Assembly: GCA_044237915.1 (NCBI GenBank)
Contig: JBIIEI010000012.1
Location: 15,360 to 79,359 of the forward strand
DNA: 64,000 bases
Reading direction: 5' to 3'
DNA from: Silvanigrellaceae bacterium
GTDB lineage: Bacteria > Bdellovibrionota_B > Oligoflexia > Silvanigrellales > Silvanigrellaceae
Part shown: positions 1 through 64,000 of the stretch, piece by piece
Position numbering within the stretch: position 1 is the stretch's first letter
Layout: the number at the start of each line of letters is the position of its first letter
The notes under the pieces: model-generated
The model's input: the letters and a program-made list of their open reading frames with translations, nothing else
Told to the model about the DNA's origin: nothing
Databases searched by the model: none
Program-made: the position numbers and the translations under genes

Positions 1-17
1 TTTTCTTGGGAGAAAAT

Positions 18-1091
18 ATGCCGTCTCAAAAAGCCCTGCAGCACAACTGGAGCCCCCTACTTTTCGACGCCAGCCAGCTCGACCTCACATGGCTTGAAAC
101 TTGGTACGGGCTCCTCACAACGCTCTGCTTTTTTGGAGCAGGCTTTGCCTTTGCCGCTTTGCATGCAAGGAAACAAAAGTCGAAGGGCAAAGACATTCTT
201 GGCGCACTTCTTTTTGCCTTTGCACTCACAGTGCTGCTTGCCCTCTTGGTTTTTTTGTACTTCATGTTCAAAAATCAAATCCCCTGGGGCCTGCGTTGGT
301 ACAGCACCATGTATGTGGTTGCCTTTGTCCAACTCTTTCTTGTGCTCAATCATTGGGTCAAAAAACGCCACATCATGCTCACATCCCTCATGCTCGATTC
401 CCTCATCGGTTACCTTATTGTGGGGATGATCGTGGGGGCACGGTGCGCCTACGTATTTGTTTACAACTGGCAAGCCTATGCCCAGCACCCCGAAGATATT
501 TTAAGGGTCTGGGAAGGGGGACTCTCGTTTCATGGGGGAATTATCGGTGTTACTTTAGCGATTTTTCTCTATGCGAAAAGACATGGAATTCCATTTTTCC
601 ACCTCGCAGACCGCCTTAGTTTGTGCGTTCCCTTCGGCATCGGTATGGGCCGCATTGGCAACTTTATGAATGGCGAACTCTATGGCCGCGTGACTGATGT
701 TGAGCAGGTTCCTTGGGCCATGATCTTTCAAGGCGGCGGGCCGCTTCCTCGACACCCCAGTCAGCTTTACGAAAGTTTTTCCGAAGGCTGGCTCTTGTTA
801 CTGACTTTAATTCTCATCCACCGTTCAAAACCCAAAGAAGGAACCCTTGCTGCTTCCTTTCTGTTTTTTTATGGCCTCTACCGCTTTTTTACCGAGTTTT
901 TCCGCGAAGCAGACCCTCAGCTCAGTTACTTTTTCGGGCAAACTGTAACCATGGGGCAAATTCTTTCTGTGGCTTCGATGCTGGTGGGGGGAACTATATT
1001 TGCACTGACACGAAAGGGAATACAAACGGGATCAGAGGAGTGGCAGGGGGGAATTGATGAATATTTTGAGAAGAGGAAGTTAAAGGCATGA
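18..1091 (+). CDS. lgt: Prolipoprotein diacylglyceryl transferase
   Basis: Lgt signature GMGRIGNFMNGELYG and the RHPSQLYE motif; N-terminal WYGLL region; multiple TM helices. ATG at 18 preceded by GGAG; the ORF track opens at TTG 6. Long relative to E. coli Lgt because of internal insertions. Confidence 0.85.
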   Translation: MPSQKALQHNWSPLLFDASQLDLTWLETWYGLLTTLCFFGAGFAFAALHARKQKSKGKDILGALLFAFALTVLLALLVFLYFMFKNQIPWGLRWYSTMYVVAFVQLFLVLNHWVKKRHIMLTSLMLDSLIGYLIVGMIVGARCAYVFVYNWQAYAQHPEDILRVWEGGLSFHGGIIGVTLAIFLYAKRHGIPFFHLADRLSLCVPFGIGMGRIGNFMNGELYGRVTDVEQVPWAMIFQGGGPLPRHPSQLYESFSEGWLLLLTLILIHRSKPKEGTLAASFLFFYGLYRFFTEFFREADPQLSYFFGQTVTMGQILSVASMLVGGTIFALTRKGIQTGSEEWQGGIDEYFEKRKLKA

Positions 1092-1669
1092 AGAAAATAA
1101 TTTACAGTTTAATTATTGGCACAATAATGTTACTCATTTTTTTATGCTTTTCCTGCATCATCTATTTACGCAACTCAACTTTCCTAGAACTGTGTTCAAT
1201 GTATACATATTCGCGTTCTCCTCAAATTTTAAGATATCTGGCATTGAAACAAATAAAATCTAGGAATTCCAAAGACATCTTTGCGGAGCATAGCTTGAGA
1301 AAATATGCCCAGCCCATCCTTCATACTTATATGATGCACTCACCAGAGGGCTTGGCTCTCAATAAATATCCACAGAACTATGCTGCCACAACAATTCCAG
1401 AATCTACTCTTGAAATTGGTAAAATACTCCTCAAAAAAGGAGTTCCCGTGGACTTTATGGATTCAAAAAAAGGCACCGCCCTCCAACAATCTGTATTTTT
1501 AAACCAACCGAATGCAGTTCAATTTCTTCTGCAAAACGGCGCAAAAAAAGATATTCCCATGCCTGAATTCTACAAAGAATGCGCAACCCACTTACCTCTC
1601 GATTGCGCTAAACTCCGGGACAAAAAAATTGCAGACTATACAAAAATAATAGAACTGCTGAGCAACTGA
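1088..1669 (+). CDS. Membrane-anchored hypothetical protein with ankyrin-repeat-like segment
   Basis: ATG at 1088 overlaps the lgt stop. N-terminal hydrophobic helix. Ankyrin-like repeats (KKGTALQQSVFLNQPNAVQFLLQNGAKKD). Markedly AT-rich compared with flanking genes. Confidence 0.4.
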   Translation: MKKIIYSLIIGTIMLLIFLCFSCIIYLRNSTFLELCSMYTYSRSPQILRYLALKQIKSRNSKDIFAEHSLRKYAQPILHTYMMHSPEGLALNKYPQNYAATTIPESTLEIGKILLKKGVPVDFMDSKKGTALQQSVFLNQPNAVQFLLQNGAKKDIPMPEFYKECATHLPLDCAKLRDKKIADYTKIIELLSN

Positions 1670-2079
1670 TGAGTAAAAAATAACAAATATTTTTGAAATA
1701 GAAGAGATAAATCTTTAGAAAATGAAATTTATTGCTGCAAAATTCGCCCCCCATAAGATGTAAACTGCCAATAAATAAAGACGAGAAGTAGAACGGCGAT
1801 TTTGACTGCTATCGTGCCTTGAAACGAGTTTTATGGGTTGTATTTGTTGTGTGATTCAAGTAGAATCATAAAATTTTTGCAGGGATGTAGGAGAAATATT
1901 TTACATGGTTATCGCATCTCGCATTGGAAAAATCTTCTTTCAGTGTGTGCTTTCAATTCTGTTACGATGGACTTTTTTGATTCCATTTCTTTCGCGCGCT
2001 TTTGTGAGCACCGACGACTAAACTTAGCGCCATCGTCATTATTAACTTATATAGTAATTATCAAAAAGGGAGACAAAAT

Positions 2080-2733
2080 ATGACCTCTGCTCATTTTTTC
2101 TTTATACCTTCTATCTTCTTTCTCGGGCTTTTCGTAGGAGCCGCTATTTCAAATTATTTAACTCAAAGTACAGCTGAAAAACATAAAGATACACGGACTT
2201 CAAAGACCACAAGATGGCTGTTAGCTTCAACTTTCGGTATATTTAGTATCATCTTTATCATAACTCATATGGTCCCATTCATGGGAGGAGCAAAATCACT
2301 TCATGCCACACTTGGGCACCAACCACTGTTTGATCAACATACATCTTCAACAGCAGTCGAAGTCTATGACCGTTTAGAGCGCTTTGGGGAGGTCGGACGC
2401 GAAGCCTATAAGCGATTTACTTACACTGGGGATGTTGTTTTTCCCTTGAGCCTTTTGTTTTTTTTAATTGTGCTCGTATATTTTGTTCGGGAAAGAATCT
2501 CGCTTTCGAGCATGTTTCGAATAATTTTAATTTCCGCACCAATTTTGTGGTTTTTGTCGGATATGGCCGAGAACTCAGTCATTTATTTTCTCATATCCCA
2601 ATACCCACAAAAAAATATTCTCCTGGCTGAACTGTTAGCGCCTCTTACAAATCTTAAGTTTACCTTACTTTTAGGGTCTATTGCGCTCCCGATAACTTCT
2701 TATGTTTTGTTTCGAAATAAAGGTAAAAAATGA
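2080..2733 (+). CDS. Hypothetical integral membrane protein
   Basis: ATG preceded by AAGGGAGA RBS; 4-5 predicted TM helices; no recognisable motifs. Confidence 0.45.
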   Translation: MTSAHFFFIPSIFFLGLFVGAAISNYLTQSTAEKHKDTRTSKTTRWLLASTFGIFSIIFIITHMVPFMGGAKSLHATLGHQPLFDQHTSSTAVEVYDRLERFGEVGREAYKRFTYTGDVVFPLSLLFFLIVLVYFVRERISLSSMFRIILISAPILWFLSDMAENSVIYFLISQYPQKNILLAELLAPLTNLKFTLLLGSIALPITSYVLFRNKGKK

Positions 2734-3292
2734 AAAGCCAATCAAAGTCTAAATCAAAATGCCAAAGTGACCTCCCTGTCATGACCCAACCCCATTGTGA
2801 AATTACATTTAAAGGACATCAATCCTGCCAAGGGGGCTCCTCTCATTAGAATCAAAGGCAATTGCTTAGTTACCTTGTTTCGCAGCTCAACGCCGCCAAA
2901 AACTTGATGCGCGGAGCCGCATTTTTCTCTTTTTCCAGTGAAGCAGTCCAGGGTTGCAGTGAAGGAAACATGCAGCGTGCGATTCGAAGAAGTGGAACCG
3001 CACGCACCGGGCTCCAAGAAGAATTTTGGTACTCTGCAATGCCCGCCTTTTTACGCACTCGTCAGCAGGTCAGGCGTTGCCCATGCCAACGTGAGCCAAG
3101 CCTGCAAGGCAAAGACATGATAGTGCAAGTGCGCCCATCTGGCAGGCCGAAGGAGTCACGGAAATGGACGACACGCTCAGCACAAAGAAACGATCGGACT
3201 TATTCCAATTTTTAAAGGTGTGCTGGCAAACAGCCGCTGGTGAAGATACTTTATCTGGAATCAGAGAATCGTTCGTGAAATCATCTTGATTA

Positions 3293-3973
3293 TTGGAAGT
3301 CGATATTCACAAACTTAAAATCAATCATATTGAGTGTCTTGAAAGTCAGTTTGCAGATAAAAGCGTACTGGGCTTTTGCTTTAAAAATTTTAAACTTCAG
3401 TTGTTTGTGCACATCGGACTTGAAATTCTTGAATTTTGCATTGCCATGGGACTGGCGACCTTATTGGCCGATGCAGTGACTTCGCGCTCAACGCCTCACC
3501 TTGAATCCATCATCTTTGTGGCACTGATTATAACTTTCAGATTCTTTCTGTCACTGACCTCTGTCGCAAATGATCTCAATATTCGCGGACAACTTTTTAA
3601 TCTTTTTTCTTCCAGATTTGTGCACTCCGATTGGTCAAGCATGAGTAAGGAAAAATTTGACCGCTTGCGAGCGCGCGAATTTATTTTATTTTCTGAACAT
3701 ATCACGAGCGCAGTTGAGATTATTTATGCACCCGTCGCCGTACTTGCAGGACTTGGGTATATTTTTTGGAAAATTGGGGCAGGCGGGTTTGTAGCAATGC
3801 TTCCAATTTTTGCACTTATTCCATTTTCGTATTTCATTGCGCAAGCAAGTGCCAAATATTCTAAAATTATTTTCGCAAAAAATGAACTCAGACTTGAGGA
3901 AATTTCTCGCTGGATAGAATGGGGAGCCTCTATTTTGTTGTCAACCACTTTGCAAGTCCCGCATGATGAGTGA
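3293..3973 (+). CDS. Membrane protein resembling the N-terminal part of an ABC-exporter transmembrane domain (possibly partial)
   Basis: TTG start in the ORF track; several TM helices; sequence pattern of ABC exporter TM2-TM4; only 226 aa and no NBD follows; start uncertain. Confidence 0.3.
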   Translation: MEVDIHKLKINHIECLESQFADKSVLGFCFKNFKLQLFVHIGLEILEFCIAMGLATLLADAVTSRSTPHLESIIFVALIITFRFFLSLTSVANDLNIRGQLFNLFSSRFVHSDWSSMSKEKFDRLRAREFILFSEHITSAVEIIYAPVAVLAGLGYIFWKIGAGGFVAMLPIFALIPFSYFIAQASAKYSKIIFAKNELRLEEISRWIEWGASILLSTTLQVPHDE

Positions 3974-4917
3974 TCAATGCTCGGAGTGTGGTTTATTGCA
4001 AAAATTTAATCAAAACGAGCGGAATAAGAGCCTGTCTCAGCTTGGCCTTTCTGGCCAAAGCGTGCTTTTATAGGTGGCGCAGCTTTTCGAACGCATTCCA
4101 CGAAAGACGACACGCCATGTTTGATTTCGATTTTGAGTCGGTACCTTGGTCAAGTTACAATCCGGGCCTCCTGGAACAGGATCTGATGACACTTCCCCTT
4201 GAAGCGGGGCTCATTGCATCGATGAATGCGTCTTATGCACGTCACAATTCAACACTGTGGCCCTTCGGCAACGAAAAAACCGACAAAGAGCGGCTGCCAT
4301 CCATACACCCTGGCCGAACGCTTGTGCTCATTGCAGCCCCTGTTGCCACAGGTACCCTTGGAGGGCTTTCTCTTTTTCAAAAGGAATTCCCGCTTTGGCC
4401 CCACGTGCGAGGCTGGATACACGCCCATCTCGTCACAGAGGTGGCCACGACTTTTGCAAAAACAACATTCTTGCGCGAACGGCCTTATCACGACAGTGAA
4501 TTCAAAAAAACAGAACGCGAAGCCTTCGACAATCGCCTTTCGTTTATCAGCGGGCATGCTTCGCACACCTTTGCCTTTGCCACGTATTCCAGTGCTTTGA
4601 TGTGGCAATATTCCAACTCGAAGCCCCTCAATTGGGCATTTTCTTCGGTTTTATTTGCAGGAGCCACATGGGTTGCCGCCGGAAGAGTGCAAGATCATCA
4701 TCACAACCCCACAGATGTGACCGCAGGCGCACTGGTTGGAACGGCTGTTACATATCTTATGTTTGAGCGGGTTGTTGAAGTGATTAAGTTTGATACCGAA
4801 CGAAAATCAAACAAAACTTCTTCTTCTGCAAGCGCAACTAAAGTTCGATTATTTCCAAGCTTTGAAGGATTCAGCTCTCAATCCAAAATTGCAATCAATG
4901 CAGAAGCTCGTTTTTAA
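3970..4917 (+). CDS. PAP2-family phosphatase
   Basis: PAP2 tripartite motifs: KTTFLRERPYHD, SFISGHASH, and RVQDHHHNPTDVTAGALVG. GTG at 3970 overlaps the upstream stop (GTGA). An alternative ATG start lies at 4114. Confidence 0.6.
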   Translation: MINARSVVYCKNLIKTSGIRACLSLAFLAKACFYRWRSFSNAFHERRHAMFDFDFESVPWSSYNPGLLEQDLMTLPLEAGLIASMNASYARHNSTLWPFGNEKTDKERLPSIHPGRTLVLIAAPVATGTLGGLSLFQKEFPLWPHVRGWIHAHLVTEVATTFAKTTFLRERPYHDSEFKKTEREAFDNRLSFISGHASHTFAFATYSSALMWQYSNSKPLNWAFSSVLFAGATWVAAGRVQDHHHNPTDVTAGALVGTAVTYLMFERVVEVIKFDTERKSNKTSSSASATKVRLFPSFEGFSSQSKIAINAEARF

Positions 4918-4970
4918 ATGCAACACGCTCTATCAAGCCAAGGCTATTTATTTATACTCTGATAAAAGAC

Positions 4971-5642
4971 TTAGTTCGCCCATGGACAGAGCACACCGCT
5001 TTCGCCGCGATTAATAAGTTCGCAGCGCTCATACTGTCCAATAGGAGCAGTGCCTGTTGGATTTCCAAAAACCAGACGTGCTGAACTATCCGAAGCATCG
5101 CCGTGGGTTACTAGAAGCTTACCCGACTGCGCAAAGGAAACGTTAGAGACATCAGAAAATGCATAAGTTCCTGTCGTGGGAGGCACATTGGAGCCGCCGC
5201 GAATTTTTGCAATGTGCACATATTCAAAATCAGGTTCAGCTCCATTAACGCTGGGCTTGATAACAAAAACTGCATCAACGCCCATTTCAATACAACTGTC
5301 GAGGTGTGCCACCAATGCAATATGGCCGGTTGTGGGCGTGCCCGCAATGTTGTTCACTTTGAACATTGTGAATTTCTTCACAGCAACATTATCATCCTTA
5401 GGCATATTCGGGCGCAATTCTGCACATGGATGATCGAGAAGGTACACTGAAAGATCTTCGGCATTCAAGAAATGAGTATCGCCGTCGTAGATGATCCGCA
5501 GAACTTTATTGTCCTGAGTTAAGCTTGCTTGTGGAACATTATTAGTGATTGCAGTAGCCTCTGATTCTGATTTGGGATTTCCGCACGCAAGAAGTGCAAA
5601 TGGAAGGATAGTCGCTAGCGCAGCAGACTTAAAGAAGTTCAT
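4971..5642 (-). CDS. Hypothetical lipoprotein
   Basis: Signal peptide with lipobox (LLACG); no confidently recognised catalytic motifs (a GDTH and a GH..AH pattern are weak). Confidence 0.5.
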   Translation of the reverse strand: MNFFKSAALATILPFALLACGNPKSESEATAITNNVPQASLTQDNKVLRIIYDGDTHFLNAEDLSVYLLDHPCAELRPNMPKDDNVAVKKFTMFKVNNIAGTPTTGHIALVAHLDSCIEMGVDAVFVIKPSVNGAEPDFEYVHIAKIRGGSNVPPTTGTYAFSDVSNVSFAQSGKLLVTHGDASDSSARLVFGNPTGTAPIGQYERCELINRGESGVLCPWAN

Positions 5643-6013
5643 AGATGCTGTCCCCAGTAAAAAGAATATTGAAATACCCGTCGCAGGTCATACCTTTTTT
5701 ATTCTAAGTTGCAAGCATTTCAGTAAACTTTGATTCACATCATTGCAGTGCGAAAGCCGTATCTTGCAAAGATGATTCAAAAAATTGTAAACCTCTCATG
5801 ACTTGTCACCTGATGTCATTTAAATGTAAAACCACAATTTGTGAAAAAATGTGTTTAAAAATTTCTGAAAAGACTCTCTAAGCATGGCAATCCTTCTTAA
5901 ACAATTTCAAGTACCAAAATTTTGGCACAAAGCTTGGCCCATCCATGCTCCGATAAGAAATTATATGCAATAATCTATGCTATGACTTCTAAAACTCAAA
6001 TAAAGAAACTCAC

Positions 6014-7799
6014 ATGGGCGTTAAAGTTGTTGACGGCATAAGCCTTACAGAAATCGAAAAAATCCCAGCAACACTTCATCATAAAATCTCTTCGCTGAGG
6101 AATTTTCTAAAGGAATCCTCGTTTTCAAACGCAGTATTTGCGACTTCGGCGTTCTTGATCATACTTGCCCACACGAGCGTCCTTTTTTACTCCTCACTCA
6201 TCGAAGAGCTGATTTCGGCCTTTAAAAACGAATCCCTGAGTAAAATTATTTTATTTTCGGGGTCGTTTATTTTTCTTGAAATGGCAATTTCATTTGCAGA
6301 AAACGTGGCTGAGCACCTTAAAAATAAAGAGGTCGTAAAGGCCACGAGGCACCTGACTGTTCAATCAATGGATCACCTCCTCAATACTTCCTATCAACGC
6401 TTTGGAGAGCTGAGTCACAACGGAAACGTTTCTGGGACACTCTTCGAAATCTGTTTTTGCCTCGATGGATTTGTAAGTACGCTTTTAAGAATGCTCGTGT
6501 CGTTTTCTTGCCTCTTTGTCTCCATTCTCTTTGCGATTCAAGCGAGCCTCTTTCTCTTACTTCCCCTTCTTTTTTCAGGATTTTTATTTTATATTCTGTA
6601 TGCATTTTGCAACACCAAGGAAAAAAAAACTCCACGTTGAAGTGTACTCAAAAACAAGTCCACTCCTTGCACATTTGATGAATACCATTTCAAAGTTTAG
6701 GTCGATTAAGGCTATTGGTGCCAAAAATCACATTTTGAATGAACTCAAGGTTCTGGCAAAAGACGTAGAAGGCTCCGAAACAAATCTTTTGCATGTTAAG
6801 TTACGTTCCACGCTCTATTCCACACTCAACGGATCTCTTTCAAAGATCGCCCTTATTTGTCTTATACTTATTCTTTTTTCCCTAAAACAAATGAGCCTTT
6901 CGGAAGGAATTGCATCGATCTTCATCTTTGGGCGTGCCTATTCTCACATTCCAAATCTGTTTCGGCAAACCTTAGATCTGAATCGATTGCACATTCTTGC
7001 ATCCCGATTTTCGCAGATAAAACACGCATCAGCCTCTCGTAAAATGACCCATCGAAGAATAGAAAATCAGAAAAATGTTGCGCTGGAACTGGACTCCGTT
7101 GATTTTTCCTATGCGGGTCAATCGAAGTTTATTGACCGCATGTCTCTCAAAATTCAAGCGGGCAAAAAAACGGCTTTTGTGGGAAGATCGGGGGCAGGAA
7201 AAAGCACGCTCCTCAATCTTATGCTTGGCCTGCTTGAACCAAGCAACGGATCTATTTCTGTGTGCAGCAACGAGCCGCTGCTTGATCTTGATAAGTGGCG
7301 ATCTAAACTGGGCATCGTTTTGCAAAATGAAATATTTCTGTGCGGAACCATTCGCCAAAATCTTTGCATTGGCATTGGCATTGAGCGAGATATTAAAGAT
7401 GATGAGATTCTTTCTATCCTTGATAAGGTTCAACTTTTAAATAAAGTAAGCACTCTTTCGAAGGGACTTCATGAAAGCATCTCAGAAGACAATTTTTCGG
7501 GAGGAGAACTGCAAAGGCTTGCCATTGCAAGAGCCCTCATGCGAAATCCCGACATTTTTGTGTTTGACGAACCCACTTCGGCACTGGATTACGAGACAGA
7601 AAAGTGGGTGCGAGAAAATCTCTCTCACGTTTTAAAGGGAAAAACCTCCCTGTTTGTTGCTCACAGGCTTTCCACGGTGCTTGACGCCGATGTGATACAC
7701 GTTGTTGAGGGCGGTCAAATTGTGGAAAGCGGAACGCACCAGGAGCTCTTGAATGCCCGGGGAGAATACTGGAAGATCTATGGGCAAGGGATGATTTAA
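6014..7799 (+). pseudogene. ABC exporter (fused TMD + NBD, MsbA-like), reading frame split by a 1-nt indel in an A9 homopolymer at 6621-6629
   Basis: ORF 6014..6640 (TMD helices 1-4) and ORF 6516..7799 (rest of TMD plus NBD with Walker A GRSGAGKST, signature LSGGELQR, Walker B IFVFDEPTS) are in different frames. They join seamlessly across the A9 run (…FCNTKEKK/KLHVEVY…), giving a ~595-aa typical exporter. Confidence 0.6.
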
Positions 7800-7824
7800 G
7801 GCAGATTTGAACTTCCGTTTTTCA

Positions 7825-8357
7825 TCATTTTGCAACTACGCAGTAACCATTTTCACGAGCTGCATCTCCTCGGAGTGAGTAATCCAACACGAAAATCGAA
7901 AGCTGTCCATTATTCTTCTTATGGATAGCGACTGCAAAATAATCATCTTTTTGAATAGGGGGAGACATAGGAGACGGTATTTCTCTTGTATACCTCCCTT
8001 CCCAAAAATTTGCCGAAGCTTTATTGAGTTTAATTCTTACTGTAATGTCATTGCCATTTGGTTTATTTTTGCCACTTATACTCAAAAAAACTTTTTGGAA
8101 TTGCTCTCAAATTTTTTAACCACATATCTTCGTACAGTATTTTCATCACCCACCCCGCCTTTTGCAGTTTCACACTTTTCAAATGAGTGAATAGTTTCTA
8201 CTGGCGCTTGTTGAGCTGCTACGACCTGAGTCGCATCGGAATCGCCTTCAACATTTAAATTATCGTTGCCACATGAGGTTAATCCACTAAAAATCAATAA
8301 AGAAGCTGCAGCAATGGAACATTTCTTAAACATTTTAACCTCTAAATTATTACTCAA
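7825..8357 (-). pseudogene. Small lipoprotein, reading frame split by a 1-nt indel in an A7/T7 homopolymer at 8084-8090
   Basis: ORF 8082..8357 (signal peptide + lipobox LTSCG) stops within the T7 run. Adding one T fuses it in-frame to ORF 7825..8085 (…SNSKKFF-LSISGKNKPNG…), giving a ~177-aa lipoprotein. Confidence 0.4.
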
Positions 8358-8595
8358 TACAATCGCAACTGATTAGTACAATTTTTTTTTACAAAAAATC
8401 TTTTAATTTAAAGATTTTCACATTAATTATAAACGCAAAATCTCTTATGAGCACCCTATGCGAATTTTTCTCAAATTATAGAAATCCAGATTTTGCCATG
8501 TAGTAAATTTTTGAAATTCTTCTTCAAATCTGAAACAATCAAATGTCACACGTGCACCCCAACTGACTTCTTGCCCGAAAGGACCTGAAACATTT

Positions 8596-9777
8596 ATGGT
8601 CGATATCATGAGTCTTATGATGCCCCTGCTTGCGCTTGTCTTTTTTGTTTTTTCGGTGCTGTTTCTTTATATGATGCACAAATCCCTTCAGACTTCCCAA
8701 GAGCAAACTTCGATGCGACTCATCGAAGTTCACAAAACCTTGGAAGCACGCTTGGGTGAGGTCCGTATCCAGGTCTCTGAGTCGCTACAAAAGCACAGCG
8801 AAGACGTCAGCCGCAGGGTCGATCTTATGACCCACTCCACTGCGGGAAACTTGAAAGATCTTTCGAGGGCCATGGAAGTCCGCCTTGATGAAGGCCTTCA
8901 AAAATCGACTTCCACCTTTGTCGATATCATGCAAAGGCTTGCCATTATTGATGAAGCACAAAAGAAAATTGCGGAACTTTCTGGTAACGTAGTGAGTCTG
9001 CAAGAAATTCTAAGTGACAAACGCGCACGAGGTGCTTTTGGAGAAGCGCAACTTTCAGCCCTCATCGGCAATGTTCTGCCGGCTTCTGCCTATACGCTGC
9101 AAGCAACCTTTCCAAATGGCAGTCGCCCCGATTGCGTGTTGCACCTCCCCGAGCCTACGGGAGATTTGGCCATCGATGCAAAGTTTCCGCTGGAGGCATT
9201 TCGCCGCATGCTGGAGCCCGGCATTGCAGAGCACGACAAAAAAGACTTTGAAAAGCAATTTAAGCAAGACATCAAGAAGCACATCAACGACATTGCCTCT
9301 AAGTATATCATTCCCTCATACACTTCGGATGGGGCCATGATGTTTATTCCTGCAGAATCTGTGTTTGCAGAAATTCACGCCCATCATCCCGACCTTGTGG
9401 AGGAAGCCCACAAAAAGCACGTGTGGATGGCCTCGCCCACCACTTTGATGGCGATCCTCACCACTGCGAGAGCCGCCCTTAAAGACGCCGCAACCAGGCA
9501 ACACATGCACCTTATTCAATCGCATTTGGGCAAACTGAGCGAAGATTTTAAGAGGTTTCAAAAGCGCATGGATAACCTCGCCACTCATATTCGCCAAGCC
9601 AACGATGACGTTTCGGAAGTGAGCACCACCGCACAAAAAATAGTTTCTCATTTTCATCGCATTGAGCGCGTCGAACTCGGCAGCGAAGGCAATGCTACAA
9701 AGGACAAGCTCACAACCCCACTTCCCTCAGAGATGGTCGCCATTCCCTTGCATGAGAGTTCTTTGACTGCCTCATAG
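8596..9777 (+). CDS. rmuC: DNA recombination protein RmuC
   Basis: N-terminal TM anchor, long coiled-coil region, C-terminal RmuC nuclease-like region (WMASPTTLMAILTTARAALKD…). Confidence 0.75.
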   Translation: MVDIMSLMMPLLALVFFVFSVLFLYMMHKSLQTSQEQTSMRLIEVHKTLEARLGEVRIQVSESLQKHSEDVSRRVDLMTHSTAGNLKDLSRAMEVRLDEGLQKSTSTFVDIMQRLAIIDEAQKKIAELSGNVVSLQEILSDKRARGAFGEAQLSALIGNVLPASAYTLQATFPNGSRPDCVLHLPEPTGDLAIDAKFPLEAFRRMLEPGIAEHDKKDFEKQFKQDIKKHINDIASKYIIPSYTSDGAMMFIPAESVFAEIHAHHPDLVEEAHKKHVWMASPTTLMAILTTARAALKDAATRQHMHLIQSHLGKLSEDFKRFQKRMDNLATHIRQANDDVSEVSTTAQKIVSHFHRIERVELGSEGNATKDKLTTPLPSEMVAIPLHESSLTAS

Positions 9778-9886
9778 GATACGGGCAATCTATGCGCTTG
9801 CCGGAGAGCCCATTTCGAGTATGTTCGGGTCTTGGCATCCGCACTGAGTACGTTTGCTTTAGAAAAGCGCTGAGGAGTTTAGAGAA

Positions 9887-10660
9887 ATGCAAAAACGATT
9901 CTTTTTTTCAATCATGTTTAAGATCTCAATTTTGGCACTTGCGCTTCCTAGCGCACAAAATTCGACCGCCTTTGCAGCTGGCACACTTACCATGGGAACG
10001 TCGGCAGATTACCCTCCTTATGAGTTTCATGATACCTCAAGCGGCAAGGATCAAATCATTGGTTTTGACGTTGATATTGCAAGAGCTATTGCAAAAGAAT
10101 TAGGCTATGAACTCAAAGTCATCGACATGGATTTTAACGGCCTTCTTTCAGCCCTGCAGGCAAAGCGCGTCGATTTAATTATGGCAGGCATGACTCCCAC
10201 CGAAGAACGCAAAAAAAATGCGGACTTTTCGGACGTGTATTATGAAGCAAAGAATACCATCGTTGCGCTCAAGGCAAACAAAATACAGAGTATTGAGCAC
10301 CTCGCTGGAAAAAAAGTTGGCATTCAGCTTGGCTCCATTCAAGAAAAAGACGCTAAGAAAATCGCCGAAAAAACCAAGGACATGAAAGTCGTTTCGCTCA
10401 ATAAGATTGGCGAAATTATTCAAGAGATCAAAGCAAAGCGCATTGATGCCGCCATTATTGAAGACACCGTTGCACGTGGATATGCCGAAAAACAAAAGGA
10501 TCTTGAGTTCCATGTCATTGCGAGCGACAGCCCCCAGGGGTCTGCCATTGCGTTTCCTAAGGGTTCCAAACACGTCGCTGATTTCAACCGCGTCCTTAAA
10601 AAGATGAAAGACTCTGGCGAACTCAGTGCGCTGGTTAAAAAGTGGTTCGACAAAAAGTAA
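9887..10660 (+). CDS. Polar amino acid ABC transporter substrate-binding protein
   Basis: Signal peptide; SBP_bac_3 pattern (GFDVDIARAIAKELG, DLIMAGMTPTEERKKNADFSDVYY). Confidence 0.8.
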   Translation: MQKRFFFSIMFKISILALALPSAQNSTAFAAGTLTMGTSADYPPYEFHDTSSGKDQIIGFDVDIARAIAKELGYELKVIDMDFNGLLSALQAKRVDLIMAGMTPTEERKKNADFSDVYYEAKNTIVALKANKIQSIEHLAGKKVGIQLGSIQEKDAKKIAEKTKDMKVVSLNKIGEIIQEIKAKRIDAAIIEDTVARGYAEKQKDLEFHVIASDSPQGSAIAFPKGSKHVADFNRVLKKMKDSGELSALVKKWFDKK

Positions 10661-10722
10661 GCTCCTCGTCCTCTTCGCTGCCGCTGTTTTATTTTCAAAT
10701 GTCATTCCACTGAGGTACAGCA

Positions 10723-11388
10723 GTGTCCTTATCATTGGATTTCGCTCAAATCGTGCCTTCGATTCCCTTTATTTTACAAGGGATCACTGTTACTTTAAAG
10801 TTTACTTTAATATCGGCAGTCCTTGGATTCCTTTGGGGCTCTGTTCTTTCGCTGTTTAAAATATCGAACATGAAACCGCTGCTTTATTTTGCAACGGCTT
10901 ACACGTCGATTTTTCGCGGAACCCCTTTGATTTTGCAGCTCACGTTGGTTTATTTCGCGACACCGCAGCTCATCGGTTACGATATTTCTGCCTTAGAGGC
11001 CGGAGTTCTTGCCTTTGGGCTCAATTCCGCTGCCTACATTTCCGAAACCATTCGCGGCGGAATTCTTGCGGTGGACAAAGGTCAGCGCGATGCTGCCATG
11101 GCTTTGGGCGTGCCTTATTCCAAGATGATGATAGACATTATTTTTCCACAGGCACTTAAAAATATTCTTCCTGCCCTGGTCAATGAATCTATTTCGCTCC
11201 TCAAAGAATCGGCACTTGTTTCTGTGATTGGCGTAGAAGACGTCTTAAGGCGTTCCAATATCGTTGCCGCAGAAAAATTTGTTTACTTTGAACCTCTGAT
11301 TGTGGCGGGCGTCATCTACTATGTGATGGTGATGTGCCTCACCTGGTTTGCAAGAATGCTTGAACGGAGGCTTAGACGCAGTGATTGA
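10723..11388 (+). CDS. Polar amino acid ABC transporter permease
   Basis: His/Glu/Gln/Arg/opine-family permease EAA-like motif (LEAGVLAFGLNSAAYISETIRGGILAVDKGQRDAAMALG). Confidence 0.8.
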   Translation: MSLSLDFAQIVPSIPFILQGITVTLKFTLISAVLGFLWGSVLSLFKISNMKPLLYFATAYTSIFRGTPLILQLTLVYFATPQLIGYDISALEAGVLAFGLNSAAYISETIRGGILAVDKGQRDAAMALGVPYSKMMIDIIFPQALKNILPALVNESISLLKESALVSVIGVEDVLRRSNIVAAEKFVYFEPLIVAGVIYYVMVMCLTWFARMLERRLRRSD

Positions 11389-12103
11389 AGTCAATGATCT
11401 TTATAAGTCCTTTGGTGATCTCGAAGTCCTCAAAGGGGTCTCGACAAAAGTTCAAAAAGGGGAAGTTGTTGCCGTCATTGGGCCTTCGGGGTGTGGAAAA
11501 TCCACCTTTTTGCGCTGCCTCAATCGGCTCGAAACTCCAACCAAAGGACGAATTCGCATCGGCGATTACGATGTGACGTCTCCAAAAACAGATATTAATT
11601 TAGTGCGCCAAAAAATCGGGATGGTGTTTCAGCATTTTTATCTGTTTCCACACATGACAGTGCTTGAAAATCTTATTTACGCACCCGTTAAAATTAAGGG
11701 ACTTTCTAAAGAAGCAGCTACTGATAAAGCACGCGAATTGCTCCAAAGAGTGGGTGTGCTTGAAAAAGCAGATGTGTATCCGGGTAAACTCTCGGGCGGA
11801 CAAAAACAACGCGTTGCCATCGCAAGATCTTTGGCTATGGAACCCGAAGTGATGCTGTTTGATGAGCCCACATCGGCACTCGATCCCGAAATGGTGCGAG
11901 AAGTTCTCGACGTCATTAAAGTGCTAGCCCATTCAGGAATGACAATGCTTATTGTGACGCATGAAATGAAATTTGCCCGCGAAGTGGCCGATAGGATCTG
12001 CTTTTTTGATTCCGGAAAGCTTGTGGAAGATGCCCCGCCTGAAGAATTTTTTACAAGACCTCAGGCGGAGCGTGCTCGGCAGTTTTTAGAAAAGATGCTT
12101 TAA
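11381..12103 (+). CDS. Polar amino acid ABC transporter ATP-binding protein (GlnQ-like)
   Basis: Walker A GPSGCGKST, signature LSGGQKQRVAIARSL, Walker B MLFDEPTSALD. GTG 11381 (VIEVNDLYKSF) preceded by GGAGG and overlapping the permease stop; the ORF track opens at TTG 11348. Confidence 0.85.
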   Translation: MIEVNDLYKSFGDLEVLKGVSTKVQKGEVVAVIGPSGCGKSTFLRCLNRLETPTKGRIRIGDYDVTSPKTDINLVRQKIGMVFQHFYLFPHMTVLENLIYAPVKIKGLSKEAATDKARELLQRVGVLEKADVYPGKLSGGQKQRVAIARSLAMEPEVMLFDEPTSALDPEMVREVLDVIKVLAHSGMTMLIVTHEMKFAREVADRICFFDSGKLVEDAPPEEFFTRPQAERARQFLEKML

Positions 12104-12690
12104 GATCCGCCGCCTGCCTTCAAAACTTCAACCTTCACGTCTTTGGTTCCAGCAGCAAAAGCGTTGATTTCTCCAACGAGATCTTCAACGGCTTCAGGGC
12201 CTGCATTGCCATCTGCATCAAAACGAACAACAAGCTTGAGCTTTTCTGGCGCAGGTGAACCCGGAACCATGACGTTCTCTTGGGTGAGTTCAAATGCAAA
12301 CGGATTTTGCTTTGGATTGTCGAGCTTTTTGACTGCAAAAGGAGCGCCGCTGGTTTCATCACGCAAGATGACAAAAACGGTTCCAATGGCATTTGCCTTT
12401 TCGAGGAGTTCAGGAGCAACCTGAACTTGGCCTGAAGCAAGAACCGCTGCGACTTCAACACTAGCAGCGGGCTGAGCTGCGGTGTCTGTGCCTGTTGTGG
12501 CTGCAGTTGTGTCTGTCGTTGTTGTGGTGGTGGTTGTATCGGTGGTCGTCGTCGTATCGGTGGTGGTTGCAGCAGTTTCAGAAGCAGGAGTTGCCGCAGG
12601 CTGCTCACTCTTCTTATTAAATGCGAAATAGCCAATTGCGATGGCTCCAATTGCTGCAACAGGAACAAGTACGTTCATCTTTGACGCCAT
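12100..12690 (-). CDS. Membrane-anchored protein with Thr/Asp-rich low-complexity linker and C-terminal globular domain
   Basis: ATG 12690 with GGAG RBS; single N-terminal TM helix; linker TTTDTTTTTDTTTTTTTTDTTAATTGTDT; C-terminal ~110-aa domain of unknown function. Confidence 0.5.
   Translation of the reverse strand: MASKMNVLVPVAAIGAIAIGYFAFNKKSEQPAATPASETAATTTDTTTTTDTTTTTTTTDTTAATTGTDTAAQPAASVEVAAVLASGQVQVAPELLEKANAIGTVFVILRDETSGAPFAVKKLDNPKQNPFAFELTQENVMVPGSPAPEKLKLVVRFDADGNAGPEAVEDLVGEINAFAAGTKDVKVEVLKAGGGS
12481..12580 (-). repeat. Low-complexity ACN/GAY codon repeat (Thr/Asp linker) within the CDS
   Basis: Plus-strand repetitive GGT/TGT/CGT tract (ggtggtggttgt… ggtcgtcgtcgt…). Confidence 0.6.
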
Positions 12691-12810
12691 GAGAATCTCC
12701 TCGAAAAACACTGCGTGAATATAGCTTTCTTGGCAACAGAACCAAGACGCGCGGCATCATACGTGAAATGATTCCGATTGCCAAATTCCCTCAGTGCTGG
12801 TCGAAAGAGC

Positions 12811-13380
12811 TTATTTCTTGCCTGCAGGAGCCAATTTTTCGAGAAGGCGCGATTTTTCTTCGGGAGTAAAGTCGATTTGGATAGTCTTGAAGAGCACTTC
12901 CACAAGGCGAATGGCATGGCTCAAAAAGGTGTTGGCAGCCTCGCGCTCTAGGCGCATGGCTTCCCAATCCGCACGGAGGGCACTGCGTTCTGCGCGCAAG
13001 GCTTCCCATTCCATCTTTACTTCCGCGCTTTCAACGCTGCTCACTGCACTTTGTTCCGCAAGACGTTGCGCCTTCTTAACATATTTCCTTTTTGGAACTG
13101 CGAAAAGAGTTTCGCCTTCATCCATACCTTCAGTCTCTTCGCCTTCATTCTCGACTTTAGGCGTTCTGCGTTCCCATTTGCGCACTTCAGAACCCTTTTT
13201 CCAGCTTTCTTTTGTAATAAAGAGATCTCTACCCACATAAACGGCCTCGAGTTCGCCGTCTTTTATCTTGCGGATAAGAGTCTTGTAAATCATGCCGGTT
13301 GCAAGAATCTCTTCCTTGTCAAGATAATCTTCCCTTGCCTTCAATCTCTGTTGGACGCGAACGCCATCAATTCTTCTCAT
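12811..13380 (-). CDS. Putative DNA-binding protein with excisionase/MerR-type HTH and coiled-coil tail
   Basis: N-terminal pattern IYKTLIRKIKDGELEAVYVGRDLFI matches the Xis-family HTH consensus; acidic linker; C-terminal heptad-rich region; AGGGA RBS. Confidence 0.4.
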   Translation of the reverse strand: MRRIDGVRVQQRLKAREDYLDKEEILATGMIYKTLIRKIKDGELEAVYVGRDLFITKESWKKGSEVRKWERRTPKVENEGEETEGMDEGETLFAVPKRKYVKKAQRLAEQSAVSSVESAEVKMEWEALRAERSALRADWEAMRLEREAANTFLSHAIRLVEVLFKTIQIDFTPEEKSRLLEKLAPAGKK

Positions 13381-13648
13381 CTGTAATTCCCTAATAATTC
13401 AGCAATAGCGACTTTTTCAATGCATCTTGTAGTAAAATTTTTAATTTTAAGAGCAAGTGACAATACCAAATCCAAATGTCTGGAGTTGCCTCTCATCGCA
13501 CAAACTCTTATCCATTGGCAAGGAAAATTCTGCGGCAAAGGACAGTCTGCTCAAGGTTGCAAATGTCCTTTTAGAATATGTCCAATCGGGTATCAAAAGG
13601 GGAAGATTGGCCAAAATAAGGCCGAGGTGTGATATTTAATGCCGGAGA

Positions 13649-14335
13649 CTAGAGGAAAAAGCCATCATCCGTGGTCCCACTGGTCCGTAAATCTTCTTCA
13701 TCTGGGAGGTAATCCTCTCCCATTGAGGTTTTGAGGATGACAGTGCGCGCATCGAGATTGGTAAAATTTTGCGCAATTTTTTTCCAAAAATTCTTGGTGG
13801 GCTCAACCTCAAAAACGATGTGGACAAGCTGATCTACAAAATCAAAATAGTCTTCAAAGCTCTTATTGATACTTTCGAGTTCTTGCCGCACACGATCTTG
13901 AAACTGTAAAGCCAAGATGACAGGCATAATATATTCATTCATCGTTTGATTGTCTGCAATGATCTGCTGCAAGCGATCGTGCAAGCATTTGGTAGCGAGG
14001 CGTGCTTTATCATATTCGGGATTGCTCGCAATGCGCTCGACTTCAACCATATCTCCGCTCATGGCGGCGTTCATTATTTTGGTCGCATTTTCGTTTAATG
14101 TTTGCTTGAGAGAAATATTATCATTCGCGTTATAAAAATGCTCTAAAGCTTCCGACAGGCCGTTTTTTTGAGTTTCACTCAGCGTGCTGATGCCTTGAAT
14201 TTTTTCCGTAATTTCAATCACTGCTGTTTCGGAGCTTTGAATAACGCGCATTAACATGGCTTTAACAATACGGACCAAAGTTTGAGACACAACGGCGTGT
14301 TTGATTCCATCTTCAGTGAAGGCTTGCTCAGTCAT
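13649..14335 (-). CDS. Hypothetical protein
   Basis: 228-aa ORF with protein-like composition; no recognisable motifs; co-oriented with the downstream HTH gene. Confidence 0.4.
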   Translation of the reverse strand: MTEQAFTEDGIKHAVVSQTLVRIVKAMLMRVIQSSETAVIEITEKIQGISTLSETQKNGLSEALEHFYNANDNISLKQTLNENATKIMNAAMSGDMVEVERIASNPEYDKARLATKCLHDRLQQIIADNQTMNEYIMPVILALQFQDRVRQELESINKSFEDYFDFVDQLVHIVFEVEPTKNFWKKIAQNFTNLDARTVILKTSMGEDYLPDEEDLRTSGTTDDGFFL

Positions 14336-14386
14336 TCAGTGGCCCTTTCGCTCAGTAATCTAAACGTTTCCATCCATGTTCTCATC

Positions 14387-15163
14387 TTACGAGTGTAAGT
14401 GAGGAATTCTTGTCGGAAAAATGACACTTGCGACGTGCCTTTCTTTGAGCAAAGAAAGCGCTTTTTCATCTGGACGCGGCATAAATACGAAAGTCTGACA
14501 GTTCTTTGGAATGTGCGATTCAAGGCCCGTAAAAACGCTCCAGTCGGGCTGCAAGTCACGTGCACGATACGTCCAAATGCCCACGGTGGGGGCATCTGTT
14601 TCAAGAATTTCAATTAAAGATTCCCTGGACTCTGCTAAGGGAATAAAGATAAGTCCTAAATCCCTGCACAGCTCTAAAAGAAATTGCAAGGTGTACCTAT
14701 CGAGTCCCCGAGCATGCACACACACACCATCAAATCCGAGCAATAAACTCTCATAAATGAGATATTCGGACTGAATAAATCCAGAGCGCATTCTGATGCC
14801 CACAGTAGAAATTGAAGGCCGTATCAATTCCTGTGCAATGCCTTCACCCACATGATCTGCAAAAAAAGAAAACGAAACATCGAGTGAATCTTGCAGCGAA
14901 ACGCTAGGGTCGGACAAACGCCATATTTTTTCTAATTCTTTGGCATAAATGAATTCTGAGAAACCAATAACTGAACCTTTGCGCAGCGCATTTTGAAAAT
15001 AAGAAAAAGAAGAGTTTCGAAAAGACGCTTTTTCGTATGCACATTTGCGGATGGATTCAAGCGAAAGTTCGCTCAAAATCTCTTCAACCAACTTGTTTTG
15101 GTATACTAAAAAGAGGTCGAGTAAATTCGCAGTTCCGGCATTTAGTGTCTTGCCGATTTCCAT
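14387..15163 (-). CDS. trpC: Indole-3-glycerol phosphate synthase-like (divergent TrpC)
   Basis: Central/C-terminal TrpC pattern (FIQSEYLIYESLLLGFDGVCVHARGLD…LGLIFIPLAESRESL…TVGIWTYRARDL). Overlaps the trpD stop by 22 nt. The N-terminal phosphate-binding region is divergent. Confidence 0.5.
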   Translation of the reverse strand: MEIGKTLNAGTANLLDLFLVYQNKLVEEILSELSLESIRKCAYEKASFRNSSFSYFQNALRKGSVIGFSEFIYAKELEKIWRLSDPSVSLQDSLDVSFSFFADHVGEGIAQELIRPSISTVGIRMRSGFIQSEYLIYESLLLGFDGVCVHARGLDRYTLQFLLELCRDLGLIFIPLAESRESLIEILETDAPTVGIWTYRARDLQPDWSVFTGLESHIPKNCQTFVFMPRPDEKALSLLKERHVASVIFPTRIPHLHS

Positions 15164-16170
15164 TCTGTATACTTTGCCTCCGCCTTTCCTAATTGCACTG
15201 CTTTTTTGGCCAGTTCAAAGCCGTCTTTTACATTGTCAACAATGCTTGCACACCACAGCACTGCACCGGCATTTAAACACACTGCATTGGTCAGTCCTTC
15301 AGAGGCTTGGTTGCGCATGACTTTCACAAAGGCTTCGGAATTTTCATCCACAGCACCACCGCGAATATCATTCATGCTTGCTTTAGGAATATTGAACATC
15401 TCGGGTGTCCAGATTTCAGAACTGATGTTCCCTTTGATGATTTTCTTCACGTGCGTGGGGCCACAAACACTCAGTTCATCGAGGCCATCTTGACTCGACA
15501 CAACCAATGCTCTTTCCCTCCCCAGTTCGGCAAGGCACTGTGCAACCACATCAAGTAATTCACAAGAATAAACGCCCATCAATTGTCCCGTGAGCGGAAC
15601 GGGATTCATAAGAGGATACAAAACATCGAGCACGGTATGAAAACCGAGGCTCTTTCGAATGGCGCCCAGGTGCTTTATGCCCGGATAAAACGAGGTGGCA
15701 TACAAGAAAGAAATGTGCCTTTCTTTCAAATCTGCGCGGGCATCTTCAAGAGTGTGAGCAAATTTCACTCCCAATGCATCAAGCACATCGGCGCTTCCAC
15801 AGCGGCTTGCCACACTGCGCGCACCGAATTTTGCCACTTCGGCTCCTGCTGCCGATGCCACAACCGCAGCCATGGTTGAAATATTAAAGGTCCCCGAGCT
15901 GTCACCTCCAGTGCCGCAACAATCAACCAGCACACGGCTTGAAGGTAACGACAGTGCCGTACCGTGTTTTAAGATGCTTTCCAATGCGCCCATCATGACG
16001 TCGAGGGTGAAGGGGATAAAGCGCAGAGCGGTGAGAATGGCTGCCATGCGCGCATCCGAAACCGTGCCGTCCAGTAAGCAGTCCATCAAGGCAGAACTCT
16101 CTTCTCGGCTGAGGTTCTGTTTAGAAATAATCTGTTCCATGACGGGAGAAAAATTTTTATCGATGATCAT
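15142..16170 (-). CDS. trpD: Anthranilate phosphoribosyltransferase
   Basis: TrpD glycine-rich motif CGTGGDSSGTFNISTMAAVVASAAG and downstream GARSVASRCGSADVLDALG. Confidence 0.85.
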   Translation of the reverse strand: MIIDKNFSPVMEQIISKQNLSREESSALMDCLLDGTVSDARMAAILTALRFIPFTLDVMMGALESILKHGTALSLPSSRVLVDCCGTGGDSSGTFNISTMAAVVASAAGAEVAKFGARSVASRCGSADVLDALGVKFAHTLEDARADLKERHISFLYATSFYPGIKHLGAIRKSLGFHTVLDVLYPLMNPVPLTGQLMGVYSCELLDVVAQCLAELGRERALVVSSQDGLDELSVCGPTHVKKIIKGNISSEIWTPEMFNIPKASMNDIRGGAVDENSEAFVKVMRNQASEGLTNAVCLNAGAVLWCASIVDNVKDGFELAKKAVQLGKAEAKYTEWKSARH

Positions 16171-17255
16171 GCTTTCCTCGAAAATATGCCGTGAGGCCCG
16201 CTTTCAACTTCCACTGGTGTTTCAGGATAAACTGGGAAGGTCTTCAAGATGACTTTTGCCATCCAAGAATCCGGAGTGGAGTCGAGTTTCCAGAATCGAC
16301 AGCAGTCTAAAAAGACGTTTGAAGGCGCTTCCATGCAAAGTATATGCGCACAATTCTCGACCCATCGGGCTTCACAGTTGGAAAGATTGTGAGCCAAATA
16401 CTGTGGAATACGCGCGGAAAGTAGCTTGTCTTCCCTTCCCCACAGCACAAGCACCGGACAGGTGATGCGGGCCACAGAACTGTCGACAAAATCTTCTGTG
16501 CGCACAGACTTCACAAGATTTCGAACAGACTCATGCTTGAGAATACGGTACAAAGAACGCTTAGAAGCGCTGCTTAATAAGGGAACACCCATATAAGGAG
16601 ACGCGCACATCAATCCGGGATACAGCGTTTGAAACTTTTTCCAGCTTAAATAAAGCAGGTTGTCTCGCAGTTGTAAGGGGCGAATTTGTGGACCTGCCGA
16701 ATTTAACAAAACCAGACTGAGAAAAAGCGCGGGCTTTGCCGCAGCCGCTTTCATGGCAATCCAGCCGCCTAAACTCAATGCGCACAAATGAACGGGCCCT
16801 GAAAAAGAAAAGGATTCGAGAAATTCGATCAAAGAATCTGCGTGCTCTGTCACCGTCATGACGGGATTATTGGCCTGACTAAATCCAGAAAAATGAAAAA
16901 GATCGGGAATAATCACCCGTTGCTTTGAGCGAAACATTTCTCCCAAAACCGAAAAACACTGACCACTTGACCCAATTCCGTGTAAAAGAACCAGCGGAGT
17001 TTCAGATGAACCCGGAGCGGAATCATAGTAGTGCATCTGTCCAAAGGCGGTTGGAACGTAACAAGATTTCAACCGTGCGACGTTTAACATTTTGCGATAA
17101 AGGACAGACAACGAGTGATCGATTTGAGACTCGGTGGCCGCAATAGCTTCCGCTTTTTCGAGGTTGCGAGCGGGTCTGATGACAAAATTCAAAAGCTTTA
17201 ATCTGATATACCGCTCGACAGCTTCATTTTCGAGCAGGTCTTTTGGAAACCGCAT
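16167..17255 (-). CDS. Alpha/beta-hydrolase fold protein
   Basis: HGIGSSG and the nucleophile elbow ALSLGG; C-terminal His (CAHILCMEAP). Confidence 0.7.
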   Translation of the reverse strand: MRFPKDLLENEAVERYIRLKLLNFVIRPARNLEKAEAIAATESQIDHSLSVLYRKMLNVARLKSCYVPTAFGQMHYYDSAPGSSETPLVLLHGIGSSGQCFSVLGEMFRSKQRVIIPDLFHFSGFSQANNPVMTVTEHADSLIEFLESFSFSGPVHLCALSLGGWIAMKAAAAKPALFLSLVLLNSAGPQIRPLQLRDNLLYLSWKKFQTLYPGLMCASPYMGVPLLSSASKRSLYRILKHESVRNLVKSVRTEDFVDSSVARITCPVLVLWGREDKLLSARIPQYLAHNLSNCEARWVENCAHILCMEAPSNVFLDCCRFWKLDSTPDSWMAKVILKTFPVYPETPVEVESGPHGIFSRKA

Positions 17256-17304
17256 TCCATCCCCTAACGCCAGCCTCCTCGAAACAGAGGAGGGCGGTCA
17301 TTTT

Positions 17305-18684
17305 CTACACTCGTTCGGATTCTGCTTCTTTCAACGATGCAATCTCAGAAAGCGCAATGACTTCGAGCTCCTGTGCCATCTGCCTGATTCTCACAATGTC
17401 AGGTCCCTCTATTGTAATACGGGCGACCGCCTCGGTGCCACTGTAACGAAACAAAACTCGCCCCGCATGGCTCAGTTCCTGTTCAAATTCTCGAATGCGT
17501 GCATTGAGTTTGACAAGCTTATCAACGGGGGGCTTAAACAGCACCTTCACATTACGTAACAACTGGGGAACCTTTTGCATGACCCCCGAAAGTTCTGAAA
17601 CCGATTTTGCGCGTCGCAGCATCATCTCTAAAACCTTGAGTGCGGCAATGATGGCATCGCCCGTGGTGCTCGAATCAAGGAACAGGATATGCCCCGATTG
17701 CTCACCGCCCAAAATGATGTTTCGTTTTCGCATTTCTTCGACAACATGACGATCTCCAACGGGCGTGCGATAAACATCGATGCCCGCTTTTTTCATCGCC
17801 ACATCCAACCCTCGGTTGCTCATCACGGTGGCCACGATGGCACTTCCATCAAGTTGCCCCGTGGCCTGCATTTCCACAGCACACATGGCAATGATTTGAT
17901 CGCCGTCGAGGACATTTCCTTTTTCATCGACAACAATGAGCCTGTCTGCATCTCCGTCTAAAGCAAATCCGATATTGGCTCGGTACTTTAAAACTTCCGA
18001 CTGCAAATACTGTGGATGCAATGCGCCTGAATCGAGGTTGATATTAAATCCATTAGGCTCATCATTGATGCAAAAAACCTCGGCACCCAGTTCCGAAAAA
18101 ACCTTGGGGGCAACCTTGTAACCCGCACCGTTGGCGCAGTCGACAACGATACGCACGCCATCGAGTTTCAATGATTTTGGAAAGCGTTCCTTTAAGAACA
18201 CGGCATATTGTCCAATGGCATCTTCGATGCGCCTTGCGCGTCCCACCAACGAAGCAGGTGCAAGTCTGGACTCCAGGGTTGGATCGTCTATCAATTTTTC
18301 GATGTACTCTTCCATGAGATCAGGAAGTTTGAAGCCATCTTTATCAAAAAATTTAATTCCATTGTCCTGGTACGGATTGTGACTGGCCGAAATCATCACT
18401 CCCGCCGTGGCACGCATTCCTCGGGTCAGGTAGGCCACGCCAGGGGTTGGAAGGGGGCCCACAAATAAAACATCGGCGCCCACACTGCACAACCCGGCAG
18501 AAAGAATTCCTTCCACCATATAGCCACTCACGCGGGTGTCTTTGCCAACAATGACTTTGGGTCTTTCCACTTTGTCACGCAACGCCAAGCCAAACGCTTG
18601 GCCAATGCGAAGAATCATGGAAGGAGTCATTGCGCCGACATTGGCTTCTCCCCGTACACCATCTGTCCCAAAATACTTACCCAT
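17305..18684 (-). CDS. glmM: Phosphoglucosamine mutase
   Basis: N-terminal MGKYFGTDGVRG; phosphoserine loop SASHNPYQDNGIKFF. Confidence 0.9.
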   Translation of the reverse strand: MGKYFGTDGVRGEANVGAMTPSMILRIGQAFGLALRDKVERPKVIVGKDTRVSGYMVEGILSAGLCSVGADVLFVGPLPTPGVAYLTRGMRATAGVMISASHNPYQDNGIKFFDKDGFKLPDLMEEYIEKLIDDPTLESRLAPASLVGRARRIEDAIGQYAVFLKERFPKSLKLDGVRIVVDCANGAGYKVAPKVFSELGAEVFCINDEPNGFNINLDSGALHPQYLQSEVLKYRANIGFALDGDADRLIVVDEKGNVLDGDQIIAMCAVEMQATGQLDGSAIVATVMSNRGLDVAMKKAGIDVYRTPVGDRHVVEEMRKRNIILGGEQSGHILFLDSSTTGDAIIAALKVLEMMLRRAKSVSELSGVMQKVPQLLRNVKVLFKPPVDKLVKLNARIREFEQELSHAGRVLFRYSGTEAVARITIEGPDIVRIRQMAQELEVIALSEIASLKEAESERV

Positions 18685-18717
18685 AATTATTTTTCCCTGA
18701 CACCATTCTGTATCTTG

Positions 18718-19665
18718 TTACTTTACCAACTGAACCGACACCTGATCGGGGTTGACGCTGACGAGGCTTGTGTTGGGTGGAATCTTGAGCAAAACTTTGC
18801 GTTCTTGCCATCCCGATTCCAGGCGCGAAGCATCAACGAAGGCACGCACATCCGTCGACTTCAAGGCATCAATGACTTCCTTTTGTCCCTGAAGCTCAAT
18901 GTCAATGCTTGCCGGACGAATCTGCAGTTCCTCCGTCGAAAGAACTTCGATGGGAATTCCCCGAAAGAGTTTCATCGCTTTTTTCTGTCCGACAATCACC
19001 TGGACGTTGATTTTATCATCATTGACTTTCATCGACGAAAAGTCTTCCAGTACAAGCTTGGTGATCACCGAAAAATTCTTGTCGATCTCTTGAATATTAA
19101 TCGGACTCGTGGAAAGCATTTCGACCTTTGAAAGCTCGCGCTGCGCCCCCACCACTTCCACTTCACTTGGCTCAACAATAACCTTTTCGACTTCAAGCCC
19201 TTCGGGAGGTGGACCTTGCAACACGGCACGCACGGCAACGCGCTTTCTGATGACGTGATCGAGTTCAATTTCGACGCTGGGATCGGGGATGACGAGCCTA
19301 TAGCGCTTGTCGAGGTTTGGAAAATTTTCTTTTGTCACTTTAACTCTGAGCTTGCCAATTTTTTCAGGGCTGACATCCAACACGCCTACAAGCTGTTCAT
19401 CCGAAGGAGGTTGCGAAAAAAGGGTGTTGGGAAGCCTCACTGTGACGTCGATGGCGCGCTCGGGGGAACCGACCACCATCACATTGGCTGCAGTAATAAT
19501 TTTAACGCGCGCAACTTTCGAATATTCACGCACCTGTTCTGAACGCACAATCATGTAAAGTACGATGGCAAATATGAGTGAAATGAGTTTCAGCCACCCG
19601 TTGTGGGTAAAGAATCTGAAAACTCCACGCACGGCAGAAGGTGATTCACTTGGCGACCAATCCAC
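18718..19665 (-). CDS. cdaR: CdaA regulatory protein CdaR (YbbR-like repeats)
   Basis: N-terminal TM helix then repeated YbbR-like beta-rich modules; sits between cdaA and glmM, the conserved cdaA-cdaR-glmM arrangement. Confidence 0.65.
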   Translation of the reverse strand: MDWSPSESPSAVRGVFRFFTHNGWLKLISLIFAIVLYMIVRSEQVREYSKVARVKIITAANVMVVGSPERAIDVTVRLPNTLFSQPPSDEQLVGVLDVSPEKIGKLRVKVTKENFPNLDKRYRLVIPDPSVEIELDHVIRKRVAVRAVLQGPPPEGLEVEKVIVEPSEVEVVGAQRELSKVEMLSTSPINIQEIDKNFSVITKLVLEDFSSMKVNDDKINVQVIVGQKKAMKLFRGIPIEVLSTEELQIRPASIDIELQGQKEVIDALKSTDVRAFVDASRLESGWQERKVLLKIPPNTSLVSVNPDQVSVQLVK

Positions 19666-19685
19666 TATTCCCTACCTTCCTTCTT

Positions 19686-21113
19686 TCAACGTCGCTTTGT
19701 TTCGTTATTTAAGTTCGAGGGCTCCACCAGAGGAGGCTCCAACGAAACACCGCCAATCGATACATTTTGTGGCGGGGGAATCGGAGCATCGGGCGGATTG
19801 AATTTATCCTCGGGACCCAGTTGAACCAAGCCCTTCAGCGCTTCATTTTCCATCATCCCCTCGGTCAGACCATCGTTGCGGTCTTTTTGAGAATGCTCCA
19901 CGATTTCATCGTCGAAATCATCGCTCAGCACAGTGCCTAAAATCATTTCATCCATCATGCGCCCCGAGCGATTAAAGGACAGGGGATCGCTGCGACGATT
20001 GCCGCCCTTGCGCATTCCCGAGCCTTCGGAGCCTGTGGCACGCGTAGAATCTCCACTGCTGCTCAAAATAAGATTCGTGCCATCGGCTTTTGCGATCTTA
20101 ATTGGAGAGCTTGATGGAAAGCGCAGGCTTAAACGAGATTCCGTTGAGGCCAGCTTATTTTCGAGTTCTACATCCGAAACGGTGTTGCGGTGTGCGGAGT
20201 CTGTTTCGTAACGTCTGTCTACTTTAGGTCTGCGCCGCTCATTGCCCAAGTAAATACGTCTCGAACGAAACATATTCACAATGCGCAAGCTAAAGGCATT
20301 CATTTTTCGAAACAAAGAGCGCTCGATGGCGCGGGCAAACTGACCGCGATCCTGCGAAGGAAGTAACAAAGAGACCAGCAGTCGCCGGGCAGACTCTGCG
20401 GAATTTTGCACTTGCAGAGCACCTTCCCAGGCCAACGAAATTGTCCCGGTTTCTTCGCTCACCACAAGAACAACGGCATCGGTTTCCTCAGAAATCCCCA
20501 CCGCTGCACTGTGCCGGGTTCCCAGCTTTTTTCCTAGTCTTTGATTTTTAGACAAGGGTAAATGTGCAGAGGCGCAGGACAACCGATTTTTTTGCACGAT
20601 CACGGCACCATCGTGGAGCGGCGAAAAGGATTGAAAGATGCACACCAAGAGTTGTTCAGAAACCAAGGCATCCACTCGCACACTGTGATCATACAAGCGC
20701 TCGAGGCCAATGCTGCGCTCAAACACAATGATGGCGCCAATGCGATCGTGACTGAGATTTTTAGCGGCACTCACCACTTCGTCGATGACCCGAAGTCCTG
20801 AGCTTTCATCCAATCCCGAAACAAAGGGACTGCGTCCAAACCTTGTGAGCAGACGCCTGATGTCGTCTTGAAACAAAACGATGACGACAATAATAAATGA
20901 TGAGTAAAACTTACTGATAATCCAGTTGAGAGTTTCGAATTCTAACAGGCTCGACAAAATATAGGCAATAAAAATCACCAGCATCCCAATGAGGATTTGG
21001 GCTGCTCGCGTGCCTTTCAGGATGGCAATGATCTGATAAAGAAGCATTGCCACCAGTGAAATATCCAAGATGGATCGCAGGGTGAGCTGCGCAAAAAATT
21101 CTTTGAGATTCAT
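19686..21113 (-). CDS. cdaA: Diadenylate cyclase CdaA with a long low-complexity C-terminal extension
   Basis: Three N-terminal TM helices; DAC domain motifs (DGAIIV, HLPLSKNQRLGKKLGTRHSAAVGISEETDAVVLVVSEETGTIS). The ORF continues ~190 aa beyond the DAC domain into an S/R/D/E/P-rich tail. Confidence 0.8.
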   Translation of the reverse strand: MNLKEFFAQLTLRSILDISLVAMLLYQIIAILKGTRAAQILIGMLVIFIAYILSSLLEFETLNWIISKFYSSFIIVVIVLFQDDIRRLLTRFGRSPFVSGLDESSGLRVIDEVVSAAKNLSHDRIGAIIVFERSIGLERLYDHSVRVDALVSEQLLVCIFQSFSPLHDGAVIVQKNRLSCASAHLPLSKNQRLGKKLGTRHSAAVGISEETDAVVLVVSEETGTISLAWEGALQVQNSAESARRLLVSLLLPSQDRGQFARAIERSLFRKMNAFSLRIVNMFRSRRIYLGNERRRPKVDRRYETDSAHRNTVSDVELENKLASTESRLSLRFPSSSPIKIAKADGTNLILSSSGDSTRATGSEGSGMRKGGNRRSDPLSFNRSGRMMDEMILGTVLSDDFDDEIVEHSQKDRNDGLTEGMMENEALKGLVQLGPEDKFNPPDAPIPPPQNVSIGGVSLEPPLVEPSNLNNETKRR

Positions 21114-21122
21114 TCACCCTCA

Positions 21123-21869
21123 TCACATTTTGTCGATCGCAGTGCCTGGGGGAGGGACAAATTCAAATCGTGCTTTGTCAACGGAGCCCTTCGCAAAATC
21201 TTCGAAAACGACTCTTGTGCGATTTCCATTTTGATAAACAACACGCAACTCTTCAATGACTCCTCGTTGTTTCTGTATGACAAGGTACATGCGATCCTGA
21301 TTCGTCTTTTCCCTCGGCACCAGTTTAACAAGCAAAGTCCCTGGAGAGGGAGCCGGAGGAATGTCGGACATCACGGCACTTGTTGCCGGAGTTGTTTCCT
21401 TTTCGGGCTTACTTTCGAGAATCCAAGGATTCACTTGATAGCGCTTCGCCAGGGTTCCAGGCTTCAAAATGATGTCAAGAAACTCAAGCTCCCCTGCATC
21501 GGCGGGCAGGCGCTGAGCATGCCTTGTTGCTTCTGTGTACTTCCAAAAATCTTTCTCGTTGTTCACATACACTTCGCGCCGCTTGGGACGTTCAACTTCC
21601 CAACGAAACATGCGAGGCGGTACAAAGTCGAGAGTTCCTTTGGAAGGTGTCACTTTATTCATGAGAGAGGAAAAGACCTCTTGCTTGAACTTCACAGAAA
21701 AATCCGTTCGCTTTTCCGTCAACTTCTGAATCTTCTCAAGTTCAGCAATGACAGCCTGACTCGATTCCTGTGCAAAAGCAGGCGCAGAAAAAGGGGCCAA
21801 CCTCTCATCAATCGTAACAAGAGCGAGGGCAAGAAGTACAGCAGGGAACGAAACAAACTTAATTTTCAT
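21123..21869 (-). CDS. LolA-family outer-membrane lipoprotein carrier-like protein
   Basis: Signal peptide; LolA-like pattern including RMFRWEV and C-terminal FEFVPPPGTAIDK (cf. LolA FTFTPPQGVTVDD); ATG 21869. Confidence 0.55.
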   Translation of the reverse strand: MKIKFVSFPAVLLALALVTIDERLAPFSAPAFAQESSQAVIAELEKIQKLTEKRTDFSVKFKQEVFSSLMNKVTPSKGTLDFVPPRMFRWEVERPKRREVYVNNEKDFWKYTEATRHAQRLPADAGELEFLDIILKPGTLAKRYQVNPWILESKPEKETTPATSAVMSDIPPAPSPGTLLVKLVPREKTNQDRMYLVIQKQRGVIEELRVVYQNGNRTRVVFEDFAKGSVDKARFEFVPPPGTAIDKM

Positions 21870-21983
21870 GGGAAGTCCTTCGCTGGACAACGAATAAGGC
21901 ACACGTTCTGTCAAGCAAAGAATCTTCTTCAGGGCGGGTGTTTGTCAACAAGATCTCACAGAAATCGCAGGATGGCGCATAAA

Positions 21984-22583
21984 TCAACGCAAAATCTGAC
22001 GTTGCCATTCTTCGAGGGAGCGCACGATTTGAAAGAGCGCCGAGGGAGGCGCAGCAAAACCGTGAATATGCACTTTTTCGAGCCACGCGATGAGCGGCGA
22101 ATAGAAATCAAAAGGGTCTAAAATAAAGAGGGGTTTTTGCATGAGGCCCAAGGCATTCCACGTGATGGCTTCAAAGAGTTCGTCGAGAGTTCCCATGCCC
22201 CCTGGTAAAACCAAAAAGGAATCAGACTCCGAAAACATGACATCTTTTCGCACGGCCATGGATTCCACCATACGCAATTCCTGCAGTCCGGGGTGACTGA
22301 TTTCGCCACGAAACAAGCCGCCTGGAAGCACTCCCAACACCTGTCCCCCTTGGGCAAGGCAGCCATCGGCGACTCTTCCCATCATACCGTCCCTAGAACC
22401 GCCATAGACGAGCCTGAAGTTTTGCCGTGCCAGTGCTTCACCCGTTGCGGTTGCAAGCTCTAAAAAACGAGGATCGGTACCATCACGCGCCGAACAAAAC
22501 ACACAGACCGAAGCCAACCATTGCGCACTTTTTTCTGTTGAACTCAAAACCACGGCCTGTTCCTTTTCGTCAAATATTGGCAA
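21984..22583 (-). CDS. LOG-family cytokinin riboside 5'-monophosphate phosphoribohydrolase-like protein
   Basis: VFCSA…RLVYGGSRDGMMG…PGGMGTLDELFEAITW motifs of TIGR00730/LOG. Confidence 0.8.
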   Translation of the reverse strand: MPIFDEKEQAVVLSSTEKSAQWLASVCVFCSARDGTDPRFLELATATGEALARQNFRLVYGGSRDGMMGRVADGCLAQGGQVLGVLPGGLFRGEISHPGLQELRMVESMAVRKDVMFSESDSFLVLPGGMGTLDELFEAITWNALGLMQKPLFILDPFDFYSPLIAWLEKVHIHGFAAPPSALFQIVRSLEEWQRQILR

Positions 22584-23604
22584 CCTGCAAGGTCACTGGA
22601 GTGACTTCCAGTTCCACTGATTTTTCAGAAACTAATTTGCGTGGCGCTTGTGCGAGCATGGTTCCACCGATGAGCCCTAAAAAGGAAACAAGGTGGATCA
22701 CAGAAGGCACCTTTCCTCCCAGAGATGAACAGAGCAGCAATGTCAAAAGAAAAGTCGAAGTCCAGGTGCACGAAACTACGCTGGATGGAAGCACGCGGCT
22801 CGCTTGCCCCAGCCACAAAAATCGATACGACATTGCCACCATTCCAAAGACAATAAAGGGCATAACGCTTGTTAAGCTCAAATTCAAATCGTTCGCCTGG
22901 GCCGAAAAAACCCGCAGGGTTCCAAAAAAGACAACTTGTAGAACAGCCATCGCAGGAAGTGTGATAAAAACCGCCCCCAATGACGCCCATGACCAATAGC
23001 TTGCGGCGGGAAATCCATGGGCTGCAGGCGTAAAGAGCGAAAATGCAAGGGCCCAACTCACGCTTCCTAAAAACACCAAAGCATCAGAAAGGAAGTGCGG
23101 ATTCAAACTCAAAATCTGTTCACTGTCTGAAAGTGCTGCAAAGGGATCGCACACCATCCAAAAGGCGCACACGGCAACCCCTAAGAGCATGCCGATGCGC
23201 TGGCTTAATGTAACATCTTCGTTGCAAATCAAGCGCCGCCCCGCAAGGACAGCTATCGGGCCAAAAGCCAGAAAAATCCCCGCACTGAGAGGGCTGGAGC
23301 CCAAGCACACGCCCAGGATCGACAATGAGATTCCCACTGACAAAAAGAATGCCGACAGCACGATGGAGCGCACCTGCTCTCTGCGAAAGTAAATGGAAAA
23401 TCCGAGATCGCGAATGTTACGTAAATTATAAAGAAACATCCCCGACACCATGGCCACTGCCACAGCAGCAAACGGGGAAAGCCCTAAAGACGCCCCGAAG
23501 GAAATCGCCACCATCGTGAGTGCATACAGAAACCCAAAAGTTCCAGCAGAGCACCATGCGGTGTATTGAGCAAGCCTGCGACCCTTCATGCTAGTTGACT
23601 CCAA
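22570..23604 (-). CDS. Integral membrane protein, probable DMT/EamA-like transporter
   Basis: ~10 predicted TM helices in two repeated halves; no catalytic motifs. Confidence 0.4.
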   Translation of the reverse strand: MESTSMKGRRLAQYTAWCSAGTFGFLYALTMVAISFGASLGLSPFAAVAVAMVSGMFLYNLRNIRDLGFSIYFRREQVRSIVLSAFFLSVGISLSILGVCLGSSPLSAGIFLAFGPIAVLAGRRLICNEDVTLSQRIGMLLGVAVCAFWMVCDPFAALSDSEQILSLNPHFLSDALVFLGSVSWALAFSLFTPAAHGFPAASYWSWASLGAVFITLPAMAVLQVVFFGTLRVFSAQANDLNLSLTSVMPFIVFGMVAMSYRFLWLGQASRVLPSSVVSCTWTSTFLLTLLLCSSLGGKVPSVIHLVSFLGLIGGTMLAQAPRKLVSEKSVELEVTPVTLQVANI

Positions 23605-23674
23605 TCACAAGACAAGAGAAGAATTTCTTGAAAGCAAACGTCTGACAACGGCACGCGTAGCAAAAGGTATAACC

Positions 23675-25300
23675 ATGCGCCACAAAAAAACGCCCCTCCA
23701 GCAGGGCGTTCCAAGTTTCAGCAAAAAACCCGTGTTAAGTTGTTTCTTTTTTTTGGTGTCGCTTCCTTCGTGCGGATATTTTCGCTCGGAATTTTTGGAA
23801 AAAGGCGACCCCCTGATTCCAAGCTTACAGCGTCAAGATTTTTCATCTGAGCTTCAACCTGTAGACTTAATTAAAGATACAGAAAACGACCTAGCTGACG
23901 ATCGCGCAGCCGCACAAGCCACATTGAAAAGCGCTGGAGTGGTGCGAGAAACTCTTGTTGAAGGAGACAAAGCACAAAGGGAGATCTCTGAAATCTTGAG
24001 GACTTCTGGAATTCCCGAACTTTTGGCAACAGCGCCTGCACGCCCAGCTCAGGAGGACATTGAAAAAGCCAGAGTTCTTGAGGCACAGCGGGTTAAACAG
24101 GAATTTGATCTCAAGGATGCCGCAGAACTCGAAGCAAAACTCGCTGAATTCAAACCTCGTCCGGAAAAAATCCTTACCGTAACAACACTTTCGAATCCCC
24201 TTTTCGACCGCGTTGTTACAAACGTAAAGACACTCTCTCCATCTCGTTTTCCTAAGATCTATGCTGCTCCATTAAAGCTCTACGCCCCTGCTGGGGAACT
24301 CGTTCGCAATGCCGAAGGCGAACCCACTCTGGGAGCTGCCGATCATTTTCGCAAGATGGGGGCCAACTCCCCAAGGGAAATCTTGCTCCACGAATCCTTT
24401 GCCATGAAGGAATTGGGCGTCTATGCGCGATCCTTCTATAAGAGTGATGCCGAGTTTTTTCAGACCGCACTCCAGTGTGTCCATGCCACCCCCCTCCTGG
24501 ACGATGGATCCAAAGCGGGGGATTCCGTGGTGTGGGCGCGCGCCTTTGTGTGGGAGCGCAGTACGCGGGTTGGAGGTGGAATTTCTCGCCATAGCCTTCG
24601 AAACGTGCTGTTAAAAGATGGCCTTCTCAAAGCAGAAGGGCAGTCTCAATCTTATGCTCCCGTCATCACCCACGCGGAAGCCGTCGAAAGGGTGCGCGTC
24701 ACCAATAAAAATTCACTTATCGATGCCGTTGTGGCGCGCCTGCAACACGATGGAACACAGTCACAGCATATTTCTCGTTACTTTCGTGACTCTGGGGGAC
24801 TTTACCTATCACGTTTTTTTGGATTTACACAAAACCCCACAAGCTACAAACGCACTTTCGCGACCTTTCAAACGAGCTTCAACAAGCAATTTTTTGAAAT
24901 TACGGGTGAACGGACCAATGTGGGCACCGTCGAACCCTTATCTGCAAAGCAAAAAGAGTGGCTCGATTTTCTTGAAAAGAAAAAAGAGTGGACCGAAAAG
25001 CTGCCGGGAAGCCGATGGCTTTCAACGTTTCCCTTTCGCCGAGAAAACTTCGATGGCAACAGCCCTTTGCCCGGCCAAAACAAAGACTTTGAAAAAGGCG
25101 GGATCCACTTCATCGATCCCAAGGCAGAAACCTTTGAAAGCAACTATTTCGATTTTTTAGTGAGCTCCCCGGCACAAGGTTTTGTTACTTTTGCAAACGT
25201 GCTTCCTCCGCTCACGCAGTCCGACAAATCCGATGCCGCCGATGCGATCTGCCAAGCCGCTTTTGTGCAGGCACTCCCTGCCGCTGTATCCGTGCCATAA
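23675..25300 (+). CDS. Large hypothetical lipoprotein
   Basis: ATG 23675 with AAAAGG RBS; signal peptide with lipobox-like LPSCG; 540 aa with no recognisable domain. The ORF track opens upstream at 23588. Confidence 0.5.
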   Translation: MRHKKTPLQQGVPSFSKKPVLSCFFFLVSLPSCGYFRSEFLEKGDPLIPSLQRQDFSSELQPVDLIKDTENDLADDRAAAQATLKSAGVVRETLVEGDKAQREISEILRTSGIPELLATAPARPAQEDIEKARVLEAQRVKQEFDLKDAAELEAKLAEFKPRPEKILTVTTLSNPLFDRVVTNVKTLSPSRFPKIYAAPLKLYAPAGELVRNAEGEPTLGAADHFRKMGANSPREILLHESFAMKELGVYARSFYKSDAEFFQTALQCVHATPLLDDGSKAGDSVVWARAFVWERSTRVGGGISRHSLRNVLLKDGLLKAEGQSQSYAPVITHAEAVERVRVTNKNSLIDAVVARLQHDGTQSQHISRYFRDSGGLYLSRFFGFTQNPTSYKRTFATFQTSFNKQFFEITGERTNVGTVEPLSAKQKEWLDFLEKKKEWTEKLPGSRWLSTFPFRRENFDGNSPLPGQNKDFEKGGIHFIDPKAETFESNYFDFLVSSPAQGFVTFANVLPPLTQSDKSDAADAICQAAFVQALPAAVSVP

Positions 25301-25361
25301 AGCTGCCATTCAAACTTGCAACTCCGTTGTTCCAGCGCAAAGCTAGCTGAGATGATTTTCC

Positions 25362-27014
25362 ATGCAAAAAAGGACCTCAAATGGTTCCGTGTGGACTTGC
25401 TCGTGCCGGAGAATCCCAATGCCACAAGCTGTGACTTTAGACTCTCCTATCGAAGCTTCAGTGCCCGCTTTTCGGGGCGCAGCCTCGTGCTCCGAAGTCG
25501 AGGCATTTTTAAGAAAGTCATTGCCAAACTCCAGTGCGGGACAAAGCACGCAACCCCTTGCTCGAAGTGCGCGTGCTGTGACTTTTACGTCGGGCACAGA
25601 GACCGCAAACCCGGTGCAGCTACAGGGAAATACGCTTTATTCCTTGTCTCAAAATTTCTTGCACTTCACGAGGTTGTTACCGGATGGGTTCTTTAAAGCT
25701 CTTGGAAAAATGCCGCTTGGTAAAGTGATTCCTAATGCACTTGTTGCTGATGGAAAAGGCTTGGTTGCTGTTTTTTCATCGCTGTTACCCGATGACGAGA
25801 CCTCAGCTCAACCTGAATTTCCCAAGCTTTGGAATGCAAGCATCCCAAGGTTTCGCATTCAAATTCTCGATGCCAAAGATCCTGGGCACGTTAAAATCAA
25901 AGGCGAATTCGAATTTCAGGGCACTCCTTCTGCAACGCGCCTGCACGGATCAAACCTGAGGTTTATCGTAACATCACCCTTAAATGCTTTACCAGAGGCC
26001 CCTTCCGTTACTTCCCACACTGCGGATGCGCTGTTACCTAAGGTATTGATGCACTCTGCGGAAGGCAAAAAAAGTGTGCTTGCCTTACAAGCGCAAAACT
26101 GCAGTAATGTCTTAATTCCGCAGGCTGCGCACACTTTAGCCGCCACTTCGCTTTTGGACCTGGATTTGAATCAGTTGGAACTCAGCGGAAAAATCCTTCT
26201 CACGCAGTCGGAGATGGTACACTCTGCTTCGGAAAAATCTGTTTACCTCTTGCACTCCGAGCGCACAGAACCAGAAAATCAACTCCTGCAAACCTTTTTT
26301 CATAAAATCAGTGTGTCTGCCAAATCAGGTTGGCACCCCCAAACCAGTGGACAAGTGCCGGGACAAAGTTCACAGGGCAATCCATTTGAAAATGCAGAAA
26401 GCCGCTTGCGCATTGCAACATTTATTGCAAACGACTCTGGGAACACAAACAAAATTCCCCTTCTGCAAATGGGCAATCTCGACCTGCAAGGCCTTTCTCC
26501 GTTTGCCCTGCCACTCGAGAAAAATAAGTTTGTCTTGCTAGGGACTACAGAACTTGTGCGTGAAAATGCACGCAAAGCAAGCGCAATGCAGCTGCGCATG
26601 TTTGACTTTCGATCTGTAAAAAATCCAAAGCTTCTTTCAACGCATACCTTTGAACCGCACTTTACTTCGGATGCACGCTGGGATCACCAAGCACTGGCAT
26701 GGGATTTGGCAAGTTCAACCCTGGCATTCCCTGTCGTTACCAACCATCGAAACAGCCCCACCACTCCGGATCTGCAAAGTCAGGTTTTTATTTTTCAGAT
26801 TAATGAAAAAAAGGGCATTAAATCTCTGGGAAGCCTGTTGATGTCAGACTTAAAGCCTCGAACCCAAGAAAGTGCAGAGTTGTGGCTTGAAAATGCATTT
26901 GCGCAGCGCACGGTGTTTAAAAATGGGATGGTTTATGCCATTTCACAATATGGAATTCGCAGCGCCCGCATTCAGTCACCTCATCGACTTCAGGCGACGC
27001 ACGTGTTTCCTTAA
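25362..27014 (+). CDS. Large hypothetical protein
   Basis: 550-aa ORF with protein-like composition and no recognisable motifs. Alternative ATG 25419 has a better GGAGA RBS. Confidence 0.45.
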   Translation: MQKRTSNGSVWTCSCRRIPMPQAVTLDSPIEASVPAFRGAASCSEVEAFLRKSLPNSSAGQSTQPLARSARAVTFTSGTETANPVQLQGNTLYSLSQNFLHFTRLLPDGFFKALGKMPLGKVIPNALVADGKGLVAVFSSLLPDDETSAQPEFPKLWNASIPRFRIQILDAKDPGHVKIKGEFEFQGTPSATRLHGSNLRFIVTSPLNALPEAPSVTSHTADALLPKVLMHSAEGKKSVLALQAQNCSNVLIPQAAHTLAATSLLDLDLNQLELSGKILLTQSEMVHSASEKSVYLLHSERTEPENQLLQTFFHKISVSAKSGWHPQTSGQVPGQSSQGNPFENAESRLRIATFIANDSGNTNKIPLLQMGNLDLQGLSPFALPLEKNKFVLLGTTELVRENARKASAMQLRMFDFRSVKNPKLLSTHTFEPHFTSDARWDHQALAWDLASSTLAFPVVTNHRNSPTTPDLQSQVFIFQINEKKGIKSLGSLLMSDLKPRTQESAELWLENAFAQRTVFKNGMVYAISQYGIRSARIQSPHRLQATHVFP

Positions 27015-27064
27015 AGTGTGCCTCTTTCATTTGTCACAGACTTTTTCATGCAGGAATTTTTCAC

Positions 27065-28096
27065 ATGCCTTTGTTCTCGGTCCCTTTCGAAACACCTTGT
27101 GAGTCTCCTGTTAAAGTCGGTTTCTACGGCGACATTTATGTAACCTCGAAATATCACTCCGTCGATACAAAGATTTTTTCGAATATGCGTCCATTGCTCG
27201 ATTGGGCAGATTTTAATGTGGCAAACCTTGAGGGTGCAATCACAACTTCAAACCGCAAGGCATTTCCAACCTTTCCCTTTGCGCTTAAAATTGATCCCAA
27301 AATACCGGCAGTGCTCACACAGATTGGAATTCGCCATCTCACCCGTGCCAATAATCACGCCATGGATTATGGGGTCGAAGGTCTGCGCGAAACAGATGCA
27401 GCGCTGCGTGCAGAAGGATTAACATGGGCAGGTACTGGCGAAAACATTGCAGCCGCCATGGAACCTTTTGTGCTTGAGAAGAATGCGATTCGCATTGCCG
27501 TCTTTTCTTTTTCCCTGACTTACCCAAGCGGTGCGTGGGCAAATGTCAAAAATCCAGGAACAGCTTACTATACACTTGAGCGGGCAAAACCCCTTTTGGA
27601 AGAATACAAAACCAAAGTGGATTTCGCGATTCCCATTTTTCATTGGGGCGCAGAGGGCAGCCGCACACCGCGCGACTATCAACCCCTCATTGCAAAGCAG
27701 ATGGTGAGAGCTGGGGCTGATTTTGTGCTCGGCCACCATGCGCACATTGCGCAAAACATTGAAGTTGTAGAAGGCAAACCCGTTGCGTATGGTCTGGGAA
27801 ACTTCTTTTTTAGCTCAAGAACCGATCGCGACGAACCGAGCATGGGCGCCTTGGTGCAGTTCTGTAAAAATCCCAAGATCAAAGGCAGCACTGCCGAAAT
27901 CATCTACGTTCCTTTAGACACTTATAATGTGCGCACGGGGTTCATGACCACCCCTTTGACTCTTCCTGCCTTTCTCAAAGCCTTTGAGCCCTATGCACGT
28001 CAGAACCTGCTTGCCAAAGATGCGAAGTTTTTTATTCCCTCAGAAAATCGAGCGCAGACCTTTGAATCCTGGAAAAAGGAAAGTAAAAGGCAATGA
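27065..28096 (+). CDS. CapA/PGA_cap family metallophosphatase-like protein
   Basis: CapA pattern (ANLEGAIT…RANNHAMDYGVEGL…HWGAEGSRTPRDYQ…VLGHHAHIAQ…GLGNFFF). Confidence 0.75.
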   Translation: MPLFSVPFETPCESPVKVGFYGDIYVTSKYHSVDTKIFSNMRPLLDWADFNVANLEGAITTSNRKAFPTFPFALKIDPKIPAVLTQIGIRHLTRANNHAMDYGVEGLRETDAALRAEGLTWAGTGENIAAAMEPFVLEKNAIRIAVFSFSLTYPSGAWANVKNPGTAYYTLERAKPLLEEYKTKVDFAIPIFHWGAEGSRTPRDYQPLIAKQMVRAGADFVLGHHAHIAQNIEVVEGKPVAYGLGNFFFSSRTDRDEPSMGALVQFCKNPKIKGSTAEIIYVPLDTYNVRTGFMTTPLTLPAFLKAFEPYARQNLLAKDAKFFIPSENRAQTFESWKKESKRQ

Positions 28097-28168
28097 TGAG
28101 CAAAAGTGCAATTCCATTTGCCGTGCACCGCACGCACCGGAATTTAATAAACGCTGAGAGGAGTCTTT

Positions 28169-29779
28169 GTGCAAAAGCTTTCCCTTCCCCTTCCAGAGAA
28201 TGAAGCCATCGAAAACATCCGCCACAATGATGAAGCTTGGAAAAAGTTTTCAGAGGCCGTCAAAAATGTTCCTAAAGGCCTTGATATTCCCATGATCATT
28301 GGTGGAAAAAAGATCTATTCCACTCAAAAAAGTAACAATATTAATCCCAGCAATTTAGAGATTTTGGGAACTTATCAAGAGGCCACCGCCGAGCACGCAG
28401 ACCTTGCCGTCAAAGCCGCCTTGGAAGCAAAAGCCAGTTGGGCCGCATTGAGCCCCTCTGCACGCATTCAAAAGTTTCGAGATTTAGAAGTTGTATTACT
28501 GAAGTGGAAGTACGAAACATGCGCCACGGCAGCCGTGGAATGTGGCTACAATGCCTTAGAAACTTCGGTCAGTTGGTCTGAGATGATCGATTTTGTGCGC
28601 TTTAATAATTACTTTTACAGTGAACTCCTTGCTGAACAATTGGGCGACGGCATTCAAGAAACCAATCAGCTCACCTTAAGGCCCCTCAAGGGCTTTACGT
28701 GCGCTGTGACCCCTTTTAATTTTCCCATTGCCATCGGCTACAACCTTCCTCTCGTGATGGCCCTTACGGGCAATACTGTCATTTGGAAACCCAGCCAAGA
28801 AGCCACGCTCACCAGTTACGTTTTGATGCTTGCCCTCGATGAAGCGGGATTTCCACCGGGTGTTATTAATTTCGTGACCGGAGAAGGTCCTGCCTTTCTG
28901 CCCCAAATCTTTAAGCACCCCGAACTCACCTGCTTAAATTTCACGGGCAGCTTTCAAACGGCGCGCATCTTTGGAAATTATCTTTACAACACCGAATTCC
29001 CGCGCCAAAACTTTCCGCGCTTTGTGGCTGAAACCGGGGGCAAAGACTTCCTTGTGGCCGACAAAGACATCGACGTCGTCGATACCGCGACGGCCATCCT
29101 GCAAGGAGCGTTTGGACGCAGTGGACAAAAATGCTCGGCAAACAGCGTAGTGCTTGCCCACGAAGCCGTTTGGCCACGCCTTAAAGACGAATTAATTAAG
29201 CAAGCCAAAGCCCTCGCGATGAAAAACCCCGTTGAACGTGATGCCGATTTAGGCCCCGTGATTAACGAAAAAGCATTTCAGCGCATTGCGGCAGCACTAG
29301 ATCGCGCACAAAAAGACCCTGCTTGCAAAATTTTGGTGGGCGGAAAAGCAAACAAAGAAAAGGGTTATTATGTTGAACCCACTTTTGTGGAAGTCAATGC
29401 CGATAAACATGATTTATTAAGCGTAGAACTCTTTGGACCTGTGACGGCCATCAAAACATTTAGGTCGATCGAAGAGGCCAAAGCTCTCATCGAACAGCAT
29501 CCTTATCGCCTCACAGGCGCAGTCATCAGCCGCAACGAAACATTTCTTGAGCAAGCGATCCCTGTGCTTTCTCAGCTCGCCGGAAATTTTTATGTGAACC
29601 GCAAAACCACGGGCGCCATGGTGAATCAACAACCCTTTGGCGGCGACGGCGCAAGCGGCACAAACGGCAAAGCGGGCGGAAGATGGTACCTTTTGAATTT
29701 CGTTTCGCAAGGGACCCTCACACGCCGTCACACCCGCACTACCACTCCCACGGCATTTGAAAAGTTTAAATCTTTTTAA
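28169..29779 (+). CDS. Aldehyde dehydrogenase family protein, likely 1-pyrroline-5-carboxylate dehydrogenase
   Basis: ALDH catalytic region FVAETGGKDF… and the Cys motif GQKCSANS; length and N-terminal region typical of P5CDH; GTG start with GAGAGGAG RBS. Confidence 0.7.
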   Translation: MQKLSLPLPENEAIENIRHNDEAWKKFSEAVKNVPKGLDIPMIIGGKKIYSTQKSNNINPSNLEILGTYQEATAEHADLAVKAALEAKASWAALSPSARIQKFRDLEVVLLKWKYETCATAAVECGYNALETSVSWSEMIDFVRFNNYFYSELLAEQLGDGIQETNQLTLRPLKGFTCAVTPFNFPIAIGYNLPLVMALTGNTVIWKPSQEATLTSYVLMLALDEAGFPPGVINFVTGEGPAFLPQIFKHPELTCLNFTGSFQTARIFGNYLYNTEFPRQNFPRFVAETGGKDFLVADKDIDVVDTATAILQGAFGRSGQKCSANSVVLAHEAVWPRLKDELIKQAKALAMKNPVERDADLGPVINEKAFQRIAAALDRAQKDPACKILVGGKANKEKGYYVEPTFVEVNADKHDLLSVELFGPVTAIKTFRSIEEAKALIEQHPYRLTGAVISRNETFLEQAIPVLSQLAGNFYVNRKTTGAMVNQQPFGGDGASGTNGKAGGRWYLLNFVSQGTLTRRHTRTTTPTAFEKFKSF

Positions 29780-29793
29780 ATGCCGCGAAAAAA

Positions 29794-29821
29794 CCTGGAG
29801 AACGGCATTCTCCAGGTTTTT
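29794..29821 (+). terminator. Rho-independent terminator, bidirectional between convergent genes
   Basis: Perfect 9-bp inverted repeat CCTGGAGAA/TTCTCCAGG with a 5-nt loop followed by TTTTT, 15 nt after the P5CDH stop. Confidence 0.7.
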
Positions 29822-29846
29822 AAAGAGGAACGAAGCGGGAGATTTA

Positions 29847-30914
29847 TTACTGGAGATCTTCAGAATCACATCCAGCAGGAACAAATTCTTTGCTTTCGCC
29901 ATTCAAAAGATTCTTAATGGAGCCTTGCCCGTCTACAAAAGAGATTTCAAAAGCACGCTTTGCTTCAACGCCATCTTTCTCAAAAAACTTTGCAGACATC
30001 GAGCCAGAGACGTAAAGACACTCACCGTTTTCCATGCTCACCTTGAGCTTCGAGAAGCTTGTTTCAAGGCGCGAGTCATCTATATGAGTGGCAACCAACA
30101 GACCAGAGTCGATGGTACGGCTGACAAGACTTGCTGTTTCTTTGTTACGTTCAACTTTCACCACCAAAGGTTCTTTTGAAACAACGGCATGAGAAATTTC
30201 TTTCTTTTCGCCATTCTTTTTCACAAATGAAAGGGAGCGTTGAACATTGCTGCTAATGGTCTTCACTCTCACAGCAGTGGTACTTTCAGCCGAGACTTCA
30301 GTGACACCCCAAACAATGCTGCGTTCCCCTTGCGCCAAAAATGAGAAAGAACTGCTCTTCGTGGTTCCCTTTTTCTTATTAACAAACTCATGTGTGAGAG
30401 CACGCGCACGCTTGAATTTAAGGTCAAGCTTGAGTCCTTCAATTCCAGCAGATTTCCAGTCAAATTTTGCATGATCGTTTTGGCATTCAAGGGCAACACC
30501 TTCACGGAACCAAAGTCTTTCTTGACTGCTTTCGCCCGAAAAAGAAAGCGAGTGACTAAAGTTGGAGCGATCAAGAACCTTCGTTCTTTCTCCACTGGAA
30601 CTGACTTTCACAAGGGCTTTTCCGTCTACAATTTCACAGCTTTTTTCGAACTGAAAATCTTTGTCTGCCGTTCCTGCAAGGCCAAATGAAGCCCCTCCAG
30701 AAGTGCTTGTGCTGGCACTCGAATCACCCGCTAAAGATGCCACTGCTTCGTCGAGGTTTGAAGAAACTGCTGCGCTGGTTGACTCTTCGTCATTCGCAAT
30801 CTCTCCCGCTGTGGATTCGGGAGTGACCGAAGACTCCGATTTGCCAGAGCGCTCGTTCCCACCGCACGAAGCAACCAAAGACACAACAGCAAAGAGTGCA
30901 AAAGACTTTTTCAT
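29847..30914 (-). CDS. Hypothetical lipoprotein with Ser-rich linker
   Basis: AAGGAG RBS; signal peptide + lipobox (LVASCGG); Ser/Thr-rich linker then ~270-aa domain of unknown function. Confidence 0.5.
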   Translation of the reverse strand: MKKSFALFAVVSLVASCGGNERSGKSESSVTPESTAGEIANDEESTSAAVSSNLDEAVASLAGDSSASTSTSGGASFGLAGTADKDFQFEKSCEIVDGKALVKVSSSGERTKVLDRSNFSHSLSFSGESSQERLWFREGVALECQNDHAKFDWKSAGIEGLKLDLKFKRARALTHEFVNKKKGTTKSSSFSFLAQGERSIVWGVTEVSAESTTAVRVKTISSNVQRSLSFVKKNGEKKEISHAVVSKEPLVVKVERNKETASLVSRTIDSGLLVATHIDDSRLETSFSKLKVSMENGECLYVSGSMSAKFFEKDGVEAKRAFEISFVDGQGSIKNLLNGESKEFVPAGCDSEDLQ

Positions 30915-31291
30915 ACGAACTCCTTTAAGAAGCGTTTGCGAAATTGAAGGTCTGAATTTCGATTTCTCACAGTTCCTTCAAAAATACATATCGTCAAAAT
31001 TTCTTCGCACATGAGTACTTTTTTTCAACTCATCGTTTTTATAGTATTAAAACTTACGGAAATTTAATTCTAGATTCTTTTTTCGCACATACATGTGAAA
31101 AACATCTGGCTCTGCATTCAGAGGAACTATTCACACTCAATCCTACCAATAATCATTCACTGACTAAGGTATTTACAGTATTAAGCCTCCCTAAATTAGC
31201 AACATCTTTGAATTCTCAAACTTGGCCTCAAAATTGCTGAAGGAATTTGATTGGATGAGTATTCATCGCCCCCTTTTTGGAGGATAAACCC

Positions 31292-32089
31292 ATGACTCGA
31301 TTGAATGCCCTATTGCCTGTTTCCCTTGCCCTGTTGGCTTCAGCCTGCGGTTCCAAACTGGATTCCGCACATCTAAAACAAGCCGAAATCAACCAAGTTT
31401 CTGCAGCCCAACTTGCAAATGATGCTTTTACGCAGATCAAATCCTTACCCTTTGGCTGGTACGGGACAGATGCTTGCGATGATCGCGCTTACCTTTCAAG
31501 TATTGCACTTGCACTTAAGGGCATTCCCACCCAGCATGTGATGCTCGTCAAAGGTGAACAAAACCTTCCGCTCTTGCCACCCAAATTCAAGGGCTCAGTA
31601 CGTTGGAGAAACCACATTGCACCTGTGGTCAATGGGATTGTCGTCGATCCCGCAACAGGCGATGCACCCGCTCATGTGGATGCCTGGAAAATAGCCGCCG
31701 GACTTCAACCTGCTGATAAAAAGTCAAAGACACTATTTGTGCCAGGCTCCCTTGGTTTTGTGAGCGGATCTAAACTTTTACGCAATGTTGTTCAACCCGC
31801 AATTGATCGCGGCGAAACATTTCCCGTTCCAAAGAGCATGGCCGACATGCCGAAATTTCACTACGACGCGGCCTCCACTTCTTTTACGAACGTGATGTTT
31901 GAATTACAGACCGATGCAGAACGTAAAAAACTATGTGTATTCGCCGCAGACATGTTGAATACCCTCAGTTCGCAAAACAAGCTCGATTTTTCAACGCGCT
32001 ATGTCGGAGAATCCATGATTCCTCCCGCTTGGCCCTGCGCCATTGAAACCGACGGAAAACGCGTGTTTCCCATTGGTAATTTTAAGTAA
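31292..32089 (+). CDS. Lipoprotein with protein-glutamine-glutaminase-like (papain-fold Cys-His-Asp) domain
   Basis: GGAGGA RBS + ATG 31292; lipobox LLASACG. Ordered motifs resemble the protein-glutaminase triad: GTDACDDRAY (cf. DGCYARAH), WRNHIAPVV (cf. WSYHVAILV), IVVDPATG (cf. IIDPS). Confidence 0.45.
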   Translation: MTRLNALLPVSLALLASACGSKLDSAHLKQAEINQVSAAQLANDAFTQIKSLPFGWYGTDACDDRAYLSSIALALKGIPTQHVMLVKGEQNLPLLPPKFKGSVRWRNHIAPVVNGIVVDPATGDAPAHVDAWKIAAGLQPADKKSKTLFVPGSLGFVSGSKLLRNVVQPAIDRGETFPVPKSMADMPKFHYDAASTSFTNVMFELQTDAERKKLCVFAADMLNTLSSQNKLDFSTRYVGESMIPPAWPCAIETDGKRVFPIGNFK

Positions 32090-32421
32090 TGTTTGAAGAT
32101 TACGAGGCTCGGTGCAGACGTGGCGAAGTTCGGCCTGGCGTTCCGTACTTGTGGGAAAATGATTCTGTACAGATTCTAAATTTCCCAACAAAACGACACT
32201 GGCGAGATGATTCTATTCTTGAAGATATTGAAGATGGACTTAGGTATCTTTCCGAAAATTATCCAGCAATGGGTATAGCCACGCTGGCAATGCCTCCACT
32301 TGGATGTGGGAACGGGAATTTGTCTTGGAAGGATGTGAAGCCTCTGATCGAAAAGCATCTTGGGGATGTCACGTTAGAAGTTTTCGTTTACCAACCCAGG
32401 ATGGGAGCTGTATTTCCTTAA
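32089..32421 (+). CDS. Small cytoplasmic protein with similarity to the C-terminal half of a macro domain
   Basis: ATG overlaps the upstream stop (TAATG). IATLAMPPLGCGNGNL…VFVY resembles macro-domain SVAFPAISTGVYGYP…VYFVCY, but the N-terminal Gly-rich half is absent. Confidence 0.3.
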   Translation: MFEDYEARCRRGEVRPGVPYLWENDSVQILNFPTKRHWRDDSILEDIEDGLRYLSENYPAMGIATLAMPPLGCGNGNLSWKDVKPLIEKHLGDVTLEVFVYQPRMGAVFP

Positions 32422-32424
32422 AGC

Positions 32425-33165
32425 TCACTCCCCAAATCGCGTGGTAATTTTATAAGTTTCTCGCAAGGCTTTTCCTTCGGGAGAATCTTGAACTTTCATG
32501 AGGGAGGCATAGATTTTATCCAGCTCTGATTTAGCAGCAGGGCGTGTTTTACTATTGATGCAAAGAAAAGTTTTTCGCTTGATAATATCGTAACGTCGAA
32601 ATTGAAAGGCAGGAAAACGTTCTTTCAAAAGTGCCTCATATTCAATAAATGATGCGAGGTAAGAGGCTCTCCCCCTTGCAAACATTTCGACGGCCTCTGG
32701 AACATTTGAAGCGTACTCATATTTATTTTTTTCACCCAAATGGCTTAAAACAGGCGAACCGAGCATGGCAATAATTTGTTTGCCTTCAATTTTTTGTGTG
32801 TCAGCGAAGGGTGTTTCTTTAATATTTTGCCAAATAGAATAGGTAAAAGTATATGCCGTTTTACTTCTCAAAAAATGGCTGGGCGAAGTGTCATTGCAAA
32901 TATAAAAGTCAAACTTTCCTTGATCAGCAAGTCTTTTATGTTTGTTCCAAGGGGTGTCTTCTCTAACAAAAGAAATTCCAGATTTTTTGAGTGCGAGTTC
33001 CATCATTTCAACGATAAAGGTGCCCACGTTGGCGGTCTTGAAATTTTCGGCGGCAACAGTACTAAAAGCGAGGGGAGTTTCCAATGCAAAGGCCATAGAG
33101 GGCAGCAGTGCACAAAGTAATACTGCACAGACGGACGCACACCTTTGGATCGCAAAAAGGGTCAT
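32425..33165 (-). CDS. Periplasmic solute-binding-protein-like protein (SBP_bac_3-like), orphan
   Basis: Signal peptide; two-lobe SBP-like pattern; no adjacent permease or ATPase. Confidence 0.45.
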   Translation of the reverse strand: MTLFAIQRCASVCAVLLCALLPSMAFALETPLAFSTVAAENFKTANVGTFIVEMMELALKKSGISFVREDTPWNKHKRLADQGKFDFYICNDTSPSHFLRSKTAYTFTYSIWQNIKETPFADTQKIEGKQIIAMLGSPVLSHLGEKNKYEYASNVPEAVEMFARGRASYLASFIEYEALLKERFPAFQFRRYDIIKRKTFLCINSKTRPAAKSELDKIYASLMKVQDSPEGKALRETYKITTRFGE

Positions 33166-33167
33166 GT

Positions 33168-34568
33168 TTACTTTCCCCTTGATTTTTTGAATTGAACAAT
33201 CTTGTCTACAATTTTTAGCACTTCATCCTTTTCCAAAGAGCGCACGCCCTGCATTTGAGGGACTTTGATCATATGAGCTGCCTCTTGCCAGTCTAGCCAT
33301 ACTCCCAAATACGACTGAGGCAGAGTCCGTTGCTTCAATGTCTCTGAAATTTCATCATGAGTATATTTTTTGGGAACTTGGCTTGCGCAAATTTTGAGGA
33401 CTTGTTCCAAATTTAAGTCTCGCGAGGTTTCCTGCAATAAAAGATGGTCACCAAGTGCACGCAGCTCTTCTCCATAGGGTGGCTCGAATCGGTTAGACAC
33501 CGCCTTAAGAACTGCGCACACACTCGTTAAAGGCAGGCTTCCTGCCTTCTTTAATACTCGATAGAGGGAGTATTGAAACACATCATGATGGGTGTCTTTT
33601 ATGGATTCGTTGAGGCGCACGATCTGCATGAAGAACTCGAAAAGCTGTTTATCGGAACGCGTTGCGGGCCAGCGCAGTAGAGCAGAATCAAAATATTTAT
33701 CGTACTTTTTATCATTGCCAAGCAAAGGCAACAGGTGATACCCCAGCGCTGTCAGAGGAAACCCTGCATGAAAATTTGCGGGAAGTTCCTGGCTCAATGG
33801 TCTCCAGCGCTCTGTATCTTTAAATATCAAGTCTGCAAAGAGGTGCGAAAGGATGGAGAATTCAATCCATAATTCAAGATAATGCGGAAGACCGCCTGCT
33901 TTTACCTTGGTCACTTCTTGAAGAATGCGCTCTAAACTCAAGTCACTCACAGCGGAAGCAAGCGTTTGTGCAGCAAGAGCAGTGTTTTGTTCAATGTTCA
34001 GCTTTAGCCCCGCTGCAAACCTCAGGAGCCTCAGGATTCTAAGCGAATCTTCACCAAATCTCTGCGCAGGATCACCAATGCAGGCAAGGGACTTTGCGTT
34101 CAGATCGTGCCATCCCCCAAAGGGGTCGTGCAAAATTCCAGCCTGTGGATCAAAATAAAGTGCATTGATCGTAAAATCTCTTCTTAAAGAGTCGTCTTCC
34201 CAAGTTCCTTTGACAACAAAATCCGGGTGCCTGTGATCCGAATAGGGGCCTTCCTTGCGAAAGGTTGTGACTTCAAACTCGAAGCCTCCCTGAGGCACCG
34301 CGCAAACTCCAAAATCTTTCCCCAGATAGAAGGAATTTGGAAACGTATTTTTAACCACTTGAGGGTCTGCATCCGTAGCGATGTCGATATCTTTGGGCTC
34401 AAAATTGGGAAAGAGAAAAAAGTCACGCACACATCCGCCCACAAAATAGGCCTTAAAACCTACATCATGAAGCGACTGACAAACCGATGTGGCATGCTCG
34501 AAAATTCGGCTTTTTTGCACGGCTTGGGACAGTGTTACGACATGGGAATCAACGTGCTGTAGGTTCAT
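33168..34568 (-). CDS. cca: tRNA nucleotidyltransferase (CCA-adding enzyme)/poly(A) polymerase family protein
   Basis: Head-domain motif YFVGGCVRD…DIDIATDA…; RxxRF-type region RILRLLRFAA. Confidence 0.75.
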   Translation of the reverse strand: MNLQHVDSHVVTLSQAVQKSRIFEHATSVCQSLHDVGFKAYFVGGCVRDFFLFPNFEPKDIDIATDADPQVVKNTFPNSFYLGKDFGVCAVPQGGFEFEVTTFRKEGPYSDHRHPDFVVKGTWEDDSLRRDFTINALYFDPQAGILHDPFGGWHDLNAKSLACIGDPAQRFGEDSLRILRLLRFAAGLKLNIEQNTALAAQTLASAVSDLSLERILQEVTKVKAGGLPHYLELWIEFSILSHLFADLIFKDTERWRPLSQELPANFHAGFPLTALGYHLLPLLGNDKKYDKYFDSALLRWPATRSDKQLFEFFMQIVRLNESIKDTHHDVFQYSLYRVLKKAGSLPLTSVCAVLKAVSNRFEPPYGEELRALGDHLLLQETSRDLNLEQVLKICASQVPKKYTHDEISETLKQRTLPQSYLGVWLDWQEAAHMIKVPQMQGVRSLEKDEVLKIVDKIVQFKKSRGK

Positions 34569-35545
34569 GGGTTACGCCGACTGTCTCTTTCATCCATGAT
34601 AAAAAGCGGACGCTTTTTGACTTCATCATAGATACGCCCCACATATTCACCAAGAATCCCAATGGTAATAAGCTGAACTGCACCCAAAAATAGAATTGCA
34701 ACCATCAAACTCGGCCAACCGCGCACTTGATTGAGCCCTAAAATATTTCCAACAATGACATACACTGCATACAAAACAGAAATTACCGCTACGCCCATTC
34801 CAAGCCAATAAGCTGAGTTTAAAGGCGCATTGCTAAAGCTCGTGATGCCATCTAAAGCCAGTTTGAGCATTTTACTCAAAGGATATTTGGTAACACCGGC
34901 GAACCGGGCAGCGCGATCGTAGGGAACGGGCTCTTGGCGAAAGCCCAGCCAAGGAATCATGCCGCGAATAAAGCGATGCCGTTCGGGCATGCTGTTAAAG
35001 ACATCGAGGGCTCTTCGGCTCATCAAACGAAAGTCCCCGGTGTCGAGTGGAATGTCGACTCGCGTTAGGCGCCGCACGATTTTATAAAACAGCCTTGCCG
35101 TAAAGAGTTTAAACCATGATTCTCCAGCTCGACTGGAGCGTACGCCATAGGCGACATCCACGCCTTCTTGCCACTTTTCAACCATGCGTTCGATGACGGC
35201 GGGGGGATCTTGAAGGTCGGCGTCAATGGCAACGATGGCGTCTCCGCGCGCGTTAGCGAGACCCGCAGAAAGTGCAATTTGATGGCCAAAATTTCGCGCA
35301 AGCGAAAGGATCATGATTTCGCCACGAGAATTAAGGTGACGCGTTTTATGCTGAGCGTGAAGCTCATGCAGCATTGGTAAGGTGCGATCGCGGGAGCCAT
35401 CGTTGATAAAGATAAGTTCATAGGAAAGGTCAAAGCGCAGCACAATGCGTTCGAGCTCTTGAACAAGCTGTGTATAGGTTTCTAAAATCACCTCTTGTTC
35501 GTTGTAACAAGGAACCACGACTGACAACAGTTTTCCCATACCCAT
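34565..35545 (-). CDS. GT2 polyprenyl-phosphate glycosyltransferase (ArnC/GtrB/DPM1-like)
   Basis: LSVVVPCYNE, FINDGSRD, DADLQDPP motifs; two C-terminal TM helices typical of ArnC/GtrB. Confidence 0.8.
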   Translation of the reverse strand: MGMGKLLSVVVPCYNEQEVILETYTQLVQELERIVLRFDLSYELIFINDGSRDRTLPMLHELHAQHKTRHLNSRGEIMILSLARNFGHQIALSAGLANARGDAIVAIDADLQDPPAVIERMVEKWQEGVDVAYGVRSSRAGESWFKLFTARLFYKIVRRLTRVDIPLDTGDFRLMSRRALDVFNSMPERHRFIRGMIPWLGFRQEPVPYDRAARFAGVTKYPLSKMLKLALDGITSFSNAPLNSAYWLGMGVAVISVLYAVYVIVGNILGLNQVRGWPSLMVAILFLGAVQLITIGILGEYVGRIYDEVKKRPLFIMDERDSRRNP

Positions 35546-35636
35546 CTCCACGCACGCACTTGCCCTCTTGAACGGTTATCAAGCAAAGTGTACAGCTTTT
35601 CGAAGGATAACCATAGAAGCGAGGTTTTAACGAATT

Positions 35637-37790
35637 GTGAGCACGAAGACAAACGGGAAGCTCCTCAATGTCGACTCGAACGGCAGAAATACTTTGGCAC
35701 CTTTCAAATCGGAAGGGCTTTCCTTCTTGTACCGCCCCGCAATCTTCTGGGGATTGTCTGGTACCTTTGTGTTCCTCGCGGCTCTCAGCAGGCTTTTCTT
35801 CCTCGATGACAAACCCTTTCATCACGACGAAAGTTTGCACGCCTACTATTCGCAAAAGGTTTCAGCCGGTGGAGTTCACGAGTATTCCGCTTTGTTGCAT
35901 GGGCCTTTCCTCTACTATTTTGTAGGGGGATTTATGGCGCTGTTTGGGGTGGGCGACTTACAGGCCCGCCTTCCGGCCGCACTTTTTGGAATTTTTATTG
36001 TGGCAAGCCCTCTTCTCGCTCGAAAAATCGTGGGCCCTGCTGTTACCCTTGCGCTGATGTTCTTTTTATTGATAAGCCCTACCACCCTTTATTTTGCACG
36101 ATTTCTGCGAGAAGACGTTTTTACGTCGATGTGGGTCATTGGAACACTGCTGGGAGCGGCACTTTACTGGAAAACGCGCAAAGAATGGGCAGCTTATTTT
36201 GCCACTGCGATGTTGGCGTTTCACTTCACAAACAAAGAAAATTCCTATCTTCATACTTTTTTATGGCTGCTCGGATTGTGCGTCATTGCAGTCCTCTCTC
36301 GTTACGTCAAACCCTTGCGAGAAATGCCGCCTCCCGAAGCCGCTCCCCCAAATCAAGAAACCGAAACCCCGCATCAGAGTTCAAGGATTGCCATTGCGCT
36401 CACCTGCTTCACGGTTTTTGCGGTGATTTATGTCATCTTTTATTCAAGCTTTTTTAGACATTCTAAAGGCTCATTACACGGCGTACTCGATGGCCTTTAC
36501 CGTGAAAGCCTGGTTTACTGGTGGGATCAAAATCAAAAACGCCGCATCGATGGTCCCTTTGATTTTTATCTTCCTATCCTCTCAAATTATGAATTTCTTT
36601 TATTTCCATTTTTAGCTTTGGCCTGGATGCGGCTTGTTTCCCTCACCAAAAAATCCCAAGTTGTGTTTCGAAAATTAAGCGTCTTTCCTCCGTTGCGGCC
36701 TCGTTACCTTGTTGCCACTGTCACCTTTGTTGTTGCCATCGCCTTGGCAACTCTTCTTATTCCCCGCATTGCTTTTGTAAAAGACGCCTGCACCTACACG
36801 GCCCTTTGTCCCTCCTTCCTCAACGAAGAGGGTAAACACGTTGTGTCTTCCCTTGCAAAGGCCTTACATGTTTCTCATTCGCGTCATGTGCTGCAAGTGC
36901 TCTTTTATGTGGTTTCGGGTGGAGTGGCTTTTCTTGCCGCATTAAATCTTCGTAAAAAAGCCGACGCTTTTTTGTGGTTTTGGCTCACAGGTGCCATGGG
37001 AATCTACAGTCATGTGGGAGAAAAAGTTCCCTGGCTTACCGTTTATATGCTCATTCCCATTCAGATGATTGCAGCTCTGGAAGCAGGTCGCCTCTTGATG
37101 CGTACAGAAGTTCCGCTTTCTTTTTCGGGCCCGGACCTTCGCCCCCTTGAAAACATGCACTACACGCGCTTTAGCAAACTGTGGAAATGGCCTCTGGTGC
37201 TTTGGCTAGTTGCAACCATACCATTCACAGTCTACAAGGCATGGAGGGTAAGTTTTCAGCGTGCCGCCGACCCCCGTGAACGGCTTGTTTTTACACAAAC
37301 GACAAATGAGGCGCACAAGGTTCGAGAGCGCTGGAAAACACTTTTGAAGAACGGTTCTGCCCAGAATATCCGCGTGACCATGGCGGGTGAAGCCACCTGG
37401 CCCTTTGCTTGGTATATTTACGGCATGAAAGAATACAACTTCGAAAAACCTAAGCCTGAGCTGGCCAAAAATTTTGATGTCATCTTACTCGACCAGACTC
37501 TCCTGGAAGACGCAAAGACGGAATACCCCGACTTCGACATCTTTAGCCTCCCGCTTCGGGCATGGTGGGTCCCGGGCCCCAATCCAACCATCGGTCAAAT
37601 CATGGGTTATTTCTGGACTGGAGAACCTTACTCCAAAGATCCCGAAACCACGGACAGCACCGATGCCGGAATGGGCGACGCAAAAGTTCTTTATTTGGAA
37701 AGAGCTGGAGCAGATTCACCGTTTCACAGAGCAGGTCGACCCGAATTTCTAACGTTGCTCCACTCCTCTGCCGGAAAAGCGTTGAACTGA
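35637..37790 (+). CDS. GT-C fold glycosyltransferase (ArnT/PMT family 39/83-like), 717 aa
   Basis: Many TM helices; N-terminal periplasmic-loop motif FHHDESLHAYY (DE motif of the ArnT/PMT family); divergent from the GT2 gene; GTG start in the ORF track, true start uncertain. Confidence 0.6.
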   Translation: MSTKTNGKLLNVDSNGRNTLAPFKSEGLSFLYRPAIFWGLSGTFVFLAALSRLFFLDDKPFHHDESLHAYYSQKVSAGGVHEYSALLHGPFLYYFVGGFMALFGVGDLQARLPAALFGIFIVASPLLARKIVGPAVTLALMFFLLISPTTLYFARFLREDVFTSMWVIGTLLGAALYWKTRKEWAAYFATAMLAFHFTNKENSYLHTFLWLLGLCVIAVLSRYVKPLREMPPPEAAPPNQETETPHQSSRIAIALTCFTVFAVIYVIFYSSFFRHSKGSLHGVLDGLYRESLVYWWDQNQKRRIDGPFDFYLPILSNYEFLLFPFLALAWMRLVSLTKKSQVVFRKLSVFPPLRPRYLVATVTFVVAIALATLLIPRIAFVKDACTYTALCPSFLNEEGKHVVSSLAKALHVSHSRHVLQVLFYVVSGGVAFLAALNLRKKADAFLWFWLTGAMGIYSHVGEKVPWLTVYMLIPIQMIAALEAGRLLMRTEVPLSFSGPDLRPLENMHYTRFSKLWKWPLVLWLVATIPFTVYKAWRVSFQRAADPRERLVFTQTTNEAHKVRERWKTLLKNGSAQNIRVTMAGEATWPFAWYIYGMKEYNFEKPKPELAKNFDVILLDQTLLEDAKTEYPDFDIFSLPLRAWWVPGPNPTIGQIMGYFWTGEPYSKDPETTDSTDAGMGDAKVLYLERAGADSPFHRAGRPEFLTLLHSSAGKALN

Positions 37791-37923
37791 CCTCTCACTA
37801 AGACTACGTACACTCTGAGAAGGCTTGTATGATGCTTTTGCCCTCACTTCCCATCGGGAAGCCCCAGGTCAGTTCATCACCCCGCCTTTTCCCGCAAAAC
37901 ATTGAACTCATTGGAAAGACTCT

Positions 37924-39387
37924 ATGTCTGCACGCACCTATTCCCGTCTCGTCGCCATTGTGGGCCGTCCTAATGTGGGCAAAAGCACGCTGTTCAACCG
38001 CATCATTAAAGAGCGTAAGAGCTTGGTGCATGACGAGCCGGGCGTCACCCGCGACCGCATCTTTGGTCGGGGCTCCTTTGACGGAATGGATTTTTATCTC
38101 TGTGATACCGGGGGTTTTGAACCCGCCGCCAAAGACAACATCAAGCAGCAGCTCGTCGAACAGGCCGAATTGGCCATCGAAGAGGCAGATTCCATCATTT
38201 TCGTTGCCGATGGGCGCGAAGGTCTGCATCCCGTCGATGCCGACTTGGTAAAGCGACTGCGCAAAGCGGGCAAGAATTTTACCGTTGCAGTCAATAAATG
38301 CGACATGCCCAAAGACGACATTTTGGCAGAAGAATTTCGCAAACTCGGCGTTCCCGAAGTGTATCCCATCAGTGCCGAACACTCGCGCGGAATCAGCGCC
38401 ATGCTCGAAAATGCCACGGCTATTTTGCGCACCAAACCCTCGCCGCAGGCTGTCAGTGAGCAAGAAATTAAACTTGCACTCATTGGACGCCCCAACGTTG
38501 GAAAATCATCCATCCTCAATCGGTTGGCAGGTGAAACACGCAGTATCGTCGATCCTCGTCCCGGCACAACGCGCGATACTGTGGATTCGATGATCCGTTA
38601 CCATGGTCACGACATCCGCGTGCTCGATACCGCAGGCATCAGGCGCAAGAGCCGCATGGTGGATGTGCTCGAAAAGTTCTCGGCATTTCGATCTGTTACT
38701 TGCCTTGAAGAATGCGACGTTGCCATTCTTGTTATCGATGCCAAAGAAGGCCCCACAGAAGGCGATCTCCGCGTTGCGGGTTATGCCTTTGAACTGCGTA
38801 AGCCTATTTTGGTTGTTGTCAACAAATGGGACCTTATCGAAGACAAAGACAACGCCACCTTTAAAAAGTACACCGAAATGGTGCACGATGCGTTACGTTA
38901 CATTCGTTATGCGCCCATCGTCTTCGTCAGTGCCGAAGAAAATCAGCGTATCAGTAAGCTTCCTGCGCTTTGCCTTGAACTGTTCGACCTCAGTAACAAG
39001 CGTGTCACTACAGCTCAAGTGAACAATGCGCTTAAAGAAGTCTTGGTCAAACACACGCCTCCCCTCAAAAAGAATAAGTCGCGCCGCATCAAGTTCTTCT
39101 ATGCAACCCAGGTTGGCGTTTTACCTCCCCGCTTTGTGATCTTTTGCAGCGACCCGCAAGATCTGCACTTTAGTTACAAGCGCTTTGTGGAAAACGAATT
39201 CCGCGAAGTTTTTGGATTTGATAAGGTGCCCATCTCCATTATTTTCCGAGAAAGAACGCGATTCGACGCCGAAGATCGCAAGAAAAACCGGGCCTCTGCT
39301 GCAGGCCCGTCTTACCAGGGTGAAGATTTTTACGATGATGAAGAAATTCCCGAAGACGATGAGTTCAAAGATGACTTCGCCGATTGA
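37924..39387 (+). CDS. der: Ribosome-associated GTPase Der (EngA)
   Basis: Two tandem GTPase domains (GRPNVGKSTLFN; GRPNVGKSSILN; DTAGIRR) plus C-terminal KH-like domain. Confidence 0.9.
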   Translation: MSARTYSRLVAIVGRPNVGKSTLFNRIIKERKSLVHDEPGVTRDRIFGRGSFDGMDFYLCDTGGFEPAAKDNIKQQLVEQAELAIEEADSIIFVADGREGLHPVDADLVKRLRKAGKNFTVAVNKCDMPKDDILAEEFRKLGVPEVYPISAEHSRGISAMLENATAILRTKPSPQAVSEQEIKLALIGRPNVGKSSILNRLAGETRSIVDPRPGTTRDTVDSMIRYHGHDIRVLDTAGIRRKSRMVDVLEKFSAFRSVTCLEECDVAILVIDAKEGPTEGDLRVAGYAFELRKPILVVVNKWDLIEDKDNATFKKYTEMVHDALRYIRYAPIVFVSAEENQRISKLPALCLELFDLSNKRVTTAQVNNALKEVLVKHTPPLKKNKSRRIKFFYATQVGVLPPRFVIFCSDPQDLHFSYKRFVENEFREVFGFDKVPISIIFRERTRFDAEDRKKNRASAAGPSYQGEDFYDDEEIPEDDEFKDDFAD

Positions 39388-40789
39388 TTCTCGCAAAGTT
39401 CCTGCCGTGCCTGCGCTCGTCAAAAAGCAACTGCCCGGCCGCTGGAATCACCTGTATCGCTTGTGGGAACAGGCGATGTCCTTAGAATCCCTTCCGCAAT
39501 TCGATCGCTGGATCGCGGAAGAATTTAAGCGTCATACAAAGTTTGGCAGCAAAGATCGCAAATGGTACAGCGAAGTTTTATTCGCTGGGGTCCGATTTGG
39601 AGCCTTTGCTCTTTTTTGTGAACTGATGCTGCAATTGAAAAAGAACGAAGGGGCACTTTCACCTGACGCCCTTTTTCTGCGCGCAAAAAAGCAGTTTATT
39701 GAAACTTATTCCGATGGTCCTCAGCTCGTCAAAGCTTGGAAAACCATTCCGAGCGAGCGTTTTTTTCAGTGGATCTCGCTGCGCTACGGAGCTGAGTCTG
39801 ATGCTATTTCTGGTGATGAATTCACTCACGAAACAAAATCAGATGTGCAAAACATTTTTGATGACGTCAAATCCCTTTGCTTAAGCAATGAAGCTGCGCT
39901 TTTCTCGAAACTGATCTGGACCGGAGTTCCACCTTGGTTTGAGTCGTTTTTGCAGAGTAGACAACAGCAAGACCATTGGAAAACTGAAAAAGTCACCGAA
40001 TTTTTGCGCAAGCAAAACTTTCGCCCCCCGTTGTGGCTCAGACTCAATCACGACGAAAAAAAAGCAGATGTGATCTCTGAACTTTCCAGGGAAGCTTTTG
40101 AAGTTCAAGACTTTGGTGCTGCCTTAAAGGCTATTGGCGCCAAAGGCATTTTTGCAACAGCGTCGTACCGCGATGGTTTTTTTGAAATTCAAGACCTCGC
40201 AAGTCAAAAAATCGGCGCAGCCGTACTTACAAAACCTGGACAACTCGTGTGGGATTGTTGCGCAGGGGGTGGCGGTAAAACCATTCAAATTGCAGCAGCT
40301 CTGCGAAACAAAGGCGCTGTTTATGCCTCGGACATCCGCGAATATAAGCTCGATGAAGTGCGCAAACGTGCGCGCCGTGCAGGCTTTCACAACGTGCGCT
40401 GCATGCCTTGGGATGGCGAAAATTTTCCAGCATTTCCCATTGAAGTGACAAACCGCAGTGGGTTTGATTGGGTTTTGGTCGATGCTCCGTGCACCTCTTC
40501 TGGAACGTGGCGCCGCAACCCCGATGCCAAATACAGGGTTGAACAATCGAGCTTGCAAAATTTAACCACTTTGCAAAGCTCACTGCTTGCCAAAGCTTCA
40601 AAAATGGTGCGCCCCGGTGGACACCTTGTTTACTCGACGTGCAGTTGGCTTGTTGAAGAAAACGAAGCGGTGATTCAAAATTTCATTGCGCAAAGCAAAG
40701 GAAGCTTTGAACTGCGACAAGCAAATCTTTATGGCAATCCCGAAGACGACGCCGACACCATGTTTGCAGCCATCTTGGTCCGCACATAA
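39371..40789 (+). CDS. RsmB/Sun-family SAM-dependent rRNA (cytosine-C5) methyltransferase
   Basis: DCCAGGGGKT SAM motif; DAPCTSSGTWRRNPD and LVYSTCS catalytic motifs; ATG 39371 overlaps the der stop. The ORF track opens earlier at 39185 out of frame with der. Confidence 0.8.
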   Translation: MTSPIDSRKVPAVPALVKKQLPGRWNHLYRLWEQAMSLESLPQFDRWIAEEFKRHTKFGSKDRKWYSEVLFAGVRFGAFALFCELMLQLKKNEGALSPDALFLRAKKQFIETYSDGPQLVKAWKTIPSERFFQWISLRYGAESDAISGDEFTHETKSDVQNIFDDVKSLCLSNEAALFSKLIWTGVPPWFESFLQSRQQQDHWKTEKVTEFLRKQNFRPPLWLRLNHDEKKADVISELSREAFEVQDFGAALKAIGAKGIFATASYRDGFFEIQDLASQKIGAAVLTKPGQLVWDCCAGGGGKTIQIAAALRNKGAVYASDIREYKLDEVRKRARRAGFHNVRCMPWDGENFPAFPIEVTNRSGFDWVLVDAPCTSSGTWRRNPDAKYRVEQSSLQNLTTLQSSLLAKASKMVRPGGHLVYSTCSWLVEENEAVIQNFIAQSKGSFELRQANLYGNPEDDADTMFAAILVRT

Positions 40790-40796
40790 AATAAGC

Positions 40797-41609
40797 TCAC
40801 ATGGTCATTCCGCCATCCACGGCAATGGTTTGCCCCGTCATGTAATCAGACGCTTTCGAAGCCAGAAAAACCGCCATTTTTGCAATTTCAATAGGGTCGC
40901 CGAGCTTTTCCATGGGGATCTGCTTTAACACCGACTCCATTAATTTTTCACCATGGGCTGCCGTCATATCTGTTGAGATATATCCAGGCGCTATGGTGTT
41001 TACTTGTACATTGCGCGTCGCAAATTCCCGCGCCAAACTCTTCGAGAGTCCAAACAACCCCGACTTACTGGCGGCATAGGCAGCCTGCCCCGAGTTTCCA
41101 ATCAGGCCAATCACCGAAGAAATATTGATAATCTTACCAGATTTTCTGCGAAACATCCCTGTCACTGCCGCACGTGAACAATTAAATGCCCCCTTGAGGT
41201 TGGTGTCGATGTTGGCATCCCACTCTTCTTCCTTCATCCGCACAAAAAGATTGTCCTTCGAAACACCCGCATTGTTCACCAGAATATCGATGGGCCCGAT
41301 GTCTTTCTCTATACTTTTGACAGCGTCTTGCACTTCTGCAAACAAGCTCACATTAAACTGGACCGCGAATCCGCGCCCGCCCGCTCTTTCAATGGCTGCA
41401 ACGGTTTCTTTTGCCGCAGCTTCATTGCCTGCGTAATTGACAATGACCTTGGCCCCCAGAGACCCATAGGCAAGGGCAATGGCCCGTCCAATCCCCCGTG
41501 ATCCTCCTGTGACCAAGGCCACTTTATCTTTGAGCAGGGTCGGGGAATAGATTTCGCGCATGAGAAGGGGGAGCGCATCTGCTCCTACATTTTCCGTGTG
41601 TTTTTCCAT
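40797..41609 (-). CDS. fabG: 3-oxoacyl-[ACP] reductase (SDR family)
   Basis: VALVTGGSRGIGRAIA; NNAG; catalytic YAASK; ATG 41609 with GGAG RBS. Confidence 0.8.
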   Translation of the reverse strand: MEKHTENVGADALPLLMREIYSPTLLKDKVALVTGGSRGIGRAIALAYGSLGAKVIVNYAGNEAAAKETVAAIERAGGRGFAVQFNVSLFAEVQDAVKSIEKDIGPIDILVNNAGVSKDNLFVRMKEEEWDANIDTNLKGAFNCSRAAVTGMFRRKSGKIINISSVIGLIGNSGQAAYAASKSGLFGLSKSLAREFATRNVQVNTIAPGYISTDMTAAHGEKLMESVLKQIPMEKLGDPIEIAKMAVFLASKASDYMTGQTIAVDGGMTM

Positions 41610-41728
41610 TCGTAGTCTCCTTTGGATGTGACCCGACATTTCTATATCAACGGGTTCAAAAAGACACGAACACAACACCCTTCAAAAACTTGAGTCTTCG
41701 GAAAGTTTGGGCTATGGATGGCTACTCA

Positions 41729-41815
41729 GCTCACGTGGCGAAATAGGTAGACGCACGGGACTTAAAATCCCGTGGGGGCAACCCCGTGCCGGTTCGATTC
41801 CGGCCGTGAGCACCA
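41729..41815 (+). tRNA. tRNA-Leu (anticodon UAA)
   Basis: 87-nt type II tRNA: acceptor GCTCACG/CGTGAGC, D-arm GCGAAATAGGTAGACGC, anticodon loop CTTAAAA, long variable arm, T-arm GGTTCGATTCC, 3' CCA encoded. Confidence 0.85.
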
Positions 41816-42044
41816 TCTTTTTTTGAAATTCTTTTTTCTTTGTCGATTAAATAATCAAACTATTTGAAGCACGCTTAGCTTTTTACAATTCTAAACTGAT
41901 GCGTAACACTTAATCAGTAGCATCGACAATATTACATCTTATTTTCAATAAAAAATGAGGGCGTGGTTGCTTTAATACTATTTGCGTATGCACAAAGTGT
42001 TTGAAACATGCAAATCATTCCCCAAAAACGAGGGACCGCACGCC

Positions 42045-42335
42045 TCATTTGAGAAACTCCTTCTTGTAACACCTACGATACTCTTCAATGGAAAGCTGCT
42101 TCATTCCAAGTTCCAGAAGTGCTAAAGCGCGTGATTCCTTACTAACATGCATCATCTTTTGTGCACATGCAGGTGAGGAATCTCCACTGAATTCGCCTAA
42201 AAGAAGCGTTTTATCGAAGCCTTTTTTTTCCGCCAAATTTGGTGACGGATCTCTGCTTTTACTGCCACCATCACATGCCAGAATCACAAATACAATTGAA
42301 ACAGAAAGTAGTGATTTAAAAATGGATTGACACAT
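42045..42335 (-). CDS. Small hypothetical lipoprotein
   Basis: Signal peptide with lipobox (VILACDG); ~96 aa. Confidence 0.4.
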   Translation of the reverse strand: MCQSIFKSLLSVSIVFVILACDGGSKSRDPSPNLAEKKGFDKTLLLGEFSGDSSPACAQKMMHVSKESRALALLELGMKQLSIEEYRRCYKKEFLK

Positions 42336-42930
42336 CGCGAGCCTCACGTGTGCTTGGAGGGATTTCGAACGCTCCCATGGGAGCTTCTGGAACTATGGTA
42401 AGTCTGCCTGTGCTGTCCTCTCGGAAAAGAAGTCCTAATGCTTTTTGGATAAACTCAAGCCGCTTGTTACTTTCCAACTTTTGAATCTCAGCCGAGACAC
42501 CAATTGTTTTACTGACAGAGAGCCCTAAAAGTAACACGGCTTCATCGGGCTCAAATCCTTCGTTCAATGGTGCAACCTGTTTCAGACTGGAATGCATTGA
42601 ACTCCAAAGAAGCTGGACTGCCATACCCAGAGATTCAACGGAAAGTTGAAGCGAGAGATCGCGTTTTACTAATCTTCCTCCTTTTGCCTTTTCCTGGAGA
42701 CTTGAAAGTGTCAAATCAGGGCTGGCCCCAGTGATGACAAAGTGAAACTTACAAAGATTACTCTCTGCACCTGAAATACTTCTTCCCGACAAATCAAGTT
42801 CTCGCGTTACAAAACGAAGGTTTGGTTCGCTTATGATACATGACTGAGTTGGACTGGCCTTAATGCTGTAAGGACGTATATTTTTTCCCTTCCAGAGGGC
42901 GTTGAGTTTTTCTGGAACAGGAATCACCAT
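42316..42930 (-). CDS. Hypothetical protein
   Basis: 204-aa ORF with no motifs; start uncertain. Confidence 0.35.
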   Translation of the reverse strand: MVIPVPEKLNALWKGKNIRPYSIKASPTQSCIISEPNLRFVTRELDLSGRSISGAESNLCKFHFVITGASPDLTLSSLQEKAKGGRLVKRDLSLQLSVESLGMAVQLLWSSMHSSLKQVAPLNEGFEPDEAVLLLGLSVSKTIGVSAEIQKLESNKRLEFIQKALGLLFREDSTGRLTIVPEAPMGAFEIPPSTREARDVSIHF

Positions 42931-43153
42931 TTCTTTAAAGCGTAAAACTGCTGAATACCTTGCAATCCGCGGATCTGCAGGCTCGTAAGGGGAAACGACA
43001 ATTTCTGTCTTGGGAAGATAGAAAATAACATCAGGATTAAAACTATCGTTAGGTTCCCAAAAATAAGCAGAATCTGTTTCAATGAAATCTTTCGCTTGAG
43101 TAGAATTGGAGGAGAAAGAAACCGTTGGAGCGAGAAGAGAACATCAGCGTTGC

Positions 43154-45502
43154 CTATGATTGTGATTTTTGAAGAGCGTCTTTAAGAACCTTCAGGAAAT
43201 GGATTCTACTCATGGGTTTGGGCACAACCGTATTTGCCCCTTCGTCAAATGCAGGTCTTAAATCTTCGGATGGGAATCTGTTACTGTGGATACAAATAAT
43301 TCCTGTGTATCCGCTTTCGCGCAGTTGCGTCTGCGTTTCGACTCCATTCAATGAATGGGGCCCCAGGTCGAAATCTAATATCACGAGAATGGGACGACAC
43401 TCTAACACTTGAGTCGTGCATTCCGCCGACGTTTGAGCTTCTACCACTTCAAAATATTCTGATAATAATTCAGATCGGGTGACAAGCGATTTCAGCGCTT
43501 TTCGGTACAACGACTCATCATCTGTAACAACAATTCTATGCTTCTTTGAGAGACCCTGACAAAGTGCGAAAATTTCATCTTCAATCGTCAGCTCAATTTG
43601 AGTTGTTTCAAGAATATTCTCGTCACTCTGAGGTTTTTTTCGCAATGCTTTAGATGCAGACAAAATCTCAGAACTGTTGGAAAGAATGAGCGCATTATTT
43701 AATTCCACGACCTTTTCGCTTGCATTCAAAGTAAAACTGAACTCAACAAATCCATTCAACTGACTTTCATTTTTCTCAGACCGGCACCAAATTTTGCCAC
43801 CATGAGCTTCGATGATCTTCTTTGAAATTGCGAGCCCAAGCCCTGTTCCACCTTTTTTCCCAGAGGTAAAAAAAGCATCAAATATTTGCGCAATATTCTC
43901 AGGCTCAATAAAACTTCCTTCGTTGCGTACTGAAAACTTTACTTGAGGTCTCTTTTCCTCATCAAAGTCTGTAATTTTTATCCAAATTTTTCCTCGAAAT
44001 TTCATGGCTTGAATTGCATTTGTAAGAATATTTGCGACCACTCGTCCCATCTTAGAATGATCTGCCCTCACTTCCCTTGTAAAAGAGAATTCGGAATCGA
44101 TGTCGACAACGCACTCAGGATATGCTTGAAAAACCTCAATAAGTGAACATTGAACCAAGTTTATGGGATTGGTAGATTTAAGATCGAGTTTCGTATCCGT
44201 GCCCACTTCCAAGACATCTTGAATCAGAAGATTGACTGTGTTCATTGAACGCAAAATATCGGGCATGGCGTCTTGCAACGTATTCTTTATTTCTGTTGGA
44301 TCTTCCATTTCCGCAACACAATCTGCAGTCATTTTAAACATGCTAAATGGCCTGCGGAGGTCGTGGGCAAGAGCTTGCATCACACTGGCCAAAACCGCCT
44401 GTTCTTTCAAAAAGACTTGTTCCTTTTCATAGGCGCGAAGTCGAATAAGTAAGCTCTCGAAAGCACGTGCGAGCGATGATATTTCGTCCACTCCATTTCC
44501 CAATCGAGAAAGATCGGGGTGTTCGCCACCTTTTGTTTTTGCAACCACAGCGCGGAGGCTGTTCATGCGCAATGAAAGGGTTCGAGCGAGCAAATAAGAG
44601 ATGACAAAACAAATCAGCGCACCTGCAGCAAATCCCGTAACAACGAAATTCTGCGTACTTTTTTCTAGCGCTTGCAGCTGTGACAACTGGGATTCAATCT
44701 GCAAATAATAAAAATAATTACCCTGAGCGTCCGCAAGATTCTTTACGCGGCATTCGCAACAATCTTTATGGATGGTGGGCACTTTCAGTGTCAAAACAAC
44801 GCTGCGTGCAGACCACACAAACCCCTCTTTTACATCCGTAAGACGCTCAGATTGCGCATCCGACTTTGCAAACTCGGTGCGCGAAAGCTTACCCAAGAGA
44901 TCTCCACTTGCCGTGAAAAACCCAATGCGCGCAACGTCTTTTCGGCTCTCGAGGGTGCTTGCAAGTAAAGAGCTAATATAAGAAAGATGCTGCCCTATCT
45001 CAACAAGATGTGTTCCCTCTTGGTGCCTGGCTAAAAAAAACATGTACGGAGTTCTATCTGGATGCGAAATAATGACGGGAGTTGATTCTATTTTTTGAGG
45101 ATTCTGAAACAGATCTCGATAACCTGGGCAGAAATCAAAAAGCGTTTTGTCGTTTTGAGGCACTTCTGTGGGGCCGGTATCGTGTTGAAATACACCATTT
45201 TTGCCAATTACTGCCAAATAAGAGAGTCCAAACAACTCCGAGAGCGCTTTAAGCGTCGGCTTTCGCAAACTGTCGATTGGCAAGGTGCGGACGTGCTTTA
45301 ACGTTCGTTCTGCACGCACCTTGTGCTCGCGCTCCATCATCTGAAATGATTGCGATACGAGCTCAGAGTAATCTTTCAAGGAAGTCGCATAATTTGCTTT
45401 TACGCCCTGCAATCCCATCTCAAGAAAATAAAGTGACATCACCGATAGAATGGCAAGGAGGGAAAAGAGCATGGCTAAAAAGAGCTTAAGCCGGAATTGC
45501 AT
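43154..45502 (-). CDS. Hybrid sensor histidine kinase with C-terminal receiver domain
   Basis: ATG 45502 with AGGTGA RBS; two TM helices flanking a periplasmic sensor region; HisKA H-box (LAHDLRRP); HATPase_c (GGTGLGLAISKKIIEAHGG); C-terminal REC domain (IVVTDDE…ILDFDLG). Confidence 0.8.
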   Translation of the reverse strand: MQFRLKLFLAMLFSLLAILSVMSLYFLEMGLQGVKANYATSLKDYSELVSQSFQMMEREHKVRAERTLKHVRTLPIDSLRKPTLKALSELFGLSYLAVIGKNGVFQHDTGPTEVPQNDKTLFDFCPGYRDLFQNPQKIESTPVIISHPDRTPYMFFLARHQEGTHLVEIGQHLSYISSLLASTLESRKDVARIGFFTASGDLLGKLSRTEFAKSDAQSERLTDVKEGFVWSARSVVLTLKVPTIHKDCCECRVKNLADAQGNYFYYLQIESQLSQLQALEKSTQNFVVTGFAAGALICFVISYLLARTLSLRMNSLRAVVAKTKGGEHPDLSRLGNGVDEISSLARAFESLLIRLRAYEKEQVFLKEQAVLASVMQALAHDLRRPFSMFKMTADCVAEMEDPTEIKNTLQDAMPDILRSMNTVNLLIQDVLEVGTDTKLDLKSTNPINLVQCSLIEVFQAYPECVVDIDSEFSFTREVRADHSKMGRVVANILTNAIQAMKFRGKIWIKITDFDEEKRPQVKFSVRNEGSFIEPENIAQIFDAFFTSGKKGGTGLGLAISKKIIEAHGGKIWCRSEKNESQLNGFVEFSFTLNASEKVVELNNALILSNSSEILSASKALRKKPQSDENILETTQIELTIEDEIFALCQGLSKKHRIVVTDDESLYRKALKSLVTRSELLSEYFEVVEAQTSAECTTQVLECRPILVILDFDLGPHSLNGVETQTQLRESGYTGIICIHSNRFPSEDLRPAFDEGANTVVPKPMSRIHFLKVLKDALQKSQS

Positions 45503-45772
45503 GAACTTCTCACCTTTCGACACTTCACAAATGTTCAATCACTTACTTCTACTTGGCTGGGCCGCCAGTCGAAACTCTTTTTCGTGTACTCTTTGTTACC
45601 TCATCCTGCAAATTAAATCGACACTGCTCTTCTCAAGTGCTTGAAAGTGCTCTCACCCGTTAACGCAGCATGATATTCGGATCTGTTACATCAGGGCACG
45701 GATCTGAATGGTTTAAAGCTTGTTCGGAACCTGAAATTTTTCGGCAGGCTAAGAGAGAGATTTGAGCACAAG

Positions 45773-46552
45773 TTATTTAAAGATGCGTGAACGATCCGAA
45801 GAAAGGCTCAGGGTCGGTGCTTGCACTTGATTTTTGGCAACTTTACCAGACTTATCAAGCGCGACCAAAGTCCAGCCATCGTATCCCGAAATGTGACCTT
45901 TCACGACTTCAGCCTTATGATTGAGACGAAGTTCACACTTATTGAAATCTTTCACGCCGATCGCCAAGGGGCACAATGGCAAGGGAAAAGGAATTGTTCC
46001 GCCAAGTTCCACCTTGCCGAACTGAAGTGAAGTCACGTGAAGAGCAAATTCAGATTTCTCTAGCTGTCCTGTCTGGCCTTCGAAAAATACTTCGTCAGTC
46101 ACGGAGCCGTCGGAATGGACAGTAAAGACGTCTTTTTGCAGAATGCTTTTCTTTTCAAGGCGTTCACCAATGCCTAAAAAGCCTCCAACACCATACACAA
46201 AGTGCCCGATATGGTGCATAACAATTTGGTTCCCAATGCAAGCAAAATCTCGTTTTTTGAAGCTGGTACCAAGTTTAATGCGTTCATTAGAGGTGAGCCA
46301 AAAATTCGTGGGTAAAATGGGGCCTTTTTCTCGGACCCAAGTGGGGCCTTGCACAACATTGTATACTGAGCCAAGTCGGCTGCAGATTTCAGCTGTGGTA
46401 AGTCCCAAGGAAGGCTTGGAAACGCTTGAAGTGACCTGATTTGTTTCGGATCCTTCTCTAACGATTTCAGTTTCTGTCGCACCGCAGCCCACGAGTGACG
46501 CCACAATAAGAGACGACGAGATTATTTTAGAGGCGGTGTTTAAATATTGCAT
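45773..46552 (-). CDS. Hypothetical lipoprotein
   Basis: Signal peptide + lipobox (SLVGCGA); no motifs. Confidence 0.5.
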   Translation of the reverse strand: MQYLNTASKIISSSLIVASLVGCGATETEIVREGSETNQVTSSVSKPSLGLTTAEICSRLGSVYNVVQGPTWVREKGPILPTNFWLTSNERIKLGTSFKKRDFACIGNQIVMHHIGHFVYGVGGFLGIGERLEKKSILQKDVFTVHSDGSVTDEVFFEGQTGQLEKSEFALHVTSLQFGKVELGGTIPFPLPLCPLAIGVKDFNKCELRLNHKAEVVKGHISGYDGWTLVALDKSGKVAKNQVQAPTLSLSSDRSRIFK

Positions 46553-46631
46553 AAAACTCCTTTAATGAAGCGCATAAGCTTCGCGCTTCCGAATTTGAAT
46601 AGAAACTTATAATAAAATATTTTTATTTTTT

Positions 46632-46651
46632 ATCATTGATTTATCAATGAT
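46632..46651. promoter_or_regulatory. Perfect 20-bp palindrome (ATCATTGAT-TT-ATCAATGAT), candidate operator
   Basis: 9-bp perfect inverted arms with 2-nt spacer, ~80 bp upstream of the lipoprotein gene start (46552) in a 640-bp AT-rich intergenic region. Confidence 0.35.
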
Positions 46652-47193
46652 ATCTCTAGTGACAATTACCATACCAAGGTAAGCGTATAGCATATTTGAA
46701 AGCGCCTGTGCAACTGATTTAATATTAAATATTGTTTGCATTGAGCTGTTTCACGTCCAGTTGATCGAAGAATATTTTCTTTTATTTCGTTAAGGGTTAC
46801 AAGAATCGTTGAAAGCGAACCCGTTCAGGATGCACATTCGCCAGATGATACAACCAGTGTTCTTCTGGAATCAATCCTTTTAAAAAGCATGGTTCCCACA
46901 GACTGGCGTCTTGTGTCTCCAAAATAACCCATGTCTAAGGAAATTGATGTATTATCATGCAGCAAAGACCCTCCGGTGCAGAGGAATCAATCGCCTCACT
47001 CTCTATAACATCTAAAAACTAATACATAATTTAAAGAAACAGCCGAAGAGATATTATGTGCGCATTTCCTAGACGCAGTTGTACTTAAACTGCAACTAAA
47101 AAACTCTCGATATTACATAGATTTACATTATTAATTTATAAAAAATCAAAAGACTCCGATAGGATTTATACAATCCACAATGCTGGAGTTTAT

Positions 47194-47844
47194 ATGAAAA
47201 AAGAGATTCTTGTTTTGATGACTGCTATTTGCTCATTCTTTATAGGATGTGGCAGTAAAAACGAAGAGAGTTCTGAAATTTCAGGCACGTCAAAGACAGT
47301 CATTGGTTTTTATGCGTTTGATGGAACTGGTGAAAATTTACGAAATAATGGCAGCGTTGTCGGCGAACTCTGGGAGGATATTAGGGGAGTCAAATACTAC
47401 TTCCCCGGTGTAAACCTTAATGCAAGCAATGCGGAATCGCGCGCGCAAGATGCAGTTGAAGTGATATGTGGGCACCGCGAAACGCGCGGCGTAAACACAA
47501 TTTTTATGACGGGTTATAGCCGGGGTTCCATTATTGCCATTGAAGTCGCACATCGCATTAAAGAACAATGTGGAGACGGATTAAACCTCCGTTGGATGGG
47601 AATAATTGACGCCGTAGACTTCAATATTGGGCACTTTTCAAGCAATGTTCCTGATGGGATGGCAGCGGTACATATCCGCAAAGAAAGGCAGGGTTTTGAA
47701 CCCCATACCAAACAAATCACCGGGAATCCGATGGCAAATTTGACTCTTAAAGTAGACCATGTCCATATCGGATATGAAAGGCAATCGTATACTTTTCTAA
47801 AAAATCACGCCCAAAAAATGGGTGCTAAAAATTGGATTCGTTAA
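47194..47844 (+). CDS. Miniature DUF2235 (Tle1-like alpha/beta-hydrolase) domain lipoprotein
   Basis: GGAG RBS; lipobox FIGCGS; N-terminal FDGTGEN (cf. DUF2235 vvcFDGTGN) and nucleophile-elbow-like GYSRGS (cf. GFSRGA); only 216 aa. Confidence 0.5.
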   Translation: MKKEILVLMTAICSFFIGCGSKNEESSEISGTSKTVIGFYAFDGTGENLRNNGSVVGELWEDIRGVKYYFPGVNLNASNAESRAQDAVEVICGHRETRGVNTIFMTGYSRGSIIAIEVAHRIKEQCGDGLNLRWMGIIDAVDFNIGHFSSNVPDGMAAVHIRKERQGFEPHTKQITGNPMANLTLKVDHVHIGYERQSYTFLKNHAQKMGAKNWIR

Positions 47845-48470
47845 CGTAACATTATCTCAGGCTTAGCATCAACTTTTAAACTAGGGCAAAGATCGCTTCT
47901 ATTCACTGCTTTAGATGCCACATCAAATACCGCTTTAAGGCTATTGACATACTCTTTTACTTGCTGCTCAGTATATGCTTTTTCGAAATTCTTGCTGTTC
48001 CCATGTACTGCTAAAAGCCGACCTCCAGCCGAAGACCTTTCGTCGTTCATAATTTTGATGCCGCGGTTTAAATAAGCGATTTCCTGTTTTTCAGATTCCA
48101 CCGAAGGTGAAAGTGCTTTCAATTTTTCTTTCACAAGGACTTCAGCCTGAGCAACGTTGATATATCCGTCAGAAAAAGATTTTGAAGCTTGACGCATCAG
48201 TTCTGGGTCTCTTCGCCCATCGAACATATTTGATTTCGCTTCGTACCAACACTGATTGTCTCCCTTTCCTTTTTCTGCGCCGACAAAGAATACGTAGTGA
48301 CGGATATTGCTCTTAAAAATGCGAAGCCAATGCGCAGAATAATTTCCATTCAAAGTCGACGCTTCCGAATCCGTTTCTTCCGCAGGACGCTTAGGGGCGC
48401 ATTGGACACTTAAAAAGAGCGCTGGAATCATAAGAAGAGAAAAAAATCGGCGGTTTAAAAACATGCACAC
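47841..48470 (-). CDS. Secreted hypothetical protein
   Basis: N-terminal signal peptide; 209 aa; no motifs; convergent with the DUF2235 gene, with a 4-nt TTAA stop/stop overlap. Confidence 0.45.
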   Translation of the reverse strand: MCMFLNRRFFSLLMIPALFLSVQCAPKRPAEETDSEASTLNGNYSAHWLRIFKSNIRHYVFFVGAEKGKGDNQCWYEAKSNMFDGRRDPELMRQASKSFSDGYINVAQAEVLVKEKLKALSPSVESEKQEIAYLNRGIKIMNDERSSAGGRLLAVHGNSKNFEKAYTEQQVKEYVNSLKAVFDVASKAVNRSDLCPSLKVDAKPEIMLR

Positions 48471-49079
48471 CTCAATATCGAAGACTTGTTAAAGAAACAA
48501 AAGCTCATAAAGCCTGATTGCATACCCAAAAGCAGCAAACGTGCCAAGTGTTTTCACGAAGTGTCGGTGAGTTACTAGAAAGCTTGATGCACAAGGAGTT
48601 TACACTTGACAAAAGATGAGCAGAAAATGCCGACTTGCGCTTAAAATCTTGAAAAGAAAAATGAAAGTGTACATTTTAGGAATTTTAAAGTGTCATAAAT
48701 TCCGTATTAAGAAGCAACCCTTGGAAATTACTTCAGCAAGTTTACCACAAATATTCATACCTACCATGTCCGCATTCCTGGAAAACCAACTCCAGAAGCA
48801 ACACTTGTCTCCCTCGTAAAATCTTCACCACGCGCCTTTCTTTTAGGTGACAGCTCCTCAGACCGCGAAGGGGCTCTGAAACTTCAGATTCCATTTCTGC
48901 AGGCGGCATGGGTTACAAAACAGGAAATGGGAACACCTACAGCCATGATTTGTGAAACTCCGTTTGATACCCTGCGCGATGCAATGGAATTAAAAAAAGA
49001 AGAGGAGCTTTCCTAATTCTGGAATTAGAATTAAGGTTACACCAAACATTATATTCTCTATTCCTCTGAGGAGGCTTCC

Positions 49080-51125
49080 ATGAAACATTCGTCTTTCTTG
49101 CTTGTTATGAATTTTCTTCTCTTTGGAACAAATTCATGCAGCGCACCTCATTTTGCAGGCAAGGAAACAAAAACGCTTTCATGGAATCAAAGTCAACAGG
49201 ATGTCCAGGTGGACGAGTTCATTAAAAACACCTGTGCTGAGATTGAATCATTCGCTCTGACTGCTGATTTAAAGCTGACCGATGACATTCAAAAAATGTT
49301 AAACTTGAGCGAATTCTTGCAGGAAAAATTTCCATATCTTTCTGAAAAAAAATTAAGTGACAAAGATTTTACAGTCCCCACTGCACTCTGTTTACATAAT
49401 ATTTCAAAAATCATTCTTCAAAAACTTGATCAATATCCGGAAACCGCACTTGAAAATCAGAAAAAATTAATTGCAAAACTTCTGACACTGACTTCTGTCA
49501 ATGCATCTAAGCTCAACCTGTATGCTCGCAAAGTTTTTAATGCCATTCCTCTGTCTGAGCTTTTGCAAGATGCCGCTTTAAGAGATGCCTTTTCAGCACT
49601 TCATATGGATTCTTCACTTGAAGAAATTGCAAATTGGCTTAAAGGACAAGACGTCGAAAAAATTGACCAAGCCGCACTTTTAAAACTTGGATTATTCGCA
49701 TCAAACTCGCACATCAATGATGTTCACAATCCCTATTCGTTTCTTGAAAAATACTCCTCTTTCGTCATAAGCCAATCAAATGCGGCTCAACAACATCTTA
49801 TGCTACAATTGGTGAGCAACCACCTCCTAACAAATGGAGTCATTTTCTCCAGTCGCGGCAAAGAAACTCAAGAAAAATTACTGTTGCGGGTGCTTCAGTC
49901 GCTGCAAAAAAAACTCTCAAAACTTGAAAAAGAGTCCCCAGAATACGACACGACTCTGCAATACATCGCAGAATATAATAAAATTCTAGAAGAAATTCGT
50001 GCGATTCCTTATTCCCTTGGCACCATGTATGCAAAACTCGCAGAAAGCCTGCGTGAAAAAGGCATGACCAATGCTGATTTTAGAGTCAATGAAGCCAAAG
50101 AAAGTTCGCGCATCTTGCTTGAAAAAGGTTACCCCCACAAAGGACTCCTCCTTCAAGAGGGTGATATTTGGCTGGTGGTGAGCCAAAACGGCCCTGGAGA
50201 TCTCTTTTCTAATCTTGCTGCCCTTCCAGACTTCGTCACACATTCGGGCGTGATCGCTTCCGACTGGGAAGATGGAATGCGGTATTATTTTCGGGCAGAA
50301 ATTTCTGACGGGCCTACAGTCAGTGCCATTGATACCTCTTTTCATACCGTGTTTGTGCGTCCCACATTCCCTGTTGCTCCAGGAGCAACGACACAAGCTC
50401 TGCAAAATTTAGCGCGTTACCCTAAAGTCCTCTTCGATGTGGGATTTCAAGAGGGGCTTTTCGATAAAAAAGGGAATGTCAGTGTTTATTGTTCAGAGTT
50501 TGTTCACTTTCTTTTTCAGAACAAGTTTCAACCGGATTTGGGGCCTTTTCCATCTCCATTTGATGGAACACGCACACGCCTTCATATTACGAACCCCGTG
50601 ACTTATCGCAATGGCATGCGTTTGGGTTTTCCCGTTGGCGCACAGGTATTTATTCCCGACACCTTTCTTTATTCCCCCTCTACACAAATCTTGGGTGCGT
50701 TCCTCACCGAAACAGTTCCCATTTCAAAAACAAACGATGATTTGGAACTCTTTATTGCAGAGATGAGGGGCAAATTTAACGATGAATTTGCACAACTTTT
50801 TCACGCAAAGGACATGAAAGAAGTTTCTTACTGGGAGAAGAGATCCTTAGATGTGTACTTGATAGGTCGGGAGCTTTCTGAATGGTTCCCATTCTTGGGT
50901 AAGAAACTTCCCCAGGCGGGCATGAATTCCCTAAATCTTCCTGATGGTGAAGCGAAGTATCACATGCTGAATTTCTTTCGAGTTTATGCAGCATTTAATA
51001 CGAGCCTTGAAAATATAGGGCGGCAAGATGCAAATGGAGCTTTTGGAGCAGAATGGAAAGAACTCTATTTGCAACGCTATCAAGAAACGATTGTTCCCTT
51101 AATGCACGCCCTTTTTCAGGATTAA
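49080..51125 (+). CDS. Large secreted protein with central YiiX/DUF830-like permuted papain-fold (NlpC/P60 superfamily) domain
   Basis: GAGGAGG RBS; signal peptide. Ordered matches to E. coli YiiX: EGDIWLV (cf. TGDIIFQ), THSGVIAS (cf. SHTGMLV), YCSEFVHFLFQ (cf. YCSEVVWKVYQ). N-terminal ~330 aa helical, C-terminal ~200 aa unknown. Confidence 0.55.
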   Translation: MKHSSFLLVMNFLLFGTNSCSAPHFAGKETKTLSWNQSQQDVQVDEFIKNTCAEIESFALTADLKLTDDIQKMLNLSEFLQEKFPYLSEKKLSDKDFTVPTALCLHNISKIILQKLDQYPETALENQKKLIAKLLTLTSVNASKLNLYARKVFNAIPLSELLQDAALRDAFSALHMDSSLEEIANWLKGQDVEKIDQAALLKLGLFASNSHINDVHNPYSFLEKYSSFVISQSNAAQQHLMLQLVSNHLLTNGVIFSSRGKETQEKLLLRVLQSLQKKLSKLEKESPEYDTTLQYIAEYNKILEEIRAIPYSLGTMYAKLAESLREKGMTNADFRVNEAKESSRILLEKGYPHKGLLLQEGDIWLVVSQNGPGDLFSNLAALPDFVTHSGVIASDWEDGMRYYFRAEISDGPTVSAIDTSFHTVFVRPTFPVAPGATTQALQNLARYPKVLFDVGFQEGLFDKKGNVSVYCSEFVHFLFQNKFQPDLGPFPSPFDGTRTRLHITNPVTYRNGMRLGFPVGAQVFIPDTFLYSPSTQILGAFLTETVPISKTNDDLELFIAEMRGKFNDEFAQLFHAKDMKEVSYWEKRSLDVYLIGRELSEWFPFLGKKLPQAGMNSLNLPDGEAKYHMLNFFRVYAAFNTSLENIGRQDANGAFGAEWKELYLQRYQETIVPLMHALFQD

Positions 51126-51466
51126 ACCGAGCCCGGTTCGCGTTCCACAAGGGTTTTTGCTTCTCCTCTCGATTCTCCACCTTTTCTGCCTATAGTTGCC
51201 ATGTGTTTTCGATCACGGCTCACAGCTTCTCCTCCTTCTCGGCCAATTTCTTTATAGAATTCTCTTCCATAAACTTTGGCCGTTTTTTCGCCGCCTTTTT
51301 GCCCGGCTTTGCGTGCCTCTTCGGAGGTAAATTCATGTGCAGTTCCCTTTTCATGGGCTGCTTTACCACCCTTGCTTGCAATCTCACGCTGCTTTTCAAC
51401 ACTCATTGAAGCAAAGCCTCGTTTGCGACGCGCACCAAGCTCAACTGTATCCATTCCTTCTTCCAT
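51122..51466 (-). CDS. KGG-repeat general stress protein (YciG-like)
   Basis: Repeated GGKA/GQKGGE/GREGGE/GRKGGE motifs; AAGGAGG RBS before ATG 51466. Confidence 0.7.
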   Translation of the reverse strand: MEEGMDTVELGARRKRGFASMSVEKQREIASKGGKAAHEKGTAHEFTSEEARKAGQKGGEKTAKVYGREFYKEIGREGGEAVSRDRKHMATIGRKGGESRGEAKTLVEREPGSV

Positions 51467-51701
51467 GATTCCTCCTTGCATGTCTTTCGCATGCATGACT
51501 GAGAGTTAAGATATTTCACGGGAACGAAACATGAATCCGAGCCTTGCTCATAACAGATACAGTCAAACCCCTCCATTCAATCTCCTGAAAATCCAAGTGT
51601 CATAAACTGGCAAGTGGTGAGGGGTTCAGATAGGATATTTGTTTTGTTCTTGTTTAAATGACGTGATGAAGAAGAAAAGCAGGCGTAAAGCCAACTTTCC
51701 A

Positions 51702-52700
51702 TCAATTTTGATCGAGTTTTCCCGCAAAATGGCATGCGACGAGGTGGGCTCCCAATTTCGTACCCGGAAAGTCTGCAAGGGGCGGCTCCACGGTGCGACA
51801 CACATCTTGCACGTAGGGGCAGCGCGTATGGAACCGACATCCCGAAGGGGGGCGCATGGGCGAAGGGACATCACCCGATAAAATCTGCCTTTTCTTAAAA
51901 CGAGTCTCGGGATCGGGTTCTGGAATAGAAGAAAGCAGTGCACGCGTATAAGGATGTGCGGGCGTTGAATAAATGGTATCGGCGTCGGTTAATTCAACGA
52001 TCTTTCCAAGGTACATCACAGCAACACGATCTGAAATATGCCGCACCACTGCCAAGTCATGGGAAATAAATAGGTAGGTCAGTCGCAATTCCTGTTGCAA
52101 TTCCATCAACAGATTTAAAACCTGCGATTGAATAGAAACATCAAGGGCTGAAACCGCTTCATCACAGATAATAAGTTTGGGTTTGAGAGAAATGGCACGT
52201 GCAATTCCAACGCGCTGCCTTTGCCCTCCAGAAAACTCGTGCGGGTATTTTCCAGCTGCACTGGCAGGGAGGCCCACACGTACCAAAAGGCGCTCGACTT
52301 CTTCGCGTCTTTCTTGGGGCGTGCCAATGCCATGCACCTCAAGAGGGTCTTGGAGTATTTTTCCGACGGTTTGCCTTGGATTTAACGAAGCATAAGGGTC
52401 TTGAAACACCATCTGCATATCGCGGCGTTTAGCGCGCAGAGGCACGCCTTCGAGCTTGGCAATGTCTTTGCCTTCAAACAGAATTTCTCCTGCTGTCGGT
52501 TTATACAAACGTAACACGGCCCGTCCTAGGGTGCTCTTTCCACACCCCGATTCTCCGACAAGACCCAGAGTTTCGCCTGCCTTGATATAAAAAGAAATGT
52601 CATCGACCGCGTAAATGGTATCGACTTGGCGTTGGAACAACCCACCCTTGACGGGAAAGTGCATTTTTAAATTTTTGACATCCAATAAAATTTCGGACAT
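51702..52700 (-). CDS. Peptide ABC transporter ATP-binding protein (OppF/DppF-like)
   Basis: Walker [10 protein letters not shown], signature [14 protein letters not shown], Walker [14 protein letters not shown]-terminal oligopeptide-transporter extension. Confidence 0.85.
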
Positions 52701-52708
52701 GAAAGGTC

Positions 52709-53734
52709 TCACTCAATAGGCTTTTTAGCAATTTCCTGCCAATGAAAGCAAGCAACACGCTGCTCACTCTCTGTGATTTCCAACGCAGGCTCTGCGGCCC
52801 GACACTCTTCTGTGGCATAAGGGCAACGGTTTTGAAACCGGCACCCTTTGGGGAACTGTCCGAGCGAGGGCACAATGCCTTCAATCACTTTCAGCTTTGA
52901 TTTTCTTTTTCCGGTTAATTTCGGAATCGATTCAAGCAAACCCCTGGTGTAAGGGTGCTTGGGCTTGCGAAAAAGGGAATTCACCGAAGCTTCTTCCACA
53001 ACTTTTCCGGCATACATCACAATCACATCATCGCAGAGTTCTGCAATCACACCTAAGGCATGTGTGATGAAAATGACGGCCATTCCTGATTCTTGCTGCA
53101 ATTTTTTAATGAGTTCTAAAATCTGCGCCTGAATTGTTACATCAAGCGCTGTCGTCGGCTCATCGCAGATCAAAACATCGGGCTTGCAAGCTAAGGCCAT
53201 TGCAATCATCACGCGTTGGCGCATGCCACCCGAAAGCTGATGGGGGAATTGCCGCAGTCTTTTTTCGGGCTCTGGGATGGCTACTTTTTGCAAGACATCA
53301 ATAAGGGCCCCTTGCAAAGCAAGACCTTTGGCGAGGGCAGGAAAGTGCAGTTCAAACACTTCCGCAAGTTGACTGCCGATGGTTTTCACAGGGTTTAAAG
53401 CTGTCATGGGCTCTTGAAAAACCATGGCAATGCGGTTGCCACGAATGCTGTGCAGCTCGCCTGGCGACAACTTCAAAATGTCTTTGCCTTGAAAGAGAAT
53501 TTCTCCGTGCAAAATCTGGCCCGCAGGTTTAGGTAACAAGCGCATAATGGAAAGCGAGGTGACGCTTTTTCCGCACCCCGACTCACCCACGATGCCGAGT
53601 GTCCGGCCTTTGCGAACCTTAAAGCTCACCCCATCAACCGCGCGCACCAAACTCCCATCGTCGGTTTGAAATGCCGTTACCAGACTTTTAACTTCGAGTA
53701 TTACATCGTTTGACAAGGTTGTACCTCTGCACAT
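52709..53734 (-). CDS. Peptide ABC transporter ATP-binding protein (OppD/DppD-like)
   Basis: Walker [10 protein letters not shown], signature [15 protein letters not shown], Walker [13 protein letters not shown]-terminal extension with Cys cluster. Confidence 0.85.
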
Positions 53735-53750
53735 TCAAGAAAGAAGCGCG

Positions 53751-55595
53751 TTACTTTGGCTTGTAGGTTTTGTCGATTTTGGTCAGGGGCGGATAGGTTT
53801 TACCAGCCTTCATCGCTTCCTGTGTTTCTTTATGTACAGCTTCGTCGTACCAAAAAAGGCCGCCGTATTTGTAATGAACAGGATTCTGTATCAGATATTC
53901 AGAAGCGGCCGTGCCCACAAACTCAGGCAACTTCCACCAGCGCCAGCTTGCTTCACGGGTGTAGGGAACTGTAAATGTACCGATAAAAGAGCCTATTTCA
54001 CTCTCTTTTTCGATGATCTTCACCATGGTTGCCTGGCGCACTTTTTCATCGGATGAAGCTTGAAACACTTCCAATAATTTATCCATTTCGGGATCATCGA
54101 TATTACTAAAATTATCGTTCTGTGGCTTGTTCGCAAAACTCGAATGAAAGTAGTTTTTGGGAGACGGGATAACATCCGTTGTCATGGCACCATAGTAAAC
54201 TTCAAATTTTTTCTCGCGTGCAGATTTAAATGATGCTGCGCTATCCACGGCATCAATGTTGATTTCAACACCTGCCTTTTTAGCCTCTTCCTTCATTACT
54301 TCAAGTCGCTTCACAAGCTGCGGAGAATTGCCAATCGTAACTTTCACAGAAAAACGCTTGCCGTCTTTTGCCCAAATGCCATCGGCCCCGCGCTTCCAAC
54401 CCGACTTTTCCATCAGTTCTTTGACTTTTGGAATGCTAAATTCGCGCGCTTTGACATTGGTTGCCGAATAGGGGCCAAAGCCTTCAAAGAACTGTTTTTT
54501 GCGTTCGTAGTCGCCATACAGAAGTTTTTGAATCACAAGGTCGATATTCAAAGCATGGGCAAAGGCATAGCGCAGATTTTTGTCTTTGAAGAGTTCATTG
54601 CCGAGGTTTAACCAAAACCCTTGGGGACCTTCAGGGGAGTCGTTATAAAACCAATACTTTTCGATATAGCCTTTGTCGAAGTTTCCGCCCTTGGCTTTTT
54701 CGTGCCACCACACGGGGCGAGTGAGCCAAAAATTATCAAGTTCGCCCTTTTTGAAATTCTCGAAGGCAATTTCATCATCTCGCACAACTTTAAAAACCAC
54801 GTTGTCGACGTTGAACCGATTCTTAAAGAAACGCTCATTTTCGCCCCACCAGCTTTTAACCCGGCTCATCGTAATCGATTTGCCTTTATCAACTTTGCTG
54901 ACGATGTAGGGCCCTGTTACAGGGGTGATCTCATAGTTAAACTTTTTGACAAAGTCTTTGTCGGGCTTGCCAAAAAAGTGCTTCGGCACCACAAGAACAT
55001 TACCGCCCAGGTAGAGGTCCAAATCGGGCTTGGGATTTTTGTCCACCAGCGCAAATGTGCGATCGTCGTACTTAATAACCTTGTCGATTTCAGTGGTATA
55101 ATAATCGTTGGCAGAGGTATCAACGATCTCTTTGGAACGCATAAAATCGACGGTAAACACGACGTCGTCGGATGTTACTGGCTTTCCGTCCGACCACTTG
55201 GCATTCTTATTGAGCCTAAAATACATGGTCTTTTTATCGGCCCCATACGCCCATTCCGAAGCGAGCATGGGCATGGTTTTGCGCGTATTGGCGTGTCTTT
55301 CAACGAGAGGCAAAAACCCGCCGTAGATGAGATAATTCGCAAATAGGCCATTGGCATCGGGGCCCACGGGGCGCAATGTTAGAGGAAATTCTGTGATGTG
55401 CATGCGAAATGTTCCACCCTTTTTCGCATCTGGAGATGCAAAGGTGGGATCGGTATCGTTGGTTTCCCACTTTAAATTTGCAGGAAGTTTTTCCTGGGCC
55501 TGTGCAACCCAAGGAAGAAGCGCTCCAGCAAAAACAAAGGCAGGCAAGCAGCCTGTGAACAGATTTCCGGTCGCAATTGATTTTTTGAGCATCAT
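53751..55595 (-). CDS. Family-5 extracellular solute-binding protein (YejA/OppA-like, ~615 aa)
   Basis: Signal peptide; SBP_bac_5 pattern; long form comparable to YejA. Confidence 0.8.
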   Translation of the reverse strand: MMLKKSIATGNLFTGCLPAFVFAGALLPWVAQAQEKLPANLKWETNDTDPTFASPDAKKGGTFRMHITEFPLTLRPVGPDANGLFANYLIYGGFLPLVERHANTRKTMPMLASEWAYGADKKTMYFRLNKNAKWSDGKPVTSDDVVFTVDFMRSKEIVDTSANDYYTTEIDKVIKYDDRTFALVDKNPKPDLDLYLGGNVLVVPKHFFGKPDKDFVKKFNYEITPVTGPYIVSKVDKGKSITMSRVKSWWGENERFFKNRFNVDNVVFKVVRDDEIAFENFKKGELDNFWLTRPVWWHEKAKGGNFDKGYIEKYWFYNDSPEGPQGFWLNLGNELFKDKNLRYAFAHALNIDLVIQKLLYGDYERKKQFFEGFGPYSATNVKAREFSIPKVKELMEKSGWKRGADGIWAKDGKRFSVKVTIGNSPQLVKRLEVMKEEAKKAGVEINIDAVDSAASFKSAREKKFEVYYGAMTTDVIPSPKNYFHSSFANKPQNDNFSNIDDPEMDKLLEVFQASSDEKVRQATMVKIIEKESEIGSFIGTFTVPYTREASWRWWKLPEFVGTAASEYLIQNPVHYKYGGLFWYDEAVHKETQEAMKAGKTYPPLTKIDKTYKPK

Positions 55596-55681
55596 ATCAC
55601 TTTCCCGTAAGGTTAAAGGCAATTGATTTGCCTTGTTTGTACGTCGGAACAAAAAACGCTGCAAAGAAGAACGTTACAGTT

Positions 55682-56722
55682 TTATTCATAGGTCGTATGT
55701 TTCTTGGGATCAAAAGCTTCACGCAGGGCTTCTCCCACGAAGGTGATCATTGTCAGTAACAGAGCCATGCAGGTTACGACCGAAATCGAAATCCAGCTTG
55801 CGTTGCGAAGGTTTGTGGTCCCTTGGCGCAACAGCTCACCCCAACTCGGAGTGGGAGGGGGCAAACCAAACCCAAGATAATCATAAATCGAAAGCCCGAC
55901 AATCGCCGATTCTACCGTAAAGGGCAAAAACGTGATGATAATAGACAGAATGTTGGGAAGGATCTGACTAAAAATGATGCGTCTATCGGACATCCCAACC
56001 GACCTTGCAGCAAGCACATAGTCGGCTGCTTTTTCTTTGTACATAAAGGCGCGCATGTAGGACGTTTGCCTCATCCAGCCAAAGGCGATTAAGATAGAAA
56101 TCAGCGTCCAAAAATTCGGCGTAATAAACGATGCAATAATAATAACGATATAAAGCGTTGGAATATTCGACCAAATTTCAATCAGTCGTTGCACGATAAG
56201 ATCGAAACGACCGCCATAGTAGCCCATCACGCATCCGATGGTAATTCCCACAATGTATTCACAGATGGCTAAACACACTGCAAATATAATCGCAATTCGA
56301 AACCCATATACGATACGCGCAACGACGTCGCGTCCACTGGTATCGGTTCCCAAAAAATGCCTGTCGTCTAAAGAAGGGGCACTGGGCGGGTTTTTTTCGA
56401 GATCATTTTCATAGGGGTTGTAGGGAACCAGGGGCATGATCACAAAATCGCCTTTGCCTTCGGCATCAACCTTTTTCTTGAGATCCCGATAATTTGTTTC
56501 GTACTCATAATCAAAGCCAAAGGTTGTTCCTGGAATCATATCGGACATTAAGGGAACGTGTAAATTTCCTTCATACTTTACAAGCAGCGCCTTGCTGTTC
56601 ACAAAGAGTTCTGCGCACAGCGAAAGTGCCACCAGCACGCACAGAATAAGGAACGACAAGTAGCCCCTTTTTATGGATTTAAATCGTCGAATCTTCTTTA
56701 AGGTAAGAGGATCTAGTGCCAT
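55682..56722 (-). CDS. Peptide ABC transporter permease (YejE/OppC-like)
   Basis: BPD_transp_1 EAA-region; C-terminal GEALREAFDPK motif. Confidence 0.85.
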   Translation of the reverse strand: MALDPLTLKKIRRFKSIKRGYLSFLILCVLVALSLCAELFVNSKALLVKYEGNLHVPLMSDMIPGTTFGFDYEYETNYRDLKKKVDAEGKGDFVIMPLVPYNPYENDLEKNPPSAPSLDDRHFLGTDTSGRDVVARIVYGFRIAIIFAVCLAICEYIVGITIGCVMGYYGGRFDLIVQRLIEIWSNIPTLYIVIIIASFITPNFWTLISILIAFGWMRQTSYMRAFMYKEKAADYVLAARSVGMSDRRIIFSQILPNILSIIITFLPFTVESAIVGLSIYDYLGFGLPPPTPSWGELLRQGTTNLRNASWISISVVTCMALLLTMITFVGEALREAFDPKKHTTYE

Positions 56723-56737
56723 AAATACAAAATTCTC

Positions 56738-57757
56738 CTACTCGAACTGGACACGAGGGTCGACAAGAGCAATAAAAAAGTCGGACATGATATTTCCACA
56801 CAGGATTGCCAAGGCATCGAGCACCAAAATCCCCATCACGATGGGGTAATCACGCTGCACCAAAGCTTCGTATCCGAGCAAGCCCATGCCGTCGATGTTG
56901 AAAATAAATTCAACCAAAAAGGAACCCGAAATAATGATCCCGATGGAACTTCCAACATAGGTTGCCAGTGGAATAAGGCTGTTGCGCAGGGCGTGGCGCA
57001 ACACCGCTTTTTTAAACTCGAGGCCCTTCGCCATGGCAGTACGCACATAGTCGGCAGCAAGATTTTCGAGCAAAGCGTTTTTCATCATCATAGTGAGCAG
57101 TGCAAAGCTTCCCGCAACATAAGTGGCTAAAGGGAGCAATCCGTGCCACACCACATCTTTCACTTGTTCCCAAGTTGAAAGGTCGCTAAAATTTTCGCTA
57201 AAAATTCCACTCATTGGAAAAAGATCAGTATTTGCAGCAAACACAACGAGAAGAACAATCCCGAGAACATGGGCCGGAACAGCGTAACAGACGAATATAA
57301 ATATGCTGGAGACGGTATCAATTCTTGACTTGTGCTTCACAGCTTTTAATATTCCAAGCGGAATACTAATGCTATAAGTAATAAGTAGAGTTATAATTCC
57401 GTAAATCATCGAAACAGGTATGCGCGTTTTGATGAGATCCCAGACGGGTTCCTGGTAACGCGTAGAAGTTCCAAGGTCGAGCGTGACCACTTTGCCGAGC
57501 CACTCGCCATAACTGACAAGAATGGGCTTGTCGAAACCATAGAACTTCTTGAGATCCTCCATCTGCTCTTCGGTAAGGTTCTGAGATCCCCCTCTTGTAG
57601 AAGAACCTCCGCCCTCACCTCCGCTCTGTTGGGCACGGGCAAGCATTTGCTCGATCGGACCACCCGGCACAAAACGAGTGATGGCAAATACCAAGACGGT
57701 GATGCCAATAAACGTTGGTATAAGAAGAAGAATACGCCTCAAAAAGTATGTTTTCAT
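56738..57757 (-). CDS. Peptide ABC transporter permease (YejB/OppB-like)
   Basis: GGGGGGA RBS + ATG 57757; six TM helices; Gly-rich periplasmic loop (GGEGGGSSTRGGSQNLTEEQMEDLKKFYGFDKP) characteristic of YejB-type permeases. Confidence 0.85.
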   Translation of the reverse strand: MKTYFLRRILLLIPTFIGITVLVFAITRFVPGGPIEQMLARAQQSGGEGGGSSTRGGSQNLTEEQMEDLKKFYGFDKPILVSYGEWLGKVVTLDLGTSTRYQEPVWDLIKTRIPVSMIYGIITLLITYSISIPLGILKAVKHKSRIDTVSSIFIFVCYAVPAHVLGIVLLVVFAANTDLFPMSGIFSENFSDLSTWEQVKDVVWHGLLPLATYVAGSFALLTMMMKNALLENLAADYVRTAMAKGLEFKKAVLRHALRNSLIPLATYVGSSIGIIISGSFLVEFIFNIDGMGLLGYEALVQRDYPIVMGILVLDALAILCGNIMSDFFIALVDPRVQFE

Positions 57758-57860
57758 GGGAAATCCCCCCTGGCCTGAACGGTAGCGCAGTATGGATGAG
57801 GACTTGCTTGAATGCAAGTTTCACACTAGGCCCACAGGGAGAATTCGAATTTGGTGAGAT

Positions 57861-58691
57861 TTACGAAGCTTTCCTACCCAGGGGTACGATGCGTGGGAAG
57901 TTTGCTTCAGCTGATTTTCGCAATGACTGTGGAGTACGCCCCTGAAGAATGGGGCAGCGCTGTTCTGCATCACTTGCGACGGGGCGCATTTCTAAGGGGA
58001 CATTGACCGACAAAACTAAGTTCACAAGCCCATTCAACAAAAAGCGCAGGGCCATTTTAATTTCGCCCGCTTGCGCTGGAATGGCACACATCTCGCCAAT
58101 GAGATTGAGATCCGATTTTTCGAGCGCCGCTTCCCAAGCCTCTCCCAGTGTGGGCTTCGACATATCCAGAGAGCCAATGAGGTAAACATCATTTGACGCC
58201 GCATCGAGCATCCCAAATTTCAGTTCCAAAGCGTGCTGACCTTGCCCTATAACAGGATGCAGGTCGTGAAAAACGAAAAAACTCCAAGAATCAAAAGGTC
58301 CATTTTCAAGCGCATCTTTTTCAACTTCAAAAACCAAGCATGAGTGAGGAAAATTCAAATGCGTCGGAGAAATCTCGCGCGGCCAACGGGCGTCCAACTG
58401 GGCATCCCAGAAATTTCGTTCAAGTTCATACACAACCTTGTGTGAGCGATAGGCCGCATAAGCCGAAAACGTTGTTGAGATACGGCGCAAGATGTAGTCT
58501 TCATCCTTTCCAAAAAGCTGTTTGCCTTCAAAATGACTTAAAAGATCGATCCCCGGCAAAGGGATCTCTGCAGGCAGTTCGATTCCATGGGCAAGACAAA
58601 GAGCACGCGCCTCAGCCTCAAGGCTTTCCAGTTTGCCTTGCTCTAAGTTCCAAAACGAGCGCCAGCAGTTTTCAACCGATGGTAATTTCAT
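57861..58691 (-). CDS. Hypothetical protein
   Basis: GGAGG RBS 4 nt upstream of ATG 58691; 276 aa; no motifs. Confidence 0.45.
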   Translation of the reverse strand: MKLPSVENCWRSFWNLEQGKLESLEAEARALCLAHGIELPAEIPLPGIDLLSHFEGKQLFGKDEDYILRRISTTFSAYAAYRSHKVVYELERNFWDAQLDARWPREISPTHLNFPHSCLVFEVEKDALENGPFDSWSFFVFHDLHPVIGQGQHALELKFGMLDAASNDVYLIGSLDMSKPTLGEAWEAALEKSDLNLIGEMCAIPAQAGEIKMALRFLLNGLVNLVLSVNVPLEMRPVASDAEQRCPILQGRTPQSLRKSAEANFPRIVPLGRKAS

Positions 58692-58843
58692 GATTCCTCC
58701 GAAAACCAGGGTCCCTCGACTTATTTTCGGAAAAAGGGTGAATCCCCTTGAGTGCCAGAATGCAGTCACACCCTGCAATTAAGTACGTGTTAGTGTATCT
58801 GTACTTTTTGCTCGAACGGCGCATTCTGAAGAAAGGAACCTGC

Positions 58844-59293
58844 GTGGAACTCTTTCAAGTCTATTTAATAGTGGGGCTCGTCCTCATTGGAGCTGAAATT
58901 TTCGTTCCTGGCTTTGTGCTTGCACCCTTGGGTGTGGCCTCCCTCATCACGGCAGCCTTCGCTTCGGTGGTCGACTCCGAAATCGCTCACATCGCTTTTT
59001 TTTCGGCCACTGCGCTCATCATCTTTCTTCTCCTTCCTAAGCTGCTAAAATTTAAAAAAATAAAGTCTGAAGAAGAACAAACCATTGGCCTCATCGGTCA
59101 GACGGGGATCCTTGTGGAACCTCACCGCTCACCCCTTTCGCCTGGAAGGGTGCGAGTCTTTGGGGATGTTTGGGAAATTTCCTGGGATGAAAACGATCCC
59201 TTTCACGACACCCTGTTACTGCTTTCACCAGGAGCCCTGCTCATTGTGAAACAGGTGATTGGAAATAAGATCCATGTGGAACCCAAATCTTAA
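58844..59293 (+). CDS. NfeD-family membrane protein (partner of SPFH protein)
   Basis: Two N-terminal TM helices plus C-terminal OB-fold-like beta region; GTG 58844 with AAAGGA RBS preferred over the upstream TTG 58748 of the ORF track. Confidence 0.6.
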   Translation: MELFQVYLIVGLVLIGAEIFVPGFVLAPLGVASLITAAFASVVDSEIAHIAFFSATALIIFLLLPKLLKFKKIKSEEEQTIGLIGQTGILVEPHRSPLSPGRVRVFGDVWEISWDENDPFHDTLLLLSPGALLIVKQVIGNKIHVEPKS

Positions 59294-59325
59294 CGTAACA
59301 GCATTTAGCACAGAGGAGGCTTGTC

Positions 59326-60309
59326 ATGGGATTTGCGACGATGTTTTTCTTAGGCGTACTAGCACTTGTGGTCTTTATTATTGTCAAAGGTATTTATATT
59401 GTCCGTCAAAGTGAAGCCGTGGTGGTTGAACGCCTCGGAAAATTTCACCATATTATGGCTTCAGGACCCAACATTTTAATTCCTCTGATCGATCAAACAA
59501 GGCAGGTCATGTGGGTCAAAAACAACATCATGTACCCCCTCGATCGCGTCGACCTTCGTGAAGTCGTTCTTGATGTGCCCGAACAGCGCGTGATTACCAA
59601 AGACAATGTGGGAATCGTTGTGGATGCACTCATCTATGTTCAAATCACGGATGTCATGAGAGCGGTTTATGAAATTCAGAATCTTCCCATTGCTGTTGGT
59701 CAGCTGACGCAAACCACCTTGCGTAACCTTATTGGGGAAATGGAACTCGATGCCACGCTTTCGAGCCGTGATGCTATCAATACCCGACTTAAAATGGTGC
59801 TCGACGAAGCCACCGACAAATGGGGCCTCAAGGTCAACCGCGTCGAACTTAAAAACATCAATCCACCCATGGATGTACAAACTGCCATGGAAAAACAAAT
59901 GCAAGCCGAACGCGAACGACGGGCACAAGTTCTTTCAGCAGAGGGTTCTAAACAAAGCCGCGTACTCGAAGCCGAAGGTGACAAAAAATCGCGTATCGAA
60001 CGCTCCGAAGGCGAAATGCAAGAAAAAATTAACCAAGCCTTGGGAGATCGTGAGGCACTTATTCAACGCGCAGAAGGTAATGCAAAGTCAATTGAAGCCA
60101 TCGCTTTTGCACAAGCCAATGCTATTGAGGCCGTCAAAAAGGCCTTTGGAAGCCCTGATGTTGCTGCAAATTACTTGGTGGCCATGGAATACTTGAAAAA
60201 ATATGGTGAGATGACTCAAAAACCTACCGATAAAGTATTTATTCCTTATGAGGCAAGCGCCGTTCTTTCCTCTTTGGGTGGCATGAAAGAAATGTTGGAA
60301 AAGCGGTAA
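59326..60309 (+). CDS. SPFH/band-7 (stomatin-like) protein
   Basis: N-terminal TM helix; SPFH core (IYIVRQSEAVVVERLGKF…VITKDNVGIVVDALIYVQI…); coiled-coil C-terminus; GAGGAGG RBS. Confidence 0.85.
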   Translation: MGFATMFFLGVLALVVFIIVKGIYIVRQSEAVVVERLGKFHHIMASGPNILIPLIDQTRQVMWVKNNIMYPLDRVDLREVVLDVPEQRVITKDNVGIVVDALIYVQITDVMRAVYEIQNLPIAVGQLTQTTLRNLIGEMELDATLSSRDAINTRLKMVLDEATDKWGLKVNRVELKNINPPMDVQTAMEKQMQAERERRAQVLSAEGSKQSRVLEAEGDKKSRIERSEGEMQEKINQALGDREALIQRAEGNAKSIEAIAFAQANAIEAVKKAFGSPDVAANYLVAMEYLKKYGEMTQKPTDKVFIPYEASAVLSSLGGMKEMLEKR

Positions 60310-60528
60310 ATTGTTTCTTTAAAGCTGGAATACTCGTCAACTCAATCTCCGCACCTCACCCTCTTAAATGCGCAGTTTCCATCTTTTCTTTTTGAGCGAT
60401 TAAAAAAAACATTCCATTTAAAAATCCTGCAAGTCGAAGGACAAATTTACTGCGCCCTTCAATATAATTTCACTTGAGCTATTATCGATGCAGAATTTTT
60501 GTTCCTTTTCCATCGGAGGAGATCAGTC

Positions 60529-62436
60529 ATGTTTTATCGTAATCAAAGTCCTCATTCCTCAGATTTATCAACTCAGGGAGAAGGGAATCCCAGTTGGGAT
60601 CTCACGTCGATTTACACTCACTTTGAAGACCATAAAATAGATTCTGATTTTTTCGATGCCTATCGAGTCATCGAAGAAATAAAACATTCAAATAAAGTGC
60701 TGATTTCGGGAATTGAAAATGGAGATCTCCAAAATTCAGAGCTCGCAGCGGAGTTCACCAGCTTAGTTACCCAAACGTACCTGAAAGTGGACAAATTGAT
60801 CACACTTGCAGATCTCTTTTACCACTATGCTTCCATGCATCTTTCAACCGATGGAAACAACAGCGAGGCAAAGGCTCTCCGCATCAAAGCGCTTTCACTC
60901 TTGACCATTATCGAAGAGGAAAAGGTTCCCCTTAAAATGGCGCTCACAAGAGCACCAGATGCTTTTCTGGAACAATTGCTCTCCATCCCCGAAATGAAAC
61001 CGTTTAAATTTGATGTGCAGAGGCAAAGACAAGTTCGCGAGAATCTCTTGACCCTTCAAGAGGAACGCCTCCTGGCTTCGTTCTCAGATTCAGGCCATCA
61101 GGCTTGGGGAATTCTTTATACTAGCTTGGCCTCATCCATCCGCTGCACACTTCGTGTGCCAGAAAAGGCAGAACAAGAGGTGAGCCTCGCAGAAGCCAGT
61201 CAATACCTTTATGGAGGCAATGAGCCCCTGCGCAAAGCAGCTTGGACCGCCATCAATAAGGGTTGGGGCCAGCATCGAGAAACCTGCGCAGCCATCCTGA
61301 ATGCCTTGGCAGACTGGCGCATTACGGAAGATAAAAAACGCTCTCACACAAAAACTGTCCACTTTTTAGATGCAGCACTCCTTGAGAACAGATTGAGCCG
61401 CGAAACCCTTGAGGCCATGTTCTCGGTTGTTGCTCAGGCGAAAGAACTCGGACAAAAATTCAATCGATTGAGAGCCCGCATTCTGGGCAAAGAAAAACTC
61501 GATCCCTGGGATCTCCAGGCCGCCCCACCTGCTCGATTAAACAAAGCAACAAATCAAACATACTCTTTTAGCGAAGCCATAGAGATCATCAAAAAACCAC
61601 TTCAAAAGATAGATCCAGAATTCCCACAATTTATTGATACCCTGTGCCAGAAAAAATGGATTGAAACAGGAACGACAGGCGCACGAAGTGCAGGGGCGTA
61701 TTGCGTTCTACTGTCCCATATTGGTCAGACGCGAGTTTATATTCCCTTTCAAGGGGGACTCGGACACATCAAAACCCTTGCTCACGAATTGGGTCATGCC
61801 TTTCACAACAGCACGGTATTTGACCTTCCAACGATTGAACAGATTTATCCGAATACTCTTGCAGAGACCGCAAGCATGTTTATGGAAACAACGGTGCTCA
61901 AAGACCTCATTTCGCAAGAAGTCGATCTGTCCGAGCGTTTAAAAATGTGCTGGACAGAAGCCGAAATGGCCACCACCAATCTTTTGAATATCCCAAGCCG
62001 TTTTTACTTTGAATCCAAACTGTATGAGCAAAAGAATTCGAAAAGTTATTCTCCTGATGAACTCAGCACCATGATGAAAAATGTGTGGGAAGAATGGTAT
62101 GGCGACACCCTCACACAAATGGATGACATGCTCTGGTGCAGTAAACTACATTTCTACAAAACATATCAAAGATTCTACAACTTCCCCTACACGTTTGGGT
62201 ATCTGTTTAGTCTTGCACTTGTCGACCTCCAAGAAAAAAAACCAGAAGAATTCTTCCCCCGCTTCAAAGACCTGCTCAAAAATACAGGCCGCATGACAGT
62301 CGAAGAACTGGTGAGTTTACACCTTGGAGAAGACACCACGTCAACCTCCTTTTGGCAGAAGAGCATTACCATACTTGAAAAGAAAGCCGATGTTTTTGAA
62401 CAGTCCATAGATGCCTGGCTTGCATTAAATTCTTGA
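60529..62436 (+). CDS. pepF: Oligoendopeptidase F (M3B family)
   Basis: HEXXH zinc motif (AHELGHAFH) in M3 context; GGAGGA RBS before ATG 60529. Confidence 0.85.
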   Translation: MFYRNQSPHSSDLSTQGEGNPSWDLTSIYTHFEDHKIDSDFFDAYRVIEEIKHSNKVLISGIENGDLQNSELAAEFTSLVTQTYLKVDKLITLADLFYHYASMHLSTDGNNSEAKALRIKALSLLTIIEEEKVPLKMALTRAPDAFLEQLLSIPEMKPFKFDVQRQRQVRENLLTLQEERLLASFSDSGHQAWGILYTSLASSIRCTLRVPEKAEQEVSLAEASQYLYGGNEPLRKAAWTAINKGWGQHRETCAAILNALADWRITEDKKRSHTKTVHFLDAALLENRLSRETLEAMFSVVAQAKELGQKFNRLRARILGKEKLDPWDLQAAPPARLNKATNQTYSFSEAIEIIKKPLQKIDPEFPQFIDTLCQKKWIETGTTGARSAGAYCVLLSHIGQTRVYIPFQGGLGHIKTLAHELGHAFHNSTVFDLPTIEQIYPNTLAETASMFMETTVLKDLISQEVDLSERLKMCWTEAEMATTNLLNIPSRFYFESKLYEQKNSKSYSPDELSTMMKNVWEEWYGDTLTQMDDMLWCSKLHFYKTYQRFYNFPYTFGYLFSLALVDLQEKKPEEFFPRFKDLLKNTGRMTVEELVSLHLGEDTTSTSFWQKSITILEKKADVFEQSIDAWLALNS

Positions 62437-62651
62437 AGGGCATGACTTCAAATCTGACTTTCACTGTTCCAAGAGATCGTCATTGTAAAAAATTGTTCTC
62501 ACTCTCCAAAAAAATGTCCATCGACTTCTATTGGACTTCCCCTGCTAGAAAAAGCTCTTCTGGCAGAAGCTCCTGTTTCTCCCAGTTCCCGCGAAATTTT
62601 TCCTACTGTCCCAAGCCAAGAAATTAAAAGTTTTGCTCCTCTTGCAAATAA

Positions 62652-62948
62652 AAACACTTCCACGCAAATATTGCCAAACGGGTATTAGATGGTGCTGTTC
62701 CTTCAAAAGCTGGAAATGGCACTGGCCCTACACGGAAGTATGACAAGGACGGAGGGCAAGAGGCAAAAGACAGAGATTTCGAAAAAATAGATGGAACGGC
62801 AGTAGAAGTAAAAGAGGGAGTTTGGGTTAAAACTTTGCCAGATGGAACGAAAGTGGTATCGAGAAACTGGTCAACTGAGGACGGCAAACCTACGTTCGAA
62901 ATTCAGCCTCCCGAAGGCAAAGAAAGAATAAAAATAAGGTATCATTAG
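62652..62948 (+). pseudogene. Start-less 99-codon open frame: possible 3' remnant of a toxin-like gene, translationally coupled to the next gene
   Basis: Frame 0 is open from the TAA at 62649 to the TAG at 62946, with no ATG/GTG/TTG in the first 61 codons. Translation is protein-like (…GTGPTRKYDKDGGQEAKDRDFEKIDGTAVEVKEGVWVKTLPDGTKVVSRNWSTEDGKPTFEIQ…KIRYH). The stop is 1 nt before the ATG of 62950. Confidence 0.25.
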
Positions 62949-62949
62949 G

Positions 62950-63375
62950 ATGTTTAAACCTTGGCCAACTCCATTTGAAAATGAAAAACACCTCGTTGTG
63001 GACGGAATTATTCAGCTTGATTGCAAAATTTATTTCGTACTCTGTTCAGATGAAAAAAATTATCTTATAGAATCTAAAAGAAAGTATCCTTATCGCATTA
63101 TGGATGAATCATACGCTTACATAAAGGATGAAATAGAAGAAGGATACATCGCAAGAACAAAAAGCTCAGTTGCGGAGGACTCGGCTTTTTTACAACTCCT
63201 TTGCAGCAATGCAATTTTTAATTCGGAGCATCAAAATAATCCTTTTAAGCATTATTTGATACGAGCATCGGATGAAGTTATTAATTTAGTATCAGACGAA
63301 GAACCCCTCGTTTCGATTTTTTCCGATCCAACGGGTGAGTTTTTGCGTAATCTTATTTTACGTAACAAATTTTAA
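62950..63375 (+). CDS. Small cytoplasmic hypothetical protein, paralog A (immunity-protein-like)
   Basis: 141 aa; AT-rich; shares PWxTxFxNEK, PYRIMDxSYAY, AEDSxF, NPFKHY and LVS motifs with the adjacent gene. Confidence 0.55.
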   Translation: MFKPWPTPFENEKHLVVDGIIQLDCKIYFVLCSDEKNYLIESKRKYPYRIMDESYAYIKDEIEEGYIARTKSSVAEDSAFLQLLCSNAIFNSEHQNNPFKHYLIRASDEVINLVSDEEPLVSIFSDPTGEFLRNLILRNKF

Positions 63376-63404
63376 GACTAATTTAATAATGAAAATAAGG
63401 TGCA

Positions 63405-63842
63405 ATGAATATCTTTAATCCTTGGAAAACATTGTTTTCAAATGAAAAAAATCTACAAGTTGATGCGGTTTTACAGTTTGGATATCACCTCAATATCGTT
63501 CTTAAATCTGGAGAAACTAGGTATCATATAGAATCGAACAGACGTCATCCGTATCGCATCATGGATAAATCCTATGCATATTTAGGTGCAGAAAATGAAG
63601 AGGGCCGCAATACTACCACAAATTGCTCATTTGCAGAGGATTCCGTTTTCATAAAATTGCTCAGTAGCGATCCCATGTTTAGCATGGAACATGAAGACAA
63701 CCCTTTTAAGCATTATGTAATCAAAACTCAAGATGAGATCATAGATTTGGTTTCAAATGACGCACCTGTTGTTACCATACTTACCGAGTCAACAGAAAAT
63801 TTTTTGTGCCAACTTCTATTGATAAATGAGAATTTAGATTAG
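63405..63842 (+). CDS. Small cytoplasmic hypothetical protein, paralog B (immunity-protein-like)
   Basis: 145 aa; roughly 40-45% identical by eye to paralog A along its full length; same AT-rich context. Confidence 0.55.
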   Translation: MNIFNPWKTLFSNEKNLQVDAVLQFGYHLNIVLKSGETRYHIESNRRHPYRIMDKSYAYLGAENEEGRNTTTNCSFAEDSVFIKLLSSDPMFSMEHEDNPFKHYVIKTQDEIIDLVSNDAPVVTILTESTENFLCQLLLINENLD

Positions 63843-64000
63843 GGTACTGAGGTGCAAAATTGTGCTGCAAGGAGAACTTTATGAAAACTGAAGTCATGAC
63901 ACCACCAGCAGAGCTGGTGGTTTGAATTCGTGAACCGCTCAAAGCGGTTTATTGGGAGTCGCAATTCTTGCGACGTGATTTGTTACCTCTGCTTACGCAG

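Follow-up and report, generated by a model that had tools for sequence, protein, structure and literature searches.

An open frame without a start codon lies immediately ahead of two small paralogous genes in a 64,000-nucleotide stretch of DNA from a Silvanigrellaceae bacterium (assembly GCA_044237915.1, contig JBIIEI010000012.1; hereafter the window). The locus raises the question of what this frame encodes and how it came to stand there without a beginning. The frame runs through 98 sense codons to a TAG (62946-62948), it is preceded by in-frame stops at 62625-62627 and 62649-62651, and a start-codon scan found its earliest ATG, GTG or TTG to be the TTG at 62835, codon 62. After the TAG comes a single G and then the ATG (62950) of a 141-amino-acid open reading frame, which is followed by its 50%-identical paralogue. 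Thus, the arrangement from which the original prediction started, namely a frame lacking a usable start for about 60 codons and bounded upstream by stops, with its own stop 1 nt ahead of a tandem pair of small paralogues, is indeed present. That prediction also called the region AT-rich relative to pepF, the gene that stops at 62436 upstream of the remnant. This applies to the two small genes, with a GC content of 34-35%, but not to the remnant, whose 44% is close to the values for pepF (45%) and the window (46%). Neither Rfam nor tRNA scans of the region gave a hit. The features discussed below are collected in the table.

Table. Features of the locus, in window coordinates.
Feature	Position	Strand	Basis and remarks
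5' toxin-gene remnant (predicted)	62458..62679	+	Own frame, phased on 62458; tblastn, hmmsearch, start-codon scan
Start-less frame	62652-62948	+	Translation and homologues; predicted complete C-terminal toxin domain at about 62676-62945
Deletion junction (proposed)	62679..62680	+	Identity to the open-frame allele L008 begins at 62680; profile gap at positions ~87-411
Putative immunity gene 1 (imm1), 141 aa, intact	62950-63375	+	Homologues directly behind the toxin domain elsewhere
Putative immunity gene 2 (imm2), 145 aa, intact	63405-63842	+	Paralogue of imm1
Terminator-like hairpin with T-rich tail	63958-63974	+	Consensus match; the sole one predicted from pepF to the window end

Homologues of the start-less frame

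The translated frame was compared with 1.84 billion representative proteins using phmmer, which returned 217 proteins at E≤1e-3, the best of them (P0002) at E 1.2e-27 with 71% identity. The frame is therefore protein-like, as had been claimed, and not open by chance. Among the best 150 of these 217 homologues, whose lengths range from 75 to 2,997 aa, the match ends no more than 17 residues from the C-terminus in 145. The long carriers include CdiA-type proteins (ESPR and TPS domains with haemagglutinin repeats; PT-VENN), and the domain is also carried by Rhs/SpvB/TcdB-type proteins, by PT-HINT proteins and by a family of about 500 aa of lipoprotein type. Since C-terminal placement on diverse carriers is the defining signature of polymorphic toxins, the frame is predicted from its homologues to encode a polymorphic-toxin C-terminal domain. 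The original prediction had proposed such a module from gene arrangement, and the homologues that end CdiA, Rhs and PT-HINT proteins bear it out; the opposite outcome that it had considered, a translation without homology to the C-terminal regions of larger proteins, is not what was found.

The domain matches no curated family, and the original prediction had assigned it to no known toxin family either. Pfam and NCBIfam scans returned nothing for the fragment, for either small gene or for a 64-aa open reading frame upstream, and a Pfam scan of 60 fragment homologues taken one by one at E≤1 gave scattered single matches only. A sequence search of the PDB with the domain profile produced nothing useful, and no teneurin sequence similarity was detected in it. 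No candidates came from a word-indexed protein search with the fragment, and the corresponding profile search returned short proteins only; a scan of genome contigs with the fragment gave no match and a plasmid DNA search found nothing, while scanning metagenomes with the toxin alignment gave three loci. In annotated records, the toxin domain is found at the end of a haemagglutinin-repeat protein on a Duffyella gerundensis plasmid and also on Enterococcus raffinosus megaplasmids. The Duffyella protein (plasmid pEM02, L013 1114-3633) has 708 aa, a short and possibly truncated CdiA, and is followed by a 128-aa hypothetical gene within an integrative conjugative element region.

Conservation within the family was analysed in an alignment of 60 sequences (A1), in which G34, G65, R96 and Y97 are invariant and G35, D42, F43, R71, P80, T81, E83, Q85 and K94 are conserved in more than 90%. 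Every one of these residues is kept in the window fragment, which indicates that the toxin domain is complete. The closest homologue is itself in poor condition. P0002 (337 aa; L002 289-4337) is 5'-truncated relative to the ~500-aa family, beginning at about residue 167 of P0033, a full-length member; its gene starts 45 nt after a Tn3-family transposase gene and is followed by its putative immunity gene. P0002 is thus another damaged copy of the toxin gene.

Putative immunity genes and their transcription

The two small genes are clear paralogues of each other (50% identity, E 2e-50), and the family of the first co-occurs with the toxin domain at five other loci. An imm1 homologue directly follows P0002 in L002 (33% identity, E 1e-9), another follows P0033 in L010 (hhalign probability 95.8%, E 8e-9) and a third follows the toxin in L006 (E 0.003), the last two with an ATGA overlap. 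In P0137, an imm1-family sequence is fused to the toxin domain by a gene-calling or sequence error, and in L008 a 99%-identical imm1 variant stands behind the toxin domain, with the start of imm2 also present. Behind a more distant toxin, in L007, the downstream gene is unrelated, as expected for polymorphic systems. Because the linkage to the toxin domain is conserved, we take imm1 and imm2 to be putative immunity genes, and imm1 is probably cognate to the toxin whose domain precedes it. The original prediction had assigned them the same role from position, and the recurrence of the family behind the toxin domain at independent loci (L002, L006, L010, P0137 and L008) adds weight to that assignment. 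Apart from its own 99% variant, imm1 retrieved no protein in a word-indexed search, scanning metagenomes with the immunity alignment gave no match, and the predicted model of the immunity protein was poor (pLDDT 49).

While imm2 has a good ribosome-binding site of its own (AAGGTG), imm1 has only a weak one when it is no longer translationally coupled to the toxin frame. No terminator-like site was predicted between pepF and 63958, which makes read-through from pepF the simplest source of transcription for both genes. The hairpin at that position may terminate a transcript comprising pepF, the remnant and the immunity genes. The interval 63871-63974 holds a 14-codon open reading frame (ATG at 63881; MKTEVMTPPAELVV*) behind a perfect AAGGAG ribosome-binding site, and after it come two hairpins, CCGCTCAAAGCGG, and GTCGCAATTCTTGCGAC with a T-rich tail. 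These elements could form a leader or attenuator for downstream sequence, or simply the terminator of the immunity genes.

An upstream remnant, a junction and an open-frame allele

We searched the whole window by tblastn with the 150 homologues as queries, and one match was unexpected: residues 45-81 of P0033 aligned with 62539-62649, in a frame other than that of the toxin domain, with 54% identity (E 1.3e-6). P0033 is a 522-aa protein with the same toxin domain as the fragment. It is one of seven proteins (with P0102, P0047, P0063, P0083, P0020 and P0077) of 460-550 aa that are similar over their whole length and all end in the toxin domain, and from which a full-length profile was built. 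These relatives are laid out as a lipoprotein-type signal peptide, an uncharacterised carrier region of about 350 aa, a hydrophobic stretch, a helical linker (HDELEKP..GILDG) and then the ~85-aa toxin domain; lipoprotein-type signal peptides are present in three of the seven. P0033, P0102 and P0047 (L010-L012) share LL[CSG]SC signal peptides, a conserved GDYxIPVMTFCM motif and the hydrophobic stretch before the toxin domain. No match to the ~500-aa carrier family was found in Pfam, NCBIfam or PDB sequences (P0033 being the query for the PDB), and the family may be an undescribed toxin delivery module.

The profile was then run against all translated stretches of 15 codons or more without a stop, in all six frames of the 64-kb window. 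Positions 39-86 matched about 62539-62682 (E 2.6e-5) and positions 412-505 matched 62676-62942 (E 1.4e-23), and positions 87-411 had no match in any of these stretches. Both ends of one gene are therefore present, collinear, on the same strand and in different frames, and they abut at 62679|62680. The family matched by these remnants has no TPS domain, haemagglutinin repeats or VENN motif, and the window toxin gene itself is neither a CdiA nor an Rhs gene. Two further open reading frames overlap the remnant, one of 64 aa (62433-62627, + strand) and one of 54 aa on the antisense strand (62499-62663, - strand; present in the JGI record); neither has homologues and both were treated as spurious.

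The upstream frame begins 22 nt past the pepF stop and ends at a TAG (62686-62688), three codons beyond the junction, as follows from the joint being out of frame (-1). It contains no ATG, GTG or TTG other than a TTG five codons before its stop, and no recognisable signal peptide. The lack of both implies a second lesion or a different 5' structure: either the 5' end was lost by a second lesion, or this lineage has a 5' end unlike that of its distant relatives. The same relatives (29-36% identity) are the guide to where the left breakpoint would lie, to the microhomology and to the start codon that the gene once had.

The right-hand side of the junction could be placed to the nucleotide with the help of a 1,335-bp metagenome contig (L008, ENA ERZ28614158), the one that carries the 99% imm1 variant. 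Its toxin frame is open for all 804 nt covered, or 267 codons, and aligns with the profile at positions 234-505 (E 4e-78). Over the 269 nt from 62680 (GGGTATTAGATGG...) to the TAG, contig and window do not differ at any base (100% identity), and upstream of 62680 only 13 of 60 bases are identical, which is chance level. In the 531 nt past the TAG there are six SNPs, four synonymous and two non-synonymous, a pattern compatible with constraint on the immunity genes and too sparse to prove it. With just two profile matches in the window and identity to L008 setting in at 62680, the remnants point to an internal deletion of about 325 codons. We conclude that the toxin gene was very probably destroyed by an internal, out-of-frame deletion while the immunity genes were retained. 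The deletion appears to be recent, because the 269 nt from junction to stop are free of substitutions where about three would be expected at the rate of the immunity genes.

The following history would account for these remnants. The ancestor would have had a gene for a ~500-aa secreted toxin just after pepF, followed by two paralogous immunity genes. A single internal deletion would then have removed the part corresponding to profile positions ~87-411, starting right behind the N-G that is conserved near residue 86 and ending at the Gly before VLDG, where the toxin domain begins. The joint would lie at a GGG; at the left edge the family consensus is [DN]-G, the right edge is a run of G, and a deletion via GGG microhomology is plausible. 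The toxin domain would thereby have been put in the -1 frame and left as a start-less open frame, and the cell would no longer be able to make the toxin. Imm1 and imm2, probably transcribed by read-through from pepF, would most likely guard the cell against kin that still deploy it. What the sequences show directly is the homology, the junction, the existence of an open-frame allele and the linkage between toxin and immunity genes; immunity function, expression, toxin activity and the selective rationale are what we infer here.

The original prediction had instead regarded the frame as what is left of a toxin tip displaced by recombination, as in orphan cassettes: a new CT-immunity cassette would have displaced an older tip, now a start-less spare for recombination. 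The perfect preservation of the start-less frame and the immunity genes next to it suit this reading, and L008 could be the main toxin gene. Against it, there is neither a toxin gene nor a cassette upstream: the remnant starts directly after pepF and the toxin-family profile finds nothing else in 64 kb. In addition, the 5' flank corresponds to residues ~39-86 of the same toxin family and not to a pre-toxin region, and in the near-identical allele L008 the frame runs open through the middle region of the toxin. Homology to L008 also ends about nine codons into the open frame, which leaves no upstream homology arm for recombination. We consider an orphan cassette improbable, and the claim of a displaced tip is better replaced by that of an internally deleted gene.

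Could the fragment still be expressed, by a -1 frameshift in the overlap of the two frames (62652-62685) or from a non-canonical or internal start, as a small toxin or a regulator? The toxin domain is complete, its frame is -1 relative to the upstream frame, and a slippery-like T AAA AAC lies at 62648-62654, where the TAA of the toxin frame would be bypassed. However, the upstream frame itself has no ATG, GTG or TTG from which to start, and the overlap is a deletion scar missing from the open-frame allele and so cannot be a conserved recoding site; a programmed -1 frameshift was rejected on these two grounds. From the only internal starts, TTG 62835 and GTG 62853, no peptide longer than 37 aa could be made, and it would lack G34-G35, D42-F43 and G65; a cytoplasmic toxin without export would only burden the cell. 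We give next to no credence to an expressed fragment.

A metagenomic source, together with the existence of an open-frame allele with an identical 3' end, also raises the possibility that the deletion arose in assembly or binning and that the organism itself has an intact gene, whose reads were collapsed or mis-joined. Seven public contigs of 20-200 kb, however, encode identical pepF, imm1 and imm2 proteins and carry largely the same neighbouring genes, which makes the junction unlikely to be a one-off assembly error. One of them (L001) agrees with the window at every base over 11,051 nt, and it is in this contig alone of the seven that the junction was read. Moreover, the two sides of the junction share no repeat that could cause a collapse (13/60 bases identical). 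An artefact therefore seems highly unlikely, and an internal deletion is the reading that we retain.

The allele in L008 may be the pepF-linked copy of a sister strain or else a paralogue at another place in the same genome. The original prediction had suggested looking for a full-length toxin elsewhere in the genome or an intact one at this position in homologous genomes; the L008 frame is open over 267 codons, and the 1,335-bp contig stops short of the neighbours of the locus. All seven public contigs end about 174 nt after imm2 (window 63843-64000; L001 to about 64016), which suggests a repeat boundary or a second copy just outside the window and, by leaving room for a repeat or another copy, also suits an orphan cassette. 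Were there a second copy, the one beside pepF would serve as a spare immunity locus, with a structure that is still that of an internally deleted gene. The locus is very probably a toxin pseudogene with retained immunity, lacking recombinase or mobile-element context in the window.

Possible activity and relation to known systems

RelE and colicin E5 are RNase toxins that act without histidine. Together with the CdiA-CT in PDB 5T86 they are examples of the BECR-fold RNase toxins; the likeness of the present toxin domain to such histidine-free toxins is our own reading. An AlphaFold2 model built on alignment A1 (pLDDT 91.5, pTM 0.82) has a helix followed by beta-alpha-beta-beta-beta-beta-beta. 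In the model, the last three strands carry the conserved Arg, Glu, Gln, Lys, Arg and Tyr at alternating positions, which would place them on one face of the sheet. It is possible, as a tentative proposal drawn from this model, that the toxin is a histidine-free RNase with R71, E83, Q85, K94, R96 and Y97 on that face.

A Foldseek search of the PDB with the toxin-domain model gave no match at E≤0.001; teneurins were listed above that threshold. [quoted passage not shown] The two differ in that no sequence similarity is detectable between them, and in that the ABD of teneurins is followed by a Tox-GHH nuclease domain, while the present domain stands at the end of its proteins and has conserved polar residues. 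That the ~85-aa domain represents an undescribed toxin fold family homologous to the teneurin ABD, and the ~500-aa carrier a new delivery platform, is a speculative and rather unlikely proposal. If true, the 'antibiotic-binding-like' domain of teneurins would have a toxin module, rather than an antibiotic-binding protein, as its ancestor.

The locus shares with the polymorphic toxin systems (Zhang et al. 2012, PMC3482391; CdiA-CT/CdiI, Rhs-CT/RhsI) a short, variable toxin domain that forms the very C-terminus of secreted carriers not otherwise related to one another, and an immunity gene that starts either next to the toxin stop (TAG-G-ATG here) or overlapping it (ATGA in L006 and L010). Unlike in CdiA-CT and Rhs-CT systems, the window carrier is an unannotated ~500-aa family of lipoprotein type, and neither the toxin nor the immunity domain has a match among curated families. 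The toxin-domain family, the immunity family, the ~500-aa carrier and a structural relationship that the toxin domain may have to a teneurin domain are all undescribed; the three families are widespread in metagenomes and found in cultured Duffyella and Enterococcus. For the biology of polymorphic toxins, toxin loss with kept immunity is an ordinary fate and nothing conceptually new.

Poole and colleagues are said to have described, in 2011, orphan cdiA-CT/cdiI and rhs-CT/rhsI modules that lie downstream of the main pair and keep a pre-toxin stretch. As in those modules, a start-less 3' fragment of a toxin gene is followed here by intact immunity genes. In contrast to them, what precedes the fragment is the N-terminal end of its own gene, joined to it by the proposed internal deletion, and next upstream comes a housekeeping gene; a pre-toxin homology arm is likewise missing, identity to L008 setting in where the toxin domain begins.

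Acquired interbacterial defence clusters in Bacteroidales reportedly carry orphan immunity genes without a toxin (Ross and co-workers, 2019). The window locus resembles them in that immunity is kept, and probably useful, without the toxin, and in having two paralogues in tandem. It differs from those clusters in lacking recombinase or mobile-element surroundings, and in that what is left of the toxin gene can still be seen, the identical open-frame allele marking its loss as recent. The deletion is found in one population, while another sequence has the toxin frame open with an identical 3' end, a genotype that would be expected for a cell that drops the cost of a weapon and stays protected from kin that keep it. 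The locus thus shows toxin loss with immunity retention at single-nucleotide resolution.

Follow-up and report, generated by a model that had tools for sequence, protein, structure and literature searches.

We found that positions 62652-63842 of the 64,000-nucleotide stretch of Silvanigrellaceae DNA analysed here (the window) very probably form an orphan polymorphic-toxin cassette that was acquired horizontally beside pepF, the gene for oligoendopeptidase F. According to this reading, a toxin tip lacking both its carrier and a start codon is followed by ORF1, which encodes the cognate immunity protein, and by ORF2, a duplicate of ORF1.

ORF1 (62950-63375) and ORF2 (63405-63842) lie on the + strand, begin with ATG and encode acidic proteins of 141 and 145 aa, with pI values of 4.97 and 4.84, respectively. 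The initial annotation described them as co-oriented ORFs that align along their full length, and pairwise BLASTP agreed: 70 of 140 positions are identical (50%) and 70% are positives, in a gapless alignment with an E value of 2e-50. The two genes are paralogous, ORF2 being a diverged tandem duplicate of ORF1. Among the motifs listed in that annotation, ES.R..PYRIMD.SYAY, AEDS.F..LL, EH..NPFKHY.I and E.I.LVS are present in both ORFs; its N-terminal motif was one position out of register, and the true form is PW.T.F.NEK.L.VD...Q. The pair is also AT-rich relative to its neighbours, as had been claimed, with a GC content of 0.340 in ORF1 and 0.349 in ORF2 versus 0.450 in pepF and 0.457 in the whole window. 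Both proteins have polar N-termini, and a search for a signal peptide, a hydrophobic leader or a transmembrane-grade segment found none in either; the Kyte-Doolittle mean over 19 residues peaks at 1.49 in ORF1 and at 1.31 in ORF2, in keeping with the earlier statement that signal peptides are absent. The 29-nt spacer between the genes (63376-63404, + strand) is AT-rich (GC 0.241) and contains, as read from the sequence, a Shine-Dalgarno-like AAGGTG 5 nt upstream of the ORF2 ATG; no toxin fragment precedes ORF2 in this spacer. Downstream of ORF2 we noted a 14-codon ORF (63882-63926, MKTEVMTPPAELVV) and, at 63958-63974, a terminator-like hairpin with a T-rich tail behind it, the terminator count not exceeding shuffle expectation. 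Since GC content returns to 0.47 at 63843-64000, beyond ORF2, the AT-rich insert appears to end at approximately 63842.

On the other side of the pair, pepF (60499-62436, + strand), an M3-family peptidase gene (Pfam Peptidase_M3, E 3.6e-16; Peptidase_M3_N, E 6.7e-11), marks the left edge of the native DNA, and the cassette starts after it. A non-coding junction of 215 nt (62437-62651) follows; three-frame translation revealed no start-bearing long ORF in it, and it does not resemble the toxin carriers described below. Beyond the junction, an open frame of 297 nt on the + strand (62652-62948, including its TAG stop) ends in ...TFEIQPPEGKERIKIRYH-TAG, and a single nucleotide separates the stop from the ORF1 ATG. 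Within this frame lies a complete toxin domain of about 85-88 aa (62682-62945, VLDGAV...KIRYH), which matches the toxin-family profile with an E value of 2.3e-28 (hmmsearch) and is 43% identical to the last 80 aa of a 3305-aa CdiA protein of Pantoea (E 2e-15). The initial annotation had placed a toxin-module remnant next to the pair, and the open frame at 62652-62945 plus TAG, 1 nt before the ORF1 ATG, is that remnant. Its only in-frame starts are TTG 62835 and GTG 62853, both within the domain, and none lies upstream of residue 52 of the domain. Because these starts are so deep inside the frame, the full toxin domain cannot be translated. The GC content of the cassette, 0.34-0.35 versus 0.457 for the window, suggests that it is of foreign origin and was acquired horizontally. 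Within the 64-kb window we found no secretion system or full-length toxin, and no homologue of the L001 carrier (below), Tn3 transposase or Tn3-related DNA.

The missing part of the toxin was recognised from two other contigs. When ORF1 alone was searched against 5.8 billion clustered proteins, the closest relative was a 99% identical copy on a 1335-bp metagenome contig (L001), and this ORF1-only search returned nothing else. From position 62680 onward, the window and L001 align without gaps over 800 nt with 6 differences (99.25% identical). The toxin-domain DNA is 100% identical, ORF1 carries four differences, of which two are non-synonymous (Y46C and A106T), and ORF2 carries two, both synonymous; the ORF1-ORF2 arrangement of the window is also found in L001. 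Upstream of the equivalent of 62680, the DNA of L001 is unrelated to that of the window, and the same toxin domain is encoded in frame at the 3' end of a longer toxin ORF, which is truncated by the contig edge and covers at least 267 aa. A second contig, L105, contains a complete 351-aa carrier protein and an immunity gene. Its version of the carrier-borne toxin is 63% identical, and the last 90 aa of the 351-aa protein are 69% identical to the window toxin domain. The carrier part (about 260 aa; L105:3282-4337, L001:1-534) contains a strongly hydrophobic two-lobed segment (Kyte-Doolittle 19-residue mean of 2.45 at residue 188 in L105) followed by a helical charged stretch, and it matched no Pfam family and no PDB sequence. 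Because the tip is fused to a carrier in L001 and L105 and the upstream DNA of the window is unrelated, the window locus represents a toxin tip with immunity genes but without the carrier.

L105 also bears on which of the two paralogues is the partner of the toxin. The ORF1-like gene that follows the L105 toxin matches the family profile (E 7e-17) and is 33% identical to ORF1, whereas ORF2 gave no BLASTP match to the L105 immunity fragment at E<=10. ORF1 is thus probably the cognate immunity protein, since it adjoins the toxin tip and is similar to the immunity gene of L105, and ORF2 may cover a variant toxin. In L105, a Tn3-family transposase gene (PF01526, PF13700) ends 3 nt before the 351-aa toxin gene (L105:289-4704), and GC content, which is 0.50 in the toxin gene, drops to 0.34 in the immunity gene; the L105 toxin-immunity pair looks like transposon cargo.

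The state of the window copy raises the question of whether the cassette is a decaying relic, with immunity genes that are present by descent and are no longer expressed or selected in this host. Carrier and start codon are both missing from the toxin frame, and ORF1, which has no well-spaced Shine-Dalgarno sequence of its own, was probably translationally coupled to the toxin across the 1-nt gap, so that its ribosome-binding context is poor if that frame is not translated. A scan for promoters and terminators gave counts at shuffle level with no promoter-like excess, and is uninformative; half of the ORF1 differences from L001 are non-synonymous. However, both ORFs are intact and retain the near-invariant residues of their family, no invariant residue is missing from the toxin domain, which does not differ from that of L001, AAGGTG provides ORF2 with a good Shine-Dalgarno sequence, and no terminator-like site was found between pepF and ORF1, so that read-through transcription is possible. 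We therefore regard a relic as quite unlikely.

Both proteins of the cassette belong to families that are absent from the curated collections. The immunity family was found only by an exhaustive profile search of 1.84 billion representatives, which returned 18 proteins of 114-175 aa. A profile of those 18 recovered 74 immunity clusters, all annotated 'hypothetical', which include members from Pantoea, Exiguobacterium, Cytobacillus, Nostoc and an Omnitrophica MAG; their common features are W5, ..YR..E(S/E)Y.. and ..KHY.I.T.DdVIEvlS...P. ORF2 matches the immunity-family profile with an E value of 2.9e-29 (hmmsearch), and a scan of GTDB representative genomes with a profile of the two paralogues found no relative. 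On the toxin side, a three-sequence profile recovered 47 clusters of short or partial sequences, with members in Yersinia, Salmonella, Rahnella, Lelliottia and Clostridiales. Across 31 sequences, the invariant or near-invariant toxin residues, counted from 62682, are G24, F33, D54, G55, R61, S64, P70, T71, E73, K84, R86 and Y87. The window copy keeps all family-invariant residues, and none of the conserved positions among the 31 members is a histidine.

ORF1, ORF2 and the toxin remnant have no match in Pfam, NCBIfam or PHROGs, and 19 family members scanned against curated profiles gave scattered chance matches only (E>=0.037). Precomputed Pfam assignments are blank for all 74 immunity and 47 toxin clusters, with the exception of one HIT-domain fusion, and single-sequence and profile searches of PDB sequences gave chance matches only for both families. 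P0059, a 253-aa member of the immunity family, carries the HIT-family domains PF11969 and PF01230, a nucleotide-hydrolase fusion that may hint at the chemistry of the toxin. From these results, we conclude that the toxin and immunity proteins are a new, unnamed family pair within a well-known kind of system. Elsewhere in the window, two further + strand ORFs have no Pfam match at E<=1e-5 (49080-51125, 681 aa; 23588-25300, 570 aa), and a 305-aa ORF on the - strand (57861-58778) has none at E<=1. The region 17305-21113 (- strand) contains a gene for a 474-aa CdaA-type diadenylate cyclase with a long C-terminal extension, which adjoins glmM, and a 315-aa ORF (18718-19665) lies between the diadenylate cyclase gene and glmM. 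Among GTDB representatives, GlmM is most similar (77%) to that of a MAG whose Betaproteobacteria label is doubtful, with only 54% for the runner-up, so the window derives from a lineage that has been little sampled.

The initial annotation suggested immunity proteins, and the neighbourhoods of homologues agree with this proposal. The toxin domain forms the extreme C-terminus of several unrelated carriers: CdiA in Pantoea and Duffyella, RHS/YD proteins in Bradyrhizobium, Lactococcus and Enterococcus, MafB in Neisseria, and the 351-aa protein of L001 and L105. In Pantoea agglomerans, a 128-aa immunity-family protein (P0086) is encoded 6 nt after the 3305-aa CdiA, which has TPS, Fil_haemagg repeat and PT-VENN domains; that is, it occupies the CdiI position. 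Similarly, the gene of the family member P0087 in Cytobacillus firmus comes 11 nt after a toxin tip that had not been called as an ORF. The C. firmus tip and immunity gene (L015:5000-6399) come directly after genes for a phage holin and an N-acetylmuramoyl-L-alanine amidase, the latter seemingly frameshifted, and this cassette sits at the edge of a prophage lysis cassette.

Eight additional loci were reached from the toxin side only and were then examined for immunity genes. These are Yersinia intermedia (L096:1961-5645), Rahnella aquatilis (L099:1198-5675), L098, Duffyella (a plasmid hemagglutinin-repeat CdiA protein), Lactococcus raffinolactis (a 3056-aa RHS-repeat protein), Enterococcus raffinosus (an RHS/YD protein), Neisseria gonorrhoeae (MafB-CT) and Bradyrhizobium (a 4172-aa RHS protein). 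The Yersinia and Rahnella loci are long CDI orphan arrays, in which PT-VENN with a barnase-type Ribonuclease/Barstar pair and Ntox25 cassettes precede the toxin tip and its immunity gene; in the Rahnella tip, the N-terminal half has been replaced. All of the toxin-side loci except Bradyrhizobium gave immunity-profile matches, with E values of 1e-32 to 4e-6 (hmmsearch). In total, 12 of 13 distinct loci (the window, L001, L105, Pantoea, C. firmus and the eight toxin-side loci) have an immunity homologue directly downstream of the toxin domain on the same strand, with gaps of -4 to 45 nt. The thirteenth, Bradyrhizobium, shows the C-terminal motif only, a weak match (hhalign E 0.001, probability 21%).

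Toxin identities and immunity-protein identities, compared pair by pair, rise and fall together (Mantel r 0.73, p 0.001), with faster divergence on the immunity side. This toxin-then-immunity adjacency together with co-variation is the defining anatomy of a polymorphic toxin C-terminal/immunity pair. Thus, the frame upstream of ORF1 is a full toxin domain whose relatives are followed by homologues of ORF1 and ORF2 in nearly every locus, eight of which were found without reference to the immunity genes, and the survey of homologues for neighbouring toxin domains favours the immunity reading. What the initial annotation called an array, or immunity island, is smaller: one orphan cassette with a duplicated immunity gene, and no large island.

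The setting of some relatives in mobile DNA might instead point to an addiction or stabilisation module, resembling a toxin-antitoxin system and serving a mobile element rather than interbacterial competition. Consistent with such a role, the 351-aa toxin and its immunity gene in L105 directly follow a Tn3-family transposase gene, the window cassette has a foreign GC content, and the C. firmus copy has genes for a phage holin and an amidase as neighbours. The domain, however, is the C-terminal tip of the secreted delivery proteins CdiA, Rhs/YD and MafB, which is the signature of exported toxins, and the gene order is toxin first, immunity second. Moreover, the window copy is unable to make toxin, and its host therefore cannot be addicted. 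An addiction element is accordingly a highly improbable account of the locus.

Not every member of the immunity family is linked to a toxin. About six distant members are solo, with no toxin domain within 6 kb and in some cases with housekeeping genes around them, and their sites include the interval between lspA and lgt (L003), a position after serS in Nostoc (L008), one after a dienelactone hydrolase gene (L002), a mobile element (L005) and Exiguobacterium (L013). The initial annotation stated that homologues consistently found in housekeeping contexts would argue against an immunity function; such contexts were not the rule among the homologues, but the solo members do touch on this point. 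They admit the possibility that the family of ORF1 and ORF2 has a general cytoplasmic role that has nothing to do with toxins, such as that of a nucleic-acid mimic or a regulator, and that the adjacent toxin fragment is incidental. The window pair groups with the solo genes in a crude NJ tree, and the fusion of P0059 to HIT domains would also fit a general role. Nevertheless, a family member lies immediately downstream of the toxin domain in 12 of 13 loci, which represent five or more phyla and include loci reached from the toxin side only, and the L105 immunity gene, a solo-like sequence type close to P0014, is toxin-linked. The Exiguobacterium solo gene adjoins a WapI-like immunity gene, and polymorphic toxin systems often include orphan immunity genes that have no toxin (Poole et al. 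2011, PMC3150448). We therefore consider a general, toxin-unrelated family very unlikely. One other solo homologue (L006:5482-6411) lies 3 nt after an unannotated 171-aa ORF and approximately 1 kb upstream of genes for a LodA-type L-lysine oxidase and its flavoprotein partner, a different antimicrobial system.

Structural models are in line with the reading of ORF1 as an immunity protein. The AlphaFold2 model of the toxin domain (pLDDT 88, pTM 0.76) has a beta-alpha-beta5 topology, and ORF1 was modelled with a pLDDT of 89 and a pTM of 0.85. The predicted toxin and immunity structures separately match the two chains of the PT7-PIM7 complex (8OWU), a modest, fold-level match; that both partners would correspond to the two chains of one toxin-immunity complex is consistent with the proposed roles. 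PT7 is a Mg-dependent DNase of Bacillus cereus, fused to an LXG domain and with catalytic residues D37/H47/H73, and PIM7 is its immunity protein (Nachmias et al., bioRxiv 10.1101/2021.10.19.465003). The two systems share a charge pattern of basic toxin and acidic immunity protein (bioRxiv 10.1101/2021.10.19.465003). In contrast, the PT7 catalytic site has no equivalent in the window toxin family, which lacks a conserved histidine, and the carriers differ, LXG for PT7 versus CdiA, Rhs/YD, MafB and the 351-aa protein for the window family. At the sequence level, when two profiles and one toxin sequence were compared with every PDB chain sequence at E<=10, 8OWU was not among the matches. The DNase activity of PT7 consequently cannot be transferred to the window toxin domain.

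The toxin domains mostly have pI values of 9-10, the window copy being near neutral over 88 aa, and the immunity proteins are all acidic (4.2-5.9). A basic toxin with an acidic inhibitor is the usual pattern for nuclease toxins. Because the toxin is mostly basic, its immunity partner is acidic and the fold is PT7-like, a nucleic-acid target is suggested; that the toxin is a nuclease acting on DNA or RNA is a tentative proposal, to which we give slightly less than an even chance. Its invariant residues D54, R61, S64, T71, E73, K84, R86 and Y87 look more like the set of a metal-independent RNase than like the Asp/His metal site of PT7.

Two other toxins from the same study were compared with the family. 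PT4 also occurs on ESPR/CdiA carriers in Pantoea, Yersinia and Salmonella, but it is a 149-aa helical, membrane-acting toxin that resembles complex I membrane subunits (bioRxiv 10.1101/2021.10.19.465003), and identity with the beta-rich window domain was ruled out. The Neisseria member is not PT2, as the PT2 peptides GKIWVGEG and LSIDGTR, deduced from mutagenesis primers, are absent from the N. gonorrhoeae MafB-CT. Table S3 of that work (bioRxiv 10.1101/2021.10.19.465003) contains two failed candidates, from Rahnella (98 aa) and Salmonella enterica (77 aa), that resemble the window toxin family in size and hosts (e.g. P0126, Rahnella, 97 aa). If these belong to the same family, cytoplasmic expression of the toxin in Escherichia coli may be non-toxic.

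Foldseek also matched the toxin domain to teneurin with E values of 0.03-0.1, a similarity of fold only for which the aligned teneurin residues were not reported; no teneurin match was found at the sequence level. The match appears to fall on the antibiotic-binding-domain-like (ABD) segment rather than on the YD beta-hairpins. The teneurin ABD, of approximately 120 aa, lies downstream of the YD shell (Jackson et al. 2018, PMC5851990; PMC6425310). Unlike the window toxin domain, it is not terminal and has no known toxic activity (PMC5851990; PMC6425310). A more far-reaching proposal is that the domain founds an unrecognised, histidine-less class of toxins with invariant D, R, S, T, E, K, R and Y residues, homologous to the ABD of metazoan teneurins, which would be a fossil of it; in the lineage of the window the domain would be carried by a new kind of short 351-aa protein with an internal hydrophobic hairpin and mobilised by Tn3-type transposons. 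We consider this unlikely as a whole.

Taking the locus as an orphan toxin-immunity cassette, we propose that ORF1 and ORF2 would act as cytoplasmic proteins that bind and block a toxin domain injected by a competitor, possibly by capping the conserved polar patch of the incoming toxin. ORF1 would cover the cognate toxin variant and ORF2 a diverged one, such that the cell would be protected without making toxin. Since no toxin can be translated from the resident copy, the cassette is limited to defence or to passing on its tip through recombination, and the silent copy could serve as a reservoir for such exchange.

With this assignment, two anonymous ORFs and an unannotated stretch become a defined toxin-immunity family pair that spans Pseudomonadota (Enterobacterales, Neisseria, Bradyrhizobium), Bacillota (Lactococcus, Enterococcus, Cytobacillus) and an undersampled environmental lineage. 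It also yields an annotation rule, namely a tip of the form '...LPDGRTV.VR..S.DGRPTLEI....IK.RY' followed by an acidic protein of 125-160 aa. The compact pair is suited to experiment, the two paralogues offer a natural case for studying immunity specificity, and the resemblance in structure to PT7-PIM7 and the teneurin ABD offers a testable clue to how those folds arose.

A framework for polymorphic toxin systems is attributed to Zhang et al. (2012). Among curated Imm, Ntox and SUKH families, neither window family has a counterpart in Pfam or NCBIfam. The closest parallels are the orphan CdiA-CT/CdiI and Rhs-CT/RhsI modules, in which a toxin tip that lacks carrier and start is likewise followed by a co-oriented immunity gene (Poole et al. 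2011, PMC3150448). The window cassette shares their anatomy: no start precedes 62835, homology to L001 begins at the domain boundary at 62680, and ORF1 and ORF2 are intact. It differs from them in following pepF rather than a cdiBAI, rhs or maf locus, and in having no VENN or Rhs-core demarcation motif before the domain; TPS, haemagglutinin and PT-VENN domains had no match among the window ORFs scanned, and a CDI-locus context is found only for relatives in Pantoea, Yersinia and Rahnella. Further differences are that two immunity paralogues follow one toxin tip and that the most similar full-length carrier, of 351 aa, contains a hydrophobic segment in its interior. As a kind of system, an orphan toxin tip with immunity genes is ordinary and well known; the two immunity paralogues per tip, the short 351-aa carrier and the Tn3 linkage are the unusual features.
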